64,000 nucleotides of DNA from Longimicrobiales bacterium (lineage in GTDB: Bacteria > Gemmatimonadota > Gemmatimonadetes > Longimicrobiales > Gaopeijiaceae). Below the pieces are notes generated by a model. It ran no database searches, was not told the DNA's origin, and worked only from the letters and a program-made list of their open reading frames with translations. The stretch is taken from positions 2,784,001-2,848,000 of the forward strand of contig OZ220732.1 of assembly GCA_965116905.1 (NCBI GenBank), read 5' to 3'. Made by a program: the position numbers and the translations under genes. Numbering within the stretch: position 1 is the first letter of the stretch; the number at the start of each line of letters is the position of its first letter. Positions 1 through 64,000 of the stretch are shown here, one piece after another.

Positions 1-1219
1 CGGGCAGGATCGCAAGGCCGTCGGCATCCCGAAGCGAACGCACCAGTCCACTGCCCTGTGGACCCGTGAGCGAGCAGCGGCCCCATGGGGACTCCTGCCC
101 GGAGGCCGGTCCGTGCAGCTTCACCCGGTAGAACTGCGTCAGCCCTTCCGGGGAGGCGAGCGGCGCCTCCGTTCGCACGGTCACCGCGGTCCCCTCCGGG
201 CGGGGAGACCCCAGGCAGGCTCGCAGGTAGGGAGCCACGAAGACATGAAAGGTCACGAACGCCGACGCCGGGTTTCCGGGGAGCCCGAAGACGGGCAGAT
301 CGCCGCTTCCCCGCTGCAGGTGCCCGAACGACATGGGACTGCCCGGCCGCACGCGGACCCGCCAGAAGTCCAGTCGGAAGGGCATGTCCAGCAGAATGCG
401 CTTCAGGAGGTCCCTCTCGCCCATCGATGCGCCGCCCGTCGTCACCAGCACGTCGACGTCCGCGACGGAGTCCAGACAGTCGCGCAGCGACTCGGGATCG
501 TCGTCGACTACCCCCAGATCGATCGGAAGGCCTCCGGCCTCCCGGACACCCGCGGCGATCATCGCACGGTTCGTGTCGGGCACCCCACGACCTTCCACGA
601 CGCGGTCGAACCGGTCGGGCCCCACCAGCTCGTCCCCGCTGGACAGCACCCCCACCCGGGGCCTCCGGAACACGGCTACCGGATCATGCCCACTGGCCAG
701 GATCACCGGCACGGAGCCCGAATTCACGATCGTCCCGACCGGGACGGTCTCTTCGCCGACGGTCATGTCGTTCCCGGCCGAGCGCACGTGCTTGCGCAGG
801 TCGTCGGTGCGGTGAATGACCACCCGTCCCGGCGACGCTTCGCCGTCCGTGTGCTCGACGCGAATCACCGTGTCGAAGCCCACGGGCACCGCCCCGCCCG
901 TCATGATCCGCACCACGGCGCCGCGCGGGACGTTGTCGAGCGGCACCGAACCGGGATACACCGCGCCCGCCACGGGCATGGTGATCGGTGTGCGTGCGGC
1001 CGCGGTCAGCTCCCCGCTTCGCGCGGCGAAGCCGTCCATCGCGCTGTTGGGCCAGGCGGGAAGGTGCGCGCGGGCCCGGACCGGCTCCCCCAGCGAGCGC
1101 CCGAGAGCGTCCCACGCCCGCACGCGTGCGGTCGGCGTCGGCGATGCAGCGTCCAGGACGTGCGAGAGGGCCTCCTCCCAGGACAGCCAGTCCGCCGCGA
1201 GGCTCTCGAACTCACCCAT
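1..1219 (-). CDS. moeA: Molybdopterin molybdotransferase MoeA (3' end runs off window)
   Basis: Manual translation from ATG 1219: MGEFESLAADWLSWEEAL...PAWPNSAMDGFA, IMTGGAVPVGFDTVIRVE, C-terminal TGPQGSGLVRSL..ADGLAILP. Missing from the ORF track because no stop lies in the window. Confidence 0.93.
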   Translation of the reverse strand, partial: MGEFESLAADWLSWEEALSHVLDAASPTPTARVRAWDALGRSLGEPVRARAHLPAWPNSAMDGFAARSGELTAAARTPITMPVAGAVYPGSVPLDNVPRGAVVRIMTGGAVPVGFDTVIRVEHTDGEASPGRVVIHRTDDLRKHVRSAGNDMTVGEETVPVGTIVNSGSVPVILASGHDPVAVFRRPRVGVLSSGDELVGPDRFDRVVEGRGVPDTNRAMIAAGVREAGGLPIDLGVVDDDPESLRDCLDSVADVDVLVTTGGASMGERDLLKRILLDMPFRLDFWRVRVRPGSPMSFGHLQRGSGDLPVFGLPGNPASAFVTFHVFVAPYLRACLGSPRPEGTAVTVRTEAPLASPEGLTQFYRVKLHGPASGQESPWGRCSLTGPQGSGLVRSLRDADGLAILP

Positions 1220-1230
1220 GCGGCGATACG

Positions 1231-1929
1231 TCAGAAGCGCAGCGCCAGGCTGACCGAGACACCGTAGCCGCCGGCCCATTCGCTTTGCTCGATCGAGTCC
1301 AGCTGCTTCGCCTCGTCGTCGAAGCCGGAAGGGGTTGTCAGCTGCCACAGCTTGAGACTGCCGTCGGCCCGAAGCATGAGCCGGGAAGAGATGGCGAGCT
1401 TGACTCCGGCGCCTGCGTTTGCCGTGAACGCCGTGCCGAAGTCGAATACGTCCTCCGGGAGCAGGACCTCCTCCAGGCCGCTCAGGCCGGCGGCGTCGTA
1501 CGCGATGCCACCGCCCACGAACAGGTGGGGACTGATCCTGTTCCAGGTCCGCCGTCCGGTCAGACTGAAACCCAGGCGCGCGTCCAGCATGAACAGGTGA
1601 ACGTCCGTCTCGCCGATGGAGCGGTCACCCTCGGCCCTCCGTGGATCGATCACGTCCCGGGTGGTCGGCAGGTAGGTGATCATCCCCTCGATGAACAGGG
1701 GACCGGTCGCCTCGACCACATACCGGCCACCCAGGAACGACGACGACTTGGGGCCCAGATCGAGCGATCCCTCGGAGAGGTACAGAGTGCCCCACAGCGC
1801 CGACGCTTCCTGGCCGTACTCGATGAAGCGGTAGGAAGACGGGATCGACTGGGCCCGCACGGGAGCGCCGGCGAGGAGAGCCAAAAGGGTCAATAGCGCG
1901 CCAGTACGGGAGATACTGGATACGGTCAT
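1231..1929 (-). CDS. Outer-membrane beta-barrel protein
   Basis: Signal peptide ending VRA-Q, alternating beta-strand pattern, C-terminal VSVSLALRF with terminal Phe. Confidence 0.75.
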   Translation of the reverse strand: MTVSSISRTGALLTLLALLAGAPVRAQSIPSSYRFIEYGQEASALWGTLYLSEGSLDLGPKSSSFLGGRYVVEATGPLFIEGMITYLPTTRDVIDPRRAEGDRSIGETDVHLFMLDARLGFSLTGRRTWNRISPHLFVGGGIAYDAAGLSGLEEVLLPEDVFDFGTAFTANAGAGVKLAISSRLMLRADGSLKLWQLTTPSGFDDEAKQLDSIEQSEWAGGYGVSVSLALRF

Positions 1930-2108
1930 CGATTCGGGTCTTTATCCTGGTTTACGCGAAACTGCAGTGAATGTAATCTGATTCATGGATGTGTACCGAC
2001 CGCTGCCCGCCGGATGAATCCTGCCGGGTGGGGTTTCGTATGGAAGAGGTGTTCCTTGGGCGTCGAATGGTTGCCGGTACCCGGCACGGCGAAGGGATCC
2101 TGGATCTG

Positions 2109-2903
2109 ATGCGGTGTTCGACCTGTGGCGAGACTCTGGGCGCCGGCGAGGCGCGGTGTCCCACGTGCGGGGCCGCTGTCGCTTCCAGGGTTCCGGTGTC
2201 GCAACGCCACATCCGGCAGTGTCCGCGGTGTTCCCACCGGGGCGACGGCATCTCCTACTTCCGCAAGGCCAGCCACATCGGATTGCTGGTCGGCCTCAGC
2301 GTCTTCACCTACGGCGTGGGCGGCGTGGTCTACTACGCGCTCCGCCGCCGCCGCCGCGTTTGTCCCAATTGCGGGCTGGGCTGGGAACACAGCCGTGAGC
2401 CGGGCGAAGGACTCTCGACGGAGGAGCTCGCGCCCGTCGCAACCCCCTCCAGGCCGGCCGCGCCCGCACCGGACGCACCGCTTCCCCCCAGCGGCATCGG
2501 CAGGCGCGTATTCGGGGGAAGCCTGGCAGTGCTGGCGACGATCATGATCACGGCCGGCATCTCGACAAGCGTCTTCGAGCCCGTCGTCATCGGATCCGCG
2601 ATCGGCATGGCGGGCTCCGGGCTTTTCCTGTGGGGCTGGAAGGCCCTTCAGCAGCGGCGGGAATCGGTGCTGAACGCCCTCAACCGCAAGGTGCTGATGC
2701 TGGCGACGCGGCGTGAAGGGGTCCTCACGGTCACCGACGTGGCGGCGGAACTCGACCTCACCATTCCCGCGGCCGAGAAGGTCCTGATCGCCATGGACGA
2801 CGGGTTTCGCGTGCGCTCGGAGATCACCGACGACGGGGTGCTGTACTACGAATTCCCCGAGGTTAGGCACAGGAAGAAGCTGGCGTCCGGCGACGCCGAC
2901 TAG
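2109..2903 (+). CDS. Zinc-ribbon membrane protein (two CxxC pairs, LITAF-like segment, TM pair, C-terminal helical/wHTH-like region)
   Basis: CSTC..CPTC, then CPRC-hydrophobic-CPNC, then two hydrophobic helices. Start uncertain (2040 or 2109). Confidence 0.7.
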   Translation: MRCSTCGETLGAGEARCPTCGAAVASRVPVSQRHIRQCPRCSHRGDGISYFRKASHIGLLVGLSVFTYGVGGVVYYALRRRRRVCPNCGLGWEHSREPGEGLSTEELAPVATPSRPAAPAPDAPLPPSGIGRRVFGGSLAVLATIMITAGISTSVFEPVVIGSAIGMAGSGLFLWGWKALQQRRESVLNALNRKVLMLATRREGVLTVTDVAAELDLTIPAAEKVLIAMDDGFRVRSEITDDGVLYYEFPEVRHRKKLASGDAD

Positions 2904-2954
2904 GTCCCGCGTTATATTGGTCCGTCATCCCGACTCCGTTCAGTGAGGATTTGC

Positions 2955-3212
2955 GTGCGACAGTTCGTTGACGACAGCGGCGATGCCTGGGTGGCGTCTG
3001 TGGCCCGGGCCGAGGGCGGAGACTACAAGGGAGCCTACTACCTCGTGATGGAACGGGCCGGCGGGAGCGGCGAGCCGGTGGCGTTGACCGATGTGCGCTG
3101 GAACTCGACCCGAACCGCGGAGCGGACGCTGTCGACGATGTCTGGGGTGGAATTGCGGCGTCGTCTGCGTTCGGCGCTGGGGAGGGCGGGGACGGCCGCC
3201 TCGGCTTCCTGA
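2955..3212 (+). CDS. Small hypothetical protein
   Basis: GTG start after GAGG, protein-like composition (RQFVDDSGDAWVASV..DYKGAYYLVM). Confidence 0.65.
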   Translation: MRQFVDDSGDAWVASVARAEGGDYKGAYYLVMERAGGSGEPVALTDVRWNSTRTAERTLSTMSGVELRRRLRSALGRAGTAASAS

Positions 3213-3215
3213 CCG

Positions 3216-3280
3216 GGACTCAGGCGCAATCCGGACGCGGGAGCAGCGGACGCAGGCGCGGCGGACTCAGGCGCAATCCG
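3216..3280. repeat. 18-bp direct repeat duplicating the 3' end of the fur-like gene
   Basis: GGACTCAGGCGCAATCCG at 3216-3233 and 3263-3280, degenerate copy between. Confidence 0.85.
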
Positions 3281-3701
3281 CGCAGTAGCCCGTCAACTCC
3301 AGCCGGTATCCCGTGACGTGGAAGTCGGCGCAGGCCTCCGGACCGGCAACCAGTTCGCGCGGAAGGCTCCCGGGAACGTCGCGCACCGTGCCGCAGTGCG
3401 TGCATCGGGCGTGGTGGTGGGGGTCCGTGCGTCCGTCGTACCTGGCTGAGCCGTCCGAATAGGTCAGCTTCAGCGCCATTCCGCACCCGACCAGGGTCTC
3501 CAGGTTCTTGTAGACGGTCGCGAGCGAAATCGCGGGAACCAGCTCCCGAACGCCGGTGAAAACCTCCTCGGCGGTCGGATGCGTGTCGGTGCCGGAGAGG
3601 AACCCGTAAACGGCGCCCCTCTGCTCCGTGAAGCGATGCCCGTGCGCCTCCAGAGTCTCCCTGAGGCGATCCGTGGAAACGGACGAACTGACCTGGGACA
3701 C
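3267..3701 (-). CDS. Fur/PerR family transcriptional regulator
   Basis: RFTEQR, HPTAEEV, ISLATVYKNL, HHHARCTHC, C-terminal GYCADC. GTG 3701 preceded by GAGGAGG. Confidence 0.92.
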   Translation of the reverse strand: MSQVSSSVSTDRLRETLEAHGHRFTEQRGAVYGFLSGTDTHPTAEEVFTGVRELVPAISLATVYKNLETLVGCGMALKLTYSDGSARYDGRTDPHHHARCTHCGTVRDVPGSLPRELVAGPEACADFHVTGYRLELTGYCADCA

Positions 3702-3810
3702 CTTCCCTGCCTCCTCGGTGGGACCGGTTCGAGCACCATCATTAGCATGCGTGGCCCGCGGCGCAGTGTCAACGGTTGCCGGTTCGCCGGCCGGCTTCCA
3801 TACTCCGTGA

Positions 3811-5766
3811 ATGAAACAGGACCGTGCCGCTCTCGACGCGCTGCTCACCGAAAAGCGACTCTTCGCTCCGCCCCCGCAGTTCGCCGCGGCAGCGGTCGTG
3901 CCCGACGACTCCATCTACGACGAAGCCGAGGCCTACGAGGACTTCTGGGCGGGCTGGGCCGGTGAACTCGACTGGTTCCGCAAGTGGGACACGGTTCTGG
4001 AGTGGAATCCGCCCCACGCGCGCTGGTTTGTCGGTGGAAGGCTGAACGTCTGCCACAACTGTGTCGACCGCCACCTCGACGGCCCGAGACGCGACAAGCA
4101 GGCGTTGGTGTGGGAAGGGGAGCCGGGGGACAGACGCACGTTCACCTATGCGGAGCTCGCCGGGGAAGTGGCAGTTTTTGCCAACGTGCTCAAGGGACTG
4201 GGAGTGAAGAAGGGCGACCGCGTCGCGATCTACCTCCCCATGATCCCGGAAGCCGCCTTCGCCATGCTCGCCTGCGCGAGGATCGGGGCGGCCCACTCGG
4301 TGGTCTTCGGCGGATTCAGCCCGGACTCCCTCGCGGATCGGATCAACGACGCCGAGGCCAGGGTGCTCGTCACGGCGGACGGGGGATACCGGCGCGGATC
4401 CGTCGTGCCGCTCAAGGCCAACGCGGACCGGGCCGTGGCACGCTGCCCCGGTATCGAGCACGTGCTGGTCGTCGCGCGCGGCCACGCGGACGCCCGCCTT
4501 GACGACACCTCGATGACCCCCGGCCGCGATCACTGGTACCACGAACTCGCCGCCGGCGTCGATGCCGCGTGCGAACCCGAGGTCATGGACTCGGAGGATC
4601 TCCTCTACATCCTCTACACGTCGGGGACCACGGGGAAGCCCAAGGGCGTCGTCCACACGACCGGCGGCTACCTCACCCAGGTGCACGCGACGACACGGAT
4701 GGTGTTCGATCTGAAGGAGGACGACGTGTACTGGTGCACGGCCGATGTCGGCTGGGTGACCGGGCACAGCTACATCGTCTACGGGCCGCTGGCCGCCGGC
4801 GCGACGGTGGTCATGTACGAGGGCGCCCCCGATTGGCCGGACAAGGGCCGTTTCTGGAAGATGTGCGAGTCGTACGGCGTCACCGTCTTCTACACGGCCC
4901 CCACGGCGATCCGGGCCTTCATGCAATGGGGAGAAGCGTGGCCGGCGGGGTACGATCTCGGGCGCCTGCGCCTGCTGGGGACGGTGGGCGAGCCCATTAA
5001 CCCGGAGGCCTGGATGTGGTACCACCGGGTGATCGGCGGAGAGCGCTGTCCCATCGTGGACACCTGGTGGCAGACGGAGACCGGCGGGATCATGATCACC
5101 CCGCTGCCCGGCGTCACCCACACCCGTCCGGGGAGCGCATGCCGGCCCTTCCCGGGCATCCAGGCCGCCCTGCTGAACGACGCGGGCGAGCCTGTCGACG
5201 CCGGATACCTGGCCGTTACGCGGCCATGGCCGTCGATGCTCCGGACGATCTGGGGCGACGACGAACGCTACCGCGAGACCTACTGGTCCAAGTGGGACGG
5301 GATCTACTTCCCGGGAGACGGCGCCAAGGTAGACGAGGACGGCTACCTGTGGATCCTCGGGCGGGTCGACGATGTCCTGAACGTTGCGGGCCACCGGATC
5401 GGCACCATGGAGGTGGAGAGCGCCCTCGTCGAGCACCCCGCGGTGGCGGAGGCCGCGGTCGTGGGCAAGGAGCACGCTGTGAAGGGCCAGGCGATTTCCG
5501 CGTTCGTGACCCTGATGCAGGAGTTCGAGGCGAGCGATTCCCTCGCTGCGGAGCTGCGCGCCCACGTAGCGGCCGCCATCGGGCCGATTGCCCGGCCCGA
5601 GGACATCCTGTTCACCGCCGATCTCCCCAAGACGCGGTCCGGCAAGATCATGCGCAGACTCCTCGGCGACATTGCGGCCGGCCGTGCCCTGGGCGATACC
5701 ACGACCCTGGCGGATCCCGCGGTGGTGCAGGGCCTGAAGGAGCGCTACGAGGTGAACGAAGGGTAG
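3811..5766 (+). CDS. acs: Acetate--CoA ligase
   Basis: [46 protein letters not shown]. Confidence 0.97.
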
Positions 5767-5785
5767 GAGCGGCGCTCCCCGCCAC

Positions 5786-5860
5786 CCGGGCGGCTATCCG
5801 GCTGAGCGGCTGCTTGGCCGGGCGGCTACCCGGCCGGGCGGCTCAGCCGGGCGGCTACCC
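5786..5860. repeat. Degenerate tandem CCGGGCGGCT repeats at a convergent gene junction
   Basis: Copies at 5786, 5818, 5834, 5847. The last overlaps the acyltransferase stop codon. Confidence 0.75.
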
Positions 5861-6667
5861 CTCGCCAAGCGGGTCCGGCGTGGGCGGCCGGCGCTTTCGC
5901 TTCGGCTTCCGCGTCACCGGCTTGGCGGGTACGCCGACATGCACCGTGTCGGGCTCCGTATCCCTGGTGACGAGCGCCCCCGCGCCCACCATCGAATTGG
6001 GCGCCAGGTTCGTGCCCGCCAGCACGGTGGCGTGATAGGCGATGCGCACACCGTCGCCGATCACGGTGCGCGGCGTGCGCACGTCGCGGGGCTCGCAGAT
6101 GTGGTGACTGTGGGAGTACACGTTCGCGTAGTCGGAGATCGACACCCGGCTCCCGATCCGGATGCCGCCCCGGTCGTCGAGGAGGACGTGCCGGTGCACC
6201 ACGACGTCGTCCCCGACCTCCATCCCGTAGCCGAAGGACAGCTTCACGAAGTGGAAGGCCTTGAAGTTCTTCCCGCACCGGGCGAAGATGCGCCTGGCGA
6301 GCATGCGGCGGAACTTCACGCCCAGGTGCACGTTCTCTCCCAGCAGGCTCTTGTCGAACATCTCCCAGAGCCAGATCAGCGGCTTCACGCGATGGTACCG
6401 GTCGAGGTCGGTGTCGACGTAGTACTCGGGCTCCAGCGTCACGTTCCGGGGGTCCAGCTGATCGCGGAGGATCGGGTGGGCCGTCTCGAGTCCGCCGGGG
6501 AAGTAGATCTCTTCCAGGACCCTGCGGCAGAAGTCGTACCGGTCGGTGCCGGGATCGGCGAGTTCTTCCTCCAGCGCCGCCAGCCAGCGGTCGTAGCGGG
6601 CCTCGCATCCCTCGCCCAGGGGAACGCTGCGCAGCGGAAGGAATCGGTAGTCGGTCGTGTCTGACAT
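5855..6667 (-). CDS. Hexapeptide-repeat O-acyltransferase (maltose/galactoside acetyltransferase-like)
   Basis: VGDDVVV, IRIGSRVSIS, TVIGDGVRIA, VGAGALVTRD..VGVPAK left-handed beta-helix motifs. Confidence 0.88.
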   Translation of the reverse strand: MSDTTDYRFLPLRSVPLGEGCEARYDRWLAALEEELADPGTDRYDFCRRVLEEIYFPGGLETAHPILRDQLDPRNVTLEPEYYVDTDLDRYHRVKPLIWLWEMFDKSLLGENVHLGVKFRRMLARRIFARCGKNFKAFHFVKLSFGYGMEVGDDVVVHRHVLLDDRGGIRIGSRVSISDYANVYSHSHHICEPRDVRTPRTVIGDGVRIAYHATVLAGTNLAPNSMVGAGALVTRDTEPDTVHVGVPAKPVTRKPKRKRRPPTPDPLGEG

Positions 6668-6787
6668 GCCAACGTGTTCCGGGGTCGTTGGGGGCGCGGG
6701 GCGACCGATTGACGCCCGCGGGCCACGGCGTGTCCCCGAAGATAACCCCGGCTTGCGTTAATGATCCGTCAGCGGCTTCTTAGAACG

Positions 6788-7246
6788 ATGCACGACGTCC
6801 TCAGAGCCCGGTTGGTACGGAAGATCGAGAGCCTCCCCGAGGCGCAGGTCTATCAGGTGCTGGATTACATCGAGTTCCTCGAGTCCCGGTATGCCGCCGA
6901 AGAAGTGGACGGGGGCGCGAGCGGTCTGCAGCGGCTCGCGGAGGGGATTGAGGACCGCCTTCGCAAGTCGTCCTTCAACCCCTCGAATCTGCGCGAAGCG
7001 TTCCAGGTGGTCGCTGCCGCCGACCGAGCGCTCAGCGGGGTCGCCAGGGCGGGCCGGCAGCTCATGGACGAACTCGCGGGGGGGCCGGCCGACGGCGAAG
7101 ACTCGGAGCGAGGGGCTGCTTCCACCGACGCCGACGGCTCGGAGTCGGCAGCCGGGTCGGCCGACGACGAGGACCCGGAGCGCGCGGCCCCGTCGACGGA
7201 CGACTCGGATCCCGGAGCCGGGCCGGACGAGCCGCACGACCGTTGA
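6788..7246 (+). CDS. Hypothetical protein with DUF2281-like N-terminus and acidic tail
   Basis: KIESLPEAQVYQVLDYIEFLESRY pattern, D/E-rich C-terminus. Confidence 0.7.
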   Translation: MHDVLRARLVRKIESLPEAQVYQVLDYIEFLESRYAAEEVDGGASGLQRLAEGIEDRLRKSSFNPSNLREAFQVVAAADRALSGVARAGRQLMDELAGGPADGEDSERGAASTDADGSESAAGSADDEDPERAAPSTDDSDPGAGPDEPHDR

Positions 7247-7277
7247 CTAGTCGTTTGGCGGGTCTCTAGCTTTGCTG

Positions 7278-8765
7278 ATGGACAGTGGCAGCGAGCGCAC
7301 GGTCCCGTGGCGCGGCACGGTGATCAAGGAAGCCCTCACCTTCGACGATGTCCTCCTGGTGCCGGGTCACTCCCGGGTCCACCCGAAGGACACCGACGTC
7401 TCGACCCGCCTGACCAACCGCATCACCCTGCAGGTCCCGCTGGTGTCGGCCGCCATGGATACCGTCACCGAAGCCCGGATGGCGATCGCGGTCGCGCGCG
7501 AAGGGGGCGTCGGGGTCATCCACAAGAACATGCCCATCGAGCGGCAGGCGCGCGAAGTGGATCGTGTGAAGCGCTCCGAGAGCGGCATGATCCTCAACCC
7601 GATCACGCTGGGCCCCGACGCGTCGCTGCGCGAGGCGCACCGGCTCATGGCGCGCTTCTCCATCAGTGGGGTCCCCATCGTGGAGCCGGACGGCCGCCTG
7701 GTCGGAATCATCACCAACCGGGATCTCCAGTTCGAGAGCGACCTGGACCGCCCGGTCGCGGCGCTGATGACGTCGGAAGGGCTGGTGACGGCTCCCGTCG
7801 GGACCAACCTCGACGCGGCCCAGGAGATCCTGCACCGTCACCGCATCGAGAAGCTGCCCGTGGTGAACAGGGAAGGGCAGCTCAAGGGCCTGATCACGGT
7901 CAAGGACATCTTCAAGCGCCGTCAGTTCCCGAACGCGTGCAAGGACGAGCACGGGCGCCTGCGGGTAGGGGCTGCGGTCGGGGCCGGTGCGGCGGACATG
8001 GAACGCGCGCGGGCACTGGTGGAATCCGGGGTGGACTTTCTGGTGATCGACACGGCGCACGGGCACTCGGAGGGCGTCCTCGAGGCGGTCGCCCGGGTGC
8101 GTCAGGCCTTCCCGGACCAGGATCTGGTAGCGGGCAACGTGGGAACCGCCGAGGGCGCGGCGGCCCTTGTCGAGCGCGGCGCGGATGCGGTCAAGGTCGG
8201 CGTCGGGCCGGGTTCCATCTGCACGACCCGGGTGGTGACCGGTGTGGGCCTTCCGCAGCTGACCGCGGTGATGGATGCCGTCGATGGGGCGGCGGGGCAG
8301 GTGCCCGTGATCGCCGACGGGGGTGTGCGCTACTCGGGCGACGTCGTCAAGGCGCTGGCCGCCGGTGCCCACAGCGTCATGATGGGCTCGATTCTCGCGG
8401 GCACGGAAGAGTCGCCCGGCGAAGCGTTTCTGCTGGAAGGGCGCCGCTTCAAGACGGTGCGCGGCATGGGGTCCCTGTCCGCGATGGAAGAGGGGTCGGG
8501 CGACCGGTACTTCCAGGACAGCCGGGACGTTCGCAAGCTCGTACCGGAGGGGATCGAAGCGCGTGTGGCCTACAAGGGGCCGGTAGCCGACACGGTCTTC
8601 CAGCTCGCCGGAGGCCTCAGAAGCGGCATGGGCTACTGCGGGGCCGCCTCGCTCGCGGAGCTGCGGGCCGACGCCCGCTTCGTCCGGGTCACGGCGGGCG
8701 GTCTTCGGGAGTCACACCCCCACGACGTCACGATTACGCGTGAGGCGCCGAACTACAGCCACTGA
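7278..8765 (+). CDS. guaB: IMP dehydrogenase
   Basis: [22 protein letters not shown] pair, [20 protein letters not shown]. Confidence 0.98.
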
Positions 8766-9966
8766 CCCCGACCTCGCGCAGCTGGCCCGCGGATTCCCGG
8801 CCTGGGGACGATCCGCGCTCTCGGCCCTGCTGCTCGCGTCGGGGGCGGCGTGTACGGGAGCGCCGCCACTCCCCGCCCCCGGTCCGGCAGCTCCTCAACC
8901 CGTGGTCGTGAGGGCGCCGACGCCCGATATCCCCACGCGCCGCCCCCCGTCCGGGCGTCCCCGCGAGCTCGGTCTCGGCGACATTGCGACCGACCCGATC
9001 CTCACCTCGCCCTCGGCGCAGGACGATGCGATCAGCGAACGCGTCGCGTGGTGGCTGGACTACTGGCGGACGCGCGCCCCCGACCGGTTCGTGCGGGCAC
9101 TGGTCCGGATGGGCAGGTACGAGGACTACGTGGACGCGCAGGTCGCCGAGCGGGGTTTGCCGCCGTCGCTGCGCTACCTGCCCATCATCGAAGCGAGCTA
9201 CTACCCCAGGGCCGACTCGCCGGCCGGGGCGGGAGGGCTTTGGCAGTTCATGCCGGCCACGGCGCGCTGGCTCGGGATCGAAGTGGGCCCGCTGGTGGAT
9301 CAGCGTTACGATCCGTACGTCGCAACCCCCAGGGCGCTGGACTATCTGGCGGACCTGCACGAGCAGTTCGGGTCGTGGTTTCTGGCCCTTGCGGCGTACA
9401 ACGGCGGACCGGGGCGCCTGGCGCGGATCCTGGCGGAACACGGGCCTGACCGTCCCTGGACCGATGACGCGTTTCACCGGATCCGGCACCGGCTCCCGTC
9501 CGAGACGCGGGATTTCATCCCCAAATACCTCGCGGCCGCGCGTGTGGCCCGGGATCCGGAGGCGTTCGGGCTTGCGGCCTTTACCCGGGACGCGCCTCAG
9601 TCCTTCGATGCGGTGGATGTGGCGGGGTCCGCTTCGATCGATGTCATTGCCCGGGCCGCGGGGGCCGGCGAGGAGGAGGTGAGGGTCCTGAACCCCCACC
9701 TGGTGCTCGGACTCACACCGGCGGGAAGGACGACGGCGGTCCGTGTCCCGCAGGGTTCCGGATCGAGCTTCGAAGCCCGCCTTGCCGCGATTCCGGAAAC
9801 CGATCGGGTGACATTCACGCACCACCGGGTGAATCCGGGCGAGACGCTCTCGGGCATCGCGCGCGACTATCGCGTCTCTCTGCGCGACCTCCGGGCGGCC
9901 AATCCGGGAGTGCAGCCCAGGCTGCTTCAGATCGGCGCCGTCCTGGTCATTCCGTGGTCTCCCTGA
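8740..9966 (+). CDS. Lytic transglycosylase (SLT + LysM, MltD-like), probable lipoprotein
   Basis: LPIIEAS catalytic Glu, [20 protein letters not shown]-terminal Lys[14 protein letters not shown], lipobox-like SGAAC. Confidence 0.9.
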
Positions 9967-9969
9967 GTC

Positions 9970-10052
9970 GGTGCGTCAGTCCCGGGCGCGCGTCAATCGC
10001 TGTGGTGCGTCAGTCGCTGTGGCGCGCCAGTCCGCTGCGGTGCGTCAGTCCC
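9970..10052. repeat. 17-18-bp degenerate tandem repeat echoing the moaC stop region
   Basis: GGTGCGTCAGTC-like units at 9970, 9987, 10004, 10021, 10039. Confidence 0.8.
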
Positions 10053-10611
10053 GTTCGCGCTGCCAGGATCCGGAACGTCCGCCGGATTTCCGCAACAGCT
10101 CGATGGACTCGATGGTCATGCCGCGATCGACGGACTTGAGCATGTCGTATGCGGTCAGCAGGGCGACGGAGACGGCGGTCAGCGCTTCCATCTCCACCCC
10201 GGTCCTTCCCGTGATACTCGCGCGCGCGGTGACCTTGAGGCCGGGCAGGGCCGCGTCCGGTTCGATGTCCACGGAAACGCTGGCCTCCGGCAGCACGTGG
10301 CAGAGCGGTATGAGTTCGCCCGCGCGCTTCCCCGCCATGATGCCCGCGAGGCGGGCGACCTGTTCCACGTCCCCCTTCGGGTTTCCGCCTTCCGAGAGGA
10401 GCCGGAACGCACGGGGCGAGCACCTGAGCACGCCCCGCGCGACCGCCTGGCGGGCTGTAGAGGCCTTTTCCGTCACGTCGACCATCGTCGCGTCGCCGTC
10501 CGGGTCGAGGTGGGTCAGCGACTCGCGCGCCGCGGAAGCGCCCCCGTCCCCTTGGGCGGGTGCGGCGTCCCGGGCCACCTGATTCCTGTCTGCGGGGCTC
10601 GCGTTCGACAT
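10045..10611 (-). CDS. moaC: Cyclic pyranopterin monophosphate synthase MoaC
   Basis: LTHLD..MVDV..K, LIPLCH, TGVEMEALTAV, YDMLKSVD, KSGGRSG. Confidence 0.96.
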   Translation of the reverse strand: MSNASPADRNQVARDAAPAQGDGGASAARESLTHLDPDGDATMVDVTEKASTARQAVARGVLRCSPRAFRLLSEGGNPKGDVEQVARLAGIMAGKRAGELIPLCHVLPEASVSVDIEPDAALPGLKVTARASITGRTGVEMEALTAVSVALLTAYDMLKSVDRGMTIESIELLRKSGGRSGSWQRERD

Positions 10612-10613
10612 TA

Positions 10614-11774
10614 CTAAACCATTTTGTTTAGTGTTTCTTCCAGTTCCAGAAGAAGTGTACCGACGAAGAGCTGTGGGTTCACGTTTCCAAGGGCAAGCAT
10701 CCGGGCCCGCTCCACCTGCTCGACGGCCCGCGCGACCCGTGCGGGCGTCAGCTTGAGGCGGCCGGCGGCTTCGCGCAGATACGGCAACTCGTCGGTGTTG
10801 ATCACCCGCTCGTCCTGACCGAGACCGGCTGCTCCCAGATCGCGGAGCCACAGCTGCAGCGCGCCCAGGAGGTCCAGGAGTCCCCTGGCTCCCGCGGGCC
10901 CGAATTCCAGTGCGGCCTTGAAGGCCTCCGCACGCTTTCCACCCGTCACGATCCGGAGCAGCTTCAACGCCCCGCGGCGCTGCTCGGCCTGGAATCCTTC
11001 ACGGTCCAGGTAGCCGAGGGCGGCACCGATCGACCCCTGCGCCAGCACGGCCGCGCGCTGTGCCGCCGTTAGGTCGGCCCCGCATTCCTCCTCCAGGAAG
11101 CCGGCCACCTCGCTTGTCGCGAGCGGGGGGAGGTGGATCGGAAGCGCGCGGGAGCGAACGGTTTCCAGCAGGCTTCCGGGCTTCCCCGACGTGAGGATGA
11201 ACCGGGTGCCGTCCGGGGGCTCCTCCAGGAGCTTGAGGAGCGCGTTGGCGGCCTCGGGGCTGGCCTCCTGCGGGACAAGGTGCTCCGCGTCCCCCACGAT
11301 GAAGAACTGCTCGTCGCTCATTGCGGGCCGCCGATGGGCCTGGCTGCGGAGCGTGACGACCGCGGCCAGGTAGATGCCCTTGACCTCGGCGCTTCCCTCG
11401 GCCCGCAGCGGCTGTCTTCGCAACTCCGCCAGCCGTTCGTGGCGCGCGGTTTCCAGGGCCTCGGCCAGCTTGTCGGGCCCGTGCACGCGCTTCGGGCGGG
11501 GAAGGGGGAAGTACCAGTGGATGTCCGGGTGCTCGAGGCGCAGTGCCAGCCGACAGCTTCCACAGCTGTCGCAGGGGCGCGAGGCGTCCGCGGTGCACAG
11601 CCGGGTGCGAGCCAGCCACAGCGCGAGCGATTGCTTGCCGCAGCCCGGAGTGCCGTGGATCAGCACGGTGGCTGGGAGGGCATCCCGGTCGAGGGCGCGC
11701 CTGAGCGACGCCCGCAGCGCGTCGTGTCCCCGGAACGGGGGCGGAACCGAGGGTTGCTGAATTGGCGGCGGCAT
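10614..11774 (-). CDS. holB: DNA polymerase III subunit delta'
   Basis: HGTPGCGK, PCDSCGSC zinc site, HPDIH, AANALLKLLEEPP, TVRSRA. Confidence 0.92.
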   Translation of the reverse strand: MPPPIQQPSVPPPFRGHDALRASLRRALDRDALPATVLIHGTPGCGKQSLALWLARTRLCTADASRPCDSCGSCRLALRLEHPDIHWYFPLPRPKRVHGPDKLAEALETARHERLAELRRQPLRAEGSAEVKGIYLAAVVTLRSQAHRRPAMSDEQFFIVGDAEHLVPQEASPEAANALLKLLEEPPDGTRFILTSGKPGSLLETVRSRALPIHLPPLATSEVAGFLEEECGADLTAAQRAAVLAQGSIGAALGYLDREGFQAEQRRGALKLLRIVTGGKRAEAFKAALEFGPAGARGLLDLLGALQLWLRDLGAAGLGQDERVINTDELPYLREAAGRLKLTPARVARAVEQVERARMLALGNVNPQLFVGTLLLELEETLNKMV

Positions 11775-11838
11775 GGCAACCGAAGTATCGATTGCGGCCT
11801 TGCGCCTCACAAGTGGCGGTGCGCCCACGGGCCGTCCG

Positions 11839-12453
11839 TCAGCCTTCGGACCGGGCGCGCAGGAGGACGTGCAGCGGGTCCTGCGGATCCTCGATGCGCT
11901 TCCTGAGCCGGTTCAGGGCATGGCGGATGTGAGAGCGCACGGTCGCGGGCCTGACGCGCATCAGGCGTGCCGCCTCGGCCGGACTCCTTTCGTCGATCAG
12001 TCTGAGCGTCAACGCCTGCCTCTCGCGGTCGGGAAGGTCGTCGATCGCCTCGCGGACGATGCGATGAAGGGCTTCGTCCTCGGCGCGGTCGAGCGGGTCG
12101 GGTCCCGAGCCGGACGCGTCGGAGACGGCCAGCTCGCCGGCGTAGCGGTCAAGATGCCGGGCGGCGGCCGTTCGGGAGCGGTAGTCGCTCACGCACACGC
12201 TTCGAGTCAGTCGGCCAAGCCACCCCCGAAAGGTCCCCGTCGCCCGAAAGGACTCCGCGGCTGCGTGCACCTTCAGCCAGGTGTCCTGGTACAGGTCGTC
12301 GAGGTGGTCGGGGTCGCGCGCGTAGCCTTTGCATATGGCCCATACCAGGGGACCATTCTCCTCCACGATCCGGCGGGCGTAGGTGCCGCCTGCGATGAAC
12401 CTCGCGGGTACGAACGGCAGGCGCTTCGCGTCTCCGCCGGGGGGACGGGTCAT
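11839..12453 (-). CDS. ECF RNA polymerase sigma factor
   Basis: Sigma2 (DDLYQDTWLKV..FRGWL) and sigma4 (LPDRERQAL..SPAEAARLMRVRPATVRSHI). Confidence 0.9.
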   Translation of the reverse strand: MTRPPGGDAKRLPFVPARFIAGGTYARRIVEENGPLVWAICKGYARDPDHLDDLYQDTWLKVHAAAESFRATGTFRGWLGRLTRSVCVSDYRSRTAAARHLDRYAGELAVSDASGSGPDPLDRAEDEALHRIVREAIDDLPDRERQALTLRLIDERSPAEAARLMRVRPATVRSHIRHALNRLRKRIEDPQDPLHVLLRARSEG

Positions 12454-12484
12454 GGGGTGCGCGGGTTTCGCGAGGGTGGCCGGG

Positions 12485-12925
12485 TCAGGTCCGCGCGGCC
12501 TGCTGGACCGCCAGCGCCCGGTCCCGTCTGCCAACCAGAATCTGCACCCCCGCGGCCGCCGCACCTCCACCCGCGGCCACCAGCGCCAGCTCCAGGATCG
12601 TCGCCCCCGGCTGGAGGTGTCCGCCCGTGGCAAGGATCGCGGCCGCGATCGTCAGAGTTCCCAGCAATGCGGTCACCCACACGTCGACGGGACGAACGAG
12701 CGCCCGCCGGATCCGCAGCTTTGCAATCCTCTTGATGACCAGGTCATTGAGGTGCTCGAGGTGCTCCCGGCTTCCCCGTTGCGGCTTGAAGGCCCTTTTG
12801 GTCGCCCCGATCAAGAGCAGATCGAAACGGCACACCGGGCAGGTCTGCAGGTGTTCCCACGTGCCCGGGTCGATCTCGGTGCCGGGTTCCTGGCTGGTGA
12901 TGCTGAAGATGTCGGGACAGGACAT
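12485..12925 (-). CDS. Putative zinc-binding anti-sigma factor (ZAS) with two TM helices
   Basis: HLQTCPVC (HxxxCxxC) plus an N-terminal Cys, two C-terminal hydrophobic segments, directly upstream of the ECF sigma. Confidence 0.78.
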   Translation of the reverse strand: MSCPDIFSITSQEPGTEIDPGTWEHLQTCPVCRFDLLLIGATKRAFKPQRGSREHLEHLNDLVIKRIAKLRIRRALVRPVDVWVTALLGTLTIAAAILATGGHLQPGATILELALVAAGGGAAAAGVQILVGRRDRALAVQQAART

Positions 12926-12928
12926 GTT

Positions 12929-13774
12929 TCAGATTCCTCGCGAAGGGAAGGCCGGTCTGCCGCTGAACCAGGGGAAGACCGGCAGGTAATCCTGGTGGCG
13001 GGTCACGGCTGCGAGCGCCACGGCTTCGAGGAGGGGCACCGCCAGAGGGAGCCACGCGGCCGCGACACCGGACACCACGACCCAGTCACGGCCCGGATGA
13101 CTGGCGAAAACGGCCGCGCCGAAGAACGCCAGACCTCCGGCCAGTCCGATGGCGAGGCGACCGTTTCGGCGGCTCGGGGGGCGCAGCGCGCCCGTCACAT
13201 GGGATGCGCGAACCCCCAGCACGCAGTTGATGACGGAGAATGCCAGGAGAGCCAGCGGCATGTGCAGCAGGAGCCGGACGCGGTTGGGTGCTGCGGCCCG
13301 GGCCGTGTCGCCCGGGTTGTCCTGTCCCGGGGGATTCGCGTCCAGGAAGCGGAGTTCGCGGAGCCTCCCCGCGGGGGTCCTCGGTCCGAAGGGTCTCATC
13401 TCGGCCAGGTCGGGATCTCCGGCCAGGGCGGCGTGGTCCGCGAGCGGATTGATGATCTCGGACGACGCATAGCTCGCCACCCCGATGACAAGCCCCGCCA
13501 ACACCGCCACCCAGGTGCGTCCAGCCGCCGAGCTTCGTCTCCAGATCGCCACGCCACCGGCAAAGGCGGCGAAGGGCAGCAGGAGGCCCAGCAGGTCGGC
13601 CACGTAGGCGAGCCACATCAGGCCCGACCACGGCTGTGGCTGGGCTACGGCGACGGTGTGAAACACCACGATCGCAGCCACGAGTCCCAGAGTCCAGGCG
13701 ACCGCAACCTTCAGCGCATGGGCCAGCAGCGACATGATGCGGCCGAGTCCGAGGCGTTCGTACCGGATGTTCAT
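12929..13774 (-). CDS. Six-TM membrane protein resembling the LptF/LptG (YjgP/YjgQ) membrane core
   Basis: Three TMs, short loop, three TMs. Motifs LLLPFAAF, SEIINPLA, LHMPLALL, AAAWLP. Confidence 0.65.
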   Translation of the reverse strand: MNIRYERLGLGRIMSLLAHALKVAVAWTLGLVAAIVVFHTVAVAQPQPWSGLMWLAYVADLLGLLLPFAAFAGGVAIWRRSSAAGRTWVAVLAGLVIGVASYASSEIINPLADHAALAGDPDLAEMRPFGPRTPAGRLRELRFLDANPPGQDNPGDTARAAAPNRVRLLLHMPLALLAFSVINCVLGVRASHVTGALRPPSRRNGRLAIGLAGGLAFFGAAVFASHPGRDWVVVSGVAAAWLPLAVPLLEAVALAAVTRHQDYLPVFPWFSGRPAFPSRGI

Positions 13775-13977
13775 GGCTCCGGGCGGCATTCGCGGTCACG
13801 GTCACAGTTCTTGACGAGCCAGCAGCACTCACGGCAACAGTACGCCTTGGCGCCCTCGCCCCAGCAGCAGTCCGACCGCGTGAAACGGGTGAGCAGCGAT
13901 TGTGCCGGCGGCGCAAACAGGGCAACCGCCAGCACAAGGTTGAGAAGAATCAGACCAGCGAGGACCAGCTTGCGCAT
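13771..13977 (-). CDS. Secreted cysteine-rich peptide (68 aa, 8 Cys)
   Basis: AGGAGG 8 nt before ATG, Sec signal MRKLVLAGLILLNLVLAVALFAPPAQS, core DCCWGEGAKAYCCRECCWLVKNCDRDRECRPEP, ATGA coupling to the next gene. Confidence 0.85.
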   Translation of the reverse strand: MRKLVLAGLILLNLVLAVALFAPPAQSLLTRFTRSDCCWGEGAKAYCCRECCWLVKNCDRDRECRPEP

Positions 13978-14014
13978 GGGCCATGCCTCCTGAAGGTGAT
14001 GCGACGCGGTGCGG

Positions 14015-15142
14015 CTACCCTGTCCATTCGGCCAGCCACCGTACCCCGTCGGGGGATCCATGGGAACCGAGCACTCCACGCGGCGTGGCCACGAGGGGCT
14101 CGAAAGAAGGGGGGAATTCGAACGCGTCCACCGCTCCCGAGGTCGTCACGCGCAGCCACCGGCGGCCGTGTCCGAGCGGGTCGGTCCGGTTGTCGAAGAG
14201 CCGGAGCCACGCCGGGCCTCCCGACTGGCAGAGCACGGAGGTCACGAACGGCAGTTCATCCGAGAAGTGCGCCCGCACGTCTCGCGCCATGGCCTCCAGG
14301 TCGATCCCGGCCTCGGCGTAGTTGGGGCCCAGCTCGAGGCGGATCATCTTCTCCAGGTAGAAGACGATGTCCGCCTCCTGAATCGGGGACGGGCTTCCCG
14401 GAATCGGGACCTGGGCGATGGACACTCCGCCGTCGTCCAGCCAGACCAGATCGTGCGAGGCGGGGCGCCACAGCACCAGGTCGCTGCCGCAGGCATCCCA
14501 TAGGGGCACGGGCACGAATTCCCCGGGAGTCTCCCCGGTCGGCCGCATGTGCTCCGAGAAGGCGACGACCTCCCGCCGGGTCTCGAGGGAAAGATCGGCC
14601 CGCACAAGGGAGGCCTCCTGGAAATCGGCCGTGACATCGAGACGGGTGGGCGTGTGGACCACGACCGCGCCCCGTGCATCCAGACGGACGCGGTAGGGAT
14701 CCGCGTAGGAGACGTCGTTGAAATCCCGTCGCCGCGCCCAGGAGGCGCCCTGCAGGCGTTCCGACCGGACCAGCGACATGGTCGCGTCGAAGACCTTGTG
14801 CTGCCTGCTGCCGACGTCCCACACGTGCGCCATCCCGCCATCCGGATCGACCTGCAGCGCGATGGGGAAGACGAGATCCTCCGGACCCTCACCGCGCTCG
14901 CCGCCTCGAAGGACATCGCCCCCGGCACGCTCGATCCGCGTGAGGTACGGAGGGGACGTGTCCAGCACCCATACGGCGTCGGGTGCGGTCGCGATGTCCC
15001 GTATGGCGGTGAATTCCACGCCGGGGAAGGGCGTCGTGAGTGCCTCGGCCGGAATCTCGCGAAACTCGATGGCCGCGTCCGAACTCGCGCAGGCGCTCGC
15101 GACCGCGCAGACGGCGCCAAGCAGCAGGAACCGGGGCCTCAT
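14015..15142 (-). CDS. Putative beta-propeller lipoprotein
   Basis: Lipobox ASAC at residue 18, NHL-like blades (VWVLD, GERGEGPEDLVFP, HVWDVG). Confidence 0.75.
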   Translation of the reverse strand: MRPRFLLLGAVCAVASACASSDAAIEFREIPAEALTTPFPGVEFTAIRDIATAPDAVWVLDTSPPYLTRIERAGGDVLRGGERGEGPEDLVFPIALQVDPDGGMAHVWDVGSRQHKVFDATMSLVRSERLQGASWARRRDFNDVSYADPYRVRLDARGAVVVHTPTRLDVTADFQEASLVRADLSLETRREVVAFSEHMRPTGETPGEFVPVPLWDACGSDLVLWRPASHDLVWLDDGGVSIAQVPIPGSPSPIQEADIVFYLEKMIRLELGPNYAEAGIDLEAMARDVRAHFSDELPFVTSVLCQSGGPAWLRLFDNRTDPLGHGRRWLRVTTSGAVDAFEFPPSFEPLVATPRGVLGSHGSPDGVRWLAEWTG

Positions 15143-15738
15143 GGCCGGTCCTCCGTCGTGACGCGCGGCCGGGCGGCGGGCGGGGTGTCGGCGGCCGGCG
15201 GGGCATCGGCGGCGAGCAGGACGTCGGTGGCGGGCGGTACGGCGGCGGGCGGCAGGGCGGCCACGACGTCGGCCAGTTCATCTCCGTGGCCCAGCGCGAC
15301 GACGCGGCCGTCCCGCAGCGCAAAGACCCACGGCGTGCGGCTGACGAGCGCGTGCTCCCGGCTCCCGAGGCCGAATCGGTCCATTGTCGCCACCGGGACC
15401 CGCCAACCGTGCGCCTCCGCGTGTCCGGCGGCCGCTTCGAGTGGCCCGGGCGCAACGGCGAGGACTCCTGCCGGTCTGCCCGGATCCCGCAGGAATCGTC
15501 CCCACTGCAGGGCAACCTGCCGGGAATGCGCGCACTCGGGATCGAAGGCGAGTACGAGCTGGTACTTGCCGAGCGGGTGGCTCCGGCCGCCGCTGTCGCG
15601 GACCTGGACACCCGAGAGGTCGTCGCCCATCGCGACATGCCCGGCACTCCCCGTTCCCAGGCGGCCGGCAAGCAGCGAGAACTGGAGGGCCGCCAGGGCT
15701 GTCAGCGCGGCGGTGATGGTACTTCCGGATCGGTTCAA
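15139..15738 (-). CDS. Membrane-anchored thioredoxin-like (TlpA/redoxin fold) protein with CxxS
   Basis: N-terminal hydrophobic anchor, LVLAFDPECAHS, RTPWVF cis-Pro motif, TTG start after GGGAG, ATGA coupling to the next gene. Confidence 0.72.
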   Translation of the reverse strand: MNRSGSTITAALTALAALQFSLLAGRLGTGSAGHVAMGDDLSGVQVRDSGGRSHPLGKYQLVLAFDPECAHSRQVALQWGRFLRDPGRPAGVLAVAPGPLEAAAGHAEAHGWRVPVATMDRFGLGSREHALVSRTPWVFALRDGRVVALGHGDELADVVAALPPAAVPPATDVLLAADAPPAADTPPAARPRVTTEDRP

Positions 15739-15753
15739 TGAACTGCTCCCGGG

Positions 15754-15794
15754 CTTCGAAATGGTGGACGTCTGGTCTTCGAAATGGTGGACGT
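15754..15794. repeat. Perfect 18-bp direct repeat in the cassette leader
   Basis: CTTCGAAATGGTGGACGT at 15754-15771 and 15777-15794. Confidence 0.9.
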
Positions 15795-15814
15795 GGAGTT
15801 GCCCCTCTACACTT

Positions 15815-15844
15815 ATATGACAGTTCTCAGAGCAAAAACGTGCA
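15815..15844 (-). promoter_or_regulatory. Candidate ECF-type promoter of the Cys-peptide cassette
   Basis: Minus strand TGCACG-N16-TGTCATAT in a locally AT-rich patch. Confidence 0.45.
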
Positions 15845-15885
15845 AAAGGGGCTCGCGTGGGCCTGCTGCTCCGACCCCGGTCAGG

Positions 15886-16812
15886 TCATCCGCGGCGGCC
15901 CCTGGCGAGCCGGATTGCGAGCCGGATAGCCTCCACCATGGATGACGCGTCGGCCACCCCGTTTCCCGCGATGTCGAACGCGGTGCCGTGGTCCGGGGAC
16001 GTGCGCACGAACGGCAGGCCGATCGTGACGTTGACGCCCTGGCCGAAGGCCGCCGTCTTGAAAGCGGCCATGCCCACGTCATGGTACGGGGCGACCACGG
16101 CGTCGAATTCGCCCGAAAACGCTCGGCCGAAGACGGTGTCGGCCGGCACCGGCCCGGTGATGGACCAGGGGCCGTGGGCGAGGGTCGCCAAGGCGGGCTC
16201 GTAGACGTCGCGTTCCTCGGAGCCGAACAGTCCGTCGTCGGAAGCGTGCGGGTTGAGAGCGCAAAGGGCGATGCGCGGTGCCGGCACGCGCCAGTCGGAG
16301 TGAAGCGCCGCCGCAAGCAGGCGAGTCTGCGTGACGAGCAGCTCCGCCGTGACCGCGTTCGGAACCCGCGCCAGCGGAATGTGCGTGGTCGCCAGCAGCA
16401 CGCGCTTCGCGGGCCGCGCGCCTTCGCCTCCCGGCCCCTCGTCGCACATCAGCATGCCCACGCGCGGCGCACCGGAAAGCGCCATCAGCATCTCGGTGTG
16501 CCCCGGGTGATACCCCGCGTCCTCCAGTGCCGGCTTGTGCACGGGCGCGGTCACGACGGCGTCCACCTCGCCGGCGAGCGCCCATTGCACCGCCCGCTCG
16601 ACCGCGAGCCCGGCGGCCTGGCCCGGCGCCAGACCCTCCCGCCCACCGGCCAGCGACTCGTACCGGCACAACTCGCGGAAGTCGGCCGCGCACTCGACCG
16701 GTCCGGTGACGCGCACCGCGACATCGTGCAGATCGGCGGCGGCCAGGGCCTTCGCGGTCACCTCCGGTCCGATGCCCCGGGGGTCCCCCAGAGTGATGGC
16801 CAGGCCGTTCAG
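15886..16812 (-). CDS. pdxA: 4-hydroxythreonine-4-phosphate dehydrogenase PdxA
   Basis: [47 protein letters not shown]. Apparent CTG start overlapping the surA stop. Confidence 0.93.
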
Positions 16813-18176
16813 TTGATGAACTCGACGTAGGTCTTTGCGCGCAGGCTCTGCATGAGCGCCTCGATGCGCTTCTGCCGCATAAGCGTGGCCCGGATCTGGG
16901 GCTCGAGGTCCTCGTAGGTGAACTCGCCCGCCTCTCTCTGTTCGACGATCTTCAGGACGGCGAACCGCTCCTGTCCCAGGTAGCCGAACTGGATGGGACC
17001 GACGACCTCGCCTTCCTCCCGGTCGGTCAGGGCGGCCAGGTAGGCGGCCGGGAGGATCTGCGTGATCTGCCTCTGCGGCACGGTGGCGGAATCGGGCAGG
17101 CTGGAGTCGTGGTATTCGTCGATCAGCGCCTGGAAGTCCTCCGTTGCGGCGCGTGCCGCAACCTCCTCGGCCACCTGGCGCGTCCGGGTATTGTCCTGCG
17201 GACCCGTCTCCGCCCGGATCAGGATGTGCCGGGCCTTTCGCTCGGCGACACGCATTCGTTCCAGCAGGATGATGTGGAAGCCGTGGACCGTCTCGACCAC
17301 CTCGCTGATGCCGCCTTCCAGGAGCGTAAAGGCCGCTTCCTCGAATTCGTCCACCATGTCCCCCCGGCGGAACCACCCCAGATCGCCCCCCGCGGTCGCC
17401 GAGCCGGGATCCTGCGAATACTCGGTTGCGAGTTCGGCGAAGTCCTCACCCGCGCGGGCGCGTTCCAGCAGCCCCTCGAGTGTGCTGCGGGCGGCCTGGC
17501 GGGAGGAATCGGATGGAGCGACGCTGAGCATCACCTGCTTGAAGGTCACCGTGGCGGGGCGCTCCTCCAGGGTCGCCCGTCCTTCCTCGAAGAACGCGCG
17601 CATCTCCGCGTCGGTGACTTCGACGGCTCCCTGATCGCCGTGACGGGCCATGTAGAGCTGCACGAGCTGCTCCTGGGCGAGCTGCTCCCGCACCATCTCC
17701 CGGTAGCTCTGGATCGTGAGCCCCTCGATTTCGAGTTGCTGCTCCATCGCGGTTCGGCTGCCGAAGTTGTTCTCTATCAGGGTCATGCGTTCCTGGAGGG
17801 CGTCTTCGACGCGCTCGTCCTCCACCTCGAGCAGCGTATCCTGGGCCGCCGCCTGCAGCACCAGCAGCTGCTGCACGATGTCCTCCAGCCTTTCCTGCCG
17901 GAATTCCTCCCGTTCGCGCGTGCCTTCCTCCGGAACGGGGCGGCCCTGTGCCCGCCACTGGTTCTCACCCTGGATGACCTGCGACAGCAGGATCACCGAG
18001 TCGCCCACGATCGCCACCACCTCGTCGACCAGCTCCTCGCGCTCGACCTGCGCGAAGGTCTCCGGCACGGCCGCGAACAGCACGGTGGCGGCCAGGAGCG
18101 GCGCCATCCGGGTGGGGAAGGGAATCTTCTGTTTCATGACGGTCCTGCGCATCGCGAGTACGCCCAACGGGGTCAC
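16809..18176 (-). CDS. surA: SurA-like peptidyl-prolyl isomerase/chaperone
   Basis: Signal peptide, [34 protein letters not shown], upstream of pdxA. Start may be a few codons downstream. Confidence 0.85.
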
Positions 18177-18178
18177 AC

Positions 18179-19609
18179 CTATCTGAGTCTTTCGATCCGT
18201 TCCAAAGTTGCCGCCACGGCGGCAGCGTTGATTCGCCAGTTGCCCTGGTCCCGGAGTAGCAATGTAACGCCGCCCAGCGGAATGATCTCGGTCTCGCCGG
18301 ACACGATCCGGATCAGCGCCGCCTCGACCCGGCTCGCCGAGGACGTCTCCCGGGCCGTACCGGGGACCGGGGTCGAATCGGGGCCGGAGGCGGAGTCGGG
18401 GCCGGGGGTGGCGTCGGCAATGGAGGATGCGTCGGGCCGGGTCGATGGCGACGTGAGCCCGATCAGCGCCGCCCGCTCCCGGATCGCGGCCCGCGCCTCG
18501 GCCGACACCGAATCGATCTGCTCCGCGGTCGGCGCGAGCCCGAGCGACCGGGCGTGCTCCAGGAGCAGTTCCTCCTGCCCGAGGCGTCGAAGCACGGCTT
18601 CCAGCTCCTGATCGGACGCGGACGCGACGCCTTCGCCGAATCCCTCCCCCGAAAGGCGTGCGAGGGACAGGAAGTCACCCGCCGAAAAGGAGCCTCCGTT
18701 CCATGTGACGAGCGGCCGCTCGGCAGCGCTTCGTGAAAGGCGCGAAGGGGTCGTCCCGGCCAGCGCACGGGCCAGTTCCACCGCTCCCCCCGCGAGCCCG
18801 AGCCCGGACGTGGAGTCGAGCCGCGTGACGTAGGCGGCCTCGGCGACGGCCAGGCGCTCGAGCTGGATCTGCCGGCGGAACTCCGCTCCCACCTCCGACA
18901 GCTCGGGGACCTCCAGGGCGTCGAGCCGGAGAAGGTGATAGCCGATTCCGGACTCGACGGGCCCGCTGGTTTCGCCCGGGCGCAGGCCGAAGACGGCCGA
19001 GTCCACCGGCGCGAGCATCTCGCCGCGTCCGAAGGTCCCCATGCTTCCGCCTCTGGCCCCGCTCCCGGGGTCGTCGCTGTAGCTGGAGGCCAGCCCCGCA
19101 AAGTCGGCCCCCGCATCGAGCCGGGACGCCAGGCCCGCCGCGACCGCGCGGACGCTGTCGCGCTGGAGGGTCGTCGCGCCCCGCGGGAAGAGGAGCAGGA
19201 TCTGGGAGGCCGTGGCCCGGGCGCCCGGCATGTCCGCCGCGAAGCGGGACGTCAGTTCCTCGTCACTGACGATCGTGTCGATGTCCACGACCTCGTCCCT
19301 GAGGCGGGCGATCATCAGCTCGTCGAGCGGCGCTTCCGTGACCAGGCCGACGTCCAGTGACTGAAGAGTCGAGTCCTCCGAGAGGCGCGAGGCCAGCAGG
19401 GTATAGTCCACCCAGAGTTCGGCCACCACCCGCACGATCTGCGAATCCGCCGGAACGCGGCTGTGGTCGGCGATCAGGATGGCGGCGTCTTCGAGGCCAA
19501 GCCGACTTCCGTCTGCTTCGGCGAGTGATCCGGGTCCACAGGCTGCAAGCATCAGGATCAACGCCATGCAACTCGACAGACCGCGGCTGTTCGAGCTATA
19601 CGCCTCCAT
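18179..19609 (-). CDS. PpiC/parvulin-type PPIase lipoprotein
   Basis: Lipobox [37 protein letters not shown]. Confidence 0.82.
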
Positions 19610-22600
19610 TCGTGCCTCCTCCGAGCGCCTGCAGCGCGCGTATCAGTACCGGGGCAAGCCTGTCCGCATCCTCGCATGCGAAGGTTACCGAGAGCGGAGC
19701 GATTCTGCGAACCTCGAGCGTCACCGCCTCCCCCTTGAGCGTCCGTTCCAGAGCCGAAATGCGGGGGACGACTTCGGGCCGGAAGTTGACACGCGCCCTG
19801 TCCCCTCGCACCAGGATGCGATCGGCTCCCGCGCTCCGGCCCGCGAGTCCCAGCAGCGACTGGTCCAGCAATCGCCTCACTGCCGAGGGCGGTCTCCCGA
19901 ACCGGTCCGTGATCTCGTCCGAGAGCGCCTCCACGTCGCGCGCTCCGGACACCTTTGCGAGGCGCCGGTACAGGTGGAGCTTCTGGTGCCGGTCCCGAAT
20001 ATAGTCGTCCGGGAGGTACGCGCTCGCCGACATCGTGACCTCGGGGCGGGGATGACGCACGTGCCGGTCTCCTTCCCGCACGCGGCGCACGGCGTCCTCC
20101 ATGAGGCGCATGTACGTGTCCAGGCCGACAGCGTGCGCGAATCCGGACTGATGCTCCCCGAGGAGGTTGCCGGCGCCGCGCACCTCGAGGTCGCGCAGCG
20201 CGATCTGGTAGCCGCTCCCGAGCTCCGTGAAGTGTTCGAGCACGCGCAGGCGTTTCTCGGCTTCGTCGGTGATGCTGTCCGGCACGACCAGGTAGCAGTA
20301 CGCGCGGCGGTCCCAGCGCCCGACCCGCCCGCGGATCTGGTAGAGCTGGGAGAGCCCGAAGCGGTGCGCGCCGGCGACGATCAGGGTGTTGGCATTGGCC
20401 ACGTCCAGTCCGTTCTCGATGATCGAGGAGCATACGAGGACCTGGGTCCGCCCCTCCACGAAACGGGTCATGGCACGGTCCAGGAGACCCGTCCCCATCT
20501 GTCCGTGGGCCACGTCGACGGTCGCGTCGCCCAGGAGCCGGCGTACCCGCTCGGCGGCCGTCTCGATCGTCTCGACCCGGTTGTGCAGAAAGAAGACCTG
20601 GCCGCCGCGGTCGAGCTCCCGCTGGCAGGCCTCGGCGATCAGATGGTCGCTCCAGGAGATGACATGGGTGAGGATGGCCATGCGGTCGCGGGGCGGAGTC
20701 CGAATGAGGGACAGATCGCGAATGCCCGCGAGCGAAAGGTAGAGGGTCCGGGGGATGGGGGTGGCCGTCAGCGTCAGGACGTCCACCGTGGTGCGCAGCC
20801 GCTTGAGCCGCTCCTTCTGGCGGACGCCGAGCCGCTGCTCCTCGTCGATGACCACGAGACCCAGGTCGTGAAACGCGACGTCGGCCGACAGGAGACGGTG
20901 GGTGCCAATCACGATGTCGACGGTTCCGTCCTGGAGGCCGGCGACGACCTCGCGCTGGCGGCGCGGAGAGTCGAGCCGGGAAAGGGACCGGACGACCACC
21001 GGGTACTCGGCGAGCCGGTCGCCGAAGGTCCTGGCGTGCTGGGCGACAAGCACGGTGGTCGGAGCCAGCACCGCGACCTGCTTTCCGTCCTGGACGGCCT
21101 TGAAGGCGGCCCGGATGGCGACCTCCGTCTTGCCGTAGCCCGCGTCGCCGCACACGAGGCGGTCCATCACGCTCGACGACTCCATGTCCCGCTTGATATC
21201 CTCGACGGCGGCGCGCTGGTCGCGCGTGTCCTCGTAGAGGAACGCCGCCTCCATCTCGCGCTGCCAGCGCGTGTCGGGGGAAAAGGCGTGACCCGTGCGG
21301 GCCCGGCGCGTGGCATAGAGTTCGAGCAGCTCGGCGGTCATCTGGTGGATCGCGGCTTCGGTCTTCCGCTTCAGCCGCCCCCAGCGCCTGCCGCCGATGC
21401 GGTGCAGTTCGGCCGGCTTGTCGTCCGGGTGCGTCCCGACCCAGCGCTCCACCTCGTCCAGCCGGTAGACCGGGACGCGCAGGACCTCGCCGTCCGCGTA
21501 GCCGACAACGAGGGCCTCGATCGATTCACCGCCGATCTCGATCCGTTCCAGGCCCTGGAAACGCCCGATGCCGTGCTCCATGTGGACGACGTGGTCGCCG
21601 GGGCTGAGTTGCGCCAGGCTCTCCAGGGAGGCGGATCCGCGAAAGCGCCGGGTCCGCCGCAGCTTCCGGCCCCGGCGGAAGATCTCGTGGTCGGTGAGGA
21701 TATTGATCGGCGGGTCGGCGTCCGCCAGGCGAAAGCCGTGTGCGAGCGAGCCGACGACCAGGTGGCAGCCCCGCGGAGGCGTCCCGCGGCTGTCCGCGAT
21801 CAGGTCGTCGAGGCGGCTGGCCTGGCCGTCGTTGTCGCAGAGGATGTAGGTCTCTTCTCCCGCCGCGGCGGCGCGCGACAGAAACAACCGCAACCGTCCG
21901 ACCCGCCGTTCGATCACCGGCGGTCTGCCGGCCTCGAAGACGACGGTTCCGACATGTTCCTCGACGAAGACGATACGGCCGTATTGGGCGACGGTCCCGG
22001 CCAGCGCCCCGGGGGTCAGGAGGATGGTCGCCGGATCGGTGGCGGGGTTGCCGTAGCGCAGGGCATCGCGGTAGCGCTTGTCCGCGCGGGCCCACACCGC
22101 CTCGGCCTCCCTGTGCACCGGGTGGTCGCCGATCCGGACCAGAATCGTGTCGCGCGGCAACCGGTCCAGAAGGGAACAGGCCGTCCGCCGCCGGGTATCG
22201 ACCGAGGCCCCGAATCTCACGGGCAGGATGTCCACCCGCGCCACGGTCCCGGTCGACCGCTGGTCCAATACCCCGAAGTGGCGGATGGACTCGATCTCGT
22301 CGCCCATGAATTCGATTCGGACCGGGCCGGCGGCGCCGTAGGAGAAGACATCGATCAGGCCGCCGCGTACCGTGTAGCTCCCCGCCTCCTCCACCATGGG
22401 AGCCCGCTCGAACCCCCGGGCCTCCAGTTCCTCGATCAGCCCGTCCCTTCGCAAACGGTCGCCGGTCGCGACCGTGAAGCGCAGTTCGGCGATATCGTCC
22501 GGTATCGGGACCCGTTCCTGGAGTGCGCGGTGGGTCGCCACGATCACCCGCGCCTGGCCCGTCAGCAGTGCCTCGACCGCCTCGACGCGCTGGCCCTCGA

Positions 22601-23012
22601 TCTCGTCGTCGCCGTCATCGTCCGGCGCGGTGTATTCGCCCTGCGGATACGGCACCGCCGAGCCGGGCCCCATCAGCGTCTCCAGGTCGCTGAGGTGCTC
22701 GGCGGCCTCGTCGGGGGAGGATGCGGAGAGGAGCCAAAGCCGCGTGGGAAGGTGAGCGGCGAGCGCGGCGATGGCCGTGACGGGAAGGGACCCGGCCGCG
22801 CCTCCGACCCTCATGGAATCGCCGGCCGGCGGAATGCCGGGGAGCAGCGCCCGGAAGGCGGGGGTGCGCGCCAGCGCGGCCGTCGCGGGGTGTGGGGCCG
22901 TGGCGGAATGTGAGGCCGTGGCGGAATGCGAGGCCGTGGCGGGGTGTCGGGCCGCGACGGAGTGTGGGGCCGCGACGGCGTGTGGGGTCGCGACGGAACC
23001 GCGGCTAGGCAC
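19596..23012 (-). CDS. mfd: Transcription-repair coupling factor Mfd
   Basis: [20 protein letters not shown] (CarD/RID), [37 protein letters not shown] domain. Start uncertain. Confidence 0.96.
22878..22997 (-). repeat. In-frame 18-bp tandem repeat (about 6 units) at the mfd 5' end
   Basis: Encodes [36 protein letters not shown]. Confidence 0.85.
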
Positions 23013-24957
23013 CGGGTTGCCGGGTGCGGAGCGCGCGCGAAGCGGCCAGAACGGTCTCCACGACGAGCAATGCCAGGATGATGGCCGCCAGAGGACGCCA
23101 CGGCTCGGGCCCGCGTCCGGCCCTGAAGATGTGCCGCGGCCACGCGGAAGCGTTGTCGACGATATCGTCCACGCCGCGCACGATGCGCCTGACCTCGTCG
23201 CGCGAAGCGGGCGCGAGCACCCCCTCGGCAGCTGGCGGATTGACGGGAACGGACTCCAGTACGCTGTCCCCGGCCAGGACCTGGTAGATCCCGGCCGTCG
23301 CGGTCTCAAGGAAGGGCTGATCCCCGTCGACCCGCAGCACGGTGCCATCGGGCCCGCGCACGGCGCTGGCAGTCGGTGAAGGCCGGAAGCTCATCCCCGC
23401 AGTGACCGCGGAACCCGTTGCCGCATCCTCGAACCGGCGCTCCATCGCCCACTCGAGCAACGGGATCATGGCCGCGGAGACGGGGAGGCTGGTCGCCTGC
23501 TCGTCCATGGGCGATGCCAGCAGGATGTAGGGGCCGGTCGCGGCGGTTCCGGCCAGGAGCCATGGGTCCCCGGTAGACAGCAGGGCCATCGACCCGGCGC
23601 CGCCAGCCCGGGGATCGGCCCGTCCACCGCCGTTCCCAGCCGGGGCGGTCCCGGCGGAGCCGTCGGTCGACACGATCCGGTAGAACCGGCGGACGTCGAG
23701 ACCCTCCAGGTCCAGCGGGAGGTCGCTCTGCGCAACGCGGGCCCCCTCATCGGGCCCCGGCTGGTAGCGGAACGGGATGCCTGCCTCGGCGAGGCGGCGA
23801 TTCACCGCGGGAAGCCGGGCCGGGTCGGCGAGCGGGATGACCAGGACGCTCTGGGAGGCGGCGCGCCGTTCCAGACCCTCTCCGCCGAGGCTTACGAGAG
23901 TGGTGGCCCGCCCCACGCCCCCGAGCGAGATGCGCTCGCTCTCTTCCAGGACCGCCAGCGCTTCGGCTAGCAGGAACGGCAGGGGACCAACGGCCGCGAC
24001 CGGCGTGGGATCCCGGACAACGAACGAGAAGAAGTGGCGGTCGTCCCCGGTGAGCGGGTCCGGATCGATCTCGGCGTAGCCGTCGACGCGCCCGGAAGGA
24101 AAGGGGCCCAAAGGCAGGCGAACCGTGGCGCCCGGGGGGGCCGTAGCGGCAGCGCGCACCTGGTCGCCCACGTACAGGCGCACCCCAACGGTGTCGCCCG
24201 CCGCGCCGCCCGAAATCGAGACCGCCGCCTCAGTGCGCCGCCCTTGAAGCGGGGGGAGCCCCCCGCCGATCGATACCTCGCCTATGCCGCGGTTGGGCAG
24301 TTCGTCGGAGGGCGCGGCGAAGACGATGACCGGAATGTCCTCGTTGCCGCCCGCAGGCTCGGAAAACGCCGTCGCCTGGAGATCCGTGAAGACGTGCACC
24401 TCCCGTCGCGGCAGGTCGCTCTGGGCGACGAGCGCCCGGGCGCGTGCGATCGCGTGACTCAGGTCGCCGCGCGCGTGGCTCGGGTTCGTCTCTTCGATGG
24501 CCAGCGCGGCGCCGGATGCACCCGCCGGCACCGCAACCTCCCAGGGGCTTCCGGCCCGCACCACCCAGATGACGTCGTCGTAGCTCGCGGCCTCGACGCT
24601 CATGCGCGCGACCGCCTTCAACGTGTCGAGCCGGCGGCGCCCGTCCTCGATGATCGTTGCGCTCAGGGAGTTGTCCAGCACGAGGGCCAGGGCGGTCGGG
24701 TCGTGGCTCCCGCCGGGACCGGGAAGGTGAATCCGCGCGCCCAGGATGACCAGCAGCAGGACGGTTGCCACCCGCACCAGAAGCAGGAGCAGCTGCTGGG
24801 TACGGATCTGGCGGGCGTGGTCCTTCTCGGTTCGGAGCAGGTAGCGGATGGCGGGGAAGGTGAAGGTCTTGCTCTCCTGCCGGTAGAAGAGGTGCAGGAT
24901 CAGGGGCACCAGCACCGCGGCGCCGGCCAGAAGGAACAGGGGGTTGAGGAAGCCCAC
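23005..24957 (-). CDS. BatA-domain / vWA-like membrane protein
   Basis: FLNPLFL..PLILHL..FPAIRYL BatA N-terminus, LDNSLS MIDAS-like motif, FTDLQ, C-terminal TM. Confidence 0.88.
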   Translation of the reverse strand: MGFLNPLFLLAGAAVLVPLILHLFYRQESKTFTFPAIRYLLRTEKDHARQIRTQQLLLLLVRVATVLLLVILGARIHLPGPGGSHDPTALALVLDNSLSATIIEDGRRRLDTLKAVARMSVEAASYDDVIWVVRAGSPWEVAVPAGASGAALAIEETNPSHARGDLSHAIARARALVAQSDLPRREVHVFTDLQATAFSEPAGGNEDIPVIVFAAPSDELPNRGIGEVSIGGGLPPLQGRRTEAAVSISGGAAGDTVGVRLYVGDQVRAAATAPPGATVRLPLGPFPSGRVDGYAEIDPDPLTGDDRHFFSFVVRDPTPVAAVGPLPFLLAEALAVLEESERISLGGVGRATTLVSLGGEGLERRAASQSVLVIPLADPARLPAVNRRLAEAGIPFRYQPGPDEGARVAQSDLPLDLEGLDVRRFYRIVSTDGSAGTAPAGNGGGRADPRAGGAGSMALLSTGDPWLLAGTAATGPYILLASPMDEQATSLPVSAAMIPLLEWAMERRFEDAATGSAVTAGMSFRPSPTASAVRGPDGTVLRVDGDQPFLETATAGIYQVLAGDSVLESVPVNPPAAEGVLAPASRDEVRRIVRGVDDIVDNASAWPRHIFRAGRGPEPWRPLAAIILALLVVETVLAASRALRTRQPGA

Positions 24958-24958
24958 G

Positions 24959-25885
24959 TCAGGGAAGCCGCTGGCGCTTCCACAGGTAGAACCGGAGCGC
25001 TCGCGACAGGGGCTCGTCGGTATCGATCGTCGAATACGCGATCCCGCGGCTTGTCAGAGCGGTGGTCCACTCGGCCACGGCCTCTTCCACCGCCTGCCGG
25101 TATTGGCGCCGCATGTCCGCGACCGAGACCTGGAGCGAATCGCCCGTCTCCGGATCCACGAAGCGCGTCTCGCCGGTCGTGGGCAGGTCGCGTTCCCCCG
25201 GGTCGATCAGGTGGAAGACCAGCACCTCGTGCCCCGTGTGCTGCAAGTAGACCAGGGCCTTGGCGGTTCCCTCCGGGTCCACCAGCAGATCGGAGATCAG
25301 GATCACGAGACCCTTCCGCTTGAGCCGCATGGCCACCCTCTTCAGCGCGGACTCGGAATCCGTGCGCCCCCCTCCGCGCAGTGAGTTCAGGTGCTGGAGC
25401 AGAAGCCGCCAGTGCACCTTGCCGCCGCGTGCCTGCGTCTGCCGTACGATCTTCTCGTGGAAGGCGATCAGTCCGACGATGTCGCCCTGCCGGATCAGGA
25501 TGAGCGACAACGCCGCGGCGAGGTGCTTGGCGTACCAGAGCTTGGAGGGCAGGCGGGCCCGCGACGACCAGGCCATGGACTCGCTGATGTCGACCAGCAT
25601 GTAGGCCCGCAGGTTCGTCTCTTCTTCGTACTGCTTGACGTAGAAGCGGTCCGAGCGGGCGAACATTCGCCAGTCCAGGGTACGCAGATCGTCACCCGGC
25701 TGGTACTGCCTCAGTTCGGCGAACTCGGCGGAGAAACCCCGGTTGGGCGAGCGGTGCAGACCCAGCAGAAAGCCCTGCACGACCTGCCGCGCGATGATAT
25801 CGATCCCGCCGAGCTGCGCCAGAGTGGCCGGATCGAGGAGGTCCGTACGCCGGTCCCGGTGCGGAGTGGTCTCGTTGGTAGCCAT
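24959..25885 (-). CDS. DUF58 family protein
   Basis: GLHRS..GFSAEFAELRQYQPGDD..LDWR..YVKQYEEETN, VDISESM, LISD. Confidence 0.93.
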   Translation of the reverse strand: MATNETTPHRDRRTDLLDPATLAQLGGIDIIARQVVQGFLLGLHRSPNRGFSAEFAELRQYQPGDDLRTLDWRMFARSDRFYVKQYEEETNLRAYMLVDISESMAWSSRARLPSKLWYAKHLAAALSLILIRQGDIVGLIAFHEKIVRQTQARGGKVHWRLLLQHLNSLRGGGRTDSESALKRVAMRLKRKGLVILISDLLVDPEGTAKALVYLQHTGHEVLVFHLIDPGERDLPTTGETRFVDPETGDSLQVSVADMRRQYRQAVEEAVAEWTTALTSRGIAYSTIDTDEPLSRALRFYLWKRQRLP

Positions 25886-25952
25886 GGTCCATTGAATGTG
25901 GACCGGCGTCACCGCATGGGGAAGAGCGCGGGCCGGGGAACGGTGGCCGTGA

Positions 25953-28900
25953 TCAGCCGCCCATGCGATAGGTCAGCGAGAGCTTGATCCGCCGTCCTTT
26001 GGGACTGTGGGTGAATCCGTCGTAGGATTGCTCCCAGTTGACCAGCGGCGGTGGCGCGTCCAGAAGGTTCAGAACGGACAGGGCCACGTCGCTTCTGCTG
26101 GAGGCCCGCCGCAGCACGCTCAGGTCCCAGGTCACGAAACGGTCGATCTCGGCGAATTCGGTGTCGGGAAAGACCTCGTTCGCGTACCCCGAGACCGAGT
26201 TGACGTAGTTGACCACACTGTAGTCGCCAAAGTGGTAGCCCGCAGAGAACCGGCTCTTCCACTGGGGCAGCGGGGGGGCGATCGGATTGTTCCAGTTGAG
26301 CTTCCCGGCCGCGTCCTGAGCCGGAAAAACCTCCACGCTGTTCAGATCCAGGGCCCGGACGAAGAACCTCCGTGTGAAGGTGCCGTCCATCCCGAGCGAG
26401 GCGATGCCCTGGCCCATGGGCAGACGGGTGCTGACGTGCCAGTCGAGTCCCGACAGCTCGATGCCCGGCCAGTTGATGGTACGCACGGCGATCCGCTCGA
26501 GGGCGCTGGTCGGGCAAGTGCCCGTGCCCGGACCGTCCGGACAGGTCACGAACTGCTGCACGGCGGCACGCGATGCGCCGCCCAGATCGTATAGCCGCGT
26601 GACTCCGGTCGCGGGAATGATGTCGATGACGTCACGGAAGTCGTAGTTCCAGTAGTCGAGCGAGGCGCGCATGCGCGGGAGCTCCAGCGTGAGTCCCACG
26701 TTGTAGGTGAACGCCCGTTCAGGTGTCAGGTCCGGGTTTCCGAAGGCGTCCAGCGCCTTGTAGATCCCCGCTTCGGCCACGTACTCCAGTGAAGTTGCGC
26801 GGTCTTCGTTGAGATCGTCGACGGAAGGTGTGCGGAAGGTCGTCTGCAGCGACGCGCGCAGCGCCAGCGGCTCGGCCAGGTCCACCCGCAGGGCCAATTT
26901 CGGGTCGAAGCTGGTCACGGACCCGTGAAACTCGTAGTTCGCGGCCACCTGGGCGTCCACCCTCGATCCGAGCTCCAGCTGGGATTCCACGAAGAAGCGA
27001 TGGACGGTCTGGGCCGCGTGATACGGGTAGTGACCGGTCGTGAAGGTGAAGGCGCCGGCTTTCTCCAGACAGGTCCGATCCCCGGGCACGGGACAGGGAT
27101 TGACCTCGAGGTTGCCCGGCTCGTTCGGCTCCGCCTCCACATCGAACCAGCGGAACTGGTACCCGACGGCATACTGGGCCACCTCTTCCACCAGCGTGCC
27201 CTTGAGGATGGCATCCGCGACGAGCAGGTTGGCGGCGTTGTCCAGATCGACCTCCTGGTTGATCCAGTCGATCAGCGCCGGACTGTTTTCCAGCCCCGGC
27301 ATGTAGTCCGGGTTCGCCTGGTCCAGGTAGCGCGCCCCGGGCTGGGCAGAGTACCGGTGCGCGTTGCTGAAGGGGTTGTAGTACATGCAGTTCCCCTGGC
27401 CCGCCACGGCGCCGTTCAGCGCGCCCAGGGCCATTCCCGACGGGCTGGACGGATCCAGCACCACGTCGACCCCGCAGTTCGGACCTCCGAAGCCGCGGAA
27501 GGCGAGGAACTTCCGGTAGGCGTACTCGGCCGGAAGGTTGACGTTGCCGGTGGTGCGGGAGAACGACGTGGAGAACTCCAACGACGCGGCGTTGCCGCCG
27601 AGAGACTCGATCTCACGCTCCAGCGAGGCGGAGATCCGCCCGGTGCGGGATGCCCGGTCCAGGGTGCGGCCGGGGCCGCTGTTGCCCACGAGGCGGCCAT
27701 AGAAGTACCAGTCGTCTGCGAGACACGCCTCCTGTCCCGTGAAGCCCGCCGTTTGCCCGTGGCTCTGGCAGAAGGCCTGCCGTCCCGGATTTCCTGGAGT
27801 GATGACCTGTGCCCCGTTGTACGGCGAGATCGGCGGGAACGACGGCGTGGTCACCCAGTCCGGAGTGGCGGCCTCGGCCCACAGGGCCTCGACGTGGTAG
27901 CGCGACTGGTCACCCAGTTCGCCGTTCAGTTCACCGAAGACGCGAACATGGCGGGACGGCTGGATCAGATTGTCCCACGGCTGGTAGCGGAACCGGCAGG
28001 TCTCTCCCTCGCGGTGGCCCCCGAACGCGGTGCACTGCGGGTCGATGAAGACGCCCCCCCAGCCGCCGAACTGCGCGTCGGCCAGAGCCGCGACGAACTC
28101 TTCCTTCGTCTCGTCGCCGGTCAGCCTGGGAAAGAGGAACGCGCCCGGATTGCCCGTGTACGACCAGGCGCCGCCCCCGGACGTGAACGGACGCAGCGCC
28201 CAATCCCGCTCCTCGGGGTCCAGTTCCTGCGTAACGGCCACCTCCGCCGATACGACGGCGTGTGCGCTCTCGGAGAGCCGTGAGCCCCAGATGGCGCCCA
28301 CATTGGTGTCACCCGCCCCCGCCAGGTACTCGTGGGCACCCGACACCTCAAAACCTTCGAATTCCTTTCTGGTAAGGAAGTTGGCCACGCCCGCAACCGC
28401 GTCCGAGCCGTAGATCGCGGAGGCGCCCTCCTTCACCACCTCGATCCGGTCGAGAGCGATCGACGGGAAGGCGTTGACGTCCACGAACCGGCCCCCCAGC
28501 AGGCGCATCGGGACGTACACCTGGCGTCTGCCGTTCAGCAGCACAAGCGTCCGCGACGGCCCGATGCCACGGAGATTCACGCTGGCCACGGTTTCGGGCA
28601 CCGCCGCGGCCGGCCTGGTCGTATACCACCCCTGGCGGTCGCCAAGGACGCCCGCGCTGGCTCCCAGGTTGCGGAAGAAATCGACCGCCTGCGGCGATCC
28701 CTGTTCGGCCAGGGATCGGCGACCCGAAACCGCGACCGAATACGGCAGGTCGACCGGCGACTCCTCGAAGGCCGTGCCGGTGACGACCACCCCCTGAAGC
28801 TGGAGGACGGTCGGCTGCATCCGCAGTTCCAGGAAAACGGTTCCGCCTTCGGGCACGACGACGCTCTCGGAAGTGGCGAGGTAGCCGATCAGTTCGGCGC

Positions 28901-29162
28901 GCACCTCGTGGGTGCCGGGCGACAGGCCGACAAGGGCGAATCGTCCGTCACCGCCCGACAACTGTCCCGTGCCCAGCGCAGCAACCGAAACCTGGGCGCC
29001 CGCGACCGGCTGCCCGCTCGCGGCATCGGTAACGATTCCGGTGATGGAGCCGGTCGCCTGAGCCGACGCGGTGGCCGCAGCCGTCCCGGACAGGGCGAGA
29101 CAAAGGAAGAAGAGAACAACGGGCTGACCGGCAACTCTGAACCAGCCGGGGAACTGCACCAT
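25953..29162 (-). CDS. TonB-dependent receptor with N-terminal carboxypeptidase-regulatory-like domain
   Basis: GSITGIVTDA..GQPV, VVVTG, NLRGIGPSRTLVLLNGRR, RIEVVKEGASAIYGSDAVAGVANF, GNPDLTPE. Confidence 0.95.
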   Translation of the reverse strand: MVQFPGWFRVAGQPVVLFFLCLALSGTAAATASAQATGSITGIVTDAASGQPVAGAQVSVAALGTGQLSGGDGRFALVGLSPGTHEVRAELIGYLATSESVVVPEGGTVFLELRMQPTVLQLQGVVVTGTAFEESPVDLPYSVAVSGRRSLAEQGSPQAVDFFRNLGASAGVLGDRQGWYTTRPAAAVPETVASVNLRGIGPSRTLVLLNGRRQVYVPMRLLGGRFVDVNAFPSIALDRIEVVKEGASAIYGSDAVAGVANFLTRKEFEGFEVSGAHEYLAGAGDTNVGAIWGSRLSESAHAVVSAEVAVTQELDPEERDWALRPFTSGGGAWSYTGNPGAFLFPRLTGDETKEEFVAALADAQFGGWGGVFIDPQCTAFGGHREGETCRFRYQPWDNLIQPSRHVRVFGELNGELGDQSRYHVEALWAEAATPDWVTTPSFPPISPYNGAQVITPGNPGRQAFCQSHGQTAGFTGQEACLADDWYFYGRLVGNSGPGRTLDRASRTGRISASLEREIESLGGNAASLEFSTSFSRTTGNVNLPAEYAYRKFLAFRGFGGPNCGVDVVLDPSSPSGMALGALNGAVAGQGNCMYYNPFSNAHRYSAQPGARYLDQANPDYMPGLENSPALIDWINQEVDLDNAANLLVADAILKGTLVEEVAQYAVGYQFRWFDVEAEPNEPGNLEVNPCPVPGDRTCLEKAGAFTFTTGHYPYHAAQTVHRFFVESQLELGSRVDAQVAANYEFHGSVTSFDPKLALRVDLAEPLALRASLQTTFRTPSVDDLNEDRATSLEYVAEAGIYKALDAFGNPDLTPERAFTYNVGLTLELPRMRASLDYWNYDFRDVIDIIPATGVTRLYDLGGASRAAVQQFVTCPDGPGTGTCPTSALERIAVRTINWPGIELSGLDWHVSTRLPMGQGIASLGMDGTFTRRFFVRALDLNSVEVFPAQDAAGKLNWNNPIAPPLPQWKSRFSAGYHFGDYSVVNYVNSVSGYANEVFPDTEFAEIDRFVTWDLSVLRRASSRSDVALSVLNLLDAPPPLVNWEQSYDGFTHSPKGRRIKLSLTYRMGG

Positions 29163-29264
29163 GACGCACCTCGGTTCGATTACGCGGTTGGGAACCGTCG
29201 GATCACCCCTTCTAATAGATCGAAGCGGTCGTCGGGACGCAACATGAAACCGGCCGGATTTGTT

Positions 29265-29298
29265 CCGTTTTTGTCGCGCAATTGACCGTTTTTGTCGC
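29265..29298 (-). promoter_or_regulatory. 13-bp direct repeat with 21-bp period upstream of the TonB receptor (candidate activator site)
   Basis: CCGTTTTTGTCGC at 29265-29277 and 29286-29298. Confidence 0.55.
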
Positions 29299-29354
29299 TA
29301 TCGCAGGGAAACAGAAGCGCAGGGCCTTGACGACGATGTTTGCGGGCAGGCGGG

Positions 29355-29410
29355 CGCCGGATCCACTCGGCACCAACGCCGGATCCACTCGGCACCGACG
29401 CCGGATCCAC
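29355..29410. repeat. 22-bp tandem repeat (2.5 copies)
   Basis: CGCCGGATCCACTCGGCACC(A/G)A at 29355 and 29377, partial at 29399. Confidence 0.9.
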
Positions 29411-29565
29411 ACCGAATTCGCGCGGACCCATGCGGGCGGCCGGTCCCCGCGATTGACCGTCCAAAATCGGCCCGGTTACCTTCGAATGTCCGCGCTCGGA
29501 GCCCCGCCAACCGGCCCCATGGCACTCGAGCGGCACCGCATCCCAACACCCGGGCGTCGCGATCG

Positions 29566-31374
29566 GTGAGAACCGACCTCATCCGCAACTTCTGCATCAT
29601 CGCTCACATCGATCACGGCAAATCCACGCTGGCGGACAGGCTCCTGGAAGCGACCGCCACGCTCGATAGCCGTCAGATGCGCGAGCAGGTGCTCGACTCC
29701 AACGAGCTCGAACGGGAACGCGGCATCACCATAAAGCTCCACGCCGTGCGCATGTCGTATCGGGCGAAGGACGGCCGGGAACTGCAGTTCAACCTGATCG
29801 ACACACCCGGCCACGTGGACTTCACCTACGAGGTGTCGCGCTCCCTGGCCGCCTGCGAGGGAGCGATCCTGGTCGTCGATGCCACGCAGGGCGTCCAGGC
29901 GCAAACCCTGTCCAATCTCTTCCTGGCCCTGGACGCCGACCTCGAGATCGTGCCGGTCCTCAACAAGATCGACCTTCCGGGTGCGGAACCGGAGCGCCGG
30001 CGCCGGGAAGTCGCCGAGCTGATGGGAATCGACCCCGAGCTGGTGCTCGCTGTTTCGGCGAAAGAGGGAACGGGCATCGAGGAGGTGCTGGAGGCCGTCG
30101 TCGAGAGAGTGCCCGCGCCCGGCGGTGACCCCGACGCCCCGCTTCGGGCGCTGATCTTCGATTCGTACTACGACCAGTACCTCGGTGCCGTTCCCACAAT
30201 CCGGGTCTTCGACGGTACGCTGCGGCCGGGGATGCCCATTGCCTTCGGCGCGGTCGACTCGTCCTACGAGGTGACGGAGGTGGGCCACCTTTGCCTGGGT
30301 CGTGTCCCGTCGCAGGCGATCGGACCGGGAGAGGTCGGATACCTCGTGGCGGCGATCAAGGCCGTGGCGGACACCCGAGTGGGAGACACCGTGCTCGATG
30401 CGGCGAATCCCGCCGGGGAACTGCTCCCCGGCTACCAGGAAGCCAGGCCGATGGTGTTCGCGGGCCTCTATCCCTCGGATGCCGACGACTACGAGGAGCT
30501 CAGGGAGTCGCTTCGCCGCCTTCAGCTCAACGACGCCTCGCTGCAGTTCGAACCCGAGACCTCCCGGGCGTTGGGCTTCGGCTTCCGCTGCGGCTTTCTC
30601 GGGCTGCTGCACCTGGAGATCGTGCAGGAGCGGCTGGACCGCGAATTCGGAGTCAAGCTGGTCACCACGGTACCGAATGTGAAGTACCGGGTGTCCATGG
30701 CGGACGGATCGGTGCTGTCGATCGAGAACCCTACGGATCTTCCGGACCGCGTGCTTGTGGACTCGGTCGCGGAGCCCGTGGTCCGGGCGCACATCGTGAC
30801 CCCGTCGGCCTTCATCGGCAACGTGCAGAAGCTGTGCCACGAGCGCAGGGGGCTGTTCAAGGGGATGAGCTACCTGGATCCCCGCCGGGTGGAGATGGAC
30901 TTCGAGCTTCCGCTGGCCGAGATCGTTCTCGACTTCTATGGCCGTCTGAAGGGCGGCACCAAGGGCTACGCGGCGCTGGACTACGAGTTCCAGGAGTACC
31001 GGGCGGGGGACCTGGTCAAGCTCGACATCCTGGTCAACCGTGAACCGGTCGACGCCTTTTCGGTGATCCTCCACCGCGACAACGCGTACCGCCACGGCAA
31101 TCTGCTGGTCCGCAAACTCAAGGAACTGATCCCGCGGCAGCAGTTCGAGGTGGCCCTGCAGGCCGCGATCGGAGGCCAGGTCATCGCCCGGCAAACCGTG
31201 AAGGCGGTCCGCAAGAACGTGACGGCCAAGTGCTACGGAGGCGACATCACGCGCAAGCGCAAACTCCTGGAGCGCCAGCGCGAGGGCAAGAAGCGGATGA
31301 AGCAGGTCGGTGCGGTGGAGATACCGCAGGAGGCCTTCATGGCCGTCCTGCAGCTGGACGACGACCGGTCGTGA
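29566..31374 (+). CDS. lepA: Elongation factor 4 LepA
   Basis: [43 protein letters not shown]. Confidence 0.98.
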
Positions 31375-32384
31375 GGGGCGAGCGGCCGCGCTGGGTCGTA
31401 GGGGTGGACATCGGAGGCACCAACCTGCGCGTCGGCAGCGTTCCCGCCGGCAGCGTCCCCGTCGGCAGCGTTCCCGTCGATAGCGGGGCACCACCACGGA
31501 TCCGGCGCTGCGCCACGAGGCCGGCGCTCGGCCCGGACCATGTGCTCGACCGTATCGTCGCGATGATTCGTGAAACGGTGGCCGAAGTGGGACGGGGTCG
31601 CGTGGCGGGCATCGGTCTGGGCGCACCGGGACCGCTGGATACCGAGTCGGGTGTCGTGGCGGAGACCCCCAATCTCGGGTGGCGGGACTTTCCCCTGCGA
31701 GATCTCGTCGCCGAAGCCTGCGGACTGCCGGCGACCCTGGAGAACGACGCCAACTGCTTTGCCTATGGCGAGTGGTGGAAGGGCGCGGGACGAGGCTGCA
31801 GACACCTTGTGGGCATCACGCTCGGCACCGGAATCGGCGGCGGCGTCGTGATCGACGGCGAGATCCATCACGGCGCTGCCGGTGGCGCCGGCGAGGTGGG
31901 CCACATGTCGGTGGACTTCCGCGGCAGACCCTGCGCGTGTGGCTCCCGGGGGTGCGTCGAGGCGTACGCGTCGGGACCTGCAATCGCGTCGCGGGCGGTC
32001 GAAGCGATCACGGACGCTGACGGCTCCATCCTGGCGTCGCTGGTGGACGGCGACCTTGACGCGGTTACGGCCGAGACCGTGTCGGAGGCCGCCGCGGCCG
32101 GGGATCGCCACGCCGGGGAAATCCTGCGGGAAACGGCGGACATCCTCGCCACCGCGATCGCCAACGTGATCCACCTCCTCAGTCCCGGGGCGGTCGTCAT
32201 CGGGGGCGGCGTGGCGAACGCGGGCGAACGCCTGCTGCGGCCGCTGCGGCGCCAGGTCGAACGGCGTGTGTTCGGCACACACCTTCGCTCCTGCCGAATC
32301 CTGCGCGGCGAGCTGGGCGATGCCGCCGGCGTCATCGGCGCCGCCGGGGTGTTCAGCCGCGCCCATCCCGGCGGCCCCCGGTGA
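31371..32384 (+). CDS. ROK family sugar kinase (glucokinase-like)
   Basis: [45 protein letters not shown] coupling to lepA. Confidence 0.93.
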
Positions 32385-33319
32385 AGCGCCTCGGGCTGCT
32401 GGGCACCCTGGTCCGCGACACGATCGTACACCCGGGGCGACCGGAGCCGGTGCGGGCCTGGGGCGGCATCGGATACGCGCTCGCGGCCTTCGATGCCGCT
32501 CTCCCCCGGGGCTGGACCGTTGTCCCGGTCGTCAAGATCGGCGCCGATCTTCACGCACGGGGCTCGTCGTTCATCCGGTCCTTCACCCGGGTCGGCGACA
32601 CGCGGTTCCTGCGCATCGTTCCGGAGCCGAACAACCGGGTCGAGCTGATCTACTCGACCCGCTCGGACCGGCGGGAGGTGCTGAGCGGCGGTGTCCCGGG
32701 GTGGACTGCCGCCGAGGCGGGAGACTTCCTGGCGGACCTGGACGCGCTGTACGTGAACTTCATCTCCGGGATGGAACTGACGCTGAAGGGCGCAATGCGG
32801 ATCCGCGACGAACTCGCCGGGCCTTCGCACGCCGATCTTCATTCCCTGTTCCTGGGCGTCGAGAGCGACGGCCGGCGCACGCCCCGTTATCTTCGGTTCT
32901 CCGAGGAATGGGCCGGGTGCTTCGATACCGTGCAGATGAACGAAGATGAATTCGCCTTGTTTTCCGGGGGAGAGGTTCCCCCGTTGCGCGCGGCAGCGCT
33001 GGCGTTCGAGCGCCGCACCCGCATGATCGCGGTGACGCGCGGAAGCGAGGGAGTGAGGGTGATCGCGGCCACCCCGGACGGGGAGCCCGCCGTGTGCGAC
33101 GTCCCGACCTCGCCCGGCCCGGAGTGGGGCGACCCCACGGGATGCGGCGACGTGTGGGGCGCCGCCTTCTTCTCGGGCGTCCTCGCGCGGGCCGACCGGA
33201 GTGCGGCCATCTCGCACGCCCAATCCCTCGCCCGGTGCAAGCTGAGCTGCCGGGGCGCCGACGAGACGCGGCACCGTCTGGCCAGCGACGCCCCCGACCC
33301 GCCCTGGGCATCGCACTGA
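32381..33319 (+). CDS. PfkB/ribokinase-family carbohydrate kinase
   Basis: WGGIGY, QMNEDE, VTRGSEG, DPTGCGD. Confidence 0.82.
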   Translation: MKRLGLLGTLVRDTIVHPGRPEPVRAWGGIGYALAAFDAALPRGWTVVPVVKIGADLHARGSSFIRSFTRVGDTRFLRIVPEPNNRVELIYSTRSDRREVLSGGVPGWTAAEAGDFLADLDALYVNFISGMELTLKGAMRIRDELAGPSHADLHSLFLGVESDGRRTPRYLRFSEEWAGCFDTVQMNEDEFALFSGGEVPPLRAAALAFERRTRMIAVTRGSEGVRVIAATPDGEPAVCDVPTSPGPEWGDPTGCGDVWGAAFFSGVLARADRSAAISHAQSLARCKLSCRGADETRHRLASDAPDPPWASH

Positions 33320-33320
33320 C

Positions 33321-34208
33321 ATGCGCGTCGTCGAAATCCCCTCCTCGCTCGACTACCGGAACGTCGACGCCGTCTTTGCCGAAGCGGCCGCCGGGGGCGC
33401 GGAACCGATCCTCTTCGACGCGCGGCGGCTGCGCTGGATCGACCCGAACGGGATGTTGGCGCTTCTGTGCGCCGGTCAGGTCGCGTCCACAAAGGGCGGC
33501 GCGCCCCGTCTATCGTTGCCCTCCGGGGGCGATGTCGTGGGCTACCTGGACCGGATGGGCTTTCCCGCCGCCGCGGCAAGGGTGTTCCACCCGTCACCCC
33601 GGCGCGTCGGCCGCACTTCCACCAAGTCCTCGGACGTGCTGCTCGAGATCACTGCGATCGCGACCAACTCCGACGTGCACGAGGTGGTCGACAGGGTCCA
33701 GTCGCGGGCCGGCGCGATCCTCTCCCGCACCCTCCACTATCCGCCCGCTGCAGTCGTCCAGTTCTCGGTGATCCTGTCCGAGGTGTGCCAGAACATCGTG
33801 GAGCACGCCGAGGGCCCGGGCTGGGTTGCGGCGCAGCGCTACAACTGGACACGCCGGCTGGGCCGGCAGGTGCTGGTGATCGGTGTGTCGGACGTCGGAC
33901 GGGGCTTCCAGGATTCGCTGGCGGAAGAGCACGCGGCGCGTTTCGGGGATCGGTGGGGAGACGTCACGGCCCTGGAGGCCGCGTTCCTCATGGGCCTGAC
34001 CCGCTTTCCCGACACCGGACGCGGGCAGGGGATCCAGCAGATACGAAAGCAGGTCGCCCGCTGGCAGGGCCTCGTCTCCATCCGCAGCGGCACCGCCCGG
34101 ATCGCGGACAGCCCGTCCTGGCATGCCAGCCCCCCGGTTGTGGACGGTCTGCCCGGCTTTCCGGGAGCCCAGATCAACATCATTATCCCCGAGAGAATCG
34201 ATGGCTGA
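33321..34208 (+). CDS. STAS-like + HATPase (anti-sigma/Ser-kinase-like) protein
   Basis: FDARRLRWIDPNGM STAS-like, SEVCQNIVEHA N-box, SDVGRGF G1, GRGQGI G2. Confidence 0.78.
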   Translation: MRVVEIPSSLDYRNVDAVFAEAAAGGAEPILFDARRLRWIDPNGMLALLCAGQVASTKGGAPRLSLPSGGDVVGYLDRMGFPAAAARVFHPSPRRVGRTSTKSSDVLLEITAIATNSDVHEVVDRVQSRAGAILSRTLHYPPAAVVQFSVILSEVCQNIVEHAEGPGWVAAQRYNWTRRLGRQVLVIGVSDVGRGFQDSLAEEHAARFGDRWGDVTALEAAFLMGLTRFPDTGRGQGIQQIRKQVARWQGLVSIRSGTARIADSPSWHASPPVVDGLPGFPGAQINIIIPERIDG

Positions 34209-34887
34209 ACGCCCGGAACCCGATTGCCGGGGCGAACGGTCCACCCGGTCCGTCACCATCGACGTGGCCGCGATCGTCACGGACACCGTGGCCTCGCGAG
34301 GGCACAATCTGGTGACGCGCCCGACCGGACGGGCCGTCCGGGAGGCGATCGAACTGCGGCTGGCCGGAACGCCCCCGTCGGCGGCCGGAACGCCCCCGTC
34401 TCCGGCCCGAGCGCTTCCGCCGGCGGTCCCGGCATCTCGCTCACCGGTCCCGGCCTCTCCCTCCCCCCATGTCACGCTGCTCGACTTCACGCGCGTCAGG
34501 ATTCTCGACTTCAGCTGCGCCGACGAGGTGGTGGCCAAGCTGCTTCTTCGTTATCAGGGACCCGACCGGCCCGGGAACATGTTCTTCCTCTTCCGGGCGG
34601 TGGGCGAGATGCACCGGCACGCGGTCGAGGAGGTCCTCGCGCGCCATGGCCTGGCGGCCGTCTGCGATGTCGGCGGCGGCTTTCAACTCCTCGGTCCGGC
34701 GACCCCGGAAGAGCGCAGGGCCTGGAGCACGCTGGAGCGGTGCGAAAGGATCGGCCCGCGCGACCTGGCGGGGGCGCTTGGCGAGCGTGGAGAGCCCCTG
34801 CTCCGGGGGCTGGCCAGGCGCCGGCTGGCCTACTGGAACGGCCACGGCGGAGCGGCGGCCCTGAGCGCCCTGGCGCGAACACCATAG
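34201..34887 (+). CDS. STAS-like (DUF4325-like) protein
   Basis: LVTRPTGRAVREAIE, LLDFTRVRILDFSCADEVVAKL, Pro/Ala/Ser-rich insertion. Confidence 0.68.
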   Translation: MAERPEPDCRGERSTRSVTIDVAAIVTDTVASRGHNLVTRPTGRAVREAIELRLAGTPPSAAGTPPSPARALPPAVPASRSPVPASPSPHVTLLDFTRVRILDFSCADEVVAKLLLRYQGPDRPGNMFFLFRAVGEMHRHAVEEVLARHGLAAVCDVGGGFQLLGPATPEERRAWSTLERCERIGPRDLAGALGERGEPLLRGLARRRLAYWNGHGGAAALSALARTP

Positions 34888-34924
34888 TGTCGGGACGCGA
34901 CACTGCAACGAGTCCACTCAACTC

Positions 34925-36142
34925 ATGGAGCGTGCCCCAATGAAGAACGATGGCCTGTCGGACGGAGCGCTTGGTCCCGCCACGAAGGCGGTGCACGCCG
35001 GTCAGCCGGAACCCCGGCCGGGCGAACCCGTCGTGGCGCCGATCGTGCGCAGTTCGACCTTTCACTGGGCCGGCCCCGAAGACGGTATCGACCTGCTGTA
35101 CAGCCGCTACGGCAACAACCCCAACCAGAAGTCCGTCGCCGCCAGGGTCGCGGCGCTGGAGGGGACGGAAGACGCGCTGGCGCTGGCCAGCGGGATGGCG
35201 GCCATCTCCATGACCCTCCTGGCAGCCGCGGGGCAGGGCGATCACATCGTTGCGAGCCGCCACCTCTACGGCGCCACCTGGGCGCTGCTCGCCAGAGAAT
35301 TTCCCCGGCGCGGCATCGCGACGACCTTCGTGGACCCCGGCGATCCGGGCGCGTGGGAGAGGGCGGTTACCCCGGCCACCCGCGTGGTGCTGATCGAGTT
35401 GCCCACGAACCCCACGCTCCGCGTCTTCGACATCGAGCCGGCCCGGCGCGCCGCGCGCAGCGTGGACGCGATCCTGGCGGCCGACATGACCTTCGCGACG
35501 CCGATGAACATCCGCGCCGCCGAGCACGGCGTGGATGCCGTGATCCACTCCGCCACCAAGTACCTCGGCGGCCACTCGGACCTGATTGCCGGGGTCGTCG
35601 CCGGGAGCAGCGAGTGGATCCGGCGGGTCGCCAAAATGATGAAGCTGTACGGCGGCTCGATCGATCCGCAGACCGCGTGGCTCCTGGAACGCGGCATCCG
35701 CACGCTCCCCGCCCGGATGGAGGGGCACAATCGGTCGGCGCTCGCGCTTGCCGAGTGGTTCGCGGGCGTACCCGGAATCCGCAAGGTGATCCATCCCGGC
35801 TTGCCGGACCATCCCGACCACGCGCTCGCGACGCGCATGCTCAGCGGTTACGGGGGGATGGTGTCCATCGTGCTCGACGGTGGCGGCCCGGCTGCCGACC
35901 GATTCTCGGCGGCCCTGCGCCTCGCCGCGCCCGCTCCCTCGCTGGGTGGCGTGGAGACGCTGGTGTCCCAGCCGCGGCACACCTCCCACGTGGACCTGAG
36001 CCCCCCGGAACGCGACGAGCTTGGCATCCCCGACGGATTTGTGCGCATCTCGGTGGGGCTCGAGGACATCGCCGACCTCAAGGCCGACTTCAGCCGGGCG
36101 GTCGCCGCTGCCGCCCGTCCCGCCGTGGCGGCAACGGCCTGA
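34925..36142 (+). CDS. PLP-dependent trans-sulfuration enzyme (Cys/Met metabolism family)
   Basis: YSRYGNNPN, ASGMAAI, ELPTNP, HSATKYLGGHSD, SLGGVE, RISVGLED. Confidence 0.92.
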   Translation: MERAPMKNDGLSDGALGPATKAVHAGQPEPRPGEPVVAPIVRSSTFHWAGPEDGIDLLYSRYGNNPNQKSVAARVAALEGTEDALALASGMAAISMTLLAAAGQGDHIVASRHLYGATWALLAREFPRRGIATTFVDPGDPGAWERAVTPATRVVLIELPTNPTLRVFDIEPARRAARSVDAILAADMTFATPMNIRAAEHGVDAVIHSATKYLGGHSDLIAGVVAGSSEWIRRVAKMMKLYGGSIDPQTAWLLERGIRTLPARMEGHNRSALALAEWFAGVPGIRKVIHPGLPDHPDHALATRMLSGYGGMVSIVLDGGGPAADRFSAALRLAAPAPSLGGVETLVSQPRHTSHVDLSPPERDELGIPDGFVRISVGLEDIADLKADFSRAVAAAARPAVAATA

Positions 36143-37771
36143 CTACGCCTCGTCCATGAACGGATAGCCGACGCTCGTGGGCGGGACCATGGTCTCCTTG
36201 ATCGTCCGCGGGGTCAGCCACCGGCTGATGTTGAACGCCGAGCCCGCCTTGTCGTTCGTTCCGGACGCCCGGCCGCCGCCGAAGGGCTGCTGTCCCACCA
36301 CGGCCCCGGTGGGCTTGTCGTTGATGTAGAAATTGCCGGCGGCGTTCCGCAGGCGGTCCACCGCGTCGCGCACCCCCGTCCGGTCCTGCGAGAACACGGC
36401 GCCCGTCAGCGCGTACGGCGAGGTCCTGTCGACCGCGTCCAGCGTCTCCGACCACTCGTTGTCGGGGTACACGTAGATCGACATGACGGGACCGAAGATC
36501 TCGTCGCACATCGTTTCGTGATCGGGTCGCCTGGCCTGGACGAGGGTCGGCCGTATGAAGAAGCCCTCCGCGTCCGAATACTCGCCGCCGGCGATCACGT
36601 CGGCGTCGGAGCTGGCCGCCGCCCGGTCGATGTAGCCCGTGATGGACTCGAAGGCGCCCCGGTCGATCACCGCGTTGACGAAGTTCCGGAAGTCCGTCGG
36701 GGCCCCCATCCTCAGTTCGTTGGTCTCGTCGACCAGGTCGTCGCGTATCGCCCGCCAGACCGAGCGCGGGATGTACGCCCTGGAGGCCGCGGAGCACTTC
36801 TGGCCCTGGTACTCGAAGGAGCCCCGGATGATCGCGGTGCGCAGCGCGGCGCGGTCCGCCGACGGGTGGGCGACGATGAAGTCCTTGCCGCCGGTTTCGC
36901 CGACGAGCCGTGGGTAGGAGCGGTACGTCGCGATGTTCCTGCCGACGGTGTTCCAAAGGGACTGAAACACCGCGGTCGAACCCGTGAAGTGCAGCCCGGC
37001 GAAGTCCGCGTGGTGCATGGCGGCCTCGGTGATGTCGACGGGATTGCCCGGCACGAAGTTGATCACCCCGGGAGGCAGTCCGGCCTCTTCCAGCAGCTTG
37101 TACGTGTAGTAGCCGGACAGCACCGCGTGCTTGGAGGGCTTCCAGAGTACGCCGCACCCGACCATGGCGGGGGTTCCCGCCAGGTTGGCGCCGATCGCGG
37201 TGAAGTTGAAAGGACTGACCGCGTATACGAAGCCTTCCAGCGGCCGGTACTCCATGCGGTTCCAGACGCCCCGGTCGGAGATGGGCTGCTGCTCGAAGAT
37301 GCGGTCGGCGAAGTGGGCACCGAACCGGAAGAAATCCACGATCTCGCAGGCGGCGTCGATCTCGGACTGGAAGGCGTTCTTGCTTTGCCCGAGCATCGTG
37401 GTCGCGTTGAGTGTGGACCGCCACGTCTCTGCGAGGAGGTCCGCGGCCTTCAGGAATACGGCGGCCCGGTCCTCCCAGGGCCATGACGCCCACTCGCGGC
37501 GCGCCTCGACGGTGTTGGCGATCGCGTTGCGGGCCTCCGCCGCACCGGCCTCGTGCCAGACGCCCAGGAGGTGCTCATGGTCGTGCGGCGAGCGGATTTC
37601 ATGGGTCTTCCCCGTATGGACCGTTTCGCCCCCGATGATGACCGGGATCTCGACCTGCTGCCCGCCGATCCTCTCCAGAGCGGCCTTCAGTTCGGCCCTT
37701 TCCGGGGTGCCGGGGGCATAGGAGTGGATGGGTTCGTTGACGGGGGCGGGCACACGGAAACTTCCGGACAT
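36143..37771 (-). CDS. pruA: L-glutamate gamma-semialdehyde (P5C) dehydrogenase
   Basis: NEPIHSYAPG, SPFNFTAI, FTGST, GETGGKDF, FEYQGQKCSA, GNFYINDKPTGAVVGQQPFGG. Confidence 0.96.
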   Translation of the reverse strand: MSGSFRVPAPVNEPIHSYAPGTPERAELKAALERIGGQQVEIPVIIGGETVHTGKTHEIRSPHDHEHLLGVWHEAGAAEARNAIANTVEARREWASWPWEDRAAVFLKAADLLAETWRSTLNATTMLGQSKNAFQSEIDAACEIVDFFRFGAHFADRIFEQQPISDRGVWNRMEYRPLEGFVYAVSPFNFTAIGANLAGTPAMVGCGVLWKPSKHAVLSGYYTYKLLEEAGLPPGVINFVPGNPVDITEAAMHHADFAGLHFTGSTAVFQSLWNTVGRNIATYRSYPRLVGETGGKDFIVAHPSADRAALRTAIIRGSFEYQGQKCSAASRAYIPRSVWRAIRDDLVDETNELRMGAPTDFRNFVNAVIDRGAFESITGYIDRAAASSDADVIAGGEYSDAEGFFIRPTLVQARRPDHETMCDEIFGPVMSIYVYPDNEWSETLDAVDRTSPYALTGAVFSQDRTGVRDAVDRLRNAAGNFYINDKPTGAVVGQQPFGGGRASGTNDKAGSAFNISRWLTPRTIKETMVPPTSVGYPFMDEA

Positions 37772-38000
37772 GGGCTCGTCGAGATTGCGGGTGGACCGCC
37801 CAGGGGGCAGTTTCGAAACGCGGTCTTCCGGCCAGGGGACAGCGCCGGAATCGCAGGCAATTTCACGAATGCGGGCCCCGCGCGCAACCGCCCGCGCAAC
37901 CGGCATTGACGACCCGGAAACGCCTGCGGTAGTTTCCGTGGGCGTCACAGCCATCATCCTCGGGGCCGGTTCGGACCCGTGCCTGTGACCTGGACGGAGA

Positions 38001-38231
38001 ATGGCTACCATAGAGCGGATCGAAGAGGTTCTGGAGACGATTCGTCCCGCCGTCCGCCTGGACGGGGGCGACGTGGAACTGGTGGCCTGGGACGCGGAGC
38101 GGGGCAGGGTGGAGGTCCGGCTGATGGGCGCCTGCGAAGCGTGTCCGATATCCATGTTCACCCTCAAGGAGGGGATCGAGCGGCGGCTCAGGGCATCCGT
38201 GCCCGAGGTGCTGACGGTAGATGCCATTTGA
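38001..38231 (+). CDS. NifU/Nfu domain protein
   Basis: IRPAVRLDGGDVEL, GACEACPIS..TLKEGIE. Confidence 0.92.
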   Translation: MATIERIEEVLETIRPAVRLDGGDVELVAWDAERGRVEVRLMGACEACPISMFTLKEGIERRLRASVPEVLTVDAI

Positions 38232-38238
38232 GCCTCCA

Positions 38239-39420
38239 ATGAGCCAGGGCGGACTTGTCGCCGCTGTGACGAAGGCGTTGACGGGCATCGTCAATCCGGT
38301 GACGGGCGAGGACGTGGTCGATGGCGGCCAGGTCAGTGCCGTGAAGGTGGATGCGCAGGGCGGCGCCCGGTTCGTGTTCTCGTTGCAGAAGGGTGATCCC
38401 GGGACGCTGGTCCGCCGGGCCAGGGCCGCGGCGGCGGCTGTCGAGGGCGTCACGTCCGTGAAGGTGGATGTCCAGCTCCCCCAGACGCCGACGGACGCGC
38501 AGGGCGATCCGGACCGTCAGCCGCCGGACCGTCAGCCGCCGGACCGCCAGTCCCCGGACCGCCAGTCCGATGCAGGGCGGCCATCCGGTGGGTTGCAGCC
38601 GGGTTCGGTCCCGGCCCCCACTCCGAAGCCCGGCGTCCTGGCCGGCGTCAAGCGAATCATCGCGATCAGTTCCGGAAAGGGCGGGGTCGGCAAGTCCATG
38701 GTCGCAACGAACCTGGCGGCGCATGCGGCCGCCCGGGGGTTGGCCACGGGTCTGCTCGACGCGGACATCTACGGGCCCAACATCCCGGTCATGTTCGGCG
38801 AACAGCGGCGCCCCCCCGTGTCCGGTGCGAAGGGCTCGGAGATGATCGTGCCGCTCGAGTGCCACGGCGTCCGGCTCATGAGCCTCGGTTTCCTCCTCGA
38901 CCGTGCGCAGCCCGCGATCATGCGTGGGCCGCTGATCGCCGGCATTCTGAGGCAGTTCATGGAGCAGGTGGCATGGGGTGATCTGGACCTCATGGTCGTG
39001 GACATGCCGCCGGGCACGGGCGATGCCCAGTTGTCCCTGGTGCAGACGGTCGACCTCGATGGCGCGGTGATGGTCACGACGCCCCAGAAGGTGGCCACCG
39101 GAGACGTGCGCCGGGGGATCAAGATGTTCGAGCGGGTCAATACCCGGGTGCTCGGCGTCGTGGAAAACATGTGCGGCTTCCAGATCCCTGGATCCGACGA
39201 GGTGGTGGATCTGTTCGGACGCGGCGGCGGCGAGGAGCTCGCCCGGGAACTGTCGCTCCCGTTCCTGGGAAGCGTGCCGCTCGACATCGCCGTCAGGAAG
39301 GCGGGCGACGAAGGGCGCCCGACGGTGCTGTCCGCGCCCGATTCCCCTGCGGCGGTATCGCTCGCGAAGATCGGCGCAAGCCTGCTGCGGGTGCTCGAGA
39401 CGTTGCCGCCGCGCCGCTAG
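38239..39420 (+). CDS. apbC: Mrp/ApbC (NBP35) Fe-S carrier ATPase
   Basis: SSGKGGVGKS, DADIYGP, DMPPGTGD, VTTPQ, VENM. PDRQP 15-bp repeat x4 at 38509-38568. Confidence 0.93.
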   Translation: MSQGGLVAAVTKALTGIVNPVTGEDVVDGGQVSAVKVDAQGGARFVFSLQKGDPGTLVRRARAAAAAVEGVTSVKVDVQLPQTPTDAQGDPDRQPPDRQPPDRQSPDRQSDAGRPSGGLQPGSVPAPTPKPGVLAGVKRIIAISSGKGGVGKSMVATNLAAHAAARGLATGLLDADIYGPNIPVMFGEQRRPPVSGAKGSEMIVPLECHGVRLMSLGFLLDRAQPAIMRGPLIAGILRQFMEQVAWGDLDLMVVDMPPGTGDAQLSLVQTVDLDGAVMVTTPQKVATGDVRRGIKMFERVNTRVLGVVENMCGFQIPGSDEVVDLFGRGGGEELARELSLPFLGSVPLDIAVRKAGDEGRPTVLSAPDSPAAVSLAKIGASLLRVLETLPPRR

Positions 39421-39430
39421 CTCGGAGGAG

Positions 39431-39670
39431 CTACTCGCCCTCCAGCCACTGGCGGTCGGCCGCCGACAGGGCCCCCGGGCCCCTCCGCACACGCGCCAGC
39501 ACCTTCAGCACGAACCAGCCCACAAACATGACCGGGACCACCTTCCAGAGCAGGAAGCCGGCGATGCCCGCGGTGAGGCCCAGAAGGGCGCCGATCACCG
39601 AGAGGACGATCCACACCACCACAATGCTGACGATACCCATGGCCAGGAATGTCAACAGCGTTCCGATCAT
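39431..39670 (-). CDS. Small membrane protein, PspG-like
   Basis: 79 aa, almost entirely hydrophobic, LLWKVVPVMFVGWFVLKVL, purine-rich RBS. Confidence 0.7.
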   Translation of the reverse strand: MIGTLLTFLAMGIVSIVVVWIVLSVIGALLGLTAGIAGFLLWKVVPVMFVGWFVLKVLARVRRGPGALSAADRQWLEGE

Positions 39671-39750
39671 GCCTTCCCCTGCGTAACCGGTCCCTCCGGG
39701 GCGGCCGAATGTTCAGCCGCACCCACGGGACGGAAAAGTTGCCAACCTAA

Positions 39751-39779
39751 CAATAATACTGATTCAATAATACTGATTC
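39751..39779. repeat. AT-rich 14-bp tandem duplication
   Basis: CAATAATACTGATT x2 at 39751-39764 and 39765-39778. Confidence 0.9.
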
Positions 39780-39813
39780 GTTTTGCGGCCGTTGTCACCT
39801 CGGGCGGTCCGCG

Positions 39814-40659
39814 TCATTCGATCCATACGATGTCGACACTGCCGAGCGCGGCCGATATCTCGATCTCCACCCTGCGGTCGGCAGCGTCCCAATTCACCGA
39901 CTGGTAGACGTTTCCTCTCCTGACGAGCCGTTCCGCATCGAACGTGGAAAGGAAGCGGCTCTCGCGGTGCACGCGAATGCCCAGCGATTCCGGCACGCGG
40001 ATCTCAAGTGCGCCCAGCCCCATATCGACCGACAGCATGGCGCTCTGCACCCAGCCGCCGTCCAGTTCCAGCACGACCGAGCCGACTCCGGCGTTCACCT
40101 CGATCTCGCTCGTGTTGAAGTTCCCGAGCCCGCTGACGCGAAGGTCGGCCGCGCCCACGGCGATGATCGCCTCCTCCATCGGCTCCGGGTTCGGTTCCCG
40201 AATTCTCAGGATCGACTCGGAGGCACCCGTATTCAGTTCGAGCCGCGATACGGGGATGCCGGTGAGGTCCACATCCGCCCGCCCCGCACCGAAGTCGAGT
40301 TCAATGTCGGCCGGGACATCCGGTCCGAGTTGCAGGTCCAGGGAGGGACCCTCCGACTTGCCGCGAAAGCTCCGGCCGCGATGGCTGTGTATGGAGATGC
40401 CCACATCGAGGTGTTGATGCCCGTACTCGGCAATCGGCTCGGCCGTTTCTTCGTCGAAGCGGAAGAGCGCTGTATACAGGGAGCCCTCGTCGCCCCTGCC
40501 GATCCTGAGAACGCCCGCCCCGTAGCCGACCGACACGGTGAGGCGTTCCTCGTTCGTCACGAGCCGGGAGGACGTGAAGGTCTTCCAGCTCTGCGCTGCG
40601 GCCGGCAGGGGCGCGACGAGTGCCGCGCCGGCGGCCAGGACCAGGATGGATCGGCTCAT
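39814..40659 (-). CDS. Secreted toast-rack / LiaF-like beta-repeat protein
   Basis: Signal peptide ending AAA-Q, repeated GAG/GAS/GAA/GVG/GLG beta units, terminal ISAALGSVDIVW. Confidence 0.72.
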   Translation of the reverse strand: MSRSILVLAAGAALVAPLPAAAQSWKTFTSSRLVTNEERLTVSVGYGAGVLRIGRGDEGSLYTALFRFDEETAEPIAEYGHQHLDVGISIHSHRGRSFRGKSEGPSLDLQLGPDVPADIELDFGAGRADVDLTGIPVSRLELNTGASESILRIREPNPEPMEEAIIAVGAADLRVSGLGNFNTSEIEVNAGVGSVVLELDGGWVQSAMLSVDMGLGALEIRVPESLGIRVHRESRFLSTFDAERLVRRGNVYQSVNWDAADRRVEIEISAALGSVDIVWIE

Positions 40660-42218
40660 GACTCGTCGTCCCCGGTCGCGGTCGCCCCGTCGTCCACGCC
40701 ATCCCCGGGTTCGTCGGGGACACCATCGTCCTCCGCCTCCCGCCAGTCGACCGGATCGTAGGGGCCCTCCTCGAAGTCGTAGTCGATGGGACGGCGGCCG
40801 CCGCGCGTCACGATGACCGCGCCCAGGCCGGTCAGCGTTGCAGCGACGCTTGCGATGGTGCCCATACCGATGACGAGTGAGCCTGTCCAGCTCACCAGGG
40901 GCAGCACCTGAAGCGCGTTGCCGACAACGAAGGGGACGGTCAGCGCGGCAAGGCCGAGGAGGCGGAGGTGGGTCGGGCTGGCGGGATCGACCCGGTCGAG
41001 CCACGGGAAGTCGTGCTCGAGCACCCATCTTCCCACCTGCTGTCCGACGCCCACGTATCCCATGAATCCCGCGACCAGCACCGCCAGCGGGAAGAGCGGC
41101 ACCCAGGCCAGCAGCACCGGCAGGCCCACGACCGAGATCGCGAGCACCACGATACCGAGGACATAGACCGGGAGGATCAGGAAGCCGCCGGCAAAGCCGA
41201 CCACAGCGCTGCGCGCCGGCTGGCGTCCGACCGCCCTGGTGACCACGTCCAGCCGATCCGCGGAGAAACGCGTCATGAGCAGCGTCAACAGACCCAGGAT
41301 GACGAAGGTGACCCCGGTCCCGACGATATCGCCCATGGCGCGGCCGACTCGCGCGAATCCGCTCGTCCGTCTGGCTCCCCGCGTGCGGCTCAGCTCACGC
41401 GTGACCTCGGCCGCGATCTCCTCGCGGAACCGGCTCTCCGCCCGCCGCAGCTGCCGCGTCACGTCCACCACCTCGCCGTCCACCTCGCCGCCGCGACGTT
41501 CCAGGTCCGACTGGATCAGGTGGATGTCGCCATCGACCTCTCCGTCCTCCCGCAGCGTGATGGTGCCATCGAGCACGATCACGTCGCCGTCGACGCTCCC
41601 GCGGACATCCAGGTGCCCTCCCACGACCAGCACGGACCCCGAGTGCGACGTTCCCTCGCGCACCGTGTGGTCCTGATGCAGCCAGATCCCCAGCGACTCC
41701 AGGTCGACATCCTCGAGGGCCGTGCCCAGGGCCTCCACGTTTTCACTGTGCGCGACGGCCTCCAGGAGTTCCCCCATCCTTTGCCCGGCCACGGAGCGGC
41801 TCACGCCTCCGCCGGCGCCGGCGACGGCACCTTCCAGGGCACCGTCAATCGCCTGAAGGAGGTCCGCCTCGGCTCCGCCCAGATCCGGATCCGGCTCCCA
41901 GCGCTCGAGCGCGACGGCCAATGGACCGTTCGACAGGGAAAGGACGTCCGAGAGCAGGCTGCGCCACTCCCGTTCGGCTGCACCACCGGATTGGTAGGTG
42001 CCCAGGACCTCGCCGTTGGCCGTGACGCGACCGTTCTCGAAGGTGATCGAGAACGTCGCGCCGTCGGAAAACTCGAGTTCCAGCGACGCCTCGGAGCTGG
42101 AGACTCCCAGCTGATTGGAGACGACCTGTCGCTCCTGAGCCGCGGCATCTGCGGTGGCGAGCATTCCGCCACCGGCGGCTGCGGCGAGCAACCAGTTCAT
42201 TCGGTCAAATCGGTACAT
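40656..42218 (-). CDS. Membrane protein with bactofilin-like (polymer-forming cytoskeletal) beta-helix
   Basis: Signal peptide, GSVDGDVIVLDG..GEVDGDI..GEVDGEV repeats, several C-terminal TMs. Confidence 0.75.
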   Translation of the reverse strand: MYRFDRMNWLLAAAAGGGMLATADAAAQERQVVSNQLGVSSSEASLELEFSDGATFSITFENGRVTANGEVLGTYQSGGAAEREWRSLLSDVLSLSNGPLAVALERWEPDPDLGGAEADLLQAIDGALEGAVAGAGGGVSRSVAGQRMGELLEAVAHSENVEALGTALEDVDLESLGIWLHQDHTVREGTSHSGSVLVVGGHLDVRGSVDGDVIVLDGTITLREDGEVDGDIHLIQSDLERRGGEVDGEVVDVTRQLRRAESRFREEIAAEVTRELSRTRGARRTSGFARVGRAMGDIVGTGVTFVILGLLTLLMTRFSADRLDVVTRAVGRQPARSAVVGFAGGFLILPVYVLGIVVLAISVVGLPVLLAWVPLFPLAVLVAGFMGYVGVGQQVGRWVLEHDFPWLDRVDPASPTHLRLLGLAALTVPFVVGNALQVLPLVSWTGSLVIGMGTIASVAATLTGLGAVIVTRGGRRPIDYDFEEGPYDPVDWREAEDDGVPDEPGDGVDDGATATGDDES

Positions 42219-43119
42219 AACGACGCTCCGAAACCGGGATCTTGATGATGTTCCTGTAGAGAACCCAAGCCGAAACCAGCGTGAGACAGGCGAAAAGAAG
42301 AACAGTCGCGGCGATGGCCGGCCCCGGTGGCGCCACCCCGTCGAGGAATCCGAACACGCCGCCCAGCGCGCTCCCGAAACCGCTGTTCACGAGACCCGAA
42401 ACGGCCTCGGCGGTCTTGGTCCACAGGAAGCTCGCGACGTTGGACGCCGTGACAAGGGGATTGTTGGAAAAGAGCATGTATGCGGTCGCCAGCACGGCGG
42501 TGGTCGGGCCGAATGCGATACCGGATGCGGCCGCGAGACGGTCCGCCGGGCGAGACCAGGCACGCCTTATCCGCCGGGCGAAACCGCTGCGCCGGGCAGA
42601 TGTCGCGGACGCCGCGGGCGCCGTGGCGACCCGGGCCATGACCCGGTCACCGAATCCCGCCGCCGGCGCATGGGTGGGCAGCCGGTCCAGTTCGTCGTGC
42701 AATCGCCTCCATGTGGCAAGGGCGCGGGCCGCTTCGGGGTCGCGTGCCACGAATGCGGACAGGGCCTTGGCCTGGCGCGCCGGGAGGCCTTCGTCCAGGA
42801 GGCTGGCGAGTGCATTCGGCACGATGGCGAATGAACCCCCGCCGATCCACGCGCGCAGGCGAACACGCCAGGATCTTCCCGCGTACAGCGCCGCGAGCAC
42901 ACGGACCCTGAAGTCCGGCGAGGGCGCGAACACGGCGAGCTGATCGAGGGCCGCCAGTACCGAGCGAAAGGCGCGAACCTCGGCCTCGAGCCCGGGATTG
43001 CCCGCGATCTCCCGTTCGAACTCGGCGGCCTCGGCGGAGCGCAGTTCGCCGTCCAGATACGAGAATATCCTTCTCGTCTCCGGGTTCAGGACCCCTGCTT
43101 TGCGCTCGATTCTCGTCAC
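42205..43119 (-). CDS. Anti-sigma factor with two tandem anti-sigma-like domains and two TMs
   Basis: SYLDGEL..APSPDFRVRVL and SLLDEGL..APAAGFGDRVM, follows the ECF sigma, GTG start after GGAGGAG. Confidence 0.8.
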   Translation of the reverse strand: MTRIERKAGVLNPETRRIFSYLDGELRSAEAAEFEREIAGNPGLEAEVRAFRSVLAALDQLAVFAPSPDFRVRVLAALYAGRSWRVRLRAWIGGGSFAIVPNALASLLDEGLPARQAKALSAFVARDPEAARALATWRRLHDELDRLPTHAPAAGFGDRVMARVATAPAASATSARRSGFARRIRRAWSRPADRLAAASGIAFGPTTAVLATAYMLFSNNPLVTASNVASFLWTKTAEAVSGLVNSGFGSALGGVFGFLDGVAPPGPAIAATVLLFACLTLVSAWVLYRNIIKIPVSERRYVPI

Positions 43120-43145
43120 TGTTGTGCTCCTCCGGGATTCGCCTT

Positions 43146-43202
43146 CACTACGGTCCGTAAAATCCGCTGGTTTCACTACGTGCGCCACCCGCGGCGGGTT
43201 GC
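43146..43202 (-). promoter_or_regulatory. Two tandem ECF-type promoters (AAC-N17-CGTAGTG)
   Basis: GCAAC(43202-43198)-N17-CGTAGTG(43180-43174) and TGAAAC(43175-43170)-N17-CGTAGTG(43152-43146). Confidence 0.65.
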
Positions 43203-43204
43203 GG

Positions 43205-43801
43205 CTAGCCGGGCTCGACGACGTGGGCCAGCGACTCCTTCAACTCGAGACGGGCCCTGTGGATGTAGGTCTTCACCGTGCCCAGCGGCAATCCCATGAT
43301 CTCCGCAATTTCCTTGTAGGAGTAACCCTCCACGTGCCTGAGCAGCGTCACGGCGCGGTACTCGGGCCGCAGCTTGCCGATCGCGGCTTCGATCTGGCTT
43401 CCCAGTTCCATGTTCTCCACATAGGCATCCGGGCGTTCGTCCGGGGACTCCACGATCGGCGTGGTCTGTGCCTGCGCTTCCTCCGTGAGGGCGTGGGGAG
43501 ACCCCTGCAGCGATATGGTATCGAGCCGCTTCTTGCGCAGGTGGTCGATGGTGACGTTGTTGGCGATCTTGAAGATCCAGCTGGAGAACTTGTACTTCGG
43601 ATTGTAGCTGCCGATCGCGTTGAAGGCGCGGATGAAGGCTTCCTGGGACAGATCCTCTGCGAGACTCCGGTCACGGACCATTCGATAGACGAGCGAGAAG
43701 ACCGGCCGCTCGTAGCGCTTGAGCAGCTCGCGGAACGCACTCTGGCGTCCGTTGGCGGCCAGGGCGGCCAGGGTTCTGTCGTCGGGCGCGGGATCTTGCA
43801 A
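43205..43801 (-). CDS. ECF sigma factor (RpoE/SigW-like)
   Basis: AEDLSQEAFIRAF, KFSSWIFKIANN, YSYKEIAEIMGLPLGTVKTYIHRAR. Confidence 0.95.
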   Translation of the reverse strand: MQDPAPDDRTLAALAANGRQSAFRELLKRYERPVFSLVYRMVRDRSLAEDLSQEAFIRAFNAIGSYNPKYKFSSWIFKIANNVTIDHLRKKRLDTISLQGSPHALTEEAQAQTTPIVESPDERPDAYVENMELGSQIEAAIGKLRPEYRAVTLLRHVEGYSYKEIAEIMGLPLGTVKTYIHRARLELKESLAHVVEPG

Positions 43802-44009
43802 GGACTGCGCGTGGGGCCGTGGGCCGTCCCTTGAAGGAAGCGTGGCTCCGCGGGACCGCCGTGACGATCCCCGGTGGATTCGAGAACGGACTACGTTTCA
43901 GGGGCGAATTCCCGTCAGTCGGACGCGTGGCGGGTGGATTCGGCTCCGGTGGGGATTCTACGTTTTCGAGTTCCATTCTACCACGTTACCAGATTCCAGG
44001 AGGTACGGC

Positions 44010-44777
44010 TTGGCGGCTTCGCGGGACGCGGACCCGGCAGCCGGAGACGCTCGCGCCGCACAGGTTCGGACGCTCTTCAGCGAGATCGCGCCTCGTTACG
44101 ATCTCCTGAATCATGTTCTGAGCCTGAACATCGACCGGAAGTGGCGTCGGCAAGCGGTACGGGCCCTCGGCTGGGAACTCGCCCCGCGCGGGACCTACCT
44201 GGACGCGTGTTCCGGCACCTTCGATCTCGCACTCGAACTGGCGGGGCGGCAAGGCTTTGCGGGCCGTGTGGTAGGGGCCGATTTCGCCCTGCCCATGCTG
44301 GCCCGGGGGATGCCCAAGATCCAGGCGGCTTCGGTGGCGGCCGTGTGCGGCGACACGCAGCAGCTTCCGTTCGCGACGGCCACGTTCGCGGGGGCGACGG
44401 TCGGCTTCGGAGTGCGCAATCTTTCCGATCTGGCGGCCGGGTTCCGCGAACTGCACCGCGTGCTCAAGCCCGGTGGACGCCTGGTGGTGCTGGAGTTCAC
44501 GGTGCCGCCCGGGAGCATCCTGCGTGCGGCGTACCTGCTCTACTTCAATCGGATTCTGCCGGTGATCGGACGCCTGGTGTCGGGTCATCCGTGGGCGTAC
44601 GAGTACCTGCCCCGGTCGGTGCGTGACTTTCCCGGTCCCCGCGCGCTGGCCCGGCTTCTGCAGAGCGCGGGGTTCGCGGCGGTCGAGTGGCGTCTGGTCA
44701 ATCGGGGGATCGCGGCCATTCACGTGGCGTCGAAGGCCGGTCGGGAAAGTCCTCCAGTCCCTCGGAGAGCACGGTAA
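44010..44777 (+). CDS. ubiE: Ubiquinone/menaquinone biosynthesis C-methyltransferase UbiE/MenG
   Basis: FSEIAPRYDLLNHVLS, LDACSGTFD, GFGVRN, RVLKPGG, AYEYLPRSV. TTG start after AGGAGG. Confidence 0.92.
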   Translation: MAASRDADPAAGDARAAQVRTLFSEIAPRYDLLNHVLSLNIDRKWRRQAVRALGWELAPRGTYLDACSGTFDLALELAGRQGFAGRVVGADFALPMLARGMPKIQAASVAAVCGDTQQLPFATATFAGATVGFGVRNLSDLAAGFRELHRVLKPGGRLVVLEFTVPPGSILRAAYLLYFNRILPVIGRLVSGHPWAYEYLPRSVRDFPGPRALARLLQSAGFAAVEWRLVNRGIAAIHVASKAGRESPPVPRRAR

Positions 44778-46221
44778 CCGGCCCGAGCTCCGAGGGTGAA
44801 CCGTCGAAGCGGGTCGTGTCGCCGACCAGGAGAATGGTCATTCGGGCCGGGTCCACCTCCGCCTGGAACACCTCCAGGACATCGTCGGCGGTCACGTCGC
44901 GAATGCCGTCGAGGTACCGCTCGAGCCAGTTTTCGGGAAGTCCCAGGCTCTCGTAGGTCATGCCGCGCGCCACGACCTGCAGGGGTGTGCGAAAGTTGAA
45001 GACGAACCCGTTGACGATCTCGCCCACGGCGTGCTCCACTTCGTCGGTGTCCGGTGCCTTGGCGCGCACGGAGTCGAGAGCGGCCAGCAACAGGCGCGCC
45101 GCGGCGAGCGTGCGCCCGGGCCTGGTCCGCGTCAGCGCGCCCACCAGCCCGTCGTCTCTCCGCGATGTGGTCCAGATCGACGACGCGCCATAGGTCAACC
45201 CCTGGCGGGTCCGAAGCTCCGTGGCGAGCCGGCTGGAGAGCCCCGAAGCCCCCAGAATCGAGTTCGCGATCCGCGAGGCGAAGTACTCGCCGGTGTCACC
45301 CTGGCGCAACGAGGACGAGTGGGCGAGCACCACGACGCTCTGCTCGATCTCCTTCTGGATCACGAAGACGCCCGGCTCGGTACGGATGTCGGGCTGCGGA
45401 TCCTCGAGGAGGTTCTCCGAGCACGGCGGCCAATCGTCCAGGATCCCCTCCAGCAGCCGGTGCGCACGGCTCCAGGTGATATCTCCGGCGACACCGAGCA
45501 CCATGTTCCCGGGACAGATGACCGCCTCGTGGACGAACCGCAGCTTTTCCTCGCTGAGGTCGTCGGGTTCGAGGTCCGAAGGCGCCATCTCCCAGCCGAC
45601 GGGGTGGTCTCCGTACATGATGCGGTTGAAGCGGCTGAAGGCCAGCGAGGCCGGATCGTCGCGGCGCCGCCGCACGCGCTCGAGCTCCGCGCCGCGCCAG
45701 ACCTCCACCTGGGTCGAGTCGAAGCGCGGCCAGCGGAGCATGTCGGCCCAGAGCGACACGGCTTCGTCGAGCTGCCCCGTGAGTGTGTTGATCCACGACG
45801 AGGAGCCGCCGCCTCCCTGTCCGAAGCTGGTTGCGAGCGCCAGCAACTCGATCCGGGCGTCCACCGAATCGGGCGGCAGGTCCCTGGTGCCGCCGGTGCG
45901 CATCAGCCCGGGGACGGCGGTGGCGGCGGCGAAGTGGTCGCGTGCGAACCTCCGCACGCCGCCGCGGAAGGTGGCGTAGATGGTCACCAGCGGAAGTTCC
46001 CGGTCCTCGGCGAAGTACACCGGCACGCCCCTCACCGTTTCCTTGCGCGGCTTGACGGGGCTGAAGCGCAACTCCGGGAATTCCAGCGCGTCGATCCGCT
46101 CCCGGACCGACTCCTGGGCCGAAGCCGGGCGCACGCCGCCGGCAAGGGCTGCCGCAACGGCCGATGTCGCGGCGGCCAGCAGGGCGGTGCGGAACGGGGC
46201 GCCCCGGGCATGCATGTTCAC
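44698..46221 (-). CDS. M16 peptidase family, non-catalytic subunit
   Basis: EDRELPLV, SSRLATELRTRQGLTYG, no HxxEH, coupled to the catalytic subunit. Confidence 0.88.
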   Translation of the reverse strand: MNMHARGAPFRTALLAAATSAVAAALAGGVRPASAQESVRERIDALEFPELRFSPVKPRKETVRGVPVYFAEDRELPLVTIYATFRGGVRRFARDHFAAATAVPGLMRTGGTRDLPPDSVDARIELLALATSFGQGGGGSSSWINTLTGQLDEAVSLWADMLRWPRFDSTQVEVWRGAELERVRRRRDDPASLAFSRFNRIMYGDHPVGWEMAPSDLEPDDLSEEKLRFVHEAVICPGNMVLGVAGDITWSRAHRLLEGILDDWPPCSENLLEDPQPDIRTEPGVFVIQKEIEQSVVVLAHSSSLRQGDTGEYFASRIANSILGASGLSSRLATELRTRQGLTYGASSIWTTSRRDDGLVGALTRTRPGRTLAAARLLLAALDSVRAKAPDTDEVEHAVGEIVNGFVFNFRTPLQVVARGMTYESLGLPENWLERYLDGIRDVTADDVLEVFQAEVDPARMTILLVGDTTRFDGSPSELGPVTVLSEGLEDFPDRPSTPREWPRSPD

Positions 46222-47738
46222 GAGGGTCCCTTTCGGACCATCGTCGCGACCGTCCGGCTTTGCGGCGTCAGATACCGGATCGCGGCCCGCTGCACGTCCT
46301 CGGGGGTGACGTCGGCGATGCGCCGCGACAGGCGGAAGGTCTCTCGCCAGTCCCCGAACGAGGCCTGCGAGGCGGCGATCTGCAAGGCGAGCTCGAGGTT
46401 CGACGAGAGGCGGCGAAACTCGCCCGCGCTGATCTGGTTCCTGATGCGGAGCAGGGCCGAGGCATCCGGCGGCTCCCGTTTGATCGCCTCGATCTCCTCG
46501 TAGACGGCCGCTTCGATCTCGGCTGGCGTGTGCGGCGATTTCGGCACCGCGCTCACGATGAAAAGGCGAGGGTGGTCGAAGCCGGGTCCCTGGTAGGCGG
46601 AGACGTGCAGGGCGGACTGGTCGCGGGCGATGAGGCGCTGGTAGAGGCGCGTGGTCCTTCCTGCGGTGAGTACGGACGCGAGCATGGACAGGGCCGGGGC
46701 GTCCTCGTGGAGACCGGACACGCCCCGCCATCCGATCATGACCCGGGGTTCGGCGTCGAACTCGACGGTGATGCGGCGTTCACCGGCCTGTTCAGGTTCA
46801 CGGGCCGTCACCGGTGCCGCGGGGACTCCGGCAGGCACGTCGCTGAAGTACTCCTCGGCCCACTCGATGACCTGGCCGGGATCCACATCGCCGACGATGG
46901 ACGCGACGGCGTTGCGCGCACCGTAGTAGGCGCGAAAGTACTCCAGCGCCTGTCGGCGCGTCAGGGATTCGAGGTCCGCGGTGTGACCGATCACGGGGAC
47001 GCCGTACGGATGGACCTGAAAGGCCGTCGCGAGCAGCGAGGTCTCCAGGATGCCGCCCGGGCTGGTCTCCAGCCGCAATCGCCTTTCCTCGCGCACGACG
47101 TCCAGTTCGGTGGAGAAGCCGCGCATGACGGGGTTCGTCATCCGATCCGCTTCCAGCAGGAACCACAGCTCCAGCCGATTGGCCGGGAGTTCGACGAAAT
47201 ACCTCGTCGACTCGTGCATGGTGGTCGCGTTGAGTCCCCTGGCCCCGTGGGCCGTCAGGATCCGGTCGAACTCGTTCGGGATCGCGAGCGCATGCGCCTG
47301 CGACTCGATGGCGATCGCCAGGCTCCGCAGCCGCCGGACCTCGGCGGAGTCGGGTGCGCGCCCGGCAAGCTCGGCGATCAGGGAGTCCCGCACCGCATCC
47401 GCCGCGTCCATGAGAGGCGACTCTCCCGCGCGGTCCCGCGTGCCGATCTCTTCGCTGCCCTTGAAGAGCATGTGCTCGACCACGTGTGCGATGCCGGTGT
47501 TGCCCAGGTGTTCGTTGACCGAGCCGACCGGGTAGTGAACTACCAGCGACACGGTCGGAGACTGGCGGCGCGGCAGGATGAGGAACGTCATCCCGTTCTC
47601 CAGCGTATGCTGCGCCACGGGCAGCGCTTCACCCGGTGCCGCGCCGACTGGTGACTCCTGCGCCGAGGCCGGCGAAACCGGCGCCGGCTGGAGCCCGCAC
47701 AGAGCGGCCAGCGAGAGGACGATGGGGTTGCGCATCAT
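46218..47738 (-). CDS. M16 zinc peptidase, catalytic subunit
   Basis: LENGM, TGIAHVVEHMLFKGS (HxxEH), NATT, HPYGVPVIG. Confidence 0.92.
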   Translation of the reverse strand: MMRNPIVLSLAALCGLQPAPVSPASAQESPVGAAPGEALPVAQHTLENGMTFLILPRRQSPTVSLVVHYPVGSVNEHLGNTGIAHVVEHMLFKGSEEIGTRDRAGESPLMDAADAVRDSLIAELAGRAPDSAEVRRLRSLAIAIESQAHALAIPNEFDRILTAHGARGLNATTMHESTRYFVELPANRLELWFLLEADRMTNPVMRGFSTELDVVREERRLRLETSPGGILETSLLATAFQVHPYGVPVIGHTADLESLTRRQALEYFRAYYGARNAVASIVGDVDPGQVIEWAEEYFSDVPAGVPAAPVTAREPEQAGERRITVEFDAEPRVMIGWRGVSGLHEDAPALSMLASVLTAGRTTRLYQRLIARDQSALHVSAYQGPGFDHPRLFIVSAVPKSPHTPAEIEAAVYEEIEAIKREPPDASALLRIRNQISAGEFRRLSSNLELALQIAASQASFGDWRETFRLSRRIADVTPEDVQRAAIRYLTPQSRTVATMVRKGPS

Positions 47739-48565
47739 GGCGGGGCAGCCTGGCACCGTGGGCAGAAAAATGCGGAGCGGCCGCCGAAGACGATGCGCTC
47801 GATGGGCGTGCGGCAGCGGACGCAAGCGTCGCCCGCGCGGCCATACGCGTGCAACGCGCGGCCGAACCTGCCGACATCCCCTTCCGCGTTGCGGTAGTTG
47901 CGCAGGGTGGTGCCTCCGGCTCGGATCGCGCGTCGGAGCACCCGCCGGACGGCGCGGTGGAGTCGGGCGGCGGCTTCTTCGCCGATCGCGTTCGCCGGAG
48001 TGGCGGGGTGGACCCGCGCGAACCACAGCGCCTCGACCGCATAGATGTTGCCGACGCCGGCGACCTTTCTCTGGTCGAGAAGAAGTGAGCGGATCGGAGC
48101 GCGTGACCGCGAGAGCGTCCTCCGCAACACCCTTGCGGTGAAGGAGCGCGCCAGCGGTTCGGGGCCGAGCCGGCGGGACCAGCCCCGCCACTCCGTGCGC
48201 GGAATGAATGTGAGGAGGCCGAAGCGCCGCACGTCGTCATAGGTCACGCGACCGCCGTCGGCGAGGCGAAAATGTACCGCGGGGTGGGTCGTGCGGCGCG
48301 CCGGCCCCGAATTCACGCCGGACAGGATCCGGCCGGTCATTCCCAGGTTGATCACCAAACGGCTTCCGTCTTCGAAGGTGAAGACCACGTTCTTGCCCCT
48401 CCGGCCCACACCGCGAAACTGGCGGCCCGGCAGTGCTGCCGCAAAGGCGTGGGACGGACCCTTCACGACGTCGTCCCGGAGGACGGTCACGCCCGCGATG
48501 ACGCGCCCCGGCAGAACCGCATCCAGCCCGCGGGCGATGGTCTCGGCTTCGGGGAGCTCCGGCAA
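47735..48565 (-). CDS. mutM: Formamidopyrimidine-DNA glycosylase Fpg
   Basis: PELPEAE N-terminus (TTG start), RRGK, LGMTG, LLDQRKVAGVGNIY, CVRC..FCPRCQ. Confidence 0.96.
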   Translation of the reverse strand: MPELPEAETIARGLDAVLPGRVIAGVTVLRDDVVKGPSHAFAAALPGRQFRGVGRRGKNVVFTFEDGSRLVINLGMTGRILSGVNSGPARRTTHPAVHFRLADGGRVTYDDVRRFGLLTFIPRTEWRGWSRRLGPEPLARSFTARVLRRTLSRSRAPIRSLLLDQRKVAGVGNIYAVEALWFARVHPATPANAIGEEAAARLHRAVRRVLRRAIRAGGTTLRNYRNAEGDVGRFGRALHAYGRAGDACVRCRTPIERIVFGGRSAFFCPRCQAAPP

Positions 48566-48569
48566 GGCG

Positions 48570-48890
48570 TCACTCCAGCACGACGGCAGTCCCGCTCGAG
48601 GACACCATGAGCATGCCGTTCTGTGACCCCAGCACCTCGTAGTCCAGGTCCACCCCGACGACCGCGGTGGCGCCGCGGGCCCGGGCCTCCTCCGCCATCT
48701 CCCGGAGGGCTTCCTCGCGGCACTCGCGAAGGGCGTTCTCATAGGACGCCGAACGTCCGCCCACGATATCCCGGACGCTGGCCAGGATGTCCTTGAAAAT
48801 GTTCGCCCCGATGATGGCCTCGCCCGTTACGATCCCGAGGTAGCCCCGCACGCGATGCCCTTCCAGGGTGGGAGTCGTCGTAATGATCAT
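48570..48890 (-). CDS. YbjQ/UPF0145 family protein
   Basis: [37 protein letters not shown]. Confidence 0.93.
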
Positions 48891-48972
48891 TGCTGCCTTG
48901 CCTGTTCCTTTGTCGTTGTCTGGTTGTCAGGTTGCCGGGTTGTCGTTTCCCGGGAAGTGGCCGGCCAACGCC

Positions 48973-50241
48973 CTACCCGCGGCGTTCGGCCTCCCTCCAC
49001 CCGATATCGCGGCGGAATTGCCGCCCTTCGAAGGAGATCGCCTCCGCGGCCTCGCGGCTGCGTCGGCGTGCTTGCCGGAAGTCCCCGGCGGTGGCGGTGA
49101 CCGCCAATACGCGCCCGCCCGAGGTGACGAGCCCGCCCCCCTCCATCCGCGTGCCGGCGTGGAAGACCTCCACGCCCGCGGGCATGGGGGGCAGCGAGAT
49201 CGGGGCTCCCTTCGGGTATGCGCCAGGATAGCCCTCGGCCGCGAGCACCGTCGTTACGGCCGCGCCCTCTCGGAAGACGGGCGCGTGTCCGGCGAGCCCT
49301 CCGCCCTCCGCGATCGCCATCATGGGTTCCAGGAGCGACGAATCCAGAAGCGGCAGCACCGCCTGCGTCTCCGGATCGCCGAAGCGGCAGTTGAATTCGA
49401 CCACCCTGGGTCCGTTCGCGGTGATCATCAGCCCCGCGTAGAGGAGTCCGCTGAACGGAGAGCCGGATTCGGCCATCGCCCGAAGCACCGGTGCGACGAT
49501 GCGCTCGCCCACCTCGGTCATGAGGGCGTCCGTCACGAACCCCACGGGAGCGTACGCGCCCATCCCGCCCGTGTTCGGTCCCGTGTCGCCCTCGCCGATG
49601 CGCTTGTGGTCCTGGGAGGAGAGCAGGGGGACGAAGTCCTCGCCATGAGCCAGGCAGAATACGGACAACTCCTCCCCCTCCATGTATTCCTCGACGACCA
49701 CCTTGCTGCCCGCGTTTCCGAAGGCGCCGGCCAGCATGCTTCGTGCGGTGCGCACCGCCTCGTCCACCGTCTCGCACACCACCGCGCCCTTTCCCGCGGC
49801 GAGTCCCGATGCCTTGACGACGACCGGGGCGCCGCAGGCCTCGATGTATGCCGCCGCCTCCTCCGGGTCGGTGTGGACCTCGTATGCGGCCGTGGGCACG
49901 TCGGCCTCCGCCATCAGGTCCTTCGCGTACGCCTTGCTGGACTCGATCCGTGCCGCCGCCGCCGACGGGCCGAATGCCGGGACGCCGGACTGGCGCATGC
50001 GGTCGGCCATTCCGGCCGCGAGTGGCCCCTCCGGGCCGATCACCGCGAGGTCGATGCGGCGCGACGCGGCCCAGCCCGCCAGAGCCACGACATCGGTCGG
50101 GGCGATGTCGACCGCCGTGCATTCGTCCGTCATTCCTCCGTTGGGGCGGGTTGCGAAGAAGGAGGCGGCCGGCACGTCGTGCCGCAGCTTCCAGAGCAGG
50201 GCGTGTTCGCGGCCACCGTTGCCCACGATCAGGATACGCAT
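48973..50241 (-). CDS. purD: Phosphoribosylamine--glycine ligase
   Basis: GNGGREHAL, GPEGPL, KASGLAAGKG, GDTGPNTGGMGAY, EFNCRFGDPE. Confidence 0.97.
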   Translation of the reverse strand: MRILIVGNGGREHALLWKLRHDVPAASFFATRPNGGMTDECTAVDIAPTDVVALAGWAASRRIDLAVIGPEGPLAAGMADRMRQSGVPAFGPSAAAARIESSKAYAKDLMAEADVPTAAYEVHTDPEEAAAYIEACGAPVVVKASGLAAGKGAVVCETVDEAVRTARSMLAGAFGNAGSKVVVEEYMEGEELSVFCLAHGEDFVPLLSSQDHKRIGEGDTGPNTGGMGAYAPVGFVTDALMTEVGERIVAPVLRAMAESGSPFSGLLYAGLMITANGPRVVEFNCRFGDPETQAVLPLLDSSLLEPMMAIAEGGGLAGHAPVFREGAAVTTVLAAEGYPGAYPKGAPISLPPMPAGVEVFHAGTRMEGGGLVTSGGRVLAVTATAGDFRQARRRSREAAEAISFEGRQFRRDIGWREAERRG

Positions 50242-50253
50242 ATCGCTACGGGG

Positions 50254-51261
50254 TCATTTCCTGAAGGAATCCATGAAGCTGCCTCCCACGCGTTTCGCGG
50301 CGCCCGCGACCTGGTCGAGCAGGTCCTTTGCGCCCGTCTTGTAGGCGTCGGCCGCCTCCGCGACGTCCTCGCGATACGCGGGATCAGGTTCACCGCGGCG
50401 CTGGTATTCGCCTCGCAGGACCCTGTCGTATTCGCCCTCCTCGATCCAGCCGCGCAGTTCCGAAAGACGGAGGACCCAGAAGGGATGCGTCTGACCGAGC
50501 AGGTTCAGCACCTTGAAGACCTGGTCGGCGAGATCGCCGGATTCACGGTATTCCTCGGCCTGGTGAACGAACTCGGGCAGGGAGGTCTCCTCGTCCGCCC
50601 CGCCACCGGCCATCTTCAGCATCCCGGCCATGACCACGTCCGGATCCTGGATCGCGAGCAGTCCCGCCCGGTCGGCCGACAGCTCGCTCTTGCGCGACCA
50701 CTCCAGCAGCCCGACGAGGATCGCGCGGGCGGCCAGCCCGACGATGGGGAAGCCGAGCCCGGCCAGCTGGATGAGGAGCTGGGTCATCGTGCGGTAGAGC
50801 ACGTGGTCGCTCATGACGTGGCCCAGTTCGTGGCCGAGCACGTACGAGACCTGCCGGTCCGTGAGAAGCTCCAGCGTCCCCGAATTGAGAATGATGAACG
50901 GCTCCTTCATCCCGTACGCGCCGGCGTTCACGACCGGGTTCTGCGAGACGAAGAGCGGATACCGCTCCGGAGCGTCGAGGGTCTCGCACATGTCGCAGTA
51001 GAGATTCCAGATCCGCGGAAACTGGTTGGGACCGACGCGTACCGCGTTCGCCTGGAAGGCAAGCCGGATCGGCTTTTCCCCGAAGATGCCGAACAGCGCG
51101 CGCAGGACCTGGTCGAACATGGGGAGCTTGCGCAGCGCAGCGAGCGCGGCGCGGTCCGCGCTGTGTTCCCAGGCCCGCGAGGAGATGTCGGTCAGGATGC
51201 GTCTCGAGCGGGCGTCGCCGTCCGAGGCGCCGCCGTGCGTGTAGTTGTCGTTTTCGGTCAT
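50254..51261 (-). CDS. M48 family zinc metallopeptidase
   Basis: VLGHELGH, SELSADRAG, THP. Confidence 0.9.
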   Translation of the reverse strand: MTENDNYTHGGASDGDARSRRILTDISSRAWEHSADRAALAALRKLPMFDQVLRALFGIFGEKPIRLAFQANAVRVGPNQFPRIWNLYCDMCETLDAPERYPLFVSQNPVVNAGAYGMKEPFIILNSGTLELLTDRQVSYVLGHELGHVMSDHVLYRTMTQLLIQLAGLGFPIVGLAARAILVGLLEWSRKSELSADRAGLLAIQDPDVVMAGMLKMAGGGADEETSLPEFVHQAEEYRESGDLADQVFKVLNLLGQTHPFWVLRLSELRGWIEEGEYDRVLRGEYQRRGEPDPAYREDVAEAADAYKTGAKDLLDQVAGAAKRVGGSFMDSFRK

Positions 51262-52418
51262 GTCCCGTCCTTGCGTGATAGCGCCTGTTCGATGTCCTCT
51301 ACGAGGTCGGCCGCGTCTTCGATTCCGGCCGAGAGCCGGACCAACCCGTCGGTGATGCCCATCCGCAGCCTCTCGTTCTCCGGAACGGACGCGTGCGTCA
51401 TGAGGGAGGGGATGCAGATCATCGATTCGACGCCGCCAAGACTCTCCGCGAGACGGAAGATTCTGGTGCCCTCGGCCATTTTCCGGGCGTCGGCCTCGGC
51501 GAGTTCGGCCGAGACCATCCCCGAAAAGCCCGTCATCTGACGGCGTGCCAGTGGGTGTTGGGGGTGTGACGGCAGCCCCGGATAGTGCACCCGGCGGACG
51601 AGCGGGTGGGACTCCAGGAATTCGGCGATGCGCATGCCGTTCTCGTTGTGGCGCTCCATGCGGAGGTGCAGCGTCTTCGTGCCGCGCAGGGTCAGCCAGG
51701 AGTCGAAGGGTCCGGGGACCGGTCCGGTGGACTTCCGCACGAAGAAGAGTTCCTCGGCGAGCGCGTCATCGTCGAGCACGATGACGCCCCCGAGCACGTC
51801 GGAGTGGCCGTTCAGGTACTTCGTCGTCGAGTGCACGACGGCGTCCGCCCCCAGCGCCAGCGGGGTCTGGTTGCAGGGCGACGAAAACGTGTTGTCCACG
51901 CACAGGAGCGCACCGGCGGTCCTGGCCGTGCGGGCGAGTGCCCCGATATCGGCGATCCGCATGAGGGGATTCGACGGCGTCTCCAGGTGGATCAGTCCCG
52001 TGTCGGGGCGCATTGCCGCGCGTACCGCCGCCACGTCGCGGGTGTCGACCAGGGTGACCTCGACCCCGAGCCGGTCGAGGACCTGTGTGAACATTCGCGT
52101 GGTGCCGCCGTAGGTGTTCTCCTCGCTCACCACGTGACCGCCGGCCGCCACGGTCTTGACGAGGCACTCGATCGCCGCGAGTCCGCTCGAGAAGGATATC
52201 CCGTGCCGGGCGCCCTCCAGGTCGGCGATGTTCGCCTCGGCGGCTTCCCGGGTCGGATTCTGCAGGCGCGCGTACTCGTAGCCCCGGTGTCGGCCGACCC
52301 CGTCCTGGACGTACGTGGAAGTCTGGAAGACCGGCGTGGTGATCGCACCCGTGACGGACTCCGGCGATTGCCCCGCGTGAACGCAGCGCGTGCCGAAGCG
52401 GACCGTCGGATCGGACAA
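51258..52418 (-). CDS. Cystathionine gamma-synthase/lyase family protein
   Basis: YEYARLQNPTR, ETPSNP, VDNTF, HSTTKYLNGHSD, LAESLGGVES. Confidence 0.93.
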   Translation of the reverse strand: MSDPTVRFGTRCVHAGQSPESVTGAITTPVFQTSTYVQDGVGRHRGYEYARLQNPTREAAEANIADLEGARHGISFSSGLAAIECLVKTVAAGGHVVSEENTYGGTTRMFTQVLDRLGVEVTLVDTRDVAAVRAAMRPDTGLIHLETPSNPLMRIADIGALARTARTAGALLCVDNTFSSPCNQTPLALGADAVVHSTTKYLNGHSDVLGGVIVLDDDALAEELFFVRKSTGPVPGPFDSWLTLRGTKTLHLRMERHNENGMRIAEFLESHPLVRRVHYPGLPSHPQHPLARRQMTGFSGMVSAELAEADARKMAEGTRIFRLAESLGGVESMICIPSLMTHASVPENERLRMGITDGLVRLSAGIEDAADLVEDIEQALSRKDGT

Positions 52419-52479
52419 ATCGAACTCCTCGGAATGGGGGGTGGCAGGAGGCTCACGCGGCGTGATTCCCGTCCCAATC

Positions 52480-52552
52480 TAGCAGTCCGTGGACAAAGCC
52501 GCCCGGATGAATCGCCGCTCGAATGCCGCCGGATTCCTTCCACGGACTGCTA
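52480..52552. mobile_element. 73-bp MITE/REP-like element with perfect 14-bp terminal inverted repeats
   Basis: TAGCAGTCCGTGGA (52480-52493) ... TCCACGGACTGCTA (52539-52552). The left end recurs at 63885. Confidence 0.65.
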
Positions 52553-52618
52553 CCTTTGCTTCAGGCCTCGCTCCCGGCCGCCGAGCGTCGGGCTTTCCCC
52601 ATCGACCAGCTGTACCTC

Positions 52619-54025
52619 ATGCCGATCCAGCTTCCTTCCGACCTCATGGTCAGCGTGTCCGGTTTCCGGGGAGTGGTGGGCGCGCCCCTCACGCCCGAAC
52701 TGGTGACGGGTCTCGGGGCGGCGTACGGGACGTTTCTGAGGGATGAGGGCGACCTGGGGAACGTCGTCGTGGGCCGGGATTCCAGGACTTCGGGGCCGAT
52801 GCTGCAGCGGGCCGTCGTAGCAGGCCTTCTCTCGGCGGGGTGCGACGTGGTCGAGCTCGGCATTGTTCCCACGCCCACGCTGATGCTCGCGGTGCGCGAC
52901 GCGGACGCCGCGGGGGGAATCGCCGTCACGGCCAGCCACAATCCCGCGGAGTGGAATGCGCTGAAATTCGCGGTGCGGGGCGGGACCTTCCTGCCGCCCG
53001 AGAGAATGGCGCGCTTCCAGGCCATGGTCCGGCGGTCCGATCCGGTCCGCGCCGGCTGGGATCGGCTGGGCGGGGCGATACGGGACCGTGGCGCGGTGGA
53101 GCGTCACGTCGAGCGCATCCTGGAGCTTGCGTGCCTCGATGTCGACGCCATTCGGGCGCGGCGGATCCGCGTGGCGCTCGACTGCGTCAACGGGGCGGGG
53201 GGCGTGATCATGCCCGCCCTGCTCGACCGTCTCGGATGCCGCGTGCACGCCATCGGAGTCGAGCCGAACGGCCGCTTCCCCCGCGATCCCGAGCCCACGG
53301 CGGCCAACCTGGGCGACCTGGCCGAGCTGGTGCGCGCGAGCGGAGCCGAGATCGGGTTCGCCGTGGATCCCGATGCGGACCGCCTTTCGCTGGTGGACGA
53401 GGAGGGCGTGCCGCTCGGCGAGGACCTGACGCTGGCGCTGGCGGCGGATGTCGTCCTGGGGCGCGGCGGCGGATGCGCGGTGACCAACCTGTCGACCAGC
53501 CGGATTCTGGACGACGTGGCGCGGATGCACGGGTGCCGCGTGGTGCGCGCGCCGGTCGGCGAGATCAACGTTGTCGTGCGCATGATCGACGAGGGGGCGG
53601 TGGTGGGCGGCGAGGGCAACGGGGGCGTGATCCTGCCCGCGCTGCACCACACCCGCGATGCGGCGGCGGGCGCGGCTCTGCTCCTGCAGTACGTGGTCGA
53701 CGCGCAGGGAGTGACCCTTTCGGGCCAGGTGGGCCGGCTGCCCTCGTACCGGATCGTCAAGGAGAAGGTCGCGTTTCCGCGGGCCCTCCTCGACGACGCC
53801 TACGCGGCTCTCGGGCGCGAGCTGCCGGCGGGCGAGCGGGACGAGAGCGACGGACTTCGCCTGGCGTGGACGCAGGAGGCGAGTTGGCTGCACGTCCGTC
53901 CGTCGGGCACGGAGCCCGTCGTGCGCCTGATCGCGGAGGCGCCCGAGGCCGCGTCCGCCCGTGGACTGGTGGACCGGGCGAGGCACACTCTGGCGGCCAC
54001 GGCGAGCAGCTCGGCGCGCGCCTGA
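52619..54025 (+). CDS. glmM: Phosphoglucosamine mutase (alpha-D-phosphohexomutase)
   Basis: GRDSRTSG, TASHNP, DPDADR, GGEGNGG, RPSGTEP, adjacent to glmS. Confidence 0.88.
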   Translation: MPIQLPSDLMVSVSGFRGVVGAPLTPELVTGLGAAYGTFLRDEGDLGNVVVGRDSRTSGPMLQRAVVAGLLSAGCDVVELGIVPTPTLMLAVRDADAAGGIAVTASHNPAEWNALKFAVRGGTFLPPERMARFQAMVRRSDPVRAGWDRLGGAIRDRGAVERHVERILELACLDVDAIRARRIRVALDCVNGAGGVIMPALLDRLGCRVHAIGVEPNGRFPRDPEPTAANLGDLAELVRASGAEIGFAVDPDADRLSLVDEEGVPLGEDLTLALAADVVLGRGGGCAVTNLSTSRILDDVARMHGCRVVRAPVGEINVVVRMIDEGAVVGGEGNGGVILPALHHTRDAAAGAALLLQYVVDAQGVTLSGQVGRLPSYRIVKEKVAFPRALLDDAYAALGRELPAGERDESDGLRLAWTQEASWLHVRPSGTEPVVRLIAEAPEAASARGLVDRARHTLAATASSSARA

Positions 54026-54026
54026 C

Positions 54027-55865
54027 ATGTGCGGGATCATCGGATACGTGGGACCCCGGCCGGCCGGCCCCATTCTCATGGAGGGCCTCAGGCGGCTCGA
54101 GTACCGCGGGTACGACTCGGCGGGGATTGCCGTGCTCGGCGCGGACGACGGGCTCCGGGTGACGAAGCGGCCCGGCAAGATCAGCGAACTGGAGGACGCG
54201 CTGGGTGGCCGGCCTCCGCCCGGCGACTGCGGCATCGCGCACACGCGGTGGGCCACCCACGGTCCCCCCAGCGAGGCCAACGCGCACCCCCAGCTGTCGC
54301 CGGCGCTGGATATCGCGCTCGTCCACAACGGGATTATCGAGAGCGCGGGCCGCCTGCGTCCGAGATTGCGCGACCTGGGGTACGAGTTCCGCAGTCAGAC
54401 CGACACGGAGGTGCTCGTCCACCTGATCGACCTGGCCTTTCGCGACACCGGCCGACTGGAGGATGCGGTCGCGAATGCCGTGTCGCAGGTCGAGGGAACC
54501 TACGGGATCGCGGTGGTCAGCTCCCGTGACCCGGGGAAGATCGTCGTCGCGCGCAACGGCAGCCCGGTCCTTCTCGGCGTCGGCGCGGCGGACGAGTACT
54601 TCGTCACCTCCGACGCGGCCGCGATCGTGGCGCACACGCAGAAGGTCGTGCGGCTGCGCGACGGCGACTCCGCGGTGCTCACCCGCGACGGCTACCGGAC
54701 CTTCGATCCCGCGCGGCGGGCGGTGACGAGGGGCGCGCACATCGTCGCCTGGGGAGCGGATTCGATCGGCAAGGGCGGGTACGACCATTACATGGACAAG
54801 GAGATCCGGGAGCAGGCGTCCTCGCTGCGCGACGTGATGCGGGGCCGGCTCCTGGAACGGGACGGCACATCCAGGCTGGGCGGTCTGGCCGCGGCGAACC
54901 GGGATCTGCGCGGCGTGACCCGAATCGTGATCACCGCTTGCGGCACGAGCTGGCACGCCGGGCTGATCGGCGGCTACATGCTCGAGGAGATGGCCCGGAT
55001 CCCCGTCACCGTAGAGTACGCTTCGGAGTTCCGCTACCGGAACACCGTGCTCGACCGGGGCACGCTGGTCATGGGGATCAGCCAGTCCGGAGAGACGGCC
55101 GACACCCTGGCGGCGTTGCGCGAGGCCCGCAGACGGGGCTGCCGCACCATGGGAATCGTGAACGTCGTGGGGTCCAGCATCGCGGCCGAGACGGACTTCG
55201 GCGTGTACCTGCACGCGGGCCCCGAGATCGGGGTGGCTTCCACCAAGTCCTTCTCCAGCCAGATCGTGGCGCTGGCGCTCTTCACCCTGCACATGGCTCG
55301 TGCGCGCGGCATGTCGGTCGTGGAGGGCCGCGAGATCGTTCGGGCGCTCGGCGGGCTGCCGGCGCTCGTCGAAGAGGTGCTGAAGGTGGGCGACCGGATC
55401 GAGGAGCTGGCGCACAGATACCACACCGCCCCGAATTTCCTGTACCTGGGCCGGGGCTATCAGTTTCCGGTGGCCCTCGAGGGCGCCTTGAAGTTGAAGG
55501 AGGTAAGCTACATTCATGCAGAGGGTTACCCTGCGGCAGAGATGAAACACGGACCGATCGCGCTGATCGACGAGAACATGCCCGTCGTGGTGCTTGCGCC
55601 CCGTGACGCCGTGTATTCCAAGACCCTTTCGAATATCCAGGAGGTGCGCGCACGCCACGGACGGATCATTGCGGTCGTGAACGACGAGGACGATGAGGTC
55701 ACCGATCTCGCGCACGAGCGGATCGTGATTCCGGCGACGATCCCGGCCCTGATGCCCGTGCTCACCACCGTGCCGCTGCAGCTGCTCGCCTACCATATCG
55801 CCGTAATGCGCGGATGCGATGTCGACCAGCCACGCAACCTTGCCAAGTCGGTGACGGTCGAGTGA
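54027..55865 (+). CDS. glmS: Glutamine--fructose-6-phosphate aminotransferase
   Basis: [46 protein letters not shown]. Confidence 0.98.
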
Positions 55866-56302
55866 GGGTCGTCCTGCAGCGCGTGGCGGAGGCCGCGGTG
55901 GAAATCGACGGCGCGGTCGTGGGCTCGATCGGGCCCGGTCTCGTGGTGCTCGCCGGCTTCACCGACGGAGATGGTCCGGACACCGTGTCGTGGATGGCCG
56001 ACAAGATCGCGAACCTGCGCATCTTCGCCGACGCCGAGGGACGGATGAATCGCTCGGTGCTCGACAGCGGGGGCGAGGTGCTCGTCGTGAGCCAGTTTAC
56101 CCTGTATGGTGACGCGCGGAAGGGCCGGCGGCCCTCGTTCGTGAAGGCGGCACGGCCCGAAGTCGCGGTGCCGCTCTACGAGGCTTTCGTGGAGGCGCTG
56201 GACCGCGTGGTGCCCCGGCCCGTGCAGACCGGCCGCTTCGGCGCGGCCATGAACGTGTCGCTCGTCAACGACGGGCCGGTCACGTTGATGATGGAACGGT
56301 GA
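55862..56302 (+). CDS. dtd: D-aminoacyl-tRNA deacylase
   Basis: RVVLQRV, SQFTL, KGRRPSF, NDGPVT. Confidence 0.96.
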
Positions 56303-56320
56303 CGAAACGATGAAACAACA

Positions 56321-56992
56321 ATGATGGGAGAAGCGCCAGCCGCCCCGGTGCCCGGGACCGCGGCGCGAGCCGGGGGAGCACCGGATATCGTGCTTGCCTC
56401 GGCGTCCCCGCGGCGCGCCGCCGTGCTGGGAATGCTGGGTCTCTCCTTCTCGGTCGTGCCCGCGGACGTGGAGGAGCGGCGCGAGCAGGGAGAGCCGCCT
56501 CGCCGCTACGTGGAGCGTCTGGCCCGTGCGAAGGCGCGCCGAGTCATGGCCGCCCAACCGGGTGCGCTGGTGATCGGGGGCGACACGGTCGTGGCGATGG
56601 ACGGGCGCGTTCTGGAGAAGCCGCGGGGCGGGGCCGAGGCAGTGCGCATGCTGTCGTCGCTGTCGGGCAGGGAGCACGTGGTGTACAGTGGGCTGGCCGT
56701 GGCGGCGGGGGGCCGGATCGTGTCGAACGTGGCCACCGCGCGGGTGCGCTGCGGCACCCTTGCCCGCGAGGTCATCGAGGCCTACGTGGCGACCGGGGAG
56801 CCGCTCGACAAGGCGGGGGCGTACGGCATCCAGGGCCGGGGCGCCACGCTGGTCGAGCGCATCGAGGGCGACTACTACGCCGTGGTGGGGCTGTCGGTGG
56901 CGGCCCTGGTCCGCCTGTTCCCCGCGGTCGGCTACGAGTACCTGCCGGGCGGGCTGGTGACACGGTCCCGGCCGGAGGGCGGCGGGACGTGA
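56321..56992 (+). CDS. maf: Maf family nucleotide pyrophosphatase
   Basis: LASASPRR, GGDTVV, EKP, DKAGAYGIQG. Confidence 0.95.
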   Translation: MMGEAPAAPVPGTAARAGGAPDIVLASASPRRAAVLGMLGLSFSVVPADVEERREQGEPPRRYVERLARAKARRVMAAQPGALVIGGDTVVAMDGRVLEKPRGGAEAVRMLSSLSGREHVVYSGLAVAAGGRIVSNVATARVRCGTLAREVIEAYVATGEPLDKAGAYGIQGRGATLVERIEGDYYAVVGLSVAALVRLFPAVGYEYLPGGLVTRSRPEGGGT

Positions 56993-58482
56993 GCGCCACC
57001 GCGGTGCTCGCGCTGGACCAGGGGACCACCGGGTCCGCCGCGCTGGTGATCGGGTCGGACGGGGCCGTGTTGGGCAGGGCGTACTCCGAGTTCACGCAGC
57101 ACTTCCCGCGCCCGGGCCGGGTCGAGCACGACGCGGAGGAGATCTGGCGCGTGACGGCGCGCGTAGCCCGCGAGGCCGTTGCCGCCGCACGTGCGGAGAT
57201 CGCCGCCGTGGGGGTGACCAACCAGCGCGAGACGGTTGTCGTATGGGACCCGGAAACGCTGAAGCCGCTGCACCGGGCGATCGTGTGGCAGGATCGCCGC
57301 ACGGCCTCGTTCTGCCGCGAGTTGAAGGAGGCCGGCCACGAGGAGACGATCCGGCGGAGGACCGGGCTGCTCCTGGACCCATACTTCTCCGGCACCAAGC
57401 TGCGGTGGATCTTCGACCGGAGTCCGGAACTGGCGGCGCGCGCCCGGGCGGGCGAGCTGGCCGCTGGCACGATCGACTCCTGGCTCCTGGCCCGGATGAC
57501 CGGCGGCGCCGTGCACGCCACCGATCCCACGAATGCGTCGCGCACCCTCCTCTTCGACCTTGACAAAGGCGACTGGAGCCAAGAGCTCCTCGGACTTCTG
57601 GGCGTACCCCGGCACATTCTCCCGGAGGTCCGGCCGAGTTCGGGAGACTTCGGGGTCACGGACGGAGCCGCGTTCGGCCTGGAGGCGCCGATCGGGGGAA
57701 TTGCGGGTGACCAGCAGGCCGCGCTTTACGGACAGGGGTGCTGGGAGGCCGGATTCGGCAAGTGCACCTACGGCACCGGGGCGTTTCTGCTGCTGAACAC
57801 GGGAGAGCAGCGCGTGTCCTCCAGGCATGGGCTTCTCACGACGGCCGCCTGCGATGCGCGGGGTGGCCGCGCCTACGCGCTGGAGGGTTCGATCTTCATT
57901 GCGGGCGCGGCGATCCAGTGGCTCCGGGACGGCCTGGGGCTGCTGGACGACGCTGCCGCCAGCGAGGCAATGGCCCGATCGCTCGCAGCGAATGACGGCG
58001 TCTACCTCGTTCCCGCGTTCGCAGGCCTGGGCGCGCCCCACTGGCGTCCCGACGCGCGCGGAACCGTGACGGGACTGACCCGGGGCACCACGCGCGCCCA
58101 CCTGGTCCGGGCGGCATTGGAGGCGATGGCCTATGGCACCCGCGACATCGTGGTCGCCATGGAGCGCGACGCCGGCATCCGGGCCCGCGGGCTCCGCGCG
58201 GATGGTGGGGCGGCCCGGAACGACTGGCTGATGGAGTTCATGGCCGGCATCCTGGGCATCCCCGTCCGACGTCCGGACATGGTGGAGACGACGGCGCTCG
58301 GTGCCGCGGGGCTGGCAGGGCTGGCCACGGGCGTGTGGGACGATCCGGAAAGTTTTGCGGCCGCGTTCGGTACCGGACGCACCTTCGCGCCCCGATTCGG
58401 GCGGGACGAGCGCGAGGCCCTGATCGGCGGCTGGGACCGGGCGGTGCGAGCCACACTGGCGACGCTGGACGCTGAACGGTGA
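56989..58482 (+). CDS. glpK: Glycerol kinase
   Basis: LDQGTT, TNQRET, WQDRRT, YFSGTK, GDQQAAL, TYGTG, YALEGS. Confidence 0.97.
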   Translation: MSATAVLALDQGTTGSAALVIGSDGAVLGRAYSEFTQHFPRPGRVEHDAEEIWRVTARVAREAVAAARAEIAAVGVTNQRETVVVWDPETLKPLHRAIVWQDRRTASFCRELKEAGHEETIRRRTGLLLDPYFSGTKLRWIFDRSPELAARARAGELAAGTIDSWLLARMTGGAVHATDPTNASRTLLFDLDKGDWSQELLGLLGVPRHILPEVRPSSGDFGVTDGAAFGLEAPIGGIAGDQQAALYGQGCWEAGFGKCTYGTGAFLLLNTGEQRVSSRHGLLTTAACDARGGRAYALEGSIFIAGAAIQWLRDGLGLLDDAAASEAMARSLAANDGVYLVPAFAGLGAPHWRPDARGTVTGLTRGTTRAHLVRAALEAMAYGTRDIVVAMERDAGIRARGLRADGGAARNDWLMEFMAGILGIPVRRPDMVETTALGAAGLAGLATGVWDDPESFAAAFGTGRTFAPRFGRDEREALIGGWDRAVRATLATLDAER

Positions 58483-58570
58483 CCGTGCGTAGATTGAATG
58501 CACCGGTCGTCGTCGGGCCGGGAATCACTGCAGAAGAGTCGCCCTGGTCAGGGGCTGGAGCGAACGCGAT

Positions 58571-58993
58571 ATGAAGAACGGACGGTTTTTCGTCGGACTG
58601 GTCGGGGTGGCGGCCATGGTGGCCTGGCTGATGTGGACGGGGATCAGCGACAGCATGGTTTACTACCTCACGCCCAGTGAACTCATCGAGCGGGTGGAGG
58701 ACGACCCCACCTTCCACGAGCTCGGGGTCAAGGTTGGCGGGCAGGTGGTCGAGGGGTCGTGGGCCCGCAGGCAGAGTGGCGCCGGAACCCATGAGTTCCT
58801 GGTCGCCGACCTGGAGAATCCGGACGTGGCCTTCGCCGTCCGGTACGGGGACATTCTGCCGGACACCTTCAACGACCAGGCCGAAGTGGTCGTCGAGGGC
58901 ATCTTCGGAACCGACGGCGTCTTCCGCGCGCACACCGTCCTGACGAAGTGCGGGAGCCGGTTCGAGGCTGCCGAGGAGGAGCTGGCGGCGTGA
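58571..58993 (+). CDS. ccmE: Heme chaperone CcmE (Cys-type variant)
   Basis: YYLTPSE, YGDILPDTF, VVVEG, LTKCGSRF. Confidence 0.92.
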   Translation: MKNGRFFVGLVGVAAMVAWLMWTGISDSMVYYLTPSELIERVEDDPTFHELGVKVGGQVVEGSWARRQSGAGTHEFLVADLENPDVAFAVRYGDILPDTFNDQAEVVVEGIFGTDGVFRAHTVLTKCGSRFEAAEEELAA

Positions 58994-61038
58994 CGGTCCT
59001 GGGCGAAGTCGCCCTCTGGATCGCTCTTCCGGTTGCCCTGTGGGGGACCGTCGTCTCCTTCGTCGGAGGGCGATTCCGCCGCAACGACCTGGTCCTGAGC
59101 GGAGAGCGCACCGTCTACATGCTCACGCTCCTGCTCCTCGTGGTCTCGGCCGGGATCATCGCGGCCTTCCTGGGAAACCAGTACGAGTACCGCTATGTGG
59201 CGAACTACTCGAACCGCGAGCTGGACACCTACTTCAAGGTGGCCGGACTGTGGGCGGGACAGCGGGGCTCGCTCGTGTTCTGGACGCTGCTGCTGTCGGT
59301 TTTTTCCTCCATCGCCGTCTTTGTCAACCGGCGCCGCAACCGGGAGTTCATGCCCTATGTGAGCGGCACCCTCCTCGGCCTGCTGTCGTTTCTCCTGGTC
59401 GTGCTGCTGTTCGCGGACGTCAACCCGTTCGAGCGCATGGGGTTCACGCCCGTCAACGGCCGCGGTCTGAATCCACAGCTGCAGAACTACTGGATGACCA
59501 TTCATCCACCCACGCTGTACCTCGGCTTCACGGCGTTCGCGGTTCCCTTCGCATTCGCGGTGTCGGCGCTCTTGAACAACCGTCTCGACTCCCGGTGGAT
59601 CGCCATCACCCGGCGCTGGATTCTGCTCAGCTGGTTCTTCCTGACCAACGGGATCATCTTCGGCATGCGCTGGGCATACGAGGAGCTGGGGTGGGGCGGC
59701 TACTGGTTCTGGGATCCGGTCGAGAACGCCTCCCTGCTCCCGTGGCTCACGGCCACGGCGTTTCTCCACTCGATCCAGATCCAGGAGAACCGCGGGATGC
59801 TGAAGGTGTGGAACATGGGTCTCGTGGTGACCACGTTTCTCCTCACGATATTCGCGACGTTCCTCACCCGCTCCGGGCTCATCGAGTCGGTCCACAGCTT
59901 CGCCGAGAACCTGCGGATCGCGTACATCTTCCTCGGGTTCATGGGTGGCTTGGCGGCCTTGTCGGCCGTGCTCATCGTGTACCGGCTTCCGTCGCTCAGG
60001 TCCGAGAATCAGATCCAGTCGTTCCTGTCGCGGGAGTCCGCCTTCGTGTTTAACAACCTCCTGCTGGTGGGCGTCACCTTCGCCGTGGCCTGGGGAACTC
60101 TCTTCCCGCTCATCACCGAGGGGTTCTTCGGCGAGACGCGGAATGTGGGGCCGCCCTACTTCAACAGCGTGAACATCCCGATCGGGCTGATCCTGCTGGC
60201 GCTGATGGGAATCGGGCCGGTGATCGCCTGGCGGCGCGCGTCGCGACGCAACCTGCGCAGGAACTTCACGGTGCCGCTGCTCGCCGCGGCGGTCACGCTC
60301 GGCACCCTTGTCCTGCTGGGCGTGCGGCACGGCATGGCGCTGACGACCTTCACGATCGCGGTGTTCGTGATGACGATCGTGGTCACGGAGTTCTGGAAGG
60401 GCACGCGGGCACGGGCGCGGATCGCCGGCGAGGGGATGTTGAACGCGCTCCGCAGTCTGGTGAGGAAGAACCGGCGGAGGTGGGGCGGCTACGTCGTCCA
60501 CGCCGGGGTCGTGATCGTCTTCACCGGTCTGGCCGGAGCCGCTTTCGATGTCCGGGTGGAGCAGGAGTTGGCGCCGGGCGAGGCGATGAGCGTACGCTCG
60601 GCACTGGGCACGGAGTACAGCCTGGTCTACGAGAGCCTCTCGCATTCGCGCCCCCGTGTGGCTGCGAACGAGCGTGAGAACGACTGGCGGTGGACGGCGC
60701 TGCTCACGGTGTACAGGGACGGGGAGCGCGTCGGCATCCTGCGGCCGGAGCGGAGGTTCTATCCCGTCATGGAGCAGCAATCCACCGAGGTGGGCATCGC
60801 GAGCACGGCATTCGAGGACCTGTACGTGATTCCCAAGGAGGTGGACCTCGAGAGCGGCTCGGAGCGCGTCACATTCGAGGCGAAGGCGCTGCCGCTGGTC
60901 CCCTGGATCTGGTATGGCGGGCTGCTCGTGACCGTGGGCGCCCTGATCGGACTCTGGCCGGCCGCCAGGGTCGCCGCTCCGGCTGCCGTCCGCCGCAGAT
61001 CGCGCACCGGACCACTGCCGGCAGCGGCAGCCGGCTGA
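58990..61038 (+). CDS. ccmF: Heme lyase CcmF
   Basis: WAGQRGSL, GLNPQLQ..IHPP, WAYEELGWGGYWFWDPVENAS, SVHSFA. Confidence 0.96.
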   Translation: MTVLGEVALWIALPVALWGTVVSFVGGRFRRNDLVLSGERTVYMLTLLLLVVSAGIIAAFLGNQYEYRYVANYSNRELDTYFKVAGLWAGQRGSLVFWTLLLSVFSSIAVFVNRRRNREFMPYVSGTLLGLLSFLLVVLLFADVNPFERMGFTPVNGRGLNPQLQNYWMTIHPPTLYLGFTAFAVPFAFAVSALLNNRLDSRWIAITRRWILLSWFFLTNGIIFGMRWAYEELGWGGYWFWDPVENASLLPWLTATAFLHSIQIQENRGMLKVWNMGLVVTTFLLTIFATFLTRSGLIESVHSFAENLRIAYIFLGFMGGLAALSAVLIVYRLPSLRSENQIQSFLSRESAFVFNNLLLVGVTFAVAWGTLFPLITEGFFGETRNVGPPYFNSVNIPIGLILLALMGIGPVIAWRRASRRNLRRNFTVPLLAAAVTLGTLVLLGVRHGMALTTFTIAVFVMTIVVTEFWKGTRARARIAGEGMLNALRSLVRKNRRRWGGYVVHAGVVIVFTGLAGAAFDVRVEQELAPGEAMSVRSALGTEYSLVYESLSHSRPRVAANERENDWRWTALLTVYRDGERVGILRPERRFYPVMEQQSTEVGIASTAFEDLYVIPKEVDLESGSERVTFEAKALPLVPWIWYGGLLVTVGALIGLWPAARVAAPAAVRRRSRTGPLPAAAAG

Positions 61039-61060
61039 GTTCCCCGATGGCGAATGCGCC

Positions 61061-61537
61061 GTGACGGCCCTGGTCGGCGGAGTGCTCCTCGCCGCCGGCG
61101 TGGCGCTGTTCATCCTTGAACCCGTCTTCTCCGGCCGGAGAGCAACGCTGTATGGTGGGGACGACGACTTCGACGAAGGTGCCGCGCGGCGGCGGGTGGC
61201 GCTGACGGCGCTTCGGGACCTCGAGTACGACCGGGCGACGGGCAAGCTCGACGAGGAGGACTACGACGCCCTGAAGCTGGAGTTGTCCCGGGAGGCGCTC
61301 ATGCACCTCGGACGGGACGAGGAAGCGGGGGAGGGGCCCGAGACCGAGGCGCTTCGGATCTCACGGCAGCTGGAGGACGAGATCGCCCAGATCAGGCGGG
61401 CGATCCGCCGGGGCATGCAGTGCGCTTCGTGCGAGCACGTCAACAGCATCGGGGCGAGGTATTGCGGGCGTTGCGGAAAACGGCTGGCCACCGGAGCCGG
61501 TCCTTCCGGGACCTCCTCCGAGGGAGCCGGCTCTTGA
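61061..61537 (+). CDS. CcmI-like membrane protein with C-terminal zinc ribbon
   Basis: N-terminal TM, LRDLEYDRATGKLDEEDY, CASC..YCGRC. Confidence 0.72.
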   Translation: MTALVGGVLLAAGVALFILEPVFSGRRATLYGGDDDFDEGAARRRVALTALRDLEYDRATGKLDEEDYDALKLELSREALMHLGRDEEAGEGPETEALRISRQLEDEIAQIRRAIRRGMQCASCEHVNSIGARYCGRCGKRLATGAGPSGTSSEGAGS

Positions 61538-62238
61538 CCCTTGAAGGACGGGGCATCGTCTGCAACTACGCTGCGGTGCGCGCGCTCGCCGGGGTGGATG
61601 TGCACGCGGCCGGCCGTGAGATCCTGGCCATCGTGGGGCCCAACGGGGCGGGGAAGACGACGCTCCTCAAGGTGCTGAGCGGAGAGCGCAGACCCGACGA
61701 CGGCGAGGTCGTGCTCGACGGACACCGGGTGTCGGGCGCGGACGCCGCCTGGCGGGCACGGATCGGGCTGGTGTCCCACCGCACGGGTTTGTACGAGAAG
61801 CTCACCGTAACCGAGAACCTCAGGTTTTTCGCGGCCCTTCACGGCCTTGCGGGCAACGGGCGCACACTGAGCGCGACCCTGGATGCGGTCGGGGCCGCCG
61901 GATTGGCCGCCCGCCGCATCGAGGCGCTCTCGCGCGGTCAGCGCCAGAGGGTCGCCCTGGCAAGATCGCTCCTGCACGATCCCGAGGTCCTGTTCCTCGA
62001 CGAGCCGTTCACGGGGCTGGATCCCGAGGGCGCGGCAGGCCTGGAGAGGGCGCTGACGGCCCGCCGCAGCGACGGGGCGGTGGTCGTCCTCGTGACGCAC
62101 GACCTGCGCCGCGGTCTCCGGCTGGCCGACCGGGTCGTCGTCCTGCGCCGGGGCCGGAAGGTCTTCGACGGCGAGGCGGCCGAGGAGGGGGCCGGCGAGA
62201 TCCTGGATCGCTTCACCGCGGGAGCGGGCGGGCCGTGA
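61534..62238 (+). CDS. ccmA: Heme exporter ATP-binding protein CcmA
   Basis: GPNGAGKTT, LSRGQRQR, FLDEP. TTGA overlap start, ccm context. Confidence 0.9.
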   Translation: MTLEGRGIVCNYAAVRALAGVDVHAAGREILAIVGPNGAGKTTLLKVLSGERRPDDGEVVLDGHRVSGADAAWRARIGLVSHRTGLYEKLTVTENLRFFAALHGLAGNGRTLSATLDAVGAAGLAARRIEALSRGQRQRVALARSLLHDPEVLFLDEPFTGLDPEGAAGLERALTARRSDGAVVVLVTHDLRRGLRLADRVVVLRRGRKVFDGEAAEEGAGEILDRFTAGAGGP

Positions 62239-62915
62239 TGGAGGAGCTGCGCTGGACGTGGCTGATCGCGCGCAAGGACCTGAGCCTCGAGTTCCGGGCC
62301 GCGGGCCGGTTGCTTTCCATGATCGCGTTCGTTGTCCTTGCCGGATTCCTCTTCGGCTTTGCGCTCGACAAGGGCCAGGTGCCCGGACGCGCGGTGGTCG
62401 CGAGTCTCACCTGGCTCACCGTCCTCTTCGCCTCGACGGCCGGCGCCGGACGGATATTCGACATGGAGGAGGAGGACGGCGCCTTCCGCCACGTCCTTCT
62501 CACGCCGGTCTCGAGGCGCGCCGTGTTCCTGGGGAAGACTGCGGCGAATCTCGTGCTGACCTGGCTGATCACCGCACTCTCGTTCATCGCGCTCACCAGC
62601 TTTCTCGGAGTCCGCACCTCCGGGTCGCTGGCCGCGCATGCGGCGATCTTCCTGCCGGGCACGATCGGGCTGTCGGCGACCGCGACCTTCTTCGGGCGCA
62701 TGTCGCGGCACAGCAACCTGGGCGATTCGCTGCTGCCGGTACTCACGTTCCCGTTGCTCGCTCCCGTGATGTTCTTAGGGGCCACGGCCTCGGCACGGGT
62801 TTTCATGGCCTTGCCGTGGGATGAGATTTCGAGTCTGGTTCGCCTGCTCTGGGCGTTTGCGATTGGCTCGGTGGCGGTCGGTGCCGTCCTCTTTCATCAG
62901 CTGACCGACGAATAG
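62235..62915 (+). CDS. ccmB: Heme exporter permease CcmB
   Basis: KDLSLEFR, EEEDG, FLGK, LLPVLTFPLLAP. Confidence 0.92.
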   Translation: MMEELRWTWLIARKDLSLEFRAAGRLLSMIAFVVLAGFLFGFALDKGQVPGRAVVASLTWLTVLFASTAGAGRIFDMEEEDGAFRHVLLTPVSRRAVFLGKTAANLVLTWLITALSFIALTSFLGVRTSGSLAAHAAIFLPGTIGLSATATFFGRMSRHSNLGDSLLPVLTFPLLAPVMFLGATASARVFMALPWDEISSLVRLLWAFAIGSVAVGAVLFHQLTDE

Positions 62916-62925
62916 GGGTTTCCGA

Positions 62926-63648
62926 ATGGAGTCTACAAGGGTGCGAACCGCAGGCAGGGTGCGAACCGCAGGCGTGTTGCTCGTGTGGGCAGGCATCGCC
63001 GCCATCCTGCTGGTGCACTGGATGGTTGCCTTCTGGGTCCCGACGGAAGCGGCCCAGGGCGTGGTGCAGCGAATCTTCTACGTGCACGTGCCAGCGGCCT
63101 GGACGACGTTCCTGGCGTTCGGGATCGTGGCTCTCGCAAGCGCCGCGTATCTCTGGCTGGAGGACGAACGCGCCGACGCCGCCGCGGTGGCCGCGGCCGA
63201 AGGCGGACTGATCTACGGGGCCATCATGCTCATCTCCGGTCCGTTGTGGGGCCGGGTCGCGTGGGGCACCTACTGGACCTGGGAGCCGCGGCTGACGCTG
63301 ACGCTGCTGCTCTGGTTCACCTACCTGGGATACTTCCTCGTCAGGGGATCTGTGGCCGACCCGCGGCGGGGGAAGCGCTTCGCGGCGGTGATCGCGATCG
63401 TGGGCTCCCTGAATATCCCGCTGATCCATGTCAGCGTCTCCTGGTTCAGGTCGCTGCACCCCGGGCCGGTCGTCATCAAGCCCGAGGGCCCCACCCTTCA
63501 CCCGGATATGCTGACGACCCTTCTGGTTTCGTTGGCCGGTTTCACGATGGTCTTTCTCGGGCTCTTCGCGCTCCGATACTCGATCGAGCTCGCCGCCAGG
63601 CGGCAGGCGCGGGTTGAGGATGCCGCACTCGCTGGAGGAATCGCATGA
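62926..63648 (+). CDS. ccmC: Heme exporter CcmC
   Basis: RIFYVHVPAAW, WGRVAWGTYWTWEPRLT, WFRSLHP. Confidence 0.95.
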   Translation: MESTRVRTAGRVRTAGVLLVWAGIAAILLVHWMVAFWVPTEAAQGVVQRIFYVHVPAAWTTFLAFGIVALASAAYLWLEDERADAAAVAAAEGGLIYGAIMLISGPLWGRVAWGTYWTWEPRLTLTLLLWFTYLGYFLVRGSVADPRRGKRFAAVIAIVGSLNIPLIHVSVSWFRSLHPGPVVIKPEGPTLHPDMLTTLLVSLAGFTMVFLGLFALRYSIELAARRQARVEDAALAGGIA

Positions 63649-63887
63649 TATATCGCATCAGATCTCGAATCTGTACGGTGCTGCTCTGCTCGGCGGCAAC
63701 TCCGGCGGCCCTGTTCGCGCAGGCCACGGAGGCCGGGCGTGGCGCGCTGCGTCCCTACGTCCACGTCCTCCTCGCCTACGGGATCACGTGGGTGCTGATC
63801 GCCCTCTGGGTGTGGATGATCGCGCGGAAGATGAAGCGCCTGGCGGCTGGCGAATCCGGGCGCCCGGCGAACGATGGCGGCTCGTAG
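63645..63887 (+). CDS. ccmD: CcmD family small membrane protein
   Basis: Follows ccmC with ATGA overlap, LAYGITWVLIALWV TM then basic tail. Confidence 0.75.
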   Translation: MIYRIRSRICTVLLCSAATPAALFAQATEAGRGALRPYVHVLLAYGITWVLIALWVWMIARKMKRLAAGESGRPANDGGS

Positions 63888-64000
63888 CAGTCCGTGGATA
63901 AAGCCGCCCGAGCACCGAGAGCGGCGAGGCGCCGGGTGCCGGGCGGTTCCGGTCCTCGTTGCGCTGCTGCTGTTCGTCCAGCCCGCAGCGGCCCAGTCCA
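63874..64000 (+). CDS. Partial exported protein (runs off window)
   Basis: Manual translation MAARSSPWIKPPEHRERRGAGCRAVPVLVALLLFVQPAAAQS, signal-peptide-like. Confidence 0.5.
   Translation, partial: MAARSSPWIKPPEHRERRGAGCRAVPVLVALLLFVQPAAAQS
63885..63910. repeat. Half copy (left end) of the 52480 MITE-like element
   Basis: TAGCAGTCCGTGGATAAAGCCGCCCG matches 52480-52505 at 25 of 26 positions. Confidence 0.8.

What the first reader, a model, noticed from the sequence alone, without database searches (positions are those of the whole stretch)
11839..15844. Six-gene cassette: secreted 8-Cys peptide, CxxS redoxin, beta-propeller lipoprotein, mini LptF/G-like permease, ZAS anti-sigma and ECF sigma
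Seen: six co-oriented genes with ATGA overlaps (15139-15142, 13771-13774) or gaps under 40 nt. They sit behind their own AT-rich promoter-like patch, between the housekeeping genes pdxA and holB. Known: ECF/ZAS pairs commonly autoregulate their operon and sense extracytoplasmic signals, and periplasmic thioredoxin-fold proteins handle disulfides of exported substrates. Bufferin-type peptide loci also pair a secreted Cys peptide with ECF/anti-sigma but carry a DUF692 (MNIO) enzyme, which is absent here. I also see no radical SAM, YcaO, LanM or C39 transporter. Inference: a self-contained system that makes, folds and senses a disulfide-rich or metal-binding peptide. It could serve as an autoinducer loop, a host-directed effector or a metal buffer. 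I do not recognise this gene set as a described system.
Basis: partly seen in the sequence, partly recalled or inferred. Interest (0 to 1): 0.9.

Follow-up and report, generated by a model that had tools for sequence, protein, structure and literature searches.

The report
Cysteine mini-protein sigma-factor signalling cassette
Six conserved genes found in up to several copies per genome in one bacterial family encode a predicted secreted eight-cysteine mini-protein, its likely folding enzyme and a likely membrane sensor built from a stripped-down lipopolysaccharide-transporter subunit, which together would switch on a gene regulator and may form an undescribed peptide signalling loop.

Summary
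The cassette is real. All six ORFs, overlaps and gaps are as described, and all six are under purifying selection, the peptide most strongly. The genes travel together in Longimicrobiales (Gemmatimonadota): 40 of 41 loci found by the redoxin alone also carry peptide, membrane protein, sigma and anti-sigma. The membrane protein is predicted to have the LptG fold without its beta-jellyroll. Four kinds of natural fusion join the anti-sigma (or a zinc-less homologue) either to that protein or to a 6-bladed propeller, so the three likely form one transmembrane sensor. The AT-rich patch holds a bipartite motif, TTGCAC-N17-YGTY, found before 33 of 37 cassette leaders, nearly confined to genomes with the module, and also placed before other secreted Cys-rich proteins and propellers. 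Best reading: an autoregulated ECF system whose ligand is its own exported, disulfide-folded mini-protein. The regulatory wiring is well supported (about 0.8); the ligand step is inference (about 0.45): 12 of 38 permease loci and all 12 anti-sigma-propeller fusion loci lack a peptide, no complex could be predicted, and expression was not shown. It is not a bufferin locus and probably not a transporter. No description was found in seven literature searches.

The parts
15840..15845 (-). predicted ECF -35 element TTGCAC
   Evidence: top-scoring site of the genome under a matrix from 33 cassette leaders (near-identical orthologous leaders were in the training set); sequence
15819..15822 (-). predicted ECF -10 element TGTC, 17 nt after the -35 element
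15139..15738 (-). membrane-anchored thioredoxin-like protein, F-D-P-x-C-x-H-S (CxxS); TTG start
   Evidence: C69, H71 invariant in 21 of 21; 3ewl E 8e-4, PDI-type F-x-P-x-C-x-H alignments; resolving position S 66, C 35, T 11, G 2, unread 6 of 120 homologues
14015..15142 (-). predicted lipoprotein of a cassette-specific 6-bladed beta-propeller subfamily (invariant C218, C305, PLWDxC motif); likely extracytoplasmic sensor
   Evidence: PF17170 in 2 of 18, best E 2.5e-4; NHL-repeat structures E 1e-12; fused behind an anti-sigma-like domain in 11 of 12 loci
13771..13977 (-). 68-aa precursor: hydrophobic leader with near-invariant Asn13, predicted cleavage near residue 27, eight-cysteine core
   Evidence: Asn in 68 of 69 leaders; six Cys columns 70 of 70, two 69 of 70; model pLDDT 81.8, beta-hairpin
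12929..13774 (-). six-helix membrane protein with predicted LptG fold, beta-jellyroll replaced by a short helical loop; likely anti-sigma partner
   Evidence: pLDDT 88.5, no strands; LptG 6mjp_G Z 18.6, rmsd 3.3, 231 aligned; next unrelated Z 8.2; fusions
12485..12925 (-). ZAS-type anti-sigma (C3/H25/C29/C32) with two predicted membrane helices and no sensor domain of its own
   Evidence: fusions
11839..12453 (-). ECF sigma factor

Best explanation
This is a conserved ECF sigma-factor cassette that likely activates its own promoter and likely senses its own exported eight-cysteine mini-protein through a predicted membrane complex of a propeller lipoprotein, an LptG-fold protein and a two-helix zinc anti-sigma. 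Steps: (1, inferred from motif) sigma transcribes TTGCAC-N17-YGTY promoters, including the one at 15845-15819; (2, inferred) the precursor is exported and its eight cysteines are paired or reshuffled by the membrane-anchored CxxS/CxxC redoxin; (3, inferred from fusions) the anti-sigma, which has no outside domain, is coupled to the LptG-fold protein in the membrane and to the propeller outside it; (4, untested) the folded peptide binds the propeller and/or the conserved loop of the LptG-fold protein, the anti-sigma lets go of sigma, and the loop amplifies itself; (5, inferred from motif sites) sigma also switches on island genes for other secreted Cys-rich proteins and propellers. Copies without a peptide would be listen-only receivers.
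For: Co-occurrence: 40 of 41 redoxin-anchored loci carry peptide, permease-like gene, sigma and anti-sigma; the miss lies at a contig end. Of 38 permease-anchored matches, 37 have sigma and anti-sigma next to them and 24 an intact peptide directly upstream. The full six-gene set with the motif occurs in three genera. Fusions: LptG-fold + ZAS anti-sigma in one ORF (L026 from G013, and P0006); LptG-like + zinc-less anti-sigma-like domain in 14 proteins (N part vs permease hhalign 87.6%); anti-sigma-like domain + cassette propeller in 11 of 12 loci, placed right behind sigma; ZAS anti-sigma + PF17170 propeller (P0319, P0320). The zinc-less domain is homologous to the ZAS anti-sigma (hhalign 72.8%, E 3e-5, 92 columns; median 7.1 bits vs -1.6 for 88 control two-helix ORFs, whose two best are the genome's own anti-sigmas). 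Promoter: 33 of 37 leaders, 3 more with an 18-nt spacer; strict pattern 87 matches vs 2 for the reversed control, agreeing with presence of the permease gene in 39 of 41 genomes; it also heads peptide-less trios and is absent from 24 of 25 leaders checked from loci with other sigma subgroups, where type C shows its own shared motif. The window's sigma groups with the propeller-carrying types (98/96). Peptide core is the best-conserved part within orthologues but differs between paralogues, as expected of a ligand.
Against: No binding, expression or activity is shown. 12 of 38 permease loci and all 12 type C loci have no peptide; only 6 of 41 redoxin-anchored loci have the cassette propeller; five peptide-redoxin-propeller loci have no permease-like gene and sit beside an ABC transporter and a PAS protein instead. 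Several fusions retain the downstream gene's own start or signal region and may be simple stop-codon losses; type C fusions keep a lipobox-like Cys and might be cleaved. The first profile comparison of the zinc-less domain was weak (12%) and Pfam gives it no anti-sigma family. The promoter pattern was built from these leaders, so part of its match to permease-positive genomes is circular. The genomes are kin, not independent.
Confidence: 0.45

Rival explanations
1. Same regulatory wiring, but the peptide is an output, not the signal: the sensor reads an envelope, lipid or host cue, and sigma turns on a set of secreted disulfide-rich proteins (host-directed or structural) with their folding enzyme.
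For: Peptide-less trios carry the same promoter; the motif precedes unrelated secreted Cys-rich proteins and generic propellers in the own genome (sites 751373, 754709, 945211) and in relatives; the genome has 48 PF17170 matches; the LptG fold binds lipid in its known role (established knowledge).
Against: The peptide abuts or overlaps the permease-like gene in 24 of 38 loci and precedes the fused receptor in type B loci; its core is conserved rather than diversifying.
Confidence: 0.27
2. The peptide stays in the membrane by its Asn-bearing helix and, with the monothiol redoxin, is a redox-switch subunit of the sensor that reports the periplasmic disulfide state to the anti-sigma.
For: Asn13 in 68 of 69 leaders and a conserved Gln in the redoxin anchor are unusual for disposable signal peptides and typical of helix-helix contacts; most type A redoxins lack the resolving Cys; cleavage sites are unclear in several homologues.
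Against: Many leaders end in AxA-like sites and the leader evolves faster than the core; several divergent paralogues per genome are more than a general redox sensor would need.
Confidence: 0.13
3. The peptide is a periplasmic metal buffer (Cu or Zn), kept reduced by the redoxin and induced by a metal-responsive ZAS anti-sigma, like bufferin without the MNIO modification.
For: Eight cysteines in about 30 residues; Sec leader; ECF and anti-sigma nearby as for buf1 (PMC11626156, passages).
Against: No MNIO in the genome, and bufferin metal binding needs the thiooxazoles (same paper); no metal-transport family among recurrent neighbours (first 45 clusters, read by eye); fixed even Cys count with conserved Tyr and Trp and a predicted hairpin.
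Confidence: 0.1
4. The LptG-fold protein is still a transporter subunit that works with LptB or another ATPase to move the peptide or a lipid.
For: Clear LptG fold; weak PF03739 matches in 12 of 38.
Against: No jellyroll in the model and only two residues between helices 2 and 3, where LptF/G dock the ATPase (position of the coupling helix recalled); single copy, no partner or ATPase recurring in permease loci; a canonical lptF-lptG pair lies elsewhere; fused to anti-sigma domains.
Confidence: 0.05

Closest known systems
ECF sigma / class I (ZAS) anti-sigma systems (general; PMC8103513, passages)
   Same: Sigma of regions 2 and 4 only, co-located membrane anti-sigma, bipartite promoter upstream of its own operon.
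   Different: The anti-sigma has no outside domain; an LptG-fold protein and a propeller appear to supply it; a secreted Cys peptide and a redoxin are in the unit.
Bufferin loci, buf1ABCD with SigF/NrsF (PMC11626156, passages)
   Same: Small Cys-containing precursor with a Sec leader, an oxidoreductase gene, ECF and anti-sigma control.
   Different: No MNIO, different Cys pattern, thioredoxin-like rather than DoxX enzyme, added propeller and LptG-fold genes.
LptF/LptG of the LptB2FG transporter (6mjp, 8frl, 9doh)
   Same: Six-helix membrane fold, Z 16-18.6 over about 230 residues.
   Different: No beta-jellyroll, probably no coupling helix, no LptB or partner in the loci, fused to anti-sigma domains.
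Cell-surface signalling with self-made ligand, such as pyoverdine FpvA/FpvR/PvdS (recalled, not tested)
   Same: Proposed logic: an exported product induces its own ECF-driven synthesis.
   Different: No TonB-dependent receptor or FecR domain; the ligand would be a ribosomal disulfide mini-protein.
MauD/MauE, and Bacteroidota NVEALA / 6-bladed propeller loci (recalled)
   Same: Dedicated redoxin for a disulfide-rich exported protein; small Cys proteins beside PF17170 propellers.
   Different: No Pfam or NCBIfam match of peptide or redoxin to these; no paper holds the word NVEALA.

Membership tests
ECF sigma / ZAS anti-sigma system | sigma with regions 2 and 4 only | tested here: met
   Pfam r2 and r4_2 over cut-off, 204 aa; TIGR02937 over cut-off
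ECF sigma / ZAS anti-sigma system | adjacent anti-sigma with H-x3-C-x2-C plus an N-terminal Cys/His | tested here: met
   C3, H25, C29, C32 in 90% or more of 31 homologues; zf-HC2 weak in 10 of 31
ECF sigma / ZAS anti-sigma system | conserved bipartite promoter upstream of own operon | tested here: met
   assignment to this sigma is inferred
ECF sigma / ZAS anti-sigma system | anti-sigma binds zinc and sigma and releases it on stimulus | not testable with these tools
   needs biochemistry
Bufferin RiPP | MNIO (DUF692) enzyme | tested here: not met
   0 PF05114 matches in the 97% complete own genome; control rings in Caulobacter
Bufferin RiPP | precursor of the DUF2282 or BUF_6/12Cys type | tested here: not met
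   no Pfam match for the window peptide beyond a leader hit at E 0.04; none of 70 homologues matches a bufferin NCBIfam model at E 0.1
Bufferin RiPP | Sec-type leader on the precursor | tested here: inconclusive
   hydrophobic leader by eye; no signal-peptide predictor run
LptF/LptG permease | six-helix membrane fold | tested here: met
   Z 18.6, rmsd 3.3, 231 aligned to 6mjp_G
LptF/LptG permease | periplasmic beta-jellyroll | tested here: not met
   no strand in the model, 281 aa
LptF/LptG permease | coupling helix and LptB / second permease partner | tested here: inconclusive
   two-residue link between helices 2 and 3; no recurring ATPase in permease loci (a rough regex and clustering); no residue-level superposition made
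thioredoxin-fold oxidoreductase | CxxC or CxxS at the start of helix 1 | tested here: met
   aligned to PDI-type active sites and 3ewl; activity untested
6-bladed beta-propeller (PF17170) | profile match over cut-off or solved-fold match | tested here: inconclusive
   window protein has no Pfam hit; 2 of 18 homologues weak; NHL structures E 1e-12 over about 60 residues; not folded

The most novel reading that the evidence does not exclude
A peptide communication system in Gram-negative, probably host-associated Gemmatimonadota: each cassette secretes its own four-disulfide mini-protein, detects it with a propeller coupled to an LptG-derived transducer that holds the anti-sigma, and switches on islands of further secreted Cys-rich proteins; paralogous cassettes are separate channels and peptide-less copies eavesdrop. 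It would be the first use of the LptF/G fold in signal transduction.
Probability: 0.35. Interest if true: 0.92.

Novelty: new variant of a known kind. Interest (0 to 1): 0.78.

Why it matters
It gives a function-bearing context to four unnamed protein families, and shows a lipopolysaccharide-transporter fold apparently turned into an anti-sigma partner. It offers a first lead on why these genomes carry dozens of 6-bladed propellers (48 matches here). The promoter motif makes the regulon predictable and the whole unit is 4 kb, so it can be rebuilt in a laboratory strain. The peptide family is a new, compact disulfide-rich scaffold with well over 70 natural variants.

Tried and rejected
Complex prediction (propeller + LptG-fold protein + peptide) was not available, so binding is untested. 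The protein atlas gave no answer. Fold searches with the 41-residue peptide model found nothing; for so small a model this says nothing on novelty. PDB sequence searches with the permease and peptide profiles gave only chance hits. Profile comparison of the permease family with the genome's own single LptF and LptG sequences was not significant (2.5% and 0.3%). Expression: the one RNA-labelled run holding the stretch (X1, labelled sponge metagenome) has flat contig depth over genes, spacers and both strands, so it cannot show transcription. Rfam: no match. Sigma-70 promoter and terminator scans: none. Context of the most distant permease homologues (about 60 metagenomic clusters) could not be fetched (searches found nothing); one such genome, G511, was found and has the full cassette. 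A hypervariable RiPP-like core was rejected. Genome-scan site 394918 matches the promoter motif but points against an arsR-like gene region with no clear ORF behind it, and the weaker sites below 23 bits have no fitting targets; 1-2 sites above 18 bits arise per shuffled genome. Literature searches (listings only) showed no description of this gene set; the library lacks most subscription papers, and the supplements of the ECF classification papers were not examined, so an ECF group number may already exist.
Full report
Observation. Only the sigma factor and the flanking pdxA and holB have clear family matches. Against orthologous cassettes all six genes show dN/dS below 1; the peptide is lowest (0.08-0.23) and its core is more conserved than its leader. 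In the 25 genomes of the genus examined, pdxA and holB are adjacent in 19, have the cassette between them in 5, and holB was not found in 1, so this copy is an insertion in one subclade.

Distribution. The own genome (one contig, 4.2 Mb) has four loci with the eight-cysteine peptide and three with the membrane protein. The membrane protein was found in 18 of 24 other genomes of the genus and 0 of 16 from other families of the order. The peptide profile matched 21 of 401 genomes of the phylum: the own genome, 19 of 69 in its family and 1 of 331 outside; only 15 candidates per genome were scored, so this is a floor. Record titles of relatives read Longimicrobiales or Gemmatimonadota. One run that holds the stretch is labelled sponge metagenome; habitat was not otherwise tested. 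Global searches gave 73 peptide clusters, 144 redoxin clusters and 121 permease representatives, none with a Pfam domain where shown and none named beyond 'hypothetical protein'.

Co-occurrence. Loci found with the redoxin pattern alone carry peptide, permease-like gene, sigma and anti-sigma in 40 of 41 cases, and the cassette propeller in 6 of 41 (the pattern came from this subtype). Of the 38 permease matches, 37 have sigma and anti-sigma beside them; 24 have an intact peptide directly upstream, 2 a broken one and 12 none, one of these at a contig end. Of 21 loci from weaker peptide matches (20 fetched plus one in the own genome), 19 have the redoxin and 13 the cassette propeller. The complete six-gene set with its promoter motif occurs in three genera (window type, G153, G511). 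More distant redoxin-propeller-peptide trios with other cysteine patterns occur in G180, G061 and G031.

The membrane protein. Its model (38 sequences, pLDDT 88.5) is all-helical and matches LptG and LptF at Z 18.6, 17.0 and 16.2, against 8.2 for the next family; Foldseek ranks LptG/F chains first though with E no better than 0.019. The jellyroll is replaced by a conserved helical loop of about 45 residues. A canonical lptF-lptG pair lies elsewhere in the genome, and no ATPase recurs in permease loci.

Fusions. Four kinds were found. (1) Permease plus ZAS anti-sigma in one frame: G013 and the similar P0006. (2) A 360-400 aa protein in type B loci whose N part matches the permease (hhalign 87.6%) and whose C part is a zinc-less helical domain with two membrane helices (14 sequences). 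(3) That same C domain at the start of a 550-615 aa ORF ending in the cassette propeller, directly behind sigma, in 11 of 12 type C loci, the twelfth being interrupted; these loci have a permease-like gene but no peptide or redoxin. (4) ZAS anti-sigma fused to a PF17170 propeller in two clusters. The C domain first compared weakly with the anti-sigma family (12%); with type C members added it reached 72.8% over 92 columns, scored the 31 ZAS proteins above 88 control ORFs and hit the G511 anti-sigma at E 6e-4. So the anti-sigma is repeatedly joined to each of the other two, the usual sign of one complex; some joins may be stop-codon losses. The sigmas of all three types form one group (94/95, midpoint root), and the window's sigma sits with the propeller-bearing types (98/96) (47 rows chosen by me).

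Promoter and regulon. Leaders of 37 cassettes share TTGCAC-N17-YGTY in 33, with an 18-nt spacer in 3 more; in the window it lies at 15845-15840 and 15822-15819. A strict pattern gave 87 matches in 19 of 41 genomes against 2 for the reversed control, and its presence agreed with the permease gene in 39 of 41; the pattern was derived from these leaders. Divergent redoxin genes and peptide-less trios have their own copy; type B, C and permease-less loci lack it, and type C leaders share a different motif. In the own genome 8 sites score above 28 bits: four head cassette genes, three head unrelated secreted proteins with 4-7 cysteines followed by generic propellers or a DsbA-like-propeller fusion, and one has no clear target. 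ECF autoregulation is common (about 55%, PMC8103513, passages), so the simplest reading is that this sigma reads this motif.

Peptide and redoxin. Six cysteine columns are filled in 70 of 70 aligned peptides and two in 69 of 70; a Tyr before the second pair is in 60, and an Asn in the hydrophobic leader in 68 of 69. The best of five models shows a hairpin (pLDDT 81.8; the others 59-77). The redoxin aligns with thioredoxin-fold active sites, keeps the first cysteine always and the second in about a third of homologues, which fits an isomerase or chaperone for an exported disulfide-rich substrate (inference).

Mechanism and verdict. Shown: the genes, their linkage, the fold, the fusions, the motif. 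Inferred: one membrane sensor complex and an autoregulated sigma (about 0.8). Untested: what is sensed. The peptide as ligand (0.45) fits its position against the receptor gene, its conservation within and divergence between paralogues, and the peptide-less copies as receivers; the peptide as mere output (0.27), as a tethered redox switch (0.13), as a metal buffer (0.10) or a transport role for the LptG-fold protein (0.05) remain open. It fails the bufferin test (PMC11626156, passages) and the LptF/G jellyroll test, and meets the ECF/ZAS features that can be tested. Seven literature searches (listings only) showed no description of this gene set.

Noticed in passing
window 15754-15771 and 15777-15794: An 18-nt direct repeat at 23-nt spacing in the leader between promoter and redoxin start; a close relative's contig in run X1 lacks 23 nt here, so it is a recent duplication.
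   Followed up: partly
window 11777-11839: holB starts about 60 nt after the sigma stop with no intrinsic terminator found; induction of the cassette may read into holB, and the upstream surA-like/pdxA operon may give basal expression.
   Followed up: no
L001 (G000 C1 749283-755299) and L002 (G000 C1 945300-948600): Islands of unrelated secreted 4-7 cysteine proteins (65, 148, 93 and about 97 aa) each followed by propellers, one a DsbA-like-propeller fusion, behind the same promoter motif.
   Followed up: partly
L094, L097, L100, L101 (and L098): Peptide-redoxin-propeller trios without permease-like gene; four have an ABC ATPase and permease upstream, and a PAS-domain protein and response regulator recur downstream. 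L098 has a tandem duplicate.
   Followed up: partly
L090, L103, L104, L105, L167, L168: Type B loci share an 1100-1200 aa upstream protein, and eight type B loci share a helix-turn-helix regulator next to the fused receptor.
   Followed up: no
L035 4949-6436: A peptide-less permease-sigma-anti-sigma trio directly follows a radical SAM/SPASM-like gene.
   Followed up: no
L031, L050, L119, L137 and similar: A second, more divergent ECF sigma lies next to the redoxin in several loci, often behind its own copy of the motif.
   Followed up: partly
G000 C1 394600-394800: A short CCC-DGG-CCC-GP-CC stretch after an arsR-like gene, ending at a TGA, looks like a metallothionein-like ORF or a remnant.
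   Followed up: no
G000 C1 whole genome: 48 matches to PF17170 6-bladed propellers in 4.2 Mb.
   Followed up: partly
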